39,664 nucleotides of DNA from a virus (lineage: Duplodnaviria; Caudoviricetes): positions 1 through 39,664 of the IMG/VR virus record IMGVR_UViG_3300032212_000057; one strand, written 5' to 3'. The notes under the pieces are model-generated. The model worked only from the letters and a program-made list of their open reading frames with translations. It did not search any database and was not told the origin of the DNA. A program made the translations under genes and the position numbers. Shown one piece after another: positions 1 through 39,664 of the stretch (position 1 is its first letter; every line of letters begins with the position of its first letter).

Positions 1-352
1 ATTTAATTTTAGAGTTTAAATCGGCATATATATAACCTCTGTTTGGATTGGCTACCCCTCCTTCCAAGTCAAAGATAAAATTGTGATTACCAACTCCATT
101 TGTGTATGTAGTGGCAAATTCTACTTCTATTTCGTCACCAGCAGTCAGACTTAAAAGTGAAGCAAGACGTCCGAATTGTGAACCATCAAAGGTAGGGATA
201 TAACGCTCTGAAAGAACACCGCTGCTTTGGCCTATATTACCGTAAGCTCCGCCTTGCAATATTCCGCCGCGACCATATTTTCCGTCCAGTACCGCAGCGC
301 CTTTCCCATATTTTCCGCCTTGCAAAACAGCGTTCTTGCCGTATTGACTCAT
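1..352 (-). CDS. Partial ORF running off the window edge; probable virion/fibre-type protein with N-terminal YG(K/R)..LxGG repeats
   Basis: Hand translation MSQYGKNAVLQGGKYGKGAAVLDGKYGRGGILQGGAYG... is open to base 1; ATGA overlap with the stop of 349..693. Confidence 0.7.
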   Translation of the reverse strand, partial: MSQYGKNAVLQGGKYGKGAAVLDGKYGRGGILQGGAYGNIGQSSGVLSERYIPTFDGSQFGRLASLLSLTAGDEIEVEFATTYTNGVGNHNFIFDLEGGVANPNRGYIYADLNSKIK

Positions 353-693
353 GGTAGTGTTACGCTGATATCAGGATTTTCAACTGAAGGTGTCGTACCG
401 CCAGCGCTCGCACGAACAACAAGTCGTGCTTTGTGAGCAACAGCACCATAGACATCAAACTTTAAAACAGCGTTTGCAAGCTCAGCACTTGAAACACTAT
501 GCTCAGCCAGGTCGAATGGCCCCTTGCCATTAATCTGCCCTTCAAGTGCCACAGTCATACTGGTTGGGGTTCCTGATATGTTGGCAATAACGCTTAAATC
601 CATTTCCATATCCGTCCAATCTCCCAGATCAAACCATTCTGTTTCAGCTGTGCCGGATATAGAGATTGATGTTGGTGTCATTGGAAAACTCAT
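349..693 (-). CDS. Small beta-rich putative structural/decoration protein
   Basis: 114 aa with RBS (GAGGA); VALEGQING motif resembles 14778..15329 and 22798..23094. Confidence 0.6.
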   Translation of the reverse strand: MSFPMTPTSISISGTAETEWFDLGDWTDMEMDLSVIANISGTPTSMTVALEGQINGKGPFDLAEHSVSSAELANAVLKFDVYGAVAHKARLVVRASAGGTTPSVENPDISVTLP

Positions 694-716
694 AATAAAA
701 TCCTCTTGTTTAAAAA

Positions 717-1286
717 TTATTTTTTGTTCAATAGTCCGTACTTTTCAAGCTGTCTTCCACCTAGCCACCAGGTAACACATGTTACGGTTAAATAAAGCAC
801 CGTAGCAACAATCTGTTTAACAATCTCAATTGCTTCCGTTTGTGGAAAAGCCGCTTCTAGCCCTCCAATTAATTCAAGCATTGACCAATACATCGAGCTG
901 GTTAAAACAACTAAATATGCTGTTAAAGATGGACGCATCATGCCCCGGAAAAAATCAACGATACCAAAAAAGAACTGAGCAACTGGGCCCTGCTTTCCTT
1001 TAAAGTAAGCGGCTCGATCATGTTCGTATGAGGCGGCCAGCCCTGCAGCTGCATCTTTGCTGGCTTGAATATTTTGCTGTATTTCACCCTCAACCGTAAC
1101 TTTTTGAAGCTCGGCTTCAGACTCGGCGATTATCGCGGCAGAATTAAGGCTGACCATTGTTTCCTTGTGCCGATTTTCTTCTTTGTTTTTTTTGTAAGAT
1201 GTAAAGGCGCTAACCCCTAAACCGAATAACCCTGTAGCGCCACCAGATAAAACGCCGCCAATAATGTCCATAATTTCCATAATCAA
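717..1286 (-). CDS. Putative holin (3-TM, GTA-holin-like)
   Basis: Gly-rich N-terminal TM, two C-terminal TMs, RP...WWLGGR pattern; directly downstream of the DUF5675-like gene. Confidence 0.65.
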   Translation of the reverse strand: MIMEIMDIIGGVLSGGATGLFGLGVSAFTSYKKNKEENRHKETMVSLNSAAIIAESEAELQKVTVEGEIQQNIQASKDAAAGLAASYEHDRAAYFKGKQGPVAQFFFGIVDFFRGMMRPSLTAYLVVLTSSMYWSMLELIGGLEAAFPQTEAIEIVKQIVATVLYLTVTCVTWWLGGRQLEKYGLLNKK

Positions 1287-1711
1287 AACTCCCTCACAAT
1301 TAATTTAAACGGTTCTTTATTCATATGTTCAATAAAGTCACTCACGCATTCACGCGAACGAAAAATAGCTTGCTGCCCCTTAAGTTGACCAATGTCATGT
1401 CCTAACAGAATGCAGCCAAGCACGTTTGACTTAAAGCCCTTCGACTTGTCCCCCGCATAAATACCGGCATGCATTAAAACGCCGCTTCGCCCTTCAACCA
1501 GTTTTAACCAATACAAATCACGCCGACCACCAATACGCCGCTTAATCTTTACAAAAAGACATTCATATTCACCTGCAGGGATGCAGCTGATATTTTGTTG
1601 ATTATCTCGCCAGGGAAGCTCAAGCGTATGACAAAAAAAACCCGAAGCACTTATTATGCCTCGGGTTCCTTGGTCGCTTTTGTTATAGCGATATATCGTT
1701 GCGCTATTCAT
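1283..1711 (-). CDS. DUF5675-family protein, putative endolysin
   Basis: Motifs CHTLELPWRDN..SCIPAGEY, LMHAG, GCILLG; adjacent to the holin-like gene. Confidence 0.75.
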   Translation of the reverse strand: MNSATIYRYNKSDQGTRGIISASGFFCHTLELPWRDNQQNISCIPAGEYECLFVKIKRRIGGRRDLYWLKLVEGRSGVLMHAGIYAGDKSKGFKSNVLGCILLGHDIGQLKGQQAIFRSRECVSDFIEHMNKEPFKLIVREF

Positions 1712-1765
1712 TTTTGTAACATCACATTAAATAAACTTTTAACTTAAACATTTTTTTTCACCCGT

Positions 1766-1786
1766 AAAAAAACACCCGAAGGTGCC
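1766..1786 (-). terminator. Rho-independent terminator after the tail fibre chaperone gene
   Basis: Minus strand GGCACC-TTCG-GGTGTT followed by a T-run. Confidence 0.6.
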
Positions 1787-1811
1787 TGTGTTAATTAATT
1801 TTTATTCTTAA

Positions 1812-2258
1812 CTAAGTAGGTTTGGCAGGCCAAACAATATTCTCAGGTAAAGTACCGGCTGCTTTCGCGGCTGTTTCAATATCACGAACAGACTTTATCC
1901 ATACATTTGCTTCTCGAACGGGGATTAATTCAATCAATCCCGCGTACTCAGCTTGCGTGATCAGACCTAAGTTTAGTTGATCGGTACAATCAGCTGATAT
2001 TGATAAAAGCTTACGCTGCTCTAAATCGTCGTAAACAGACAATACATAAGCGTCGGCGGCATTTTTAATATCAGCAAGCCGTTTATCTTCAACGCCAGAA
2101 ACAGCTAAAGCTGCTGCCTTAGCGTCCATTTCTTTTTGTGTTGGTAAATCAGCACCAATGTATGTTTTAGCTATAGTTTCTAATGAAAAGAAATTAACTT
2201 CATTGCCTTCAAATTTAGCATCAGGACGTAAAATCATAAATATAATCGCGTTATTCAT
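1812..2258 (-). CDS. Tail fibre assembly/chaperone-like protein
   Basis: Follows the fibre gene with overlapping stop/start; ends in the IVWPAKP motif typical of Tfa-like proteins. Confidence 0.6.
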   Translation of the reverse strand: MNNAIIFMILRPDAKFEGNEVNFFSLETIAKTYIGADLPTQKEMDAKAAALAVSGVEDKRLADIKNAADAYVLSVYDDLEQRKLLSISADCTDQLNLGLITQAEYAGLIELIPVREANVWIKSVRDIETAAKAAGTLPENIVWPAKPT

Positions 2259-3685
2259 TACTTGACCTTTTTTATTTCCACTATCGTATAAAGCTCAGTT
2301 ACTCCACCAAAATTAGCAGCTCTGCCAAGCCCATTCCCTGTTACCGTGATAGCGCATTGATGTTGAATTTCAAAAGTTTTTGATGCTACGATCGTTACCC
2401 GCCCCCGAATGAGCGACGGCTCAGATCCTCCGCTCGCATTTGATGAATACGCAGAGCTACCAAAAATTTCATCGATCGAGTCTGTTACGTTTCTTAATTT
2501 GGCTCGATGCTCGTTTACAGCGTAAGCGGGAGAGTTTATTTCAAAATCATAAGTTCCTGCGTTTAAAGTGAATTGGTTTGATGTAAGCGTACAATTACCA
2601 CCAGTATCAGAATCTTTAACGTTTAAAGTTTTTGTTTGCCAAACCCCTTGTGTGAAAGTACCGCCGGCCGTCCCTTGTGCCTGAACTTCTGTTAGCTTGA
2701 TATATTCGCCACCAACAGGACTATCTAAACGATATTCGTCTGTAGAAAGGTTATATTTTCCTTTAGCAATGTCGCCCACTAAAAGATAGTTGGGTGTCAA
2801 TACATTGCCATCGTTATTCTTTAAATTTTTAACCGTGTTTGAACCCACTTTTAGTGTAGCAGCACCTGTGTTTGCAACCGTTACCGTAAACTCAAACGGC
2901 GATCCATCAACCAAAGATTGTGGTGCAAACTGCCCAGAGATAGGCGTTAATACATAGTTATTTGAAACCGCATTGTCAGTATATATCACACGCGGAAAAA
3001 ACTCGCTCGCGCCAACTGGAACAGGGTTTAATAATTCCCAAGAATCTATTGCAAGATTGTATTTTAAAATTAATTCATATCCTGATCTCGGGATATCTCT
3101 TGAGGCCAGCGGTTGGTTGCCGTGTTTAAAGATTGTTCTTGCGCCCTGCCCATCAGGGTTAAATGTTGGATCTGTCAGTGTGTTTGCATCTTTCGCGCGA
3201 AGAACTACCAATGTACCATCAAGCAAAGCGGTTAACCCTAAGTTTGCCGTAATAACATTAGCTGTTCCTGTTGCATCTCCTTTATAAATACGGATATTAA
3301 AATCAGCCAGCACAATCCATTTGTCCGAAGTTAAGTCTGTTGAAAAAATATCGGAGGTATGCGGAACCAAACAGGCATACAAAATATTGTCTTTCCAAAC
3401 TTTCTCATTTAACAAGTAATCTTTAGCCTCACCCCACACGCTAGTTGTGTTTAGAGCAATCGATACTTCAGACTTCAATTGTTCTATACCGATTGACTTA
3501 TTGGCTATTTCGGTATCATCACGCTGTATTAAAGCAAGATTGACTAAGATTTCATCCAGCGTTGTTTCAATATTTGCAAACTCAGTATCAACACCCGCAG
3601 TGTCAACAGTGCTGCGACCTGCAACGCTGTTGACTTCGTCTTGGCTAAAGTCTTTTGTCGTGTTGTAAGGTGTTGGTTGCGCCAT
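2258..3685 (-). CDS. Tail fibre / receptor-binding protein
   Basis: 475 aa, Thr/Gly/Asn-rich; two related LxDG...ANT...T modules and a beta-rich C-terminal tip; lies after the ejection proteins. Confidence 0.75.
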   Translation of the reverse strand: MAQPTPYNTTKDFSQDEVNSVAGRSTVDTAGVDTEFANIETTLDEILVNLALIQRDDTEIANKSIGIEQLKSEVSIALNTTSVWGEAKDYLLNEKVWKDNILYACLVPHTSDIFSTDLTSDKWIVLADFNIRIYKGDATGTANVITANLGLTALLDGTLVVLRAKDANTLTDPTFNPDGQGARTIFKHGNQPLASRDIPRSGYELILKYNLAIDSWELLNPVPVGASEFFPRVIYTDNAVSNNYVLTPISGQFAPQSLVDGSPFEFTVTVANTGAATLKVGSNTVKNLKNNDGNVLTPNYLLVGDIAKGKYNLSTDEYRLDSPVGGEYIKLTEVQAQGTAGGTFTQGVWQTKTLNVKDSDTGGNCTLTSNQFTLNAGTYDFEINSPAYAVNEHRAKLRNVTDSIDEIFGSSAYSSNASGGSEPSLIRGRVTIVASKTFEIQHQCAITVTGNGLGRAANFGGVTELYTIVEIKKVK

Positions 3686-3699
3686 TATTTACTCCCAAT

Positions 3700-3724
3700 A
3701 AAAAACCCGCTATAAGCGGGTTTT
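3700..3724. terminator. Hairpin terminator (possibly bidirectional) between the giant gene and the tail fibre gene
   Basis: AAAACCCGCT-ATA-AGCGGGTTTT. Confidence 0.7.
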
Positions 3725-3745
3725 GTTTGATTTATGTGTGTTGGT

Positions 3746-6700
3746 TTATTCATCGGCAAAGCGGCCTTTGTCTCGCAGGTGTTGCATGTTCTTGCGCAGG
3801 TACACGCCATTTTTTGTCATGGCGCTGGTGCGCGCGCGCATTTTTAACGAACGCTTTATACTGTTAACTGTAATGGCGTTGCCCGGGTTCTTTCTGTTGA
3901 ATTTACCGATATTTTGCATTATTTCTTCGTGCCAGGTCGTATCACCGTTATTAATGGCTATTGCTAACTGGTTCATTAACAGCTTACGACGATTATTAAG
4001 CCGTGACTCGGTGTTTTTAATGGCCGACTTCGCATCATATTGTTTATTAGCGCGACCTAAAGAAAACCCCATTGCCTGTTGAAATACTTCAAAGGCAGTC
4101 ACATCATCAATAATCGGATCCCCTTTAAAGTTGTTCACCCCTTCATCAGCGTAGCGGATTGCCTTCATGTCGTCTTTAAGGGCTTTCGGCATCATCGTTT
4201 CAATACCGCGTTGTACGTGCCCTTGCTGCATCATGCTGATACCTCTTGCCCAATTATCACCAATCGAGAAAGTTGGTCCTAGCATTTGAGTAATCCAATA
4301 TTGATACTCTTGTTTCATTTCTAAATCACGACTTGGAGGACGCAACCACAAATCACCCAGACTTAAACGATCACTAACACCTAACCCAGACCACGCTTCG
4401 GCAGGGCCTTTAGTAATAACATCCGACCAGGTTGAACCTAAATGCTCGGCTAAAAAATTACGGCGTTCTGCTTCAATGTCGTAAGGCTCATCTTCGTCAT
4501 CCCAAATCGCTTCAAGGATTAAATCAATCAGGCCAAAAGGAAGCCATGGCATACCGTCATAACCGACAAACAAGTAAGCCATAAAGAGAATGCCGCCCAG
4601 TTGTTTTCGCGCTTCTTTCTTAACTTCGGAGTTTTCATCTTTAACAGACTGATACGTTAAACGCGCTAATTTGTAGATCATGTTTAATGAGTATTGTTTA
4701 AAGATAAATGCCACCTTTGCAATATCGTTCTGCATAAAGGTGGCTTTGTTCGCGTTAGAATAATTAAAGTGAGTGTTATCTATCATGTCATACGCAGCTT
4801 GTGCCGCCGCGTCATGGCTCATGCCTTTTTTACGCGCCAATCGATAGGTGGCAATGCCGGTCACTTCACGATTAAACCGTTCTGCATGGTGAAAAGCATA
4901 ACTGATCACACCCATAGTTTTATCTTTTAACGGGCTATAAATTGCGCTTGGCGTTTCAGACATAGCCGCTAAATCATGTGCCAAAGTTTTATCAATAATG
5001 CCGGTATCCACCAAATGCTGATACGCTTTAAGTTCATCCCCCTTTAAGGCACCTTCAATGCTAAATAAACCATCTTTAAGTTTTATCCTGTTGCCCATAA
5101 ATTCACGCGAGGCACTTAACAGCTCTTTACCTGCTTTACCAAAACCAAACTTTGCACCCATTGCAGGGTAAGCCACTATCGCCGTTTGGCTCATATTCAC
5201 CATGGCTGCTGCAGGCGTTAACCCCAAGTACCAAACAAAATTAAACTGCGTAACGTTATTTGCCCAGGGAGCACCCATTGGGTTCATTGCCCAATCGTGA
5301 CGTTTTTTCGTTTCATTTAAAATTTGAGCCGCTTTATCAGCCTTTTCGCCCGACATATCACGCGCCTGCTCTTCCATGTTTTCAATTTGTGTTTGCAACA
5401 CATCGGCAAATTTTAATTTACTTAGCTGGTAAGCGCCGTGGAAATTGTGGTGTGAAAAAGCACGCAACGCATCATGCGTAAAGCCTTCGGTTTTTTGACG
5501 ATGAATAAAACTTTTGCGTACCGACATGTCCGGTAAGGTTGTTAAAAATAGCTGGTAAATTTCATCCTTCGCTTTATCGGCCATAGAGCCCGATATTGTT
5601 TTATCCACCACGCTTAAGATATCCGCAATAAAGCCCTCGCTCACAACGTCTTCACGTGCGCCCTTTTCAATCTTATAGCCTGTTTTAACCTTAAATCCTT
5701 GCCGTTCTTTTTTCTTAACCAGGTTATTACGCTGGCCAATTTTTTCAAACATATAAAACTCATAGTCCATAGACTTATCTGCAGCCGACTTAATTGCCTC
5801 TTCTTTCGAGTCAAACGTTTCGATAGCAGCTATACCTTCCTTGTAGGTTACCGCCCATTCGCCATGCTGTGAGTCTTTAGCTGTAAAGCCTTTGTTTTTA
5901 ACTGAATATTTTTTTTGCCATTCGCCGGGTATGAGCACCTTAGCCCAATAATCACCAAAACGAGTCAACGGGAAATAAGGTCCTTCAATACGAACAGATT
6001 CAAACCGTGCGCGCATTTCAGCTTTATACTGTGACTTTTCTTTGGCGCTCAATTCGGCGCGATCAATCTTATCCAGCAACGCTTGTTCAGTTTGGTTAAA
6101 CCGTTCAACGTAATGATCGCGCACTTCTTTATAGATATTTTTGGCTTCTTTAGGCAGCTTGTCATATTGACGCTTTAATGCGGGGTATGCCTTCGCTCTA
6201 TTTTTTTCAAAAGCAATTTTATCCCTTACTTCATTCGCTTTATTGATATACTTATTTGCTTCCCCAGACATCGACCTTGCGGCACGATGAGCTTTGGCAA
6301 TCTCTTCCTTAGCCTCAGCAAAATCAATAATTGAATTGTAAGGCTCTGCCGGGTCAACGCCGGCAATCGTGGCCGCATGCATGGTATCAACCATGGCATC
6401 CGCCGCTTGCCTGTTACCCTTCTCAAACGCCCACTTCGCCCAGCTTTTAGCTACCCCGGAAGATTCCGCGACTAACTCATTTCTAAACGCATCCATTTTT
6501 TCTGCCGTTAAAACATAGGTTTTAATGGTAGGTAAAACGTCTTGACCAATATCAGCCAAGTGCCGACGAGTAAGCAATTTCAACCACTGAGGCCGCGTTT
6601 TCGTATTCGCGTTTTTAATTTTGTCTTTAACATCTTCAAAGGTGGGGACGTTGCTGGCTTCCTCATCAATGTCATCCAGAATTTCATCAGGCTCGCGTGA

Positions 6701-9700
6701 GAAATACCGGTTATTGTCTTCTTGAGAAAACTGTTTCGCGTTATTTTTACGCTCGGTTTTTTCTTTGTTGGTACGGTTTGTTTCAAGGTTTTTAGCCGCA
6801 GCAACCACCAGCGCCTCAAGCTCCGTAGCTGTCCATTTTAAGGAGATACCCAGCTTGCGTAAAAACTTACGAATCGCCGCCACAACCTTAGTGAGCAGCG
6901 GGCTCTTAACGCCACGCTCCGCAACCAAGGCAACAATCTCTTTTGCTTCTGTAACCTTATCAAGCTTGCCGTAACGCTCATAAACCTCTTTGGAAATATC
7001 GGTCAGTTTTTTATCGCCCGACTTTTTAAGCCATTGAACACGTTCTAACACCTGGTCTAAATCATCCCCCATCATTTCCTCAAATGAATGATGCCCAACT
7101 GCCTCATGCGCCAAACGACTTAATACAAAATCTTTATCTTTTAATTTATCCGCTACCAGGTAAATTTGTTCTTCAGGGCCATAATGCACCGCGCTAACAT
7201 GTTCGACACCGTATTCATTCACATCAACAATATGTTCAGGAATATCTTTAATGCTTTGAACAACCTCAACCTTTGGTGCTTTATCACCCCACTTTAAAAT
7301 AACCGGGGCAATGATTTTTTCGATTTCACTTGTACTGAGTCCGGTAGGAATATCTTTTTCTTTAGAATAAAGCGCAACGCCTTTCTCTGTTTCTTTTGTT
7401 TCAATAATATTAAACAAGCTGTCAAACGATTCTTTAATTGGTGTCAACTCTTCAGGCTTTAGATATGGATATCTATTAGGATTTTTGCTGCCCCAGTCTT
7501 CAAACTCCTTCACATTAGAAAGGTAATCATTATCAAACCCTCTAAGTGACATTTCACCAATAACGTAGTTCTCAAACGATCTTGCTGCGCGCTCAATAAT
7601 GCGCGACCAATACCCTTCTTTACCTTTGTCCATTGTTAATGATCGCGCCATCATAGGCGACTGATTAAGGTTGTCGACCAGCTCAGCAAACGCCTCTTCA
7701 ACAACTGGCCGCACGCCTTTATTTTCTGATTTTACCCAGCCAGATTTAAACCAACCAGATTCAGGGTACTGTTCTTTTCTTCTTTCAAGTTCTGCCTGGG
7801 TTAATGAGCTTCCGTTTTTCTGCCACATAGGTTCGGGAGCGTAAGTGATATATGCCGTCTCACGAGTCTTACCCATCCCGGACTCACGGCTACGCTGAAA
7901 GTAATTATCAAGAGCATGAAACCATTCATGCGCCAACGATCCGGCACCCTTCGTTTTTGTCATATTAATAACGATATTGCTTGGCTCAAAGTGCGCCGAT
8001 GCGTTGCCTGAACCACGCGAACCTAACCCCAAACCAAGAGAGCCATTTAAAGATAGTGCTTTAGAGGGAACGCCCAATATATCTGACAAATCCATGAACG
8101 CATCATATACAGAATTAAGGAAATCAACCCGATCTCCTTTTCCTTGTCCCTGCTTGACCCACTTACCAAATTCTACTCCGCGAAAACCGAAGGCTTTCTC
8201 AAACATTTCTTTATCAGCATTTTTTCCTTTTCGGTGGTCTTTTCCTGTGCGGGGAGCATTAACGGCTTTTCGAGTTTCTTTTTTAGAAACGTTATCTCTT
8301 GCTTTTACATCTTCCCACGCCTGAAGCAAATCACTGTGATTATCGCTAATATATTCTCTTGCCTTTGCTAAATCATCAAATGACTTTAACGTTCTATACT
8401 CAGAGTCACCCTTTTTATTTATTTTGTATTTTCCTGCGCGCCCTCTAATCTCAAACTTCATCTTAGATTTCGCCGAGCCGTCCACACCGTCAAGTATTGC
8501 TTTTACATCTTCAACAGCTTCGTCGATGGATTTTTTACCATCAAATCGGTTATATCGGCCATCAATTGTTACAGAAATGTGGGGGCTGGGAATTTTATCA
8601 TAATCACCGTTATCGTTACGTTCTTCACTGTAACGGTATGAATCGGGGTATTCTGATGCAGACTTAATTCTATTCCACTGGTCACGATCTATTTTAGAGA
8701 GTAATTTAATCTTTGCGGCTATGTTTATTAATGCCGGATGCTTGTCTTGCATGCGTTCAAGCATGTCATCAAACGTTGTTTTTCCTTCTTCTATTTGATT
8801 TATAACACCAGAAACCAACATGCGATATGCTTTAACAGTATTAACCCAACGCTTAACTTTATATGACACGCGAGGTTTGCTAGGTATTTCGTTTCTAGCC
8901 ACTGTTACAAAAGCGGCTAAAGAAACATTTTCGATTTCATCTACTGATTTTTTAGGCCACACCTTACTTAATGGGAGCGACGCAATCTCATCATCACTAA
9001 ATTCTTTTGCAACAGTATCTTTAAGTAGCTTTGCTTTATCATCGCGAGATCCACCCAGCTTTTCGCCAAAGTCCTCTAAGCGAGATTTACTTGTTTCGCT
9101 ATCTTGTCGATATTCACTGTCGCTTTTATTTTCAGATTCAGATTCACCAGCCTGTTGAACCGAGACATCTTCACTCTCATTTTCCGAGTTACTTTCTTCA
9201 TTCTCCAAAACTTGTTTTTTCTGTTCATTCTCTTCAGGCTGTACATTTTTATTGTCCGTTTTATTTTTATCTAAATGAGAGGCCCATTTTTCATGCAGAG
9301 ATTGGGGATCCGATGTGAGATTGATACCTTTAGGGAATGGTATATTCAAACCAGCCACAGGTTTACCAAATTTATTTTCAAGCTCAAGATAATCATTATC
9401 TGAAAGCGAGTTAACCCACCTTATAGCCTTATTAGCTTCTTTATTTATAGGATGAGAGTTTTCACCTTCGTCGCGTTCATCTAATAAAATCCTTGATGTT
9501 GTAGGTTGATATTTTTTAAGTTCGTTTTCAGCCCACTTTTTAATATTAGTGGCTTCATTTTGAACCGTAACCCTTGAGTCATTTTTGATTGTGATATTTG
9601 ATGTAGCAATAACGTTTTCTAGTGAGTTTATTATTGCTGACTCTTTATTTTTATGGGGGAAAGTTTTCGTATTGCCAATATTAACCATATCCGAATCAAT

Positions 9701-11683
9701 CCCAGAAACCCAACCTTCTTCTGTTTTTTCAATATTGATTTTAGTGGATGAGCGTTTTGTAACTCTTTCGGCTACAACAGGATTTACTTCTTTTTTCTTT
9801 GCTTCCTTCTTTCCATCCCATATATCTATAAGTTGCTTATCAATCTCATACTTTTGTTCTTGTAGCTGTTCAGCCTCTTCATCTGTTAGCTGTTCACGCT
9901 CAAGCCTTTCATTAATTGCCATGCTTTCTTTGCGTAACCCAAGCTCTTTATCTGTCCAATTTTCTGCACCTGTTGGAATATCGCTACCCCATACCTTCTT
10001 TTTAGGTGTCTCAACAGTCTTATTTGCTTGCTGTTCGCTTTGTGACTGTTCAGAACTTAACTGCAATCCAAGCTGCTCAGTTTCTTTAGGTTTAGCCTTA
10101 TTCGCATCATACCCAAACTCAACCGCCCACTTTTTCACACCTACCGCTTTGTTATAATCATCACGGCTAACATCACCATAAGCCACTTCATCAGCCAGCT
10201 TTTTAATGTCGCTTAACCGGGTATTTAATTCTTCGGTGTTTTCATAGCCGTTTACCTGAAGGCTTTCTTGCAGTTTGATTAGTTGAGGTAATTTTGATGG
10301 TGCTGGTTTTTCTTTTTCTTGCTGTGTTACGGGAGCCTCAACCGGTTTAACAGCACTTAAGGTATCTGTTGTCTCGTTGCCTTTGTTTTCTACGCTACCC
10401 TTCTTAAACAGCTCTACGATGTTCGAGGACATAGTGTTATTAGCGTAAGGGCTTTGTTGTTTTGGTTGCTTAATTGAAGCTTGTAATGCTTGAACAATTT
10501 GTTCAGCTGGCGGGATATCTGCTTTTTGGTTACTGCTTGCTTCGGTTTCAGCTTCAGGAACAGCAGTGTTTTTATTGGCAACATGTGCAATACCGGCACC
10601 ACCGGCACCGGTACCCGCACCACCCATCACACCAGGTAACACGCCTTCCGTTAAATCTTTATTTTCATTAAACGATAATTTCTGCGAAAGGTTTTGATTA
10701 AACTCTTGCATACCTTCGGTAGCTGCCTCACTGGTACCGCCTTTAAGCATTGAAGAAAGTACGTTTTTACCGTTAGCACCTATGACTTTATCTAAACCAA
10801 ATTTTTCAAGCCATGTATTAATCGCCATTACTTGAATTTGAGCTTGCGAGAACTCTTCCGGGCTAACTGCTTGGCCTGTTTCTTTTTCAAAATCAGCTAC
10901 GCTGCTGGCCGTTTCCATACCTTCGAGCCACGCAATAAAGGCCGGTGAACCACCTGATTTATATGCCGTATAGAGCGAGGGAGCTGCTTGACCAATAAAA
11001 CCTGCCCATGCTTCGGGATCTGTTATTACACTGCCTAGCTTGCTCATATCTCCGTTAATTGCAGACTTAAAGGCAGCATCAGCCTCTTGGCCTTTTTTGC
11101 TTAAACGCTCAAATGCGGGGAAATTACCGGATTGTGATAATTCATTTTGAGCATTCGATATTTCATCTGCAACAACGTTTGCGCCGGTAATATCAGTGCC
11201 TTCAAAACCGCGCGCAAGGGCCCCAAATGGATTACCTTGCTTAACAAAGTCTTTAATACCTTCAGCAACTGGCAGCGCGTTCATGCCCGTTTCAATGTGC
11301 CGCTGAATGGCTTCTGGTGTACGGAAAATAGACTCTGAAATACCCAACGTTGCTTGACCCGCACCGGCACCCATCGTTTTAATTTTATCAATCAGGGAAA
11401 CATCATCTTCTTGTTTTGGAGGGTTTAATATTTGTGATGATGTTGGCGCAATTGATAAAGAGGTATCCGGTGCATCTGGTAACTTCAATGCGCTTTGCTG
11501 GTTGGCTAAATCAGAAAATACAGGATTTACTAAATTATCAACCGATGCTTCATAACCAATGCTTTTACTAAACTCGCCAAAATCAACATCAGAATAATAT
11601 TTTTTATGAAGCGCACTGGTTAATGCGCCATCGTCCATATCATCATATTCAGGGTTTTCTTTGCGAAAATCAGTTAAGAGCAT
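3746..11683 (-). CDS. Giant polyvalent internal virion/ejection protein (LPD-like, zincin MPTase-like and PLxRFG domains)
   Basis: 2645 aa; EDFGEKLGG, FGFRGVEFG, LAHEWFHALD, LAHEAVGH and YFPLTRFGDY motifs; last of the ejection-protein genes. Confidence 0.8.
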   Translation of the reverse strand: MLLTDFRKENPEYDDMDDGALTSALHKKYYSDVDFGEFSKSIGYEASVDNLVNPVFSDLANQQSALKLPDAPDTSLSIAPTSSQILNPPKQEDDVSLIDKIKTMGAGAGQATLGISESIFRTPEAIQRHIETGMNALPVAEGIKDFVKQGNPFGALARGFEGTDITGANVVADEISNAQNELSQSGNFPAFERLSKKGQEADAAFKSAINGDMSKLGSVITDPEAWAGFIGQAAPSLYTAYKSGGSPAFIAWLEGMETASSVADFEKETGQAVSPEEFSQAQIQVMAINTWLEKFGLDKVIGANGKNVLSSMLKGGTSEAATEGMQEFNQNLSQKLSFNENKDLTEGVLPGVMGGAGTGAGGAGIAHVANKNTAVPEAETEASSNQKADIPPAEQIVQALQASIKQPKQQSPYANNTMSSNIVELFKKGSVENKGNETTDTLSAVKPVEAPVTQQEKEKPAPSKLPQLIKLQESLQVNGYENTEELNTRLSDIKKLADEVAYGDVSRDDYNKAVGVKKWAVEFGYDANKAKPKETEQLGLQLSSEQSQSEQQANKTVETPKKKVWGSDIPTGAENWTDKELGLRKESMAINERLEREQLTDEEAEQLQEQKYEIDKQLIDIWDGKKEAKKKEVNPVVAERVTKRSSTKINIEKTEEGWVSGIDSDMVNIGNTKTFPHKNKESAIINSLENVIATSNITIKNDSRVTVQNEATNIKKWAENELKKYQPTTSRILLDERDEGENSHPINKEANKAIRWVNSLSDNDYLELENKFGKPVAGLNIPFPKGINLTSDPQSLHEKWASHLDKNKTDNKNVQPEENEQKKQVLENEESNSENESEDVSVQQAGESESENKSDSEYRQDSETSKSRLEDFGEKLGGSRDDKAKLLKDTVAKEFSDDEIASLPLSKVWPKKSVDEIENVSLAAFVTVARNEIPSKPRVSYKVKRWVNTVKAYRMLVSGVINQIEEGKTTFDDMLERMQDKHPALINIAAKIKLLSKIDRDQWNRIKSASEYPDSYRYSEERNDNGDYDKIPSPHISVTIDGRYNRFDGKKSIDEAVEDVKAILDGVDGSAKSKMKFEIRGRAGKYKINKKGDSEYRTLKSFDDLAKAREYISDNHSDLLQAWEDVKARDNVSKKETRKAVNAPRTGKDHRKGKNADKEMFEKAFGFRGVEFGKWVKQGQGKGDRVDFLNSVYDAFMDLSDILGVPSKALSLNGSLGLGLGSRGSGNASAHFEPSNIVINMTKTKGAGSLAHEWFHALDNYFQRSRESGMGKTRETAYITYAPEPMWQKNGSSLTQAELERRKEQYPESGWFKSGWVKSENKGVRPVVEEAFAELVDNLNQSPMMARSLTMDKGKEGYWSRIIERAARSFENYVIGEMSLRGFDNDYLSNVKEFEDWGSKNPNRYPYLKPEELTPIKESFDSLFNIIETKETEKGVALYSKEKDIPTGLSTSEIEKIIAPVILKWGDKAPKVEVVQSIKDIPEHIVDVNEYGVEHVSAVHYGPEEQIYLVADKLKDKDFVLSRLAHEAVGHHSFEEMMGDDLDQVLERVQWLKKSGDKKLTDISKEVYERYGKLDKVTEAKEIVALVAERGVKSPLLTKVVAAIRKFLRKLGISLKWTATELEALVVAAAKNLETNRTNKEKTERKNNAKQFSQEDNNRYFSREPDEILDDIDEEASNVPTFEDVKDKIKNANTKTRPQWLKLLTRRHLADIGQDVLPTIKTYVLTAEKMDAFRNELVAESSGVAKSWAKWAFEKGNRQAADAMVDTMHAATIAGVDPAEPYNSIIDFAEAKEEIAKAHRAARSMSGEANKYINKANEVRDKIAFEKNRAKAYPALKRQYDKLPKEAKNIYKEVRDHYVERFNQTEQALLDKIDRAELSAKEKSQYKAEMRARFESVRIEGPYFPLTRFGDYWAKVLIPGEWQKKYSVKNKGFTAKDSQHGEWAVTYKEGIAAIETFDSKEEAIKSAADKSMDYEFYMFEKIGQRNNLVKKKERQGFKVKTGYKIEKGAREDVVSEGFIADILSVVDKTISGSMADKAKDEIYQLFLTTLPDMSVRKSFIHRQKTEGFTHDALRAFSHHNFHGAYQLSKLKFADVLQTQIENMEEQARDMSGEKADKAAQILNETKKRHDWAMNPMGAPWANNVTQFNFVWYLGLTPAAAMVNMSQTAIVAYPAMGAKFGFGKAGKELLSASREFMGNRIKLKDGLFSIEGALKGDELKAYQHLVDTGIIDKTLAHDLAAMSETPSAIYSPLKDKTMGVISYAFHHAERFNREVTGIATYRLARKKGMSHDAAAQAAYDMIDNTHFNYSNANKATFMQNDIAKVAFIFKQYSLNMIYKLARLTYQSVKDENSEVKKEARKQLGGILFMAYLFVGYDGMPWLPFGLIDLILEAIWDDEDEPYDIEAERRNFLAEHLGSTWSDVITKGPAEAWSGLGVSDRLSLGDLWLRPPSRDLEMKQEYQYWITQMLGPTFSIGDNWARGISMMQQGHVQRGIETMMPKALKDDMKAIRYADEGVNNFKGDPIIDDVTAFEVFQQAMGFSLGRANKQYDAKSAIKNTESRLNNRRKLLMNQLAIAINNGDTTWHEEIMQNIGKFNRKNPGNAITVNSIKRSLKMRARTSAMTKNGVYLRKNMQHLRDKGRFADE

Positions 11684-11853
11684 AAAACAACTGCTCCCAC
11701 TAAGAATATTTCCCCAATAACACCAAATATAAATACATATTTAGTTGCGCGAATTATTTCTTCTTCGTGCTTTACAGCTTCTTCTTTTGTATCAAAGCAT
11801 GCGATACCACCAAAACCTACTACAATGCAGTATTTACCATGAATAGGAGTCAT
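11674..11853 (-). CDS. Small 59-aa membrane protein
   Basis: Hand-translated (below ORF-track cutoff); TAATG coupling to the upstream stop; hydrophobic C-terminus. Confidence 0.5.
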   Translation of the reverse strand: MTPIHGKYCIVVGFGGIACFDTKEEAVKHEEEIIRATKYVFIFGVIGEIFLVGAVVLCS

Positions 11854-12839
11854 TAACGCAACCTCAATGGATCGTTGTTCTTTGAGCCGGTTACGCCTTG
11901 ATTTCGTTTTAAAAAATCAATCGCTTTTAATGTATTCATTTCAGCCTGTTGATCAATCTCTTCATCTGACATACCGGGATTAAACATTTTTAAAGTTTCA
12001 CGTGTTTTAGAATATTCATCCAGCATAATATCGCTGAGTGATTTGTTCTTTTTGCTTCGCGCCATTTCAACCGCTTTATTTTGCGGGTAATTAAGCGACA
12101 TATAAAACTTAACCAGTTTGGCCTCAGCGGGTAATTGGCCACCGTTTACATTACTGCGAGCCAATACCGCATCTACTTTTGCTTTTGCGTCGATATTCGC
12201 CTTGTTAATAAATGAGGTATTATCAACATCTTCAGCATTGCCATAAGGTTTAAATCCTATGCCGCTGCTTGTAACATCATAAGTTGGCTTGCCTTCTGTC
12301 GCACCGTATGCCGGCGCCACTTTATCTGGGCTTAAACTGCCTTCAATCATTTGGTCTTGCCGACCAAGGGCTGCACTTGAGAGCAGCGCATTCATAATTT
12401 GTTCGGCATTCGATTTGCCGGTACCCATTTTGTTGGCACCGCTGGCCATGCGAGCGCGACCGTAGCGCGTTTTAACTTCTGGCGTGTACCATTCTGGCTG
12501 AGGAATATCCATCATTGACATATTTCCTTCAGCTGTTGGTGGACCCGCATCTTGCTCCTGAAAACCGCCTGACTTCATTAAATTATTTAAAATATCAAGC
12601 TGTGGTTGAGATAATCCTGTCGCCCCTTGCATGAACTCATTTTGCCCGGATTCCATGTTATTAAAGCGCTGATTATTTAAGTTAGTTTCTGAACGATATT
12701 TATCAGCCTGCGCCGCTTTTGCTGCGAATGACATTTTTTCCGCCAACGTATCAGCAAAGCTTTTATTTTCAATAGCGCCACCGCCAAACAATGACCTAGC
12801 GAACCTACCTGTACCTGAACCAATGCTGGTTTTTTGCAT
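11853..12839 (-). CDS. Internal virion / DNA ejection protein
   Basis: 328 aa, A/G/Q/M-rich, lies in the ejection cluster. Confidence 0.6.
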   Translation of the reverse strand: MQKTSIGSGTGRFARSLFGGGAIENKSFADTLAEKMSFAAKAAQADKYRSETNLNNQRFNNMESGQNEFMQGATGLSQPQLDILNNLMKSGGFQEQDAGPPTAEGNMSMMDIPQPEWYTPEVKTRYGRARMASGANKMGTGKSNAEQIMNALLSSAALGRQDQMIEGSLSPDKVAPAYGATEGKPTYDVTSSGIGFKPYGNAEDVDNTSFINKANIDAKAKVDAVLARSNVNGGQLPAEAKLVKFYMSLNYPQNKAVEMARSKKNKSLSDIMLDEYSKTRETLKMFNPGMSDEEIDQQAEMNTLKAIDFLKRNQGVTGSKNNDPLRLR

Positions 12840-12851
12840 TATATCTTCCTC

Positions 12852-13520
12852 TTATGCGATTGCGCCGCCATAGGACGATGAACTTATTGCTGTACTTCCT
12901 CCTGCGGAATTTCCTGCTGCACTTCCTGCTGTGGAGCCAGCACCCAAGCCATACGCTAAGCTTAGGCCGCGCAACAACCCAACCACCATTTGTCGTTTAG
13001 GATTAATTTTACCCGCTTGCTCAATGTCGTATGCACTGGCCCTTGCCATATCGCCGCGATGCTGGGCCTCTGTTCCCATAATGGTTGATGTTTCTGCATT
13101 TGCCATTTGTTCATCATTTTGCATTGTCGTTGGTGCGCGCACTTTAGAAATCATTTTAGCCAGATCCGCACCGGCTTTAGTGCGGTTTAATGCATCTTCT
13201 GCTTTTGCATTTTCATACGTGCTACTGACTTTGCCTTGCGCGGCAATTTCATTTTCATTTTGATTATCGCGCGCATTAATTAATGATTGTGTAATAGATT
13301 CCTCAGCTTTCGCCTGGTTAGCGTCGAGACTTTTTAAACGTGTTTCAGGGACATATTGCTCAAGATTTTTATCGTTGGCCGCAATCATTTTTTGATTCGA
13401 TCTATCGTTACGGTCTTCTGATAAATTAACTTGTTCTTGCATACGTTTATTTGCGGCTTTTTGATTTTCGTAGTCTTCTCTTGCAGCTGCGGCAGCAAGC
13501 CATAACGCTGGATTACACAT
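12852..13520 (-). CDS. Internal virion / DNA ejection protein
   Basis: MC start, Ala-rich coiled coil, Gly/Ala/Ser tail; podoviral core-protein pattern. Confidence 0.6.
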   Translation of the reverse strand: MCNPALWLAAAAAREDYENQKAANKRMQEQVNLSEDRNDRSNQKMIAANDKNLEQYVPETRLKSLDANQAKAEESITQSLINARDNQNENEIAAQGKVSSTYENAKAEDALNRTKAGADLAKMISKVRAPTTMQNDEQMANAETSTIMGTEAQHRGDMARASAYDIEQAGKINPKRQMVVGLLRGLSLAYGLGAGSTAGSAAGNSAGGSTAISSSSYGGAIA

Positions 13521-14311
13521 TAGCTATTTCTCCCTGAATAACTTTTAGATGAAGGATAATATGTACCGTAATACTCACTTGCTTGTCGTTCGCCTTTTTG
13601 TCTTGCTGTTGAGTTATTAATTACCGCGAAATCACCAAACATGTTGTCTAACGACTGCGCAAGCGCACCTGTTTTTGCCGCGCGTAAATTATCTTTCATT
13701 GATTGTTGTGCAGAAGTAATTGCAGCATCACCCGACATGCCTTGCAAAATGCGTTGCACCATAGCCAAGCGAGTTTGGTTGTCAGAGGCTCGAAATTTAT
13801 TTTCTGCATCACTAGCGCGATTGTTAATATTAACCACCCCTTTATCAAAGGTTTTATTCATTCTGTCTTGTATGTCAAGCTCTGAAGAACCACCCCGTAC
13901 ACCTCGACGTGCAACATTAAAACGACTATTTCGCTTTGCGTTATCAAATTGCTCATCTAAATCATTCGTTAAATATTCACTAACATCGGTGCCTACGCTT
14001 TTATACATTTCATTAAGCGCAGCTTTATTTTTTTCTGCTTCTATGGCGTTATTCTTAATATCTTCAGCTACATCCTGATCATATCGTTCTTGATTAAATG
14101 GTGACGCGACTTTTCCATAAGGATTATTCGCATCTCTAAGAAGATATTTTTCATCACTTTTGTCTGGTAAATTAATTGGTTCATCACCAGGGTCAACACC
14201 AAACAATAAGTTAATCCGTCCAATTGCAGCATCTTGTTTTTTTTGACGCTTAGCTTCGCGATCTGCAGCTCCACCATCACCACTACCGCGACTACCGCCA
14301 AGACCGCACAT
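13520..14311 (-). CDS. Internal virion / DNA ejection protein
   Basis: MCG.GG start, helical, follows the GNAT-like gene. Confidence 0.6.
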   Translation of the reverse strand: MCGLGGSRGSGDGGAADREAKRQKKQDAAIGRINLLFGVDPGDEPINLPDKSDEKYLLRDANNPYGKVASPFNQERYDQDVAEDIKNNAIEAEKNKAALNEMYKSVGTDVSEYLTNDLDEQFDNAKRNSRFNVARRGVRGGSSELDIQDRMNKTFDKGVVNINNRASDAENKFRASDNQTRLAMVQRILQGMSGDAAITSAQQSMKDNLRAAKTGALAQSLDNMFGDFAVINNSTARQKGERQASEYYGTYYPSSKSYSGRNS

Positions 14312-14313
14312 AA

Positions 14314-14781
14314 TTAATCCTCATACCTTAAAACTTCAAATAAAATAAAATCTTCACCGTTTTTTCCCCATTTCGACAACGAACTTCCCGGGTTCATACC
14401 AACTATTTTTAACCAACGATGTGATTCTGCATGAAACTTAGCTGAAAACGCCTGAATGCGGTGAACATCACCGCTACTCAAGATAGATTGAATTGAGTTT
14501 TTACAAAAACGGCTAACTTCAAGAGCAACGGTTAACCACCTGTCTGTACCTACCATCCACGCCGTACCTACACCAGGAGAGTTGATTGATACACCACCAA
14601 TAACAACAGGCTCACCCTTTTTATTAATAGCAACCCACTTCACCCCTTTTGACAGGTAGCAATCTAACGCAAATCGCTCTATATCATCTTCCCACTGTGT
14701 CGCCATGACTTCACGGCGATCACTTTCACGCATATTACGCGCTACACCTAACGCGTGCTCAAGAGTCAAATTTGCAATCAA
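14314..14781 (-). CDS. GNAT-fold protein (T7 gp13-like virion assembly acetyltransferase)
   Basis: NMRESDRREV, AWMVGTD and SHRWLKIVG motifs; position between nozzle and core genes. Confidence 0.7.
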   Translation of the reverse strand: MIANLTLEHALGVARNMRESDRREVMATQWEDDIERFALDCYLSKGVKWVAINKKGEPVVIGGVSINSPGVGTAWMVGTDRWLTVALEVSRFCKNSIQSILSSGDVHRIQAFSAKFHAESHRWLKIVGMNPGSSLSKWGKNGEDFILFEVLRYED

Positions 14782-15329
14782 ACTATTCTGCCCTCTTTAC
14801 GTAACTGTTTAATTAAGTCTGTAAGTTGAGCAGTAGCCGAAACTGTACTTATTGCAACATCAAGCCGCGTTAAATTATCTAATAAAGTCGCTCGACCAGA
14901 AGACAACCGGGTTAGCAATTCTGTAATGTCAGTTGGTAAGTTTGCTGCTGCTAACTCATCCAGGTACCCAGCACGCACCGAAGTTAATCTTGCAAGCAAT
15001 GTATCAATATCAGCTTTTAAATCCTGCAATAAACCATAGCGTGCTTTTAAGGTAATATTGCCGCTGGTATATGCGGTCACGTTGCCGCGTATATGGGTGT
15101 AAACACCACCATCATTATAACTACCACCACCATCAGTAAATGTCGCTAAAACAATCCAACTTACACCATCATCAATAGAGCCTTCGATATTTACAACGCC
15201 AACGAAGGTACCGCTAACAACGAATGTGTGCGCACCACCGTGATACCCGGGCAACACGGATAAATCAAAGGCTGTACCGGTTCCTGTTGCTGCAACGGCA
15301 TTTAGTAGTGTTTGAATGTCTGAACTCAC
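14778..15329 (-). CDS. Structural protein: beta-sandwich plus RLT..RA..LD repeats
   Basis: VNIEGSIDDGVSW motif; two TLLARLTSVRAGYLD / ELLTRLSSGRATLLD repeats. Confidence 0.55.
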   Translation of the reverse strand: MSSDIQTLLNAVAATGTGTAFDLSVLPGYHGGAHTFVVSGTFVGVVNIEGSIDDGVSWIVLATFTDGGGSYNDGGVYTHIRGNVTAYTSGNITLKARYGLLQDLKADIDTLLARLTSVRAGYLDELAAANLPTDITELLTRLSSGRATLLDNLTRLDVAISTVSATAQLTDLIKQLRKEGRIV

Positions 15330-16711
15330 ATTACACCTAAAATATCATAATAAAATGTGAGCGAATCTAATTGGCAAACACCGTTAGCGCTGGAGGCCGT
15401 AATAACAGGCGCAACTTGTGTTGCCGTTATACCTATTGGTGTCATTGCATTAACTTGCGTGTCGCCGGTAAGCGGGATTTTTTCAGTGATTAATGAGGCA
15501 TCATTTGGATCCCATCGAAACTGGATATCCATTGAACCCTCAACAATCGCATCCATACCCACAATTTGTTTTAGAACACCGGGTTTTTTAAAGTCTAAGA
15601 ATGGCAACTCAATGGTAACTTCAAAATCAGTACCGTAATCATTCGTCGCATTAGGATCGAGCGAATATACCTCATCGCCAACACGGATGTACAACGTACC
15701 ATTCAATTCTGCAATAGCATCAAACCCAACAGGTAACTGATATTCAGACCACGCACTTAAACGCATAGATCGTGAAAAAGTATAAACAAATACACTGGCA
15801 CCAATAGTGCACCAGTATTGCCCCCCGCCTGAATAATAAAGCGATAACGGTTCTATTGAGCCATTAACTAACGGCTGAACTTCTTTATCTATCGGGCTAC
15901 CTACATCCATATCAGTAAGATTGCCATTCTTAGCAACAGTGATTGAACGAAAACCGAAGTCACTTAAAAAATAATTATCATCAGACACCTGCCCGACACT
16001 ACCGCCAAAATTCGTACCTACCCCGTGAATGGGTTTTTTAAATACATGTAAAGCAGGGTCTGGATCTGGTACCCATATTTGCGAATTATTAGGGAAGAAT
16101 ACGACCAAATCTCTATCACGCTGCCCAAGCGCTTTAGCGTTATCACCCCCGGCTTGTTGTAACCCGATAGGCAAAAAACCCGCATCATCTGCTAGCGACC
16201 AGTTACGCGGTAAGCCTGTTGCGCTAAAAGGCGCAGTGTCACCATTTAGCGCCCATATTTTTGAAGACATTTTTATCCAGCTTGCAGAATGTGGACAATT
16301 TGCATCTGCAATATGCGTGGGCGAACCACCATCTAAATAATGGTGCCAAATAGAGCCATCCGCATATTCAATCGAGGCATATATGTAGCCATCAAACTGA
16401 TCAGCATGATGAACTTTTTTTACCAGCTGACTAACGCTTGGATGTGCCACTTTATTTGCAAGAAACAAACTATTTGCATGCGTAATGGTACCGGACTCAT
16501 AAAATGTATTTAACTTGCCGTTTGCAGCGACCAATCCTTTTGTACCGGTCTCTAATGTTGCAACAGACGTTAAGCCAGGTCGCATACGAATAGCTCTGCC
16601 GGTTGTTATATAGGCATTAATGAGTTGTCGTAACCTGTTAGCATCTGAAACTGACGCGCCTTTTCTTAAATCAAAACCACCATCAAAACGATCATAAGTA
16701 ATCGATGGCAT
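15326..16711 (-). CDS. Tail nozzle / packaged-DNA stabilisation protein (P22 gp10 / T7 gp12-like)
   Basis: 461 aa, FDGG start, MRPG, AWS motif, beta-rich; follows the adaptor. Confidence 0.75.
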   Translation of the reverse strand: MPSITYDRFDGGFDLRKGASVSDANRLRQLINAYITTGRAIRMRPGLTSVATLETGTKGLVAANGKLNTFYESGTITHANSLFLANKVAHPSVSQLVKKVHHADQFDGYIYASIEYADGSIWHHYLDGGSPTHIADANCPHSASWIKMSSKIWALNGDTAPFSATGLPRNWSLADDAGFLPIGLQQAGGDNAKALGQRDRDLVVFFPNNSQIWVPDPDPALHVFKKPIHGVGTNFGGSVGQVSDDNYFLSDFGFRSITVAKNGNLTDMDVGSPIDKEVQPLVNGSIEPLSLYYSGGGQYWCTIGASVFVYTFSRSMRLSAWSEYQLPVGFDAIAELNGTLYIRVGDEVYSLDPNATNDYGTDFEVTIELPFLDFKKPGVLKQIVGMDAIVEGSMDIQFRWDPNDASLITEKIPLTGDTQVNAMTPIGITATQVAPVITASSANGVCQLDSLTFYYDILGVM

Positions 16712-17370
16712 TAACCAACCACCACCGGTCTTGGCATAATTTCAACCTTATTACGCTTAGCCATAAAATAACGTTTATCGCCATGTGCTTTGCCTTTTAA
16801 TTTTTTAAGCATAACACTGACATCATCGATGTATGATTGTGCATCAGCATGTTTGTAATGGGCTTTTGCTTTTGCTAACGCGTAATTAAACAATAAACCA
16901 TCATCAATTGTGCATTTATCATTATCTTGAGTGAACCGACCTAAACGCTCATAGTAGTCACAACGTAATATGTAAGTTTGGTCGGGCTCTGGATACACTT
17001 CTAATTGCGCAGCACGATCATATTTTGACGGATAGGTACGTGAATCCTCAGTAGCATCATTAAAATAGTCAATACCTTCGCTTAATGGAAACCATTGACT
17101 ATTTTGCTTAACGCGTAAAATAGTAGCCTGACGCGGATCCATATCATCGGGCCAGTCATATAATGTTTGACCAGCATTTAATGTCCAATCATATTTTTTC
17201 TTGAGTTCATTAAAATCATACATCCAATACAAAAACTCTTGTGAACGCTGAAGATAAGAATCAACCGCTGTCACCATGTTACCTGCGGCAGCACCCTGGG
17301 CTGCAAACCCGAGGCGGCCTAATAGCTCGGCACGTAAAGTACCGAGCGTTTTTTTAACAGGTAAAGCCAT
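16711..17370 (-). CDS. Head-tail adaptor (tail tubular protein A-like)
   Basis: 219 aa; GQTLYDWPDD and VYPEPDQTY motifs; gene order. Confidence 0.7.
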   Translation of the reverse strand: MALPVKKTLGTLRAELLGRLGFAAQGAAAGNMVTAVDSYLQRSQEFLYWMYDFNELKKKYDWTLNAGQTLYDWPDDMDPRQATILRVKQNSQWFPLSEGIDYFNDATEDSRTYPSKYDRAAQLEVYPEPDQTYILRCDYYERLGRFTQDNDKCTIDDGLLFNYALAKAKAHYKHADAQSYIDDVSVMLKKLKGKAHGDKRYFMAKRNKVEIMPRPVVVG

Positions 17371-18212
17371 TACTCATTACTGCCCGACATAATTGAATTT
17401 TCATGGTCCTGCACTTTCGACCACAACACTTCAACAGCTTCGTCTTCTTCAAAAGACAGTTCGTACTCTTCGAGAAGGCTTTTTAGCTCTTCAGCCAACA
17501 ATGAAAGCAATGTTGGTTTATCATCATTGACTTTATAGCCAACATCTAATAAATCAAGCTTTTCTTTAATTTCATCCTTGTTGATATTACCGTTACCATC
17601 TTTATCAACATTTTTTTTGTTACCGCCCAATACATTTTTAACCGCGCTTTTAACTGAACCGCTCACAGTTGTTGATAGAACCGCTTTGGCAACAGCTATT
17701 AATGTTTTAATGTCTGCATTAGAATCAAATGGCACATCACGCTCACTCAACTGCTCACAAAGCACCTGACGAAGCTGCGCTTCAACTTTTGCGGGACGCT
17801 CGCTATCAACTTCAATATCGAGTTCTTCTAACATATCCAGCATTTCTTCAACGCCTTCATTGTTAATTTCACCTTCCATATCAGTAATAAACTCGTCCAG
17901 ATCAAAAGTAGCCATACGCTTGCGATCATTCTGGAATACGAAGACCACTGTTTCCATATTATGCGTTGGATGCATACCATACTTAGAAACTAAACGACCC
18001 CATTCTTCATCGCGGTCAAGTTCAACTTCTTTTCCTATGCGGCTGTAATCCAGGATATCTTTTGGTACATCTTTAATTACATGTACCGAACCCTCGCCAT
18101 GTGTTGCTACCAAACAGGGAATTTCATGCGCCAACACGGTTGTGGCGATACGTTCATTTTCACCACGTTGTACTTCAACATGCACATACGTGCTTATCAT
18201 TTTACGAGCCAT
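17370..18212 (-). CDS. Acidic hypothetical protein with HeH/LEM-like repeats and an EF-hand-like loop
   Basis: 280 aa downstream of capsid; DKDGNGNINKDE loop; repeated L...(D/E)(V/I/L).(F/Y)...L elements. Confidence 0.6.
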   Translation of the reverse strand: MARKMISTYVHVEVQRGENERIATTVLAHEIPCLVATHGEGSVHVIKDVPKDILDYSRIGKEVELDRDEEWGRLVSKYGMHPTHNMETVVFVFQNDRKRMATFDLDEFITDMEGEINNEGVEEMLDMLEELDIEVDSERPAKVEAQLRQVLCEQLSERDVPFDSNADIKTLIAVAKAVLSTTVSGSVKSAVKNVLGGNKKNVDKDGNGNINKDEIKEKLDLLDVGYKVNDDKPTLLSLLAEELKSLLEEYELSFEEDEAVEVLWSKVQDHENSIMSGSNE

Positions 18213-18306
18213 AATTTTTACCTTCTTAAATAGTTAGGGGAATATTGTCCCCGCGTGAGTGCCGCGCCTACCCCCACGGGGAAAGGTAGGAACGTCCCCA
18301 AGCGGA

Positions 18307-19374
18307 TTACGCGATTGCAACTACCGCATGTGCATTACGACGATTAGTCGTTAATGCACCTTTCCACGTTAAACCGTAGTACCACTCATACTGGTTATAA
18401 TTGCGTGGTGGTTTACGTGTTTTCATGTCGTGCCCTTCAATCGGACGCAAGCTAAGATGCTTACAGTTAATGAAGTAGCAACGTTTTTCCCAAGGCGTAC
18501 CCGGTGAATAAAGCGTATCGAGCTCTTGGAAAACAGGATCCCAAATAATTGGAATACCATTAAATGAAAGGTTAGTTTCAACACCCTTCATACCCATGCC
18601 ACCATCGACGCCTTTCATATCTTTCGCGCCATAATTAACGGTGCCATAAGTGCTTAACATGAAGTTTTTGTAACCATCAATGAAGTCTGTACCGGCTAAA
18701 ATAAAGTCAGGTACACCACCGTTACGGATACAGGCTTTCCATGCAGCCTCCATCTTCGTTAAGATGTCGCCAGTTGTGGTTGTAGTCGTTAAACCGGTTG
18801 CAGCATGGTTACGCCAGAACACATTTGTTGAGGCATCAATACCACCTACGGTACCGGTAGAGGGTGTTAATGAAATAATTGCATCAAGCCCCACTAAGGC
18901 ATCCGCATCTTGCGTACCATCTAAGTGCAGTGCCTGGTCAAATTTTTCATCAAAACCCAATGACAATGCTTCGGTTTCTTCATCAAACAAGTTGGTAAGT
19001 TGAACCATTTCTGCATCAGTAAAGTTTTTACCTTTTCCATTTTCATCAAGCTGAATACCGTTTTGAATTAAACGATCTTCATCCAATGCATAACCATCAT
19101 GCGCTGAACGATACGGGAATTGCGCACGCTTAACATTGTCACGCTTGTTATAGGTAACTACTTTGGAACCGATATACCATTGGAAGTTTGAGCCATTGCT
19201 TTTACGCAAGCCTTCAGTGATATTTTCTTTACCACCGCCCCACGTTTTTTGTTTGGCTTTGAGTTTTTTCAGAAGTGGCCGTTCAGTATTAACCTGATCG
19301 GTTAGTTTGTTTTTAAGATTGTGGTCAATCGACGTTTCGCCGGCAATCGACAATTCATTCGCTGTAAAAGGCAT
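18307..19374 (-). CDS. Major capsid protein
   Basis: 355 aa, strong RBS (TAAGGAGG), follows scaffold; LVGLDAII, PDFILAG and FNGIPIIWD segments typical of HK97-fold capsids. Confidence 0.9.
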   Translation of the reverse strand: MPFTANELSIAGETSIDHNLKNKLTDQVNTERPLLKKLKAKQKTWGGGKENITEGLRKSNGSNFQWYIGSKVVTYNKRDNVKRAQFPYRSAHDGYALDEDRLIQNGIQLDENGKGKNFTDAEMVQLTNLFDEETEALSLGFDEKFDQALHLDGTQDADALVGLDAIISLTPSTGTVGGIDASTNVFWRNHAATGLTTTTTTGDILTKMEAAWKACIRNGGVPDFILAGTDFIDGYKNFMLSTYGTVNYGAKDMKGVDGGMGMKGVETNLSFNGIPIIWDPVFQELDTLYSPGTPWEKRCYFINCKHLSLRPIEGHDMKTRKPPRNYNQYEWYYGLTWKGALTTNRRNAHAVVAIA

Positions 19375-19418
19375 TTTCGCCTCCTTATCAAGTTTGAGTT
19401 AAACAAAAGTGTTTTTCT

Positions 19419-19491
19419 CAGCACTTGAGGGAGACGAAGCCTCAAAATATTCTGTCCTGTCGGGCGCGAACCGACATTCTGCTTGGTGCTG
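19419..19491 (-). promoter_or_regulatory. Structured RNA leader upstream of the capsid gene (two hairpins inside a closing stem)
   Basis: Minus strand CAGCAC..[TGTCGG-TTCGCGC-CCGACA]..[TTGAGG-CTTCGTCTC-CCTCAA]GTGCTG. Confidence 0.5.
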
Positions 19492-19507
19492 TTACGGGTA
19501 CTGCTGG

Positions 19508-20614
19508 TTATGCGTTATTTAATGCCTGTTTCATTGCATCCAAAGATGTTTTGGGTTCTTGCTTGCCACCGCCACCACCTTGCGGACGTAACGGGGTATT
19601 TCGTTGAGTGTTACCTGGTATTCTTGGTTTTCCCTCAACTTTAATTGCATCGTAATGAAGCTGAAGCACCTCGGCCCATTGTTCGGGTGGATATTTCTTA
19701 CCAATTTCTTCAACTTTTTGAACAATGACAGCTTGCTTAGCAGAAAAATTAATATCATTTTTCTCCCAACCACTTACCATTGTCATCACATCGTTTTGAG
19801 CTTGTTCAACCTGGGCATTAAATTCAGACTGACTTTGCTCACGCGCTCGTGTTTCATTTTCTTGAGTGCGTAGTGTTTCTTCTTGCTTTTTACGCTGCGC
19901 TTCAATTTCACGTGCTTTTACAATTTCAGCGGCAGCAGTTTCAGTAATTTCATGATTATCAATTTGCTCTTGTAAATCTGGATGACTCACAAACAAATCA
20001 ACCCCGGGCACTGGCTTACCAATGGCTTTAGCAAGTTCTGCACGTTGCACATCTAAAACAGCCAAAGCATCTTCAAGCTTGCCTGTTTTAACCAGGTGAG
20101 AATATTCAATTAGCTCATTAAATTCTTCAGGTGTTGCCCCTGAATGCTGAACCAACGAAGTCACATCATCATGATATTTCTGTAACGTTTCTTTTTCGGA
20201 AGTCACAGCTTCAAAGTCATCTTTCAGGGTTTTATACCCCTCCGTTAACTTTTCAAAACGCTCAGCTGTTTTTTCCGAGGTGCCTTCAGGCAAAGGCTTT
20301 AGCAATTCTTCATCAGTCGGCGCTTCAGATTTAGTTTTATTCTCTTTTTCGCCGTCTTCTTTATCTGATTCAGGTTTTACTTCAGCATCACCTTCATCAG
20401 TTTTTACGTCTTGCTTACCGCCTGCCTTATCTTCACTTTCATCACTAGCATTTAGAGCTTCTTTCATTGCTTCAAGTGAAGTTTGGTTTTCTTCTTCCGG
20501 TGACGAGCCGTTTTCACTGTCATTAGTAGTTGGCGACCCTACCTGTTCACTGCCATTACCTGTGTCTGAGGGCGAACCAGACACTTCCAGCCCATCTTCG
20601 TTTTCTAAGTCCAT
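19508..20614 (-). CDS. Scaffolding protein
   Basis: 368 aa; acidic disordered N-terminus and coiled coils; between portal and capsid. Confidence 0.8.
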   Translation of the reverse strand: MDLENEDGLEVSGSPSDTGNGSEQVGSPTTNDSENGSSPEEENQTSLEAMKEALNASDESEDKAGGKQDVKTDEGDAEVKPESDKEDGEKENKTKSEAPTDEELLKPLPEGTSEKTAERFEKLTEGYKTLKDDFEAVTSEKETLQKYHDDVTSLVQHSGATPEEFNELIEYSHLVKTGKLEDALAVLDVQRAELAKAIGKPVPGVDLFVSHPDLQEQIDNHEITETAAAEIVKAREIEAQRKKQEETLRTQENETRAREQSQSEFNAQVEQAQNDVMTMVSGWEKNDINFSAKQAVIVQKVEEIGKKYPPEQWAEVLQLHYDAIKVEGKPRIPGNTQRNTPLRPQGGGGGKQEPKTSLDAMKQALNNA

Positions 20615-20648
20615 GGGGATTACCTTTTTTGCTTGGGGAAAACTTTTA

Positions 20649-20828
20649 TTAAAACCATTTTGTTAAGATATTTTTAAGCTTCCAATATCTTTGACTATCG
20701 CCATTAAACGTATTGAGAGCCATACCGGGCTTATAATATGACTGGTTAAATATTTCTTTTATTTCGCTTTTAATGGTTTGCTTGTTATAGCCTAATAAAT
20801 ATATTGCTAAATCTTTTAGCCACTTCAT
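20649..20828 (-). CDS. Small 59-aa hypothetical protein
   Basis: Hand translation MKWLKDLAIYLLGY...ILTKWF; TAATG coupling to the portal stop. Confidence 0.45.
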   Translation of the reverse strand: MKWLKDLAIYLLGYNKQTIKSEIKEIFNQSYYKPGMALNTFNGDSQRYWKLKNILTKWF

Positions 20829-22783
20829 TAGTTAGCCATTCCAACTGCTGCGAGTTTAATATCTGTGTCAGCTTCGGTATTTTCAGCTTCGGCATTGGTT
20901 CTACGAATATCAGCATCCATTTGGTCAAGTTCTTTTTTAATTTTTTCCATTTGTTCCATCATAGCCATGCGTTTTTGTTCGTCGTTTGCAGGTTCTTCTT
21001 CATCGTCTTGTGGTAAGAACTCTTCAATGTCAATCCGATCATCGAAGCGACGGATGGTTTCACGTGCAACCATAATTAATGAATCTGCAACATCATCTTT
21101 ATTCGCATCACGCAATTCAGCAATAGCCGTAATGAGCTCGCGCAATTGCGGCATAAACTCAACCCATGTTTTTTGTTCCTGAAGTTTATTGGGCTTACCC
21201 GATGAACCCGCCCGGGTTTCAATATTCACCATGTCAAAAATCGTTTCTTTTGCCATTTCAGGCCATTCCGCGTCTTCACCGGCAATACGTTTCACTTGGT
21301 CAATGGTAAGTTCCTGCAACAATATTTCTAATGTGTAAGATCCAATTTCTCTAAACCAGGCTTCTATTTGGTCAGTCATATCATTACTACGTGATGCAAC
21401 TGCATTTTCCATTATTTGCGCTTCGCCTAACGTATCAGACTTGTTAGCAGAGGCATTCGCACTACCGACCAAACCGGACATCATTTCAATATCTTGGCGA
21501 ATGGGTGACGTATCATAATCGGCTGGATTTATACTCAATGATTCTGCTTTTTTAAACACGTCATTTAATGGCAATCCATTTGTATCAATGAGAACTACTT
21601 CACCAACACCGGCCACTACTTTTCGTTGGATTGATTTTTCGTCAGTGTCAATAGCTGCAATGTAATGCGGTACATTGGCTTCACGATGGTCAACATATTT
21701 TTGCCGCGTTTCTTCGTATTCATCTTGAAGTTTTTCAAGCAGCTCAACCAACGACATGGGCAGCTTCTCACCGTCAAGCGGAATAAGCGCCAAATCAAAG
21801 AACGGGAACCAACGCTCACCGGTTATTTCAGGTTGATAAGGTTCGCGACAAAAATCCTCATCGCCCTCACAAATGGTATAAACCGTATTAGTTACGCGAT
21901 CCCAAATTTCCCAAACTCGGTATTGCTGGCCTTTTGTTTCTTTATCGTTTTGTTTTAAATCTTTTGCAGAATAAACGGTAGACTTACTGCCAGCTTCACG
22001 ACCAAACGTTTCTTTAAAACTGTCTTTGGTAAACCAGAACCCTTGCGCCATCCAGCCAGATAGTTCAGAGACTAATTCAAACTCCGGGATGCTTTCATCC
22101 CACAGCATGTCTTCACTTAACACGCGGTCAAGCACAATGCCTTCGGCATGGGTTATTTCAACTTGCTCTTCTAATGCTTTAAGCATGATTTCTAATTCAG
22201 CTTTTTTAGCCTCATAGAACTCTGTTTCTTCTTGTAACTTACATTCACATAATGTTGCTTCAATCTTGCGGATGTTTTCTTGCGTATCATTTATCCGGGT
22301 TACGATAATTGAATCTGTTTCAATATCCCGCTGATAAATAACTTTCAACCAGCCAATTTTGCTGGTTAATGATGCGCGTACACTGGCCTTGCCACGTTTT
22401 TTTAATTTCGCATCAACAAGCTGTCTATTAACAACAATCTCAGCGGTTTGGCCGAACCGTTTCCATAACGCATATTGTTTTTGATTTACGGCTTTACTCG
22501 GACGTATAGATAACTCAGGATTTTGTGCGTACACACGCGCTAACTGTGAGCGCATTGTAGAAAAAATAAGATTTGTTCTTACTTTCTCATCACCATCCAA
22601 CTTGCCTTCTTTTATACCCGCAACTCTTCGCCGATTTGTTTTAATGCTTTTATGATATTTAACAATATGTTCAGCATCTTTCGAGCTTTTAATTTTTTCT
22701 TGCCACGAAGAAACTAAGGCACGCATTTCCTTTTGCGCTTGATCTTCTTCAGGTGTTTGCGTGCCTTGTTCTTCTTTTGTCAT
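20828..22783 (-). CDS. Portal protein
   Basis: 651 aa after TerL; NLIFS, VWEIWD and QDIEMMSG motifs of P22-type portals. Confidence 0.85.
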   Translation of the reverse strand: MTKEEQGTQTPEEDQAQKEMRALVSSWQEKIKSSKDAEHIVKYHKSIKTNRRRVAGIKEGKLDGDEKVRTNLIFSTMRSQLARVYAQNPELSIRPSKAVNQKQYALWKRFGQTAEIVVNRQLVDAKLKKRGKASVRASLTSKIGWLKVIYQRDIETDSIIVTRINDTQENIRKIEATLCECKLQEETEFYEAKKAELEIMLKALEEQVEITHAEGIVLDRVLSEDMLWDESIPEFELVSELSGWMAQGFWFTKDSFKETFGREAGSKSTVYSAKDLKQNDKETKGQQYRVWEIWDRVTNTVYTICEGDEDFCREPYQPEITGERWFPFFDLALIPLDGEKLPMSLVELLEKLQDEYEETRQKYVDHREANVPHYIAAIDTDEKSIQRKVVAGVGEVVLIDTNGLPLNDVFKKAESLSINPADYDTSPIRQDIEMMSGLVGSANASANKSDTLGEAQIMENAVASRSNDMTDQIEAWFREIGSYTLEILLQELTIDQVKRIAGEDAEWPEMAKETIFDMVNIETRAGSSGKPNKLQEQKTWVEFMPQLRELITAIAELRDANKDDVADSLIMVARETIRRFDDRIDIEEFLPQDDEEEPANDEQKRMAMMEQMEKIKKELDQMDADIRRTNAEAENTEADTDIKLAAVGMAN

Positions 22784-22797
22784 TTTTTAATGATTAC

Positions 22798-23094
22798 TTA
22801 AGCTTCAATTTCGCAATCACCGGTACCAGCTGTACCACCACTGACATCTATGCGATAAAAATCAGCTAATGAAGCAAGTGAAAAACGATCTGTTCCGCTC
22901 GATAATGTCACACCACTAACATCTGTGTATGTCACACCATCGCTACTTTCTTGAAGCTTAACTACACGATCACCTGAACTTTTTAAAACGGCCACACCTG
23001 CATGACGCGCCATAAACGGCGTTTCATTCATTGCAACACCTGCTGACTGCCCTACTGCTTGCGCAGCTGCAATCACTTTACGTTGTAGACTCAT
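22798..23094 (-). CDS. Small beta-rich putative decoration/cement protein
   Basis: 98 aa; VKLQESSDGVTYTDV motif; RBS GGAG. Confidence 0.55.
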   Translation of the reverse strand: MSLQRKVIAAAQAVGQSAGVAMNETPFMARHAGVAVLKSSGDRVVKLQESSDGVTYTDVSGVTLSSGTDRFSLASLADFYRIDVSGGTAGTGDCEIEA

Positions 23095-23142
23095 GGTCTT
23101 ATCTCCTGTTTATTTACCGGTAAAACATTTAATTAATTTTGC

Positions 23143-24582
23143 TTATTCAATGTCGCGGGTAACTTTTTTAGCAGTTACTTGCTCCAACCAGGCAAAGGTG
23201 CCTTTAGCTGGCCCCTCATCCTTCGCTTCGACGTTCAAGACTTTATGCCGTGAACGTAACGAATACATTGTTTCATCCCATGCGTGGTCTTCCATTTCAG
23301 TATCCACGTCTTCCCAATTGCTTGAGTTGGGCATAAGTACTGGAACCGTTCTTAACCAGTGTGTGCATGTATCAAAAACAAAGAACTTATTTTCAGTAAG
23401 CGCATCAATAATTAACTGTGCACCAATAATGCGCGAACCGGAGCCTTTCTTGGATTTAATCCAGCGCACTTTTTGTTTTTTAAACAAATCGTTAATGCTT
23501 TGCTCATTCCCAACATCAGACCACATTGCTGAATCTGCCGGGTTTTTTAAGAATCGAATACCTGCTTTGCGCTCTGCGGCTTCAGTTTTATAAATAGCTT
23601 TAGCAACAGTTGTTGCGTTTTCGTGTGTACCGGTATTAGGTTTGCCACCATAGCCGTATAGTTCACGGTAACGATAAATTTCCCCTTCTGGACTCATGCA
23701 ATACCAGCCGACTGAGTACGGTTTAGCTGAACCCCAATCCATAGCCCTCCAGCGAGGCCAATCACCTGGAATCTTAAACGGTGTAACCTTATGAATTTTG
23801 CTGTCCCAGATACCTTGCAGGAACCCACCGACAACGATATCCCAATCACCATGTCGCCATGCTTTCTTCAGTTCCGGGTTTTTAATGCCTTCGAGTTGCT
23901 TAACGTATTCAGGGTCGTTTTCAAAAATAGACGGGTTATCGTCAAGACTGACATTAATACGAACACGCTGATTGCCTTGCTCATCTTCAACAACCGTTCC
24001 TTCAGGTCCGATATCAATAAAACGTTCTTTAACCCAGCCATGGCCAGCGCCAAACGGATTTCCGGTTGATATATAAAACTTAGGTACGCCAGGTACTGAA
24101 CAGCGGCTACATGACTTCATTACTTCGTAGCATTCGTCAGTTGGCCAGTTAGTTAACTCTTCCCAACCAATGAACGGTAATTCGTGACCGTGAAAAGACC
24201 AATAAGCATCCACATCTTTCATAACGCGGAATAACAGTTCCTCGCCATCTGGAAACACCCACTTATAATCACCCTTGGATGCTAACCAACGAGCACCAGG
24301 GAATAACTGTGGTATCCAGCGTTTTGATTTTTTAATAATGTCATCAAGATGTTTATATTCTCGACGAAAAATAACACCGGTCCATGCAGCACCAAAACCT
24401 AAACCGACATACCGTAAGTACTTCATCAGTAACGTGTCGGTTTTACCCCCACCACGATTACCTTCAGCAAATATTTCTTTTATTGGACAGGTTAAGAATT
24501 TAGTTTGACCGCCCGGATAAGGCTGCCAAACAATCTTTAACTGTTGCTCTGTGCTGTCTGGGGAAAGTGCTGCGCTTGCCAT
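23143..24582 (-). CDS. terL: Terminase large subunit
   Basis: Walker A GNRGGGKT, Walker B FIGWEE, coupling motif TGNP, nuclease AMDWG and EDHAWDE. Confidence 0.95.
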   Translation of the reverse strand: MASAALSPDSTEQQLKIVWQPYPGGQTKFLTCPIKEIFAEGNRGGGKTDTLLMKYLRYVGLGFGAAWTGVIFRREYKHLDDIIKKSKRWIPQLFPGARWLASKGDYKWVFPDGEELLFRVMKDVDAYWSFHGHELPFIGWEELTNWPTDECYEVMKSCSRCSVPGVPKFYISTGNPFGAGHGWVKERFIDIGPEGTVVEDEQGNQRVRINVSLDDNPSIFENDPEYVKQLEGIKNPELKKAWRHGDWDIVVGGFLQGIWDSKIHKVTPFKIPGDWPRWRAMDWGSAKPYSVGWYCMSPEGEIYRYRELYGYGGKPNTGTHENATTVAKAIYKTEAAERKAGIRFLKNPADSAMWSDVGNEQSINDLFKKQKVRWIKSKKGSGSRIIGAQLIIDALTENKFFVFDTCTHWLRTVPVLMPNSSNWEDVDTEMEDHAWDETMYSLRSRHKVLNVEAKDEGPAKGTFAWLEQVTAKKVTRDIE

Positions 24583-25142
24583 TCGGCTGCATCCACATCA
24601 GTTGGCACCAGCAATACTCCCCCGATATTGCCAGTATGCTCAACTTCTTGTTTGAGCATGCCTTTATATTTCATTAATAATTCAAGTGATGATTTTTTAT
24701 CGCTATATTTAATTTTGTTGGTGTAACCAACGGCTTCACGTTCATTACCCTTACCTTCGTATTCAACATAAATATCCATGCCAGCTAAAACACGTCTTGC
24801 ATGTTCTGGCATAGACCGAATATGTAATAACCTGCCATCTTCGTCATAAAAGTCAGCTGGGTCTAAAAATGCAGTACAAGCAATTTCTTGAACAATACGC
24901 TCTTCTGAAATATCGAACTTATCCATCGTCATTTCAGCTTTTGTTTTTAAATATTCAGCAACATGCTTATCTTTCAATAATCGTGGGCCATTGGCTTCAG
25001 CACTTTTTGCCTTGGCATCGAAGGCAATCATGTAACAACGTTTGGCATTATCTCTGATAGCCGGATCATCAGATGCGCGAAACAAATCAGCAAAAACTTG
25101 CTGTTTTTGTGTTAATCCGTTTATGTTTCGCGCTGATGCCAT
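24537..25142 (-). CDS. terS: Terminase small subunit
   Basis: LTQKQQVFA...NAKRCY..A...GPRLL HTH; DKKSSLELL.KY.GM; EVEHTG; overlaps the terL start. Confidence 0.9.
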   Translation of the reverse strand: MASARNINGLTQKQQVFADLFRASDDPAIRDNAKRCYMIAFDAKAKSAEANGPRLLKDKHVAEYLKTKAEMTMDKFDISEERIVQEIACTAFLDPADFYDEDGRLLHIRSMPEHARRVLAGMDIYVEYEGKGNEREAVGYTNKIKYSDKKSSLELLMKYKGMLKQEVEHTGNIGGVLLVPTDVDAAEWQAQHFPQTAQSNS

Positions 25143-25166
25143 GATTCTTGGGGAACCTCATATAAA

Positions 25167-25421
25167 TTAATTACCTGGATGATTGCCGTTCTTAAGTGCC
25201 TCAATAACCAACATGCCGATCCATGCCAGCACTACAACAAGAGTGCTTGCTATTGTTCCAACAAATGACAATTTAGCTTTTTGCCAGAATTCAACACGTT
25301 TACGCTCGCGCTCTTTTAACATAGCAATAAACTCATGATCGTCAGAATGAAGCTCTTGGCTTATATTCCTGTGGTCATTTAAAACCTCGTTCATCGCTTT
25401 TTTTATCGCTGCGGTATCCAT
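25167..25421 (-). CDS. Single-TM protein, possible holin/antiholin; first late gene
   Basis: 84 aa with a C-terminal TM; first ORF after the late promoter and terminators. Confidence 0.5.
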   Translation of the reverse strand: MDTAAIKKAMNEVLNDHRNISQELHSDDHEFIAMLKERERKRVEFWQKAKLSFVGTIASTLVVVLAWIGMLVIEALKNGNHPGN

Positions 25422-25438
25422 GCGTATCCTTGTGGCAT

Positions 25439-25461
25439 AAAAAAGCCCTCACAAGGAGGGC
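25439..25461 (-). terminator. Late-leader terminator 2
   Basis: Minus strand GCCCTC-CTTGT-GAGGGC-TTTTTT. Confidence 0.75.
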
Positions 25462-25491
25462 AAACGAATTGGAGTCATAAACGGGGAGCAT

Positions 25492-25527
25492 AAAAAATGC
25501 CCCGTAACTTTTGCTAAGGGGCATTTT
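25492..25527 (-). terminator. Late-leader terminator 1 (tR'-like)
   Basis: Minus strand AAAATGCCCC-N14-GGGGCATTTTTT. Confidence 0.7.
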
Positions 25528-25531
25528 CTGC

Positions 25532-25571
25532 ACTATAGTGATAAGCTACTTCCTCAGTCCTGCTTTGTCAA
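25532..25571 (-). promoter_or_regulatory. Late promoter (pR'-like) with a -10-like pause element
   Basis: TTGACA-17 nt-TAGCTT, then TATAGT near +1..+6; followed by two terminators; Q-like gene upstream. Confidence 0.65.
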
Positions 25572-25637
25572 CAAAGTTTTGAAAAAACTTTTAAGGAGAC
25601 TATATTGTGCGTATAGTCCGATTATTGGAGGGAAACA

Positions 25638-26015
25638 ATGAAAAAACTGATTTTAGGAATAATCGCTGCATTTACCTTGGTTTCTTGTGCAACAACAGAG
25701 AAATATGAAAAAGTGCTTAACACTTGGATTGGTGCCACTGAGCTTGATTTGGTAAGAAAATGGGGTGCTCCTCAAAAGACTTACGAAGTAAGCAACAAAA
25801 AGTTCATTGTTTACCATAATTCAAGAACCGCCTACATACCAGGTCAACAACCATCCTACGTTACCCAAAGAGATTTTTTAGGGAATTACACAACAACTTC
25901 AACAGGTGGCTATGGCGGCTATAATGTTACGTACACCTGCACAACAACTTTTGAGTTTGACAAAGGAAAAGTTTCATCTTGGAGTTGGGAAGGCAACGCC
26001 TGTAAAGCTAAATAA
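25638..26015 (+). CDS. Lipoprotein moron (possible superinfection exclusion)
   Basis: Signal peptide with lipobox LVSC, RBS GGAGG; opposite strand to both flanking operons. Confidence 0.75.
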   Translation: MKKLILGIIAAFTLVSCATTEKYEKVLNTWIGATELDLVRKWGAPQKTYEVSNKKFIVYHNSRTAYIPGQQPSYVTQRDFLGNYTTTSTGGYGGYNVTYTCTTTFEFDKGKVSSWSWEGNACKAK

Positions 26016-26143
26016 ATTATATTTAAAACTGATCTACATCAATTATTAATACATCACACGTATCATTCTCGTTACCAACATTAAATGACACCAGGTTTTA
26101 GCATAAAGGTTTTTGTTTAGCTCTTGATATTCATCGTTTCCGA

Positions 26144-26305
26144 TTAACAGTATTTCACCTTTTTGATCATACTCATATAGTCTCGCCATGCGAACGTTTC
26201 AGCTTCAGTTAAAAAAACTATTGAATACGGTAGAAAAGGTCCTGTCATTTTTGATATAACAGATTTCATATCGTCTTCAGTATATTTGCGTTTAACAATA
26301 CCCAT
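26144..26305 (-). CDS. Small 53-aa hypothetical protein
   Basis: Hand translation MGIVKRKY...; TGATG coupling with the Q-like stop. Confidence 0.45.
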   Translation of the reverse strand: MGIVKRKYTEDDMKSVISKMTGPFLPYSIVFLTEAETFAWRDYMSMIKKVKYC

Positions 26306-26823
26306 CACACCACCCTCCGAAACTCTGCTTCCATCCAGACTTCTTCATTCGCCGCAATAGAGCGTGTTATTTCGTTAGCATCTTTAAAGAGCCGCTTTGC
26401 CCGAACTTTAATGTAACGATATGCCCGGTTAGTCCACTCATTAAATTCATCAAACAAAACTTTATAGCGCCCCGCCCACGTTGAAAACCATGCCGACTTA
26501 CTTACCCCAATAAAAGCTGCTCGCAGTTCCCAGGCATTGGGGGTGTTAAATCGTCCTGGTGCATGCATTTCACAAATAGCAAGATGGCCTAATTGTCTTA
26601 GCATAGCTTTACCTGCATCACCTTTCTTTGTTTTCCAGTTATATTTGATTTTCATTTTTACCGCAATATTCCACAGCTTATAATCAAGCGAGCTTAGTAT
26701 TGATTCACTTAAATCACGATTAAACTTTAAACAACCTGCTTGATGCCAATGTTCTGGCATACCAGCCATTAATAAACCTGATATTTCAGGTCTGTCAATT
26801 GCAAAAACACGTTCAGGAAGCAT
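26305..26823 (-). CDS. Late-gene antiterminator Q-like protein
   Basis: 172 aa from MLPERV (RBS GGGGTGG); C-terminal RAAFIGVSKSAW...W..RY HTH; position before the late promoter. Confidence 0.65.
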   Translation of the reverse strand: MLPERVFAIDRPEISGLLMAGMPEHWHQAGCLKFNRDLSESILSSLDYKLWNIAVKMKIKYNWKTKKGDAGKAMLRQLGHLAICEMHAPGRFNTPNAWELRAAFIGVSKSAWFSTWAGRYKVLFDEFNEWTNRAYRYIKVRAKRLFKDANEITRSIAANEEVWMEAEFRRVV

Positions 26824-26992
26824 TTGCCACCCCCTTTCGTTTAAATTCAGTAGTAGCATAACCTGAATAACTTGTTGCCCTAGAGATTTCATACCCAATA
26901 TCTTTAAGCGCATTTTCAACATCAGGCTTAATCTCTCCCTCAGTAAGTACAGTAATAAAATGTGAATTAGATGCTGTTTTTTCATTTTTCAT
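26813..26992 (-). CDS. Small 59-aa hypothetical protein
   Basis: Hand translation MKNEKTASNSHF...KRKGVANAS; overlaps both neighbours in typical coupled fashion. Confidence 0.5.
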   Translation of the reverse strand: MKNEKTASNSHFITVLTEGEIKPDVENALKDIGYEISRATSYSGYATTEFKRKGVANAS

Positions 26993-27173
26993 TTAATTTA
27001 AACCCCCGCTTTTTATTTTTGCGGCAATATGGAAACTTTAAGCCAGTACGACACACACGAGCACCATCATTAAACTTTAAGACTCGCATACATATATCGC
27101 AGCCTTTTTCCCTAATTTCCATTCCAAGTACTTCACGCTCAACCTGAGTAAGCTGTACAGCTGTGTTACTCAC
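26982..27173 (-). CDS. Small Cys-containing hypothetical protein
   Basis: 63 aa; CDIC...C...C. Confidence 0.55.
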   Translation of the reverse strand: MSNTAVQLTQVEREVLGMEIREKGCDICMRVLKFNDGARVCRTGLKFPYCRKNKKRGFKLNEK

Positions 27174-27553
27174 TATGCTGCAAGCCCATCGTTAATTTCT
27201 TGCGCTTCGTTAATCACGCTATCCAATAGCATTTCCTTTTTATCACGTTCCTCCGTATTGGTAGCATGTTCTTCAGCTAGCATAATTCTGACATCTAAAT
27301 CTAAGTTTGGGTTGTCTACATATCCAGTGTCGTTGTTTTCCGTATCACAAACCTTAATTAGCACTTGACCAAGATAAACATAAGTAACCAACACAAAACC
27401 AACCGGTAATTGATAAGAAGCTTTTATAATTGCCTCATTCACCCGGTCACTACTCATTCCAAGTAATCCTGCAACCAACATTCCAACCGCTGCACCAAAT
27501 ACCAAACCAAAACAAATACCACTAACAAAACCAAACTGACTAAAGTATTCCAT
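27173..27553 (-). CDS. Hypothetical protein with N-terminal TM
   Basis: 126 aa; Gly-rich hydrophobic N-terminus; RBS GAGGG. Confidence 0.6.
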   Translation of the reverse strand: MEYFSQFGFVSGICFGLVFGAAVGMLVAGLLGMSSDRVNEAIIKASYQLPVGFVLVTYVYLGQVLIKVCDTENNDTGYVDNPNLDLDVRIMLAEEHATNTEERDKKEMLLDSVINEAQEINDGLAA

Positions 27554-27574
27554 TTTCTCAACCCTCTTAGTTTA

Positions 27575-27590
27575 TGTTCCATGTGGAACG
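27575..27590. promoter_or_regulatory. parS-like palindrome
   Basis: TGTTCCATGTGGAACG versus the bacterial parS consensus TGTT(T/C)CACGTG(A/G)AACA; intergenic. Confidence 0.55.
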
Positions 27591-27591
27591 T

Positions 27592-27747
27592 TTATAAATC
27601 ATCAACCATTTCTTCGACTAACGTTTGCAAACAATCTAAATCATCATTCAAATTCATTTCCTTCGCTTTCTTCCAAAGCTTATCTTCATGTTTTTTATTT
27701 AAAACAACTTCATAAGCTCTTACTGGTTCTTTTTTATTTTTACCCAT
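27592..27747 (-). CDS. Small 51-aa hypothetical protein
   Basis: Hand translation MGKNKKEPVRAYEVVL...VDDL. Confidence 0.45.
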   Translation of the reverse strand: MGKNKKEPVRAYEVVLNKKHEDKLWKKAKEMNLNDDLDCLQTLVEEMVDDL

Positions 27748-27870
27748 ACTCAATCCACCAATACTTTAAAAACAACAGGACAAAAAGCACATTTCGCACA
27801 TTTAAAATTGCATTTATCAATATGTTTTGAACATTCTGCAACTTTATTCATAGTTTGCTTCTCAACTTTT

Positions 27871-28169
27871 CCAACAAATCGACTTAAAACAATTCTTGCT
27901 GGCGTTATATTCCTAATCCGTCATTAAATACAAACCAGCAAATATAATAGTTACCCCAACAATCGCTCCTAACCATATTAACGCAGCACGGATAAACCCA
28001 AATTCAATTACCATGTATACAGTTATAAAAATAAATGGTGAGGCTAGCAACCAAAAGCCTAATAATTTTTTCATAAATCACCTTACCCGATCACACCTGA
28101 TCATTTATTACGCTTTTGGTTTAAAAGCATCTTCACGACCAACAAATCGACTTAAAACAATTCTTGCTG
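27871..28169. repeat. 31-bp direct repeat (27871-27901 and 28139-28169)
   Basis: CCAACAAATCGACTTAAAACAATTCTTGCTG present twice, 268 bp apart. Confidence 0.9.
27913..28074 (-). CDS. Small 53-aa two-TM membrane protein, cassette-like
   Basis: Hand translation MKKLLGFWLLASPF...LYLMTD; RBS AAGGTGA; lies between the 31-bp repeats. Confidence 0.6.
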   Translation of the reverse strand: MKKLLGFWLLASPFIFITVYMVIEFGFIRAALIWLGAIVGVTIIFAGLYLMTD

Positions 28170-28746
28170 CGGCGACTTCTTCGGCTGTTGGTTCTGGTCC
28201 TTTGATTTGCGGAACATCACAAACAGGAATAACAAACCTTTCACCAGCCACATAAAGTCTAAATAAATTTCGATAGTGCTTTTCAAAAGCTTTACGTGAT
28301 TTATTTTCAGGCCACGTTCTGAATTCCCACTGCCCGACTTTAGTAACAGCATGCCAAACGATAGCTATACGCCAATCTCCCCGCGTAGCCATTAAATACG
28401 CTTCATCCTCATCTGGTAAACGATAGTCATTAAATTCTGGCGTACAATATCTTGAGAAAGTAGAAAGATTGGGCGAATGTGTTTCTCCAAGCTCCTCACA
28501 TTTTTTTTTACCCAGCTCAATATGTGCCGGTGTAAATTTCTTGCGTTGAAAATGTTTTAACCAGGTCTTTGCTTGCTTGCCATACTGCGAAGTAAAACTT
28601 GAACCGAACAACCCTTCCATAAACTCCCACAGGACAATCATTACTTCGCTATCAATATCAAGTTTCGTGTTCATATACCCTATGTCCTCCCAGCAGCTGT
28701 TCTTCTGCGAGCTCTTTTGCGCTAAGACGCTTGTTTTTACTGACAT
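28108..28746 (-). CDS. Replication protein P-like (helicase loader-type)
   Basis: Downstream of and overlapping the initiator; LWEFMEGLFGSSFTSQYG, PNLSTF..YC and LPDEDEAY motifs; RBS GGAG before ATG 28746. Confidence 0.65.
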   Translation of the reverse strand: MSVKTSVLAQKSSQKNSCWEDIGYMNTKLDIDSEVMIVLWEFMEGLFGSSFTSQYGKQAKTWLKHFQRKKFTPAHIELGKKKCEELGETHSPNLSTFSRYCTPEFNDYRLPDEDEAYLMATRGDWRIAIVWHAVTKVGQWEFRTWPENKSRKAFEKHYRNLFRLYVAGERFVIPVCDVPQIKGPEPTAEEVAAARIVLSRFVGREDAFKPKA

Positions 28747-29608
28747 GATGGACTCCTTGGGGAAGTTTTTTATTTCTATCTCGAATAATTTGAGCAGCAA
28801 AATTTTTATAATATGCGGGGGTATCAGGACGTGCACCTAACTTGCTCTCAGCCGCCTCTATAGCAACAACAGCTTCGCTTAACGTGAAATTAGAATCACA
28901 CCACAGTCTGAACATCGTCATCACATTAATCGTCCTGACTTCATGTAAAGCATATCTTGCCTTATCCATTAAGAACTGCCCCCACTCGCTGCCGCTGGTA
29001 GGCGCGTGTTTTAACTTTTCTTCATCAAGCAATATTTGCACTGGTATAGTTAGGTTAGGTATACCTGATCCCTGATGTATGTCGTTCATACCCTCTTGTT
29101 GTTGGTTGTTCCTCTGGTTGTTCTTATTCTCAAAACTAACGACATTTAAAGGCTTTGCGGCGCTTTTTGTTGGTTGTTCCTCTGGTTGTTCCTCTTGGTT
29201 GTTCATTGGTTGTTCCTCATTAGAACCTGAAGATTCACCACCAGAAGAATTACCATTTTTTAAAGTGGCCGTGGGGGAAAAACGGTTAACCGTGGCCAAA
29301 GGCAACCGATAAATAGGTTGTTGCATACGTTTACTAACTAATTGCAGCAAGCCGCGTCTTAATAGCTGTTGTATTGCTGCACGCAATTGATTCCGCGTAG
29401 GCTTAATGTTTTGATATTTACTGCCTCGTTCACGTATCGTTTCGCACGTTTCAATCATCATCTGATAACTTATTTTACGAACCGCGCCCACCAGTCCAGA
29501 GTTATAATCCATGTGCCGCCGAAAACAACGCAAATAAACAATTTGCGTTAAAGGAGGCAAGCCTTGTAGCTCAAACTCTTCTTCGTCGTTCCATTGAGTA
29601 GATGGCAT
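28658..29608 (-). CDS. Replication initiator (O-like)
   Basis: 316 aa; N-terminal winged-HTH-like region, iteron-encoded linker EEQP repeats; after the cII-like gene. Confidence 0.75.
   Translation of the reverse strand: MPSTQWNDEEEFELQGLPPLTQIVYLRCFRRHMDYNSGLVGAVRKISYQMMIETCETIRERGSKYQNIKPTRNQLRAAIQQLLRRGLLQLVSKRMQQPIYRLPLATVNRFSPTATLKNGNSSGGESSGSNEEQPMNNQEEQPEEQPTKSAAKPLNVVSFENKNNQRNNQQQEGMNDIHQGSGIPNLTIPVQILLDEEKLKHAPTSGSEWGQFLMDKARYALHEVRTINVMTMFRLWCDSNFTLSEAVVAIEAAESKLGARPDTPAYYKNFAAQIIRDRNKKLPQGVHHVSKNKRLSAKELAEEQLLGGHRVYEHET
29103..29218. repeat. Iteron-like repeats / replication origin inside the initiator gene
   Basis: Six copies of TGGTTGTTC (four as TGGTTGTTCCTC) at 29103, 29115, 29171, 29183, 29196 and 29207. 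Confidence 0.75.
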
Positions 29609-29625
29609 TTTGATTACTCGACCAA

Positions 29626-30096
29626 TTAAGGCATTAAGCTTTCGATGTTTTCACGACTGAAATTCACGATTTTTTCTGAATCCTCGTAATAAACTTCATC
29701 CCTACCTTGCTCAATACGCGAAAGGTGCTGAGTGGCATGCGCCAGAAAATTTGCAGCATCGTTAATACCGCGAGAGATATTCGCCAGCTGTTCCTCGACA
29801 CTCACTGGCTGAGGAACGCTTAACTCAAGCTCGTTGCACATAAAAAATATAGCGTCATAATGCTTTGTGAATTTTGAAACAGCAATCAATTCAGAAAGTT
29901 TAAAAAACTCAGCCTTGTCTTTATTCAAGCAAGCCCGGACACGTGCCGCCCCAGTGTCAAGCGACTTACCTTTCCAAATACCATCAACCTCGATTAAATG
30001 ATGGGCAATTTCTTGAGAACCAAACCCACCACACATTTCAGTTAATGCTTCATAACCATCACGATAATTTTTCACGTCCTCGCCCTCCGCTAACAC
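29626..30096 (-). CDS. CII-like regulator
   Basis: Position between cro and the initiator; CLN.DKAEFFKLSEL pattern; start uncertain. Confidence 0.55.
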   Translation of the reverse strand: MLAEGEDVKNYRDGYEALTEMCGGFGSQEIAHHLIEVDGIWKGKSLDTGAARVRACLNKDKAEFFKLSELIAVSKFTKHYDAIFFMCNELELSVPQPVSVEEQLANISRGINDAANFLAHATQHLSRIEQGRDEVYYEDSEKIVNFSRENIESLMP

Positions 30097-30252
30097 GTGG
30101 ATTGCTGAGGAAACTCAGGCCAGCCATACTGCAACCATGAATAACCGAATCCACAAAAATAAAAAAAGGCCATCCGCATGGGGAAACGGACAGCCAAAAG
30201 TACTGCTATCGCAGTACACCCAACTTCAGGAAAAGAATTGCAACCTGGAATC

Positions 30253-30522
30253 TCATGCTGCTGACTCCTTAATGCATCCATGCTTACAGCACTTCGCCCA
30301 AGGGAAGTCCGGGCAAAGCTCTTCTTTTGTGATCGGACTCCCCTTTTTTGCGGTTAACTCTTCGATAAAAGGAGCAAATTCAGGCGGCACTTTTTCAGAA
30401 GTTATCCACGCACTAACCCGCTGCTGTATAACGTTGCACCCCGTTATTTCGCTTAATTTTGCCGCGGCCTTAGTTGGTCCACCCATAATTGCAACTGAAT
30501 TTTTAACATTTTGATTGCTCAT
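30253..30522 (-). CDS. cro: Cro-like (YdaS-type) HTH protein
   Basis: 89 aa; GGPTKAAAKL...QQRVSAW...VPPE...ELCPDFPW; divergent from cI. Confidence 0.85.
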   Translation of the reverse strand: MSNQNVKNSVAIMGGPTKAAAKLSEITGCNVIQQRVSAWITSEKVPPEFAPFIEELTAKKGSPITKEELCPDFPWAKCCKHGCIKESAA

Positions 30523-30529
30523 ACCCCCA

Positions 30530-30601
30530 AATATACAAACATATTTGTAATAGATCAACAAATATTTTTGCATTACTTAAAACAAGCAAATTTGTGAGAA
30601 T
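30530..30601. promoter_or_regulatory. OR region: three 14-bp operators with pR and pRM
   Basis: ACAAACATATTTGT (30535), ACAAATATTTTTGC (30558), ACAAGCAAATTTGT (30582); pR TTGATC-17-TATATT on minus; pRM TTACTT-17-GAGAAT on plus. Confidence 0.8.
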
Positions 30602-30606
30602 AAGGC

Positions 30607-31122
30607 ATGACTAACAATTTTTTAACATACAGCGATCGACTCAACTACGCGATAAAGCTTGCTAAAGACACTTTTGACCCCAAAATGAGCCAATCTAAAC
30701 TTGCCAGGGCAATAGGAGTAACACCGCAAACAGTGCAATATTTGTGTTCCAATCAAAGAGAACAAAATAAGGGCAGTAAATACACAGGGCAACTTGCAAA
30801 AATACTAAGAGTGGATAGTCACTGGCTTGAAACAGGTCAAGGGGAATACGCTCTACTAGAAGTAAAGGAAGAGCCCGCTGAATACTCGCCCCTTCTTAAC
30901 AAAATGGCTGTAAAAGACACCATTACTTTTATCAGGTACATCGAACACAAGGTTGAAGCCGAGCTATCCATAGAAGAATGGACAACTCTCTTCACACATT
31001 TTTACGAAAAATATGATGCCAGCTACAAAAAAGGCATTAAAGTTGATAAAACAGAATTAGCATTAGATTTCCATAGTCTTATGGATGAATTAAAATCCAC
31101 AAAAAGCACCATAAAAAGCTAA
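30607..31122 (+). CDS. cI: CI-like repressor (434-type HTH, no S24 peptidase domain evident)
   Basis: SQSKLARAIGVTPQTVQYL...LAKILRVDSHWLETG resembles the 434 repressor N-domain; flanked by operator triplets. Confidence 0.85.
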   Translation: MTNNFLTYSDRLNYAIKLAKDTFDPKMSQSKLARAIGVTPQTVQYLCSNQREQNKGSKYTGQLAKILRVDSHWLETGQGEYALLEVKEEPAEYSPLLNKMAVKDTITFIRYIEHKVEAELSIEEWTTLFTHFYEKYDASYKKGIKVDKTELALDFHSLMDELKSTKSTIKS

Positions 31123-31234
31123 AGTTCCGCGAATAACCCCAATTCCCCTCCCTCTATATAGTTTTAGCCCCACACTTAAAACCATTAAAGCCAACTCTCT
31201 TTTAGCTTAATAGAAAGGCTTTTCTGTTATATCT

Positions 31235-31292
31235 ACAAAATTATTTGTTGACACATACAAAATAATTTGTAAGTATAGACAAAATTATTTGT
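31235..31292 (+). promoter_or_regulatory. OL region: three 14-bp operators overlapping pL
   Basis: ACAAAATTATTTGT (31235), ACAAAATAATTTGT (31257), ACAAAATTATTTGT (31279) at 22-bp spacing; TTGACA at 31248. Confidence 0.85.
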
Positions 31293-31306
31293 AAGAGGGC
31301 TAAAAC

Positions 31307-31459
31307 ATGCACAACAACCAGCAACAACTAAACGCAGAATCCCCCCTTAGCAATGCAGAACGTTTGAATCTTTACTGCCAGCGACGTGAAATTTACCTGC
31401 GCCACCTGGGCGAAGGCATCAAAGTTTCTTTCCCGATTAAAATTGTCCGGGTTCATTAA
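31307..31459 (+). CDS. Small 50-aa first gene of the pL operon
   Basis: RBS AGAGGG; hand translation MHNNQQQL...IVRVH; stop 1 nt before the next ATG. Confidence 0.5.
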   Translation: MHNNQQQLNAESPLSNAERLNLYCQRREIYLRHLGEGIKVSFPIKIVRVH

Positions 31460-31460
31460 A

Positions 31461-31781
31461 ATGGCAAAAACAAAAAAGAACCCGTGGACTTCAGACGAGG
31501 AAGCTAAGTTAAGAGAGCTGCGCAAAAAAAAATATAAAACAGCAGCAATTGCTAAAATCTTAGGTCGTTCAGTCTGTTCAGTTTATAGAAAAATTAACGT
31601 ATTAAATCGCTATAACGCAATCAACTCCCCCTTTGGCTACGCTAAAGCCAATCAAAAAACACGCAGCTGTCTTCGTTGCAAAAATACTTTTCTATCCGAA
31701 GGCAGTGGCAACCGACTATGCGGCTCATGCAAAGCAACCAATAGCACCAAAAACGATATTCAATATGCAATCGGCATATAG
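31461..31781 (+). CDS. GcrA/SANT-like HTH plus Zn-finger protein
   Basis: WTSDEEAKL...IAKILGRS..SV; CLRC...CGSC. Confidence 0.65.
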   Translation: MAKTKKNPWTSDEEAKLRELRKKKYKTAAIAKILGRSVCSVYRKINVLNRYNAINSPFGYAKANQKTRSCLRCKNTFLSEGSGNRLCGSCKATNSTKNDIQYAIGI

Positions 31782-31790
31782 GTGATAAAG

Positions 31791-32171
31791 ATGAATTTAA
31801 GCACACAACAAAAAATAACTGATTTTGAGCGCGACATATTGCAATGGATATGCTCCGGTGAAAGAACCCGTCCTGCAGAAACAATCGCCCTCACTTTATT
31901 AGGCGTAGAACGTAAATATATATTCAAGCAAAAGTTTTGCATTTATGCGCCAACAACAGCAGACGAATTTCGTACCTGTCATATTTTAGTCACCTCAGTA
32001 CCCGGTGCACGCGAACAACTCGACAAACTTAAAACGCTAGGTCGCGTCTGGAAAAATGTTGTTAACAACTGGGATGGATTAGTAAAACTCTATGAAGAAG
32101 AACAGCTTCAGGCCAAACAACCAAAACTTGAAGCCTTATTGTTTGATTTAAACCAGAGGAAGGTGGCGTAA
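31791..32171 (+). CDS. Phage hypothetical protein
   Basis: W..SGE....ETI and P...DEFR.C..L...VP pattern; in operon. Confidence 0.6.
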   Translation: MNLSTQQKITDFERDILQWICSGERTRPAETIALTLLGVERKYIFKQKFCIYAPTTADEFRTCHILVTSVPGAREQLDKLKTLGRVWKNVVNNWDGLVKLYEEEQLQAKQPKLEALLFDLNQRKVA

Positions 32172-32340
32172 GTGACATCCAGGTTAACCCAGCTATCTGG
32201 AACAAAAGCAATCTTAAGCCTTGATTATGGTAACGGCGAAGTTGAGCGGGTTGCAGTAAAAAATAAAAAAATTAAACCGACCTTTCACCATGCCAGTAAG
32301 TTTACAAAAAATAATGTTGAAAAATTAAGAGAAAAAAATA

Positions 32341-32652
32341 ATGTCTAACCAACAAAAACCAAAAAATAACGTTATTCAACTAAATAAAAAGCTCGATTGC
32401 TTTTGTAAAACATGGCCGGTATCCGCACAAGACCATGCCGGAGCCCACCACCACTCATTATGCTCACATTATAAAACCGACAAGTACCCCTATTTGCTTG
32501 CCCAAGATCCAGAAGACGAGGCATGGGTTGTGGTACCAATAGACTTTCTTCAGTTTATTTGCGATGGCTTAGAAGACAATCAGGCACAAGCCATAAAATT
32601 CATGCGCTCAGACATGAGCGACGAAGAAGTCTTTAAAGAGCTTGAGTTATAA
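32341..32652 (+). CDS. Hypothetical protein (Cys/His-rich N-terminus)
   Basis: 103 aa ORF in the pL operon. Confidence 0.55.
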   Translation: MSNQQKPKNNVIQLNKKLDCFCKTWPVSAQDHAGAHHHSLCSHYKTDKYPYLLAQDPEDEAWVVVPIDFLQFICDGLEDNQAQAIKFMRSDMSDEEVFKELEL

Positions 32653-32688
32653 AAATGAAACCATTTATCCAAAACAGGAGCAATAAAA

Positions 32689-33018
32689 ATGAGTACAACA
32701 AGACCAATGACAGCATCATCCGCCGCCGGATCACTTGATAGCGCGGAAGAGCTACGAGCGCCCGGATTCGATCAAGCAATCGATAAAATTGAAGCTGCAA
32801 CCACAAGAATAGAATCAATGGTAGAGCGAGTGGCAAACTTAACATCAAGAATCACCGGAGAATATAGCGCGCAAGCAATGATCACCAACGGCGAAAACAA
32901 CACACCTCCTGTGCCAGAAGGTTATCTGCCCCGACTCCACAACCAGGCTAATTTACTGCACCACATTATAGATATAACAGAATGCAAAGTAGATGAGCTT
33001 TGTAGTCATTTAGATTAA
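32689..33018 (+). CDS. Hypothetical coiled-coil protein
   Basis: 109 aa; RBS AGGAG. Confidence 0.6.
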   Translation: MSTTRPMTASSAAGSLDSAEELRAPGFDQAIDKIEAATTRIESMVERVANLTSRITGEYSAQAMITNGENNTPPVPEGYLPRLHNQANLLHHIIDITECKVDELCSHLD

Positions 33019-33053
33019 TCATTGTTAAGCGCTACAGCACTAGGAGAATTGAG

Positions 33054-33269
33054 ATGGGAGATTTTATTTTTACAAAAGTTTTGCCAGTAATTGCGATCCC
33101 AGTCGTTGGCCTTTTGATTTACATAATATGTATATGGATGCCGGTACATTTATCAAACGAGGCAGATTGCTTGGAAATGGGATACCCGAAAACAAATACG
33201 ACTATTGGGCTGAAAGGGTATTGCATGAATCTTGATGGAGCCATTACAGGGAAAGTGATCCCACTTTAG
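33054..33269 (+). CDS. Cassette ORF: 71-aa membrane-anchored protein
   Basis: RBS AGGAG, N-terminal TM, two Cys; stop just before attC1. Confidence 0.7.
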   Translation: MGDFIFTKVLPVIAIPVVGLLIYIICIWMPVHLSNEADCLEMGYPKTNTTIGLKGYCMNLDGAITGKVIPL

Positions 33270-33271
33270 CC

Positions 33272-33334
33272 ACATAACGACTTGAGGTAACGGGCAAGAC
33301 GCTTTTTCTTGTCCCGTTGGGCGATTTGTTATAA
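33272..33334 (-). repeat. attC site 1 (63 bp)
   Basis: Minus: TTATAAC-AAATC-GCCCAACG-GGACAAGA..TCTTGCCC-GTTACCT-CAAGTC-GTTATGT. Confidence 0.8.
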
Positions 33335-33351
33335 CTCATTTATGGTGAACT

Positions 33352-34044
33352 ATGAAACTTGGTGACAGAATAAAACGATACGAAACTGTTTCACATTACA
33401 GCCTAACTGCCCGAACTCCCATTATGATTCGCGTAGATGGCAGGGCGTTCCATACGTTTACCAGAGGCATGAAGCGGCCTTTTGATTCTGATTTAATGGC
33501 GGCTATGGTTGCTGCTGCTAAAGATGTTGCTGCTGATATGCAGGGTTTTAAGGTTGGTTATGTTCAGTCCGATGAAGCCACTTTTTGCCTTACCGACTAC
33601 GACAACATTGAAACGCAAGGCTGGTTTGATTATGACCTTGCTAAGATTGTCTCATTATCAGCGGCTCTAATGTCGGTGAGATTTGCAAAGTATTTCCGCT
33701 TCACTACACATACCCCTGTATTTGATTCCAGGGTGTTTAATGTGCCAGCCAATGACGTTGTAAATGCTTTCTTGTGGAGAGCTAAGGACTGGGAGCGTAA
33801 CAGCCTGCAAATGTACTCAAGGGCGCACTACTCGCACAAAGAGCTACACGGCAAGAAGCGCAAGGATATGCACGAAATGCTATATAAGGCGGGAAAAAAC
33901 TGGGCTACTGATTTAACGATGCAGGAAAAGAATGGCACGTTTTTGATTGCGACAGATGACGGAATCACAGAACGGCACGACATTGAGCCGAGGTACGATG
34001 CCTTAAATGCTGAGTTTGGCACACTGTTTAACTATGAGTTATAA
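33352..34044 (+). CDS. Cassette ORF: Thg1-like tRNA(His) guanylyltransferase / 3'-5' polymerase
   Basis: IRVDGRAFHTFT, YVQSDE, FDSRVF and WR..DW.RNS motifs; stop TAA lies in the attC2 core. Confidence 0.92.
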   Translation: MKLGDRIKRYETVSHYSLTARTPIMIRVDGRAFHTFTRGMKRPFDSDLMAAMVAAAKDVAADMQGFKVGYVQSDEATFCLTDYDNIETQGWFDYDLAKIVSLSAALMSVRFAKYFRFTTHTPVFDSRVFNVPANDVVNAFLWRAKDWERNSLQMYSRAHYSHKELHGKKRKDMHEMLYKAGKNWATDLTMQEKNGTFLIATDDGITERHDIEPRYDALNAEFGTLFNYEL

Positions 34045-34099
34045 CGGCAAGATTAAAAAGCGCCGCTTTTAGGCGTCTTTTTTGAATGGAGTGTTAGGT
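34039..34099 (-). repeat. attC site 2 (61 bp)
   Basis: Minus: ACCTAAC-ACTCC-ATTCAAAA-AAGACGCC..GGCGCT-TTTTAAT-CTTGCC-GTTATAA. Confidence 0.9.
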
Positions 34100-34103
34100 A
34101 TTT

Positions 34104-34577
34104 ATGGACGTTAAAGAAAATATTTTAGACCCATGCTGTGGAAGTAAGATGATGTGGTTTGACAAAGAAAACCAACAGGCTTTGTTTTGTGATATTAGAA
34201 CAGAAAGCCATACGCTATGTGACGGGCGCGCATTAAATATAAAACCAGACATGGAGTTGGATTTTAGAAGTATGCCGTTTGATGATGGGAGTTTTAAATT
34301 GGTTGTTTTTGACCCTCCTCATTTAGTAAGAGCTGGCAACAAAAGCTGGTTGAAGCTCAAGTATGGAAAGCTTAACGAAAATTGGAAAGAAGACATTCAA
34401 AAAGGCTTCTCTGAGTGCTTTAGAGTTTTAGCTAAAGATGGGGTTCTAATTTTCAAGTGGAATGAAACACAGGTAAAAGTAAGTGAGTTATTAGCGTTAA
34501 CAAATAAAAAACCATTGTTTGGCCACAAGTCAGGAAAAAATATGAATACGCACTGGCTTACTTTTATGAATACCTAA
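34104..34577 (+). CDS. Cassette ORF: SAM-dependent (probably DNA amino-) methyltransferase
   Basis: ILDPCCGS (motif I) and VVFDPPH (motif IV); stop lies in the attC3 core. Confidence 0.85.
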   Translation: MDVKENILDPCCGSKMMWFDKENQQALFCDIRTESHTLCDGRALNIKPDMELDFRSMPFDDGSFKLVVFDPPHLVRAGNKSWLKLKYGKLNENWKEDIQKGFSECFRVLAKDGVLIFKWNETQVKVSELLALTNKKPLFGHKSGKNMNTHWLTFMNT

Positions 34578-34651
34578 CGCCATGATAACCGGCGCGAGGT
34601 AACGAGCGTCCGAATGAGCGATAGCGAACGATGTTTATTAACTTGTTATGA
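34572..34651 (-). repeat. attC site 3 (80 bp, branched)
   Basis: Minus: TCATAAC-AAGTT-AATAAAC..TTCGCTATCGCTCA..GGACGC..GCGCC-GGTTATC-ATGGC-GTTAGGT. Confidence 0.85.
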
Positions 34652-34668
34652 ATTTATGGAGAACAAAG

Positions 34669-34923
34669 ATGAGTGATACAAAATATGCTGTATTTGTGAA
34701 AGATGAGACCGTGGCGCAGTCAATATATAAGGATTTCGTTACAGGTGTGATGGTGGCGTTTTGCGTATACATAAGCCAAGGAAGTACTTGGTGGACATTT
34801 GTGACTGGTTTAATGTTTCTCGTTTTCCTATTTGCAAAAGTAAAGTCTTTGCTGGACAAACAGAACAACTTCAAAAGCAAAGAGGAATTACAGCACTGGG
34901 TGGAAGGGCTGGAAGATTCATAA
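34669..34923 (+). CDS. Cassette ORF: 84-aa two-TM membrane protein
   Basis: RBS GGAG; two hydrophobic segments; stop lies in the attC4 core. Confidence 0.7.
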   Translation: MSDTKYAVFVKDETVAQSIYKDFVTGVMVAFCVYISQGSTWWTFVTGLMFLVFLFAKVKSLLDKQNNFKSKEELQHWVEGLEDS

Positions 34924-34989
34924 CGGCGCTGCTCAGTTGTTGCGACTGAGCGCAGCGAAAGAGCAATCAACTGGAGAGAATTGTTATGT
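34918..34989 (-). repeat. attC site 4 (72 bp)
   Basis: Minus: ACATAAC-AATTC-TCTCCAGT-TGATTGC..GCAACA-ACTGAGC-AGCGCC-GTTATGA. Confidence 0.85.
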
Positions 34990-35246
34990 GTAATTGCAGA
35001 ACGATGAGAAGAACTTGGGAGGAAACGCAAAATGGAAGGTTTGCACCAAGCAATCACGCTCCCGCTTGCGAGGATTACGAGACTAAAAGATACGTCTGCC
35101 TGTTTGATGATGACGGCAGGAGTTTTATTGATACTGTTGAAAACCAATGTTCTTTTATGTCGCACGATGATGGTAATTGGCGGCAATCGGATATTTATAT
35201 AACAGAAGATCAATTTAATAAGCTGCAAGAGTACGCAGGCCTGTAA
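34986..35246 (+). CDS. Cassette ORF: 86-aa hypothetical protein
   Basis: ATG lies within the GTTATG core; ORF fills the cassette. Confidence 0.65.
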   Translation: MCNCRTMRRTWEETQNGRFAPSNHAPACEDYETKRYVCLFDDDGRSFIDTVENQCSFMSHDDGNWRQSDIYITEDQFNKLQEYAGL

Positions 35247-35247
35247 C

Positions 35248-35332
35248 ACATAACGGCGCTGTTAATTTGCGCCACTGATTGAACAAAGAAAAGAACGGCG
35301 CTCTCGGCGTCAAATTGAACTACTTGTTATAT
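35248..35332 (-). repeat. attC site 5 (85 bp)
   Basis: Minus: ATATAAC-AAGTA-GTTCAATT-TGACGCC..GGCGCA-AATTAAC-AGCGCC-GTTATGT; closely follows the aadA attC layout. Confidence 0.9.
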
Positions 35333-35351
35333 TTTTAATTAAGGAATAGCT

Positions 35352-35537
35352 ATGAAAGACAGACAAACAAACGGCTTTATATCTTTTGACGCATGGTTTC
35401 GGATACTTAAAAAAATGGCTATTCATAGTTATGGTTTTGAGGTTAGCGAAAACAGCCCTGATGCGTGGCAAGAATATTACGACGATGCATTTACGCCCAG
35501 AGAAGCAATAGATGAAGATCAGTATGCGGGAATATAA
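35352..35537 (+). CDS. Cassette ORF: 61-aa hypothetical protein
   Basis: RBS AAGGA; W..YY.D..TP.EAI.ED motif; stop lies in the attC6 core. Confidence 0.7.
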   Translation: MKDRQTNGFISFDAWFRILKKMAIHSYGFEVSENSPDAWQEYYDDAFTPREAIDEDQYAGI

Positions 35538-35594
35538 CGCAAAGTTAAACGGGCGCGGCTTTTCGCGCTCCGATTTTTAAACGCCTTGTTATGC
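35532..35594 (-). repeat. attC site 6 (63 bp)
   Basis: Minus: GCATAAC-AAGGC-GTTTAAAA-ATCGGAGCGCG..CGCGCCC-GTTTAAC-TTTGC-GTTATAT. Confidence 0.85.
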
Positions 35595-35611
35595 AAGGCA
35601 AGGAGATAATA

Positions 35612-35827
35612 ATGAAAGTAGGTATACAACTGAATTTCTACCTTGGCCAGCGTGTTATTTATGACGGTATGGCCGGATCTCTGAAATCACTCTCAATCGA
35701 GCAGGATGGAATTATGTGCACTGTTGTATTAGATGATCCGATCATTATTCCGCCAGAACATGGAATTGAACGGGAGATAAAAATTTACACTCAGCATGTA
35801 CCTATCCATGAATTAAGGGCTGCATAA
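35612..35827 (+). CDS. Cassette ORF: 71-aa hypothetical (SH3-like beta) protein
   Basis: RBS AAGGAG; FYLGQRVIY motif; stop lies in the attC7 core. Confidence 0.7.
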   Translation: MKVGIQLNFYLGQRVIYDGMAGSLKSLSIEQDGIMCTVVLDDPIIIPPEHGIEREIKIYTQHVPIHELRAA

Positions 35828-35885
35828 CGATTAGTTAAAGGGAAGCGCGCCTTTCGCGCTTTCCATTTTGGACAGCGTGTTATGT
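35822..35885 (-). repeat. attC site 7 (64 bp)
   Basis: Minus: ACATAAC-ACGCT-GTCCAAAA-TGGAAAGCGCG-AAAGG-CGCGCTTCC-CTTTAAC-TAATC-GTTATGC. Confidence 0.85.
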
Positions 35886-35906
35886 GTTTTAACAGAGGAT
35901 TTTAAG

Positions 35907-36179
35907 ATGGGAAAGTGGGACAACAAGTTATCGACGATACGTAAAATGGCCGGCAATGACTCAACTAAAGAGATTGCATCGACCATAGGAACAACCGTGC
36001 CAAACTTGCATAAAATTTGCCACAGGAATGGCATTTCACTTCCTCGTGATCCTGAAACATATAAAGGCGGCAGAGGTCGCAAGCCCTCTGCACAAAAGTT
36101 AGAGGCAGCAAAAGATTTACTTTTAAATGCGGGTTATAGAGTTTATATGCTAGATCCGTTTGGCGGAATAAACACATAA
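35907..36179 (+). CDS. Cassette ORF: 90-aa HTH-like protein
   Basis: RBS GAGGA; STKEIASTIGTTVPNLHKIC; stop lies in the attC8 core. Confidence 0.7.
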   Translation: MGKWDNKLSTIRKMAGNDSTKEIASTIGTTVPNLHKICHRNGISLPRDPETYKGGRGRKPSAQKLEAAKDLLLNAGYRVYMLDPFGGINT

Positions 36180-36222
36180 CGCACGTATTCAGCGGTTTAT
36201 CCGCTGGAATTTATTGTTAGCC
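36174..36222 (-). repeat. attC site 8 (49 bp, minimal)
   Basis: Minus: GGCTAAC-AATAA-ATTCCAGC-GGATAAACC-GCTGAAT-ACGTGC-GTTATGT. Confidence 0.9.
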
Positions 36223-36235
36223 ACAGGAGGCTGAT

Positions 36236-36427
36236 ATGAAATTATTTGTATGGACTGGATTCTGTCCTGATTACACAAGCGGTATGGCATTTGCCATCGC
36301 TAAAGATGAAGCAGACGCAAGAAAGCAGATTGAAGCCAACCAAGGCTATGAGGTTTATACGTGGGGTACGCTTTCAGTACATCGACTGGATAGGCGTGTT
36401 GCCTATTCTGTTGCTGGTGGTGGCTAA
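36236..36427 (+). CDS. Cassette ORF: 63-aa hypothetical protein
   Basis: RBS AGGAGG; DYTSGMAFAIA...EAR; stop lies in the attC9 core. Confidence 0.75.
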   Translation: MKLFVWTGFCPDYTSGMAFAIAKDEADARKQIEANQGYEVYTWGTLSVHRLDRRVAYSVAGGG

Positions 36428-36482
36428 CGGCTTTAATAAGTGGCGCGGCTTTATCGCGTCCATTTTGATTTATTTGTTATAT
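36422..36482 (-). repeat. attC site 9 (61 bp)
   Basis: Minus: ATATAAC-AAATA-AATCAAAA-TGGACGCG..CGCGCC-ACTTATT-AAAGCC-GTTAGCC. Confidence 0.9.
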
Positions 36483-36495
36483 TTTAAGGTGATTT

Positions 36496-36699
36496 ATGAA
36501 AAAGAAAACAATGACTACAAATTTAACTGCGCATGAGTTTGAGCTTGTAGAAAAACTCTGTAAAGAAAAAGGCATTACTAAAACCGCTCTCGTGAGGCAG
36601 TCAATAAGGCTTTATCAGCAGATAGGCGAAAGAGTAGAGGCTGGTAAGATTTTACTAAAAGAAAATGATAGACCTAGAAAAGAAATAATAATCATTTAA
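36496..36699 (+). CDS. Cassette ORF: ribbon-helix-helix (CopG-like) protein
   Basis: TMTTNLT..EFELVEKLC...GITKTALVRQSI pattern; RBS AAGGTGA. Confidence 0.75.
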   Translation: MKKKTMTTNLTAHEFELVEKLCKEKGITKTALVRQSIRLYQQIGERVEAGKILLKENDRPRKEIIII

Positions 36700-36701
36700 G
36701 A

Positions 36702-36823
36702 ATATAACGCTGGAGATGTGGGGCTGGCGGAAACGAGGCCCCGGAGACACCAACCTGTAAGAATTTCTTACAAGTTGAATTAAACGACGCGGTAGCCAGT
36801 CCCGCACTATTGACTGGTTAGGC
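36702..36823 (-). repeat. attC site 10 (122 bp, VCR-like long site)
   Basis: Minus: GCCTAAC-CAGTC-AATAGTGC-GGGACTGGC..GCCAGCCCC-ACATCT-CCAGC-GTTATAT with apical stem CAAC.TGTAAGAA/TTCTTACA.GTTG. Confidence 0.85.
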
Positions 36824-36903
36824 GCGATGTTAAACGAAGGGTGCACGGGCGAAGCCGGTGCGGGACTAACATAGCAGGGCGAAGCCTTGCGGAGGTTGAA
36901 GAA

Positions 36904-37119
36904 ATGGAAATGGGTGCCGCAGTAAAGAAGCTGATAAAGAATGAGGCCGAGAACGGGACCATTGAGAGTATGGCTACTGCGTATTCTGTGGCGCTTGGTG
37001 TAATTCCAGCAGGAGACAATAGCCAGTGGGGGCCAATCAACGAGATGCTGCCAGGCAAAAAGCTGGAGTTAATAAAAACCAAGGCGTGGAGAAAGTACGA
37101 AGCCATGGTTAGCGCCTAA
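36904..37119 (+). CDS. Cassette ORF: 71-aa hypothetical protein
   Basis: RBS GGAGG before ATG 36904; stop lies in the attC11 core. Confidence 0.6.
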   Translation: MEMGAAVKKLIKNEAENGTIESMATAYSVALGVIPAGDNSQWGPINEMLPGKKLELIKTKAWRKYEAMVSA

Positions 37120-37185
37120 CGATGGAGGTAACGCGCATGAGTGAGCGCAGCGAAACGAATGTCGAAGTTGACCATGTTGTTATGT
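37114..37185 (-). repeat. attC site 11 (72 bp)
   Basis: Minus: ACATAAC-AACAT-GGTCAACT-TCGACAT..TTCGCTGCGCTCA..ATGCGC-GTTACCT-CCATC-GTTAGGC. Confidence 0.8.
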
Positions 37186-37301
37186 GCGACTTCATTTGCG
37201 AGCACTGCAACAAAGAATACCACGGCGACTGCAAACAAGCCTTTGCTGATGGGTGGCAACATGGATGGGATGCTTCTTTTTGCCCAGATTGCAATGTCTA
37301 A
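37182..37301 (+). CDS. Cassette ORF: 39-aa CxxC...CxxC Zn-finger microprotein
   Basis: Hand translation MCDFICEHC...FCPDCNV; ATG lies in the GTTATG core. Confidence 0.5.
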   Translation: MCDFICEHCNKEYHGDCKQAFADGWQHGWDASFCPDCNV

Positions 37302-37461
37302 GTGCGAGCATCTGCATACGCCTGTACCGGAAGAAAGCGCCAGCTATTTAGGATGGCACGCGTGGGCTGACAAGATGAGTAAAGCGCACAATCAGAAAAA
37401 ATGCCCGGCATGTGGACTATGGAAAATATGGGTGCCAAAACAGAAACGCAAAAGCGCATAA
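37294..37461 (+). CDS. Cassette ORF: 55-aa Cys/His Zn-binding protein
   Basis: MSKCEHLHTP...YLGWHAWA...CPACGLW; stop lies in the GCATAAC core. Confidence 0.65.
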   Translation: MSKCEHLHTPVPEESASYLGWHAWADKMSKAHNQKKCPACGLWKIWVPKQKRKSA

Positions 37462-37489
37462 CAGCAGAATATACAGAGCGTGCAAGGTA

Positions 37490-37795
37490 GTGTACAGAAA
37501 ACGTACAAAATACAGTGAAAAAATGAAAGTTGCGCGTGCTGCTAAAGAGCGTAAACGGCTTGAAGGTGATGCGCCCGACTACCCCGTAATGCTGCCAGAC
37601 GTTCGCCGGCGAATCATTATCATTGACTATGATTTTGGCGAAGTCATACACGAAATAGTATTAAAAAGATCAAACCGCGCCGACTGCTACCAGGCTGTTA
37701 TCGACGGTAAAATTTGGAAAGAAAGGATCGGCTGGTCAAAAATTTTAGAAGCACTCCGCAAAAGCTTTATTCGTGTTGGAGCAACAATAAATTAA
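37490..37795 (+). CDS. Hypothetical protein upstream of the recombinase (candidate directionality factor)
   Basis: Basic 101-aa ORF (GTG start uncertain); function inferred from position only. Confidence 0.55.
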   Translation: MYRKRTKYSEKMKVARAAKERKRLEGDAPDYPVMLPDVRRRIIIIDYDFGEVIHEIVLKRSNRADCYQAVIDGKIWKERIGWSKILEALRKSFIRVGATIN

Positions 37796-37907
37796 CGATG
37801 TATAAGGTAAATACACATTAAAATGAGTGACAAAATCACAATACTGCCTTCAGTAGGCGTGCCAGACTTGGATCTGGCTGCTGATTTTGTGCTAAATTCA
37901 ATACTAG

Positions 37908-39440
37908 ATGATAGAAAAAAACAAAAAAGCCGCGCTGTACTTAAGGTCGTCGAAGGATCGAAGCGATGTAAGCATCGATGCTCAACGCAGAACCTTAACG
38001 AAACTCGCTAAAGAAAAAGGCATATTAATCGTTCATGAGTACGCTGATCCCGTTGTTTCAGCTAAAGATGAACGTCGTCCTGAATTTCAAAAACTTCTTG
38101 TTGATTTACGGTCCCCTTCTCGCAGTTGGAATACATTGATATTGCTGGATTCATCCAGGTTATCGAGAAGGCAATACTTCGCCCCTATATTCAAACACGA
38201 ACTTTCAAAACGTGGCGTTGATATTATATTTTCAAAAATCCCCGATGTTGACCCCATCACAAAAATTGTTTTAGAAGGCACCTTTGAAACAATGGACGTG
38301 GTTCATTCCATGCTATCCAAAGAAAAAGGATTAGCTGGCATGGCCGAAAACGTTAACCAGGGTTTTCGTGCTGGTGGTCGTGCGCCACGGGGTTACAAAC
38401 TCAAACACGTAGCCACCGGCACAATGCGAGAAGGTAAACCCGTAGAAAAATCCACGCTCGAACCCAACAACGAAGCGCCTGCTGTTAAACGATATTTAAA
38501 AGCAAGAGCGCAGGACGTTCCCCGCGCCAAAGCCAAAGCCGACTCAGCCATCAAGGCAAGCAACAGCTCATTAGTTGACTTAGAGTGGAACGCACTTACC
38601 TATGCCGGCAACACAATATGGAACGTAAGAAATGAATTTGTTGCAGGTCAAGGCTATAAAAACGGCTCAAAACGTAAACCGCGAAGCCAATGGCTAATCA
38701 ATAAAAAAACACATAAAGCATTAATTTCAAATGAAGAAGCCGAACACCTGGTATCCCAACTTGAAACAAGCAACGCCAATATAAACAGAGCAAAAGCCAA
38801 AGCCGCCGGCTCCAAATATTTATTATCAGGATTATTAAAGTCACCAGACGGAAGAAACTGGGACGGCGATGGCAAAAATTACAGAGTAAGAACCAAAGCC
38901 GGACTAAAAGGACGGTACGTTAACCGGGAAAAAATTGAGCGCCCAATCATTGCTCAGTTCATAGCCGACATGAAATCAAAAAGCTTTCTAAATGCACTAC
39001 TGAAAAAAGTACAGCTATGCAACACCATCGAACCACCACCAGAACTGGGCGAAGCAACCAAGCAACTAAATGACATCAACAAACGAATTTCAAAAACAAT
39101 GGACTTCGCATCAGAGCTAGAAGATCCAGCACCGGCCTTAAGAAAGATAAACGAACTGGAAAAAACAAGAAAAGTGGTCGCCAACGAAATAACAACGCTA
39201 GAAAGAGAGTATAAAGCTCAAAGCTCATTAGCTCATATAACAGAAGATGATTTGAAACAGTCACTAAATAATTTAGCTGAAGGAATGCTAGATCCAAGCA
39301 AAGAAGCTATATCGCCATTCGTTGAGCGTATTGAATTAGATCCGGTAAGTTTAAAAGCCAATATCCACTACCGCATATCGGTAGTGGATAGACTTAATAT
39401 GGCGTCCCCAAGGGGAGTCGAACCCCTGTTACTGCCGTGA
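37908..39440 (+). CDS. Large serine recombinase (prophage integrase)
   Basis: ALYLRSS catalytic motif, S.DAQ, RPEFQKL, DSSRLSR, recombinase domain (GGRAPRGY), coiled coil; ends inside the tRNA. Confidence 0.93.
   Translation: MIEKNKKAALYLRSSKDRSDVSIDAQRRTLTKLAKEKGILIVHEYADPVVSAKDERRPEFQKLLVDLRSPSRSWNTLILLDSSRLSRRQYFAPIFKHELSKRGVDIIFSKIPDVDPITKIVLEGTFETMDVVHSMLSKEKGLAGMAENVNQGFRAGGRAPRGYKLKHVATGTMREGKPVEKSTLEPNNEAPAVKRYLKARAQDVPRAKAKADSAIKASNSSLVDLEWNALTYAGNTIWNVRNEFVAGQGYKNGSKRKPRSQWLINKKTHKALISNEEAEHLVSQLETSNANINRAKAKAAGSKYLLSGLLKSPDGRNWDGDGKNYRVRTKAGLKGRYVNREKIERPIIAQFIADMKSKSFLNALLKKVQLCNTIEPPPELGEATKQLNDINKRISKTMDFASELEDPAPALRKINELEKTRKVVANEITTLEREYKAQSSLAHITEDDLKQSLNNLAEGMLDPSKEAISPFVERIELDPVSLKANIHYRISVVDRLNMASPRGVEPLLLP
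39362..39390. terminator. Perfect 12-bp inverted repeat just 3' of the tRNA (terminator/stabiliser or att arm)
   Basis: TATCCACTACCG-CATAT-CGGTAGTGGATA, inside the integrase ORF; U-tract weak. Confidence 0.55.
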
Positions 39441-39475
39441 AAGGGCAATGTCCTAGGCCTCTAGACGATGGGGAC
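39400..39475 (-). tRNA. tRNA-Glu (anticodon TTC), prophage attachment site
   Basis: 76 nt GTCCCCATCGTCTAGAGGCCTAGGAC...CTTTCAC...GGTTCGACTCC...GGGGACGCCA; cloverleaf with CCA. Confidence 0.97.
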
Positions 39476-39482
39476 TAAAACT

Positions 39483-39664
39483 TTAGTCTTCGTCGTTACG
39501 TTCGGATAATATCGTGGTTACCATGCCGGTAAACAAAACAATAAATCCAACGGGTATGATGGTGCCAAGCCATATTATCGCGTTTTCGCTCTCGTTCAAC
39601 AAGAGTGTAAACCCAATCACCATACCACTAACGGTGAGCAAAATTCCTGCGATAACCGCAAGTT
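39483..39664 (-). CDS. Partial host membrane protein (3' end)
   Basis: Open frame ...LAVIAGILLTVSGMVIGF...FIVLFTGMVTTILSERNDED*; two TMs. Confidence 0.6.
   Translation of the reverse strand, partial: LAVIAGILLTVSGMVIGFTLLLNESENAIIWLGTIIPVGFIVLFTGMVTTILSERNDED

Follow-up and report, generated by a model that had tools for sequence, protein, structure and literature searches.

Integrons are taught as bacterial devices whose cassette genes are read from a promoter at attI. The described systems closest to the locus analysed here are the phage-borne CALINs of Qi et al. 2023 (PMC9892861), whose attC sites, in the accessible text of that paper, are IntI1 substrates with a bottom-strand preference; attC2 of phage PH101 was recombined by IntI1 with this preference (PMC9892861, section 3.4 and Table S3). 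These CALINs resemble our locus in having attC arrays, no IntI and methyltransferase cargo, and the accessible text carries no remark on genes antisense to attC polarity or on a conserved phage entry site. When phages of that study were checked here, the bottom strand of attC2 in PH101, a cultured phage, was found to be the coding strand, the array being inverted, while MW202573 was inverted by annotation, TJE1 was classical and P12002L was mixed. Our literature search, in which subscription journals were thinly covered, found no description of inverted phage arrays or of the docking site reported below.

The window, a 39,664-nucleotide stretch of a Caudoviricetes record (IMGVR_UViG_3300032212_000057), holds a row of eleven integron-type cassettes, their genes on the attC bottom strand and the row closed by a conserved attI-like site, and an integron integrase of the host, supplied in trans, likely inserts and excises them. 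Sequence comparison places the crossover within AAC and the fixed site at the operon's downstream end, ahead of a gene, d1. As far as the accessible parts of Cury et al. 2016 (PMC4889954) and Nivina et al. 2016 (PMC5027507) describe the classical integron, it has in common with the window the attC anatomy, the AAC crossover, a single fixed entry site (R box, spacer, degenerate L box) and, behind that site, a position for a divergent gene. Unlike the classical integron, the window has no intI, carries its genes on the bottom strand, has its promoter predicted at the far end with the newest cassette last in the operon, and has phage gene families as cargo. The SALIN/attG insertions (Loot et al., bioRxiv 10.1101/2022.09.11.507474, accessible text) likewise involve IntI acting in trans outside an integron; attG is a ubiquitous 3-bp consensus, whereas the window type is a conserved site of about 30 bp.

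The array (33272-37489; all attC sites on the minus strand, all cassette genes on the plus) starts at its distal end with attC 1 (33272-33334; covariance model and weight matrix) and a gene of the Thg1 tRNA-His guanylyltransferase family (33352-34044; PF04446, E 9e-28; phrog_4717). attC 2 (34039-34099; model and matrix), which has a 91% identical counterpart in another phage, is followed by a DNA methyltransferase gene (34104-34577; phrog_954; PADLOC MTase_II and oMTase), and attC 3 (34572-34651; model and matrix), the weakest site, by a gene for a small hydrophobic protein (34669-34923; 53 proteins including itself), a homologue of which sits outside any cassette in locus L206. attC 4 (34918-34989; model) shares 96% identity with positions 6237-6305 of locus L209, which precede a different gene, and leads into cassette gene 4 (34986-35246; sequence), whose ATG lies within the GTTATG box. 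Next come attC 5 (35248-35332; model and matrix) with gene 5 (35352-35537; phrog_519), attC 6 (35532-35594; model and matrix) with gene 6 (35612-35827; RBS and stop in box), and attC 7 (35822-35885; model and matrix), where a different sequence was joined at 35824 in contigs of one DNA run that may be the source of the window, with gene 7 (35907-36179; phrog_9129). attC 8 (36174-36222; model), only 49 bp long, has the best model score and precedes gene 8 (36236-36427; 37 homologues), whose homologue in locus L210 has an attC upstream and a bare box downstream. attC 9 (36422-36482; model and matrix) and gene 9 (36496-36699), with a weak ribbon-helix-helix match (PF01402, E 0.006, under cut-off), are followed by the 122-bp attC 10 (36702-36823; model and matrix) and gene 10 (36904-37119; RBS, stop in box), which belongs to no family and is overlapped by a 99-aa minus-strand ORF. 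Finally, attC 11 (37114-37185; model and matrix) precedes cassette 11 (37182-37461; sequence), consisting of two small Cys-rich ORFs (37182-37301 and about 37294-37461). The gene at 33054-33269 was considered as a twelfth cassette and is unsupported, the upstream box scoring -30.8.

Polarity was assessed with a covariance model trained on 53 top strands of bacterial integrons, oriented by intI, and with an arm weight matrix, likewise trained on bacterial integrons. The model placed the top strand of all eleven sites (33272-37185) on minus, at the exact site ends, with E-values below 0.05 in 10 of 11 (attC 3 was weak, E 1.6); the plus strand of the window gave no match at E≤5, and three short, weak minus-strand matches fell outside the eleven sites. 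The matrix also scored minus above plus at every site. This bears out the claim of the first-pass annotation that the canonical attC top strand is the minus strand and completes the comparison it had proposed, matches lying on minus (11/11) and genes on plus. The asymmetric motifs it had cited held in part: the base 3' of AAC on the minus strand is A in 10 of 11 sites (C in the other), the L'' signature T-C-A is matched exactly by six of 11, and a clear GGAC/GAC bulge is seen at some sites only. On the plus strand that base is G in 11/11 sites, as in 51 of 53 classical bottom strands. By the model, the attC anatomy (R''/L''...L'/R' hairpin, AAC/GTT and the extra L'' base) is present in 11/11 sites, with the IntI-specific extra base retained, and the L arms pair at no fewer than five of seven positions in 10/11, site 1 being poor under a fixed register. 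Across the same cassette R'' and R' are perfectly complementary in 10 of 11 cases (6/7 in the remaining one), a level reached by none of 200,000 shuffles; as a test of polarity this complementarity was rejected, since it is strand-symmetric and informs on cassette integrity only. That the polarity was misread and plus is the top strand is scarcely credible: attC sites are near-palindromic, TAAC stops occur in classical cassettes too (27/68) and the covariance training set had been filtered for top-type features, yet model, matrix, array ends and shared-cassette junctions agree, and before filtering, of the candidates listed for the strand that points away from intI, all but two scored as top.

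Gene direction was judged from ORF length in the gaps between sites. Of the 11 gaps in the window, seven were inverted, none classical and four ambiguous; three of the four were settled for plus by homologues or PHROG matches, the fourth (36904) being assigned to plus only from its RBS and a stop in the box. On these grounds the cassette ORFs all lie on plus, as had been proposed; in nine cases the TAA of a left box provides the stop codon, in agreement with the nine reported in TAAC, and the ORFs at 34986 and 37182 do begin in GTTATG. Each cassette consists of a hairpin, an RBS and a gene that ends within the AA of the following box. The survey of phage attC arrays that had been suggested found inversion to be typical: among 39 gaps of viral loci picked by pattern, 29 were inverted, four classical and six ambiguous, against none inverted, 67 classical and one ambiguous in 68 gaps of bacterial integrons. 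A dedicated pool of inverse cassettes, as had been envisaged, is thus typical of phages and not universal, TJE1 being classical. Over 157 gaps, 23 look classical by length alone, and PHROG matches in 68 undecided gaps fell on the bottom strand in ten cases and on the top in one (locus L230). The further claim that the recombinogenic strand is the coding strand agrees with the covariance model and with the published IntI1 assay on PH101 attC2, so far as its accessible text goes. Homologues of the methyltransferase and Thg1 genes were tried as cassette markers and rejected, since none of the four model matches obtained in the 88 of 109 loci scanned adjoins the gene. The same gene families were found in phages both with and without attC.

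Beyond what the first-pass annotation had described, the right end of the array carries a docking site (37456-37489, minus strand; comparative sequence) and, behind it, d1 (37490-37795, plus strand), a conserved gene for a 101-aa basic protein of no known family. A bare box at 37456, with no hairpin, forms part of a conserved site of some 30-32 bp which, read on plus, comprises an R box, a 5-nt spacer, a degenerate L box and a conserved TGCAAGG tail. The site precedes d1 with a score of at least 12 in all 58 d1 loci with room for it, the window included, reaches that score at none of 285,182 background positions, and is conserved across 74 distinct variants. Minus-top attC matches were present in 45 of 62 d1 loci and never downstream of d1, and the docking-site box was complementary at 7/7 positions to the nearest attC box in 20 of 27. 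In 19 non-duplicate pairs with at least 80% identity right of the crossover, identity stopped 0-6 nt left of AAC, i.e. near-identical platforms part ways at the crossover. As judged from comparative sequence, cassettes would enter here at a fixed point that forms no hairpin and has its crossover at G|TT, the attribute by which the attI of a complete integron is recognised. With the docking site at the operon's downstream end and the junctions at AAC, the earlier proposal of cassette entry at the promoter-distal end is supported.

It could instead be argued that there is no true attI and that IntI built up the array, a CALIN, by insertion first at an ordinary genomic attG and then at attC sites, the conserved sequence being the regulatory head of d1. 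IntI does insert cassettes at GWT genome sites (bioRxiv 10.1101/2022.09.11.507474, accessible text) and the TGCAAGG tail is placed where the RBS of d1 would be; nevertheless, conservation runs right up to the crossover, seven of ten new viral contigs with the docking site have no d1 match while all seven have attC matches, the site leads arrays whose flanking genes differ widely from phage to phage, and an attG origin would leave gene orientation unfixed, so we consider this account unlikely and retain the attI-like docking site. Against 80 mostly class 1 bacterial integron loci the highest matrix score was 8.4, with the same box spacing by eye; the site shows no clear sequence likeness to those in these loci, and its recognition by IntI is assumed from anatomy. 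It was absent from TJE1, MW202573 and the scanned stretches of PH101 and P12002L, and its pattern was found in none of 401 bacterial genomes, hence no host was found.

No IntI was found in the window, from a record put at 59% complete, beyond which a recombinase of the phage itself may lie, and none exceeded the cut-off in 50 related records; a tyrosine recombinase was absent from 16 of 20 related records at least 90% complete. The array qualifies as a CALIN, its attC sites being clustered and no intI being found near them in this incomplete record, and from the lack of IntI in the window and its 50 relatives we infer a host IntI; IntI recombination of phage attC bottom strands has been published for the sites of other phages only (PMC9892861, accessible text). 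In place of the intI beside attI of a complete integron, d1 and the large serine integrase of the prophage (37908-39440, plus strand; Pfam/PHROG), which is not an IntI, follow the site, and genes on the top strand read from a Pc at attI were not found; a minus-strand promoter-like match at 37496-37468 was within chance (12 found, 19 expected). d1 has the position and direction of intI in class 1 integrons, travels with the docking site and has invariant Arg, Asp and Tyr residues, from which one might suppose that d1 itself, or else an Xer-like recombinase of a helper phage, acts on the sites. We regard a non-IntI enzyme as very unlikely, however, as d1 is only 101 aa long, has an alpha-beta4-alpha structure model and matches no family, the window attC sites are canonical, the inverted array of PH101 contains sites that IntI1 recombines (accessible text), and docking sites without d1 still lead arrays. 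In searches with d1, Pfam gave no match at E<0.05 among 51 members, Foldseek none at E≤0.001, VIA a best Z of 3.9 and Atlas a best of 0.78, a lead only; no d1 was found in GenBank phages. It is unlikely to be an excisionase of the adjoining integrase, since the genes downstream vary across loci (integrase, portal, terminase, primase, RusA, NinG, SSB, Gam); no relative of the window serine integrase was found in viral contigs. The role predicted for d1 is that of a platform accessory and not of the recombinase.

Signs of exchange came from blocks common to different arrays, six of seven of which end at the TAAC left box following the gene, fitting a unit of hairpin plus downstream gene. One shared cassette lies at the docking site in L310 and ahead of a hairpin in L317, a distal block is common to L305 and L315, and a proximal cassette to L302 and L305; as an array-order test of promoter-distal entry, these alignments are thin. 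A first comparison of 48 upstream regions showed no common cassette, only a diverged methyltransferase gene, no clean excision joint was found in contigs of one DNA run, and one attC pattern had no match in viral contigs and another none in fetched loci. Two shared blocks begin inside the upstream hairpin and not at the left box, suggesting that hairpins are also exchanged by another route. This start, the near-identical hairpins preceding unrelated genes, and the terminator-like scores of five of the 11 sites would suit hairpins surviving as relics or serving as RNA elements (terminators or processing sites), with genes moving by homologous or micro-homologous recombination and no site-specific enzyme. 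Such an origin would not be expected to yield box complementarity across genes, AAC junctions or a retained IntI-specific extra base, and is highly improbable beside site-specific insertion by IntI.

Phages appear to run integron chemistry in reversed logic and to have their own defined site of entry. Separation of host and phage cassette pools may best account for the inversion: a host cassette (e.g. a defence gene) taken up by the phage array would lie antisense to the operon there, as would a phage cassette at a host attI relative to Pc. According to published abstracts, many bacterial integron cassettes are anti-phage. We tentatively raise the possibility, which we hold to be doubtful, that a portable 'parasitic integron' is borne by many temperate phages unrelated to one another, with its own attI and a d1 recruiting or activating host IntI, a private pool, inversion as a firewall, and phage genes made into cassettes. 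If so, captured host anti-phage cassettes would be silent in the phage array, and ordinary phage genes would be converted to cassettes within phage genomes, making it possible to watch cassette genesis there. The gene families with and without attC, together with the near-identical hairpins before unrelated genes, bear on how integron cassettes are made. For an IntI assay, an attC site and the docking site could serve directly as the substrate pair.

Upstream of the array, behind a CI-like repressor gene (30607-31122, plus strand; PHROG match), TTGACA with three palindromic operators marks a putative pL (31233-31296, plus strand; three ACAAAATWATTTGT operators), which is absent from the promoter-scan list. 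Expression of the cassettes from this repressor-controlled pL is plausible on sequence grounds; they would be transcribed with the early operon, and a new cassette would then take the position most remote from the promoter, opposite to the arrangement in a bacterial integron. The five hairpins that are terminator-like on plus would hinder read-through from pL. Replication may set the orientation, as the first-pass annotation suggested; the geometry fits, but its effect is indistinguishable from that of gene direction. For a fork leaving an origin in the O-like gene, the coding strand would be the lagging-strand template, a position that would favour hairpin folding during phage replication.

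The covariance model matched all 11 integron-type hairpins of the window (attC 1–11, 33272–37185) on the minus strand and none on the plus strand, and a matrix for the hairpin arms likewise favoured the minus orientation at 11/11 sites, each of which heads a plus-strand CDS; comparison of model strand with CDS strand thus bears out the first-pass annotation, which held that all cassette genes run opposite to attC polarity. Reference sites came from 80 bacterial loci carrying IntI1 relatives, where candidates were taken on the strand that points away from intI. Filtering these to 53 non-redundant sites favoured the top type, though only two unfiltered printed candidates scored bottom. The array termini are concordant with minus polarity: the left end has a complete hairpin, and the box at the other end (37456) is bare, no hairpin following. 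Gene-flanking boxes were mutually complementary in 10/11 cassettes (matched by 0/200,000 shuffles); being strand-symmetric, this complementarity marks genuine cassettes and says nothing on polarity.

Family assignments were obtained for the plus ORFs of cassettes 1, 2, 5, 7, 8 and 9 and full-length homologues for those of cassettes 3 and 8, cassettes 4, 6, 10 and 11 had no family match, and nine plus-ORF stop codons fall inside a box, as had been claimed. Judged from sequence, the plus ORFs are the actual cassette genes. They show a G skew that is absent from backbone plus-strand genes (p 0.0002), which would be in line with recent arrival. A gene adjoining attC 1 on the left (33054–33269, plus) resembles the cassettes in G skew (+0.20) and is preceded by a GTTAAGC box at 33024 without a recognisable hairpin; it is possibly an eroded oldest cassette.

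The inversion recurred in most gaps of the other phage arrays surveyed. Seventeen viral loci were picked by a DNA pattern blind to genes; excluding three duplicate and two single-site loci left 39 gaps in 12 loci, some mutually related, of which 29 were inverted (gene on the attC bottom strand), 4 classical (top strand) and 6 ambiguous; the 68 gaps of a mainly class 1 bacterial control comprised 0 inverted, 67 classical and 1 ambiguous. Of the phages described by Qi et al. 2023 (PMC9892861), the TJE1 array was classical, MW202573 had five minus attC matches amid plus-annotated genes, and PH101 had three plus matches with genes on the minus strand (12/12). The excerpted text of PMC9892861 reports that IntI1 recombines PH101 attC2, bottom strand more than top, and the bottom strand in its Table S3 is identical to the coding strand; an inverted array is therefore already covered by a published assay, and that excerpt carries no remark on the inversion of PH101.

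Cassettes would enter at the docking site, an attI-like stretch (37456–37489) followed by d1 (37490–37795; 69 matches including itself, 271 clusters at 50% identity, 62 viral loci). Upstream of d1 come YAAC, a spacer of 4–5 nt, a degenerate L box and then a TGCAAGG tail; a matrix trained on 37 sites scored at least 12 in all 58 d1 loci that had 40 nt available in front (one marginal) and at 0/285,182 background positions. An unrelated phage (L200) has this same sequence past the bare box and the same following gene. attC matches occurred in 45 d1 loci, every one upstream of d1, within 1.5 kb in 36/41 loci having that much upstream sequence, and 174/176 were on the minus strand, the two plus rows and one incomplete row being omitted from the attC counts. 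The docking-site box and nearest attC box showed 7/7 complementarity in 20/27 cases, and in 19/19 non-duplicate pairs sharing the site and d1 start, identity breaks 0–6 nt left of AAC. Pattern scans for the site returned 31 metagenome and 30 viral stretches, with d1 behind it in 21/31 metagenome stretches and 3/10 new viral contigs; sites lacking d1 were still accompanied by arrays, and totals reached 74 site variants and 87 distinct junctions. Since downstream neighbours are highly variable, site and d1 form a portable module.

Length alone classed 82 of the 157 gaps in d1 loci as inverted and 23 as classical, leaving 52 ambiguous. Of the 75 undecided gaps, 68 were compared with PHROG families, giving 10 matches on the bottom strand and 1 on the top, and diverged homologues over all 157 gaps favoured the bottom strand 7 to 0. 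One array (L230) carries a PHROG-matched classical gene (6002–6499, minus) amid otherwise inverted ones. Arrays of one phage group (L302, L305, L315, L319, L322) seem, by eye, rich in DNA methyltransferase cassettes, which suggests anti-restriction turnover.

The d1 fold was predicted with confidence (pLDDT 85.8) and had no clear match. In two d1-related proteins (P0214, P0202), about 70 N-terminal d1 residues run, at an identical junction, into the C-terminal part of a tyrosine integrase, probably a deletion remnant. A promoter-like match at the docking site (37496–37468, minus), aimed into the array, is within chance expectation.

Seven blocks were common to different arrays. Their right ends lay at a TAAC left box with differing hairpins beyond in 6/7, the seventh entering the docking site; left ends lay at the upstream hairpin's left box (3), within that hairpin (2), at the locus end (1) and within a gene (1). 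Two arrays share a 997-nt distal block and differ in proximal cassettes (L305, L315), a pattern that fits entry at the docking site and agrees with the proposal that new cassettes would enter at the promoter-distal end; L302 and L305 have the proximal cassette in common and provide no test of entry order. L310 and L317 are mirror-image arrays in one contig, each with a docking site and one with d1. They share cassettes, one of which sits at the docking site in L310 and precedes a hairpin in L317; L197 and L198 are likewise mirror-image arrays in one contig. In the single run containing the window, possibly its own source, contigs end at attC sites and a different sequence is joined at the attC 7 left box; neither feature is independent evidence. 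One phage contig (L162, L209) has hairpins 85–96% identical to attC 2, 4 and 6 with different genes behind, a Thg1 homologue, and sequences matching loose ends in that run.

The array is a CALIN by definition and appears to work like an integron. It differs from known CALINs in gene polarity and in its conserved phage entry site with companion gene d1; neither inverted phage arrays nor such a site was described in the literature searched.

The window is a lambdoid prophage (estimated completeness 59% for the whole IMG/VR virus record, 39,664 bases) with head genes, a P-like loader, Cro, CI and iterons within an O-like gene (28658–29608). The array is housed in the operon from CI toward a large serine integrase (37908–39440), whose end overlaps a tRNA (39403–39475, minus; Glu by eye) with no attL duplicate found within the window. 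Five operator-like palindromes, ACAA..TTTGT (30535, 30582, 31235–31292), flank the CI gene on both sides, and TTGACA sits among three palindromic operators, which suggests putative CI control of the array operon; some array hairpins are terminator-like, and transcripts would need to read through them. According to PMC5027507, IntI cleaves at the AAC of the bottom strand, here the coding strand. A fork from the O-like gene toward the integrase would make this strand the lagging template, a placement of the attC bottom strand associated with more excision in PMC5371416; the geometry fits a replication-set orientation, though confounded with gene direction. As the reason for inversion we prefer, and infer, pool separation.

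The window, at 59% completeness, contained no gene for IntI or any other tyrosine recombinase. No IntI above cut-off was found in 50 related records, and tyrosine recombinases of any kind were absent from 16/20 near-complete records, so the enzyme must act in trans; a host IntI would be its simplest source. Two docking-site platforms (L297 and L313, site at 5001) lie on contigs of 331 kb and 467 kb beside a gene that is Mu-like by eye, a possible route to the host and host intI.
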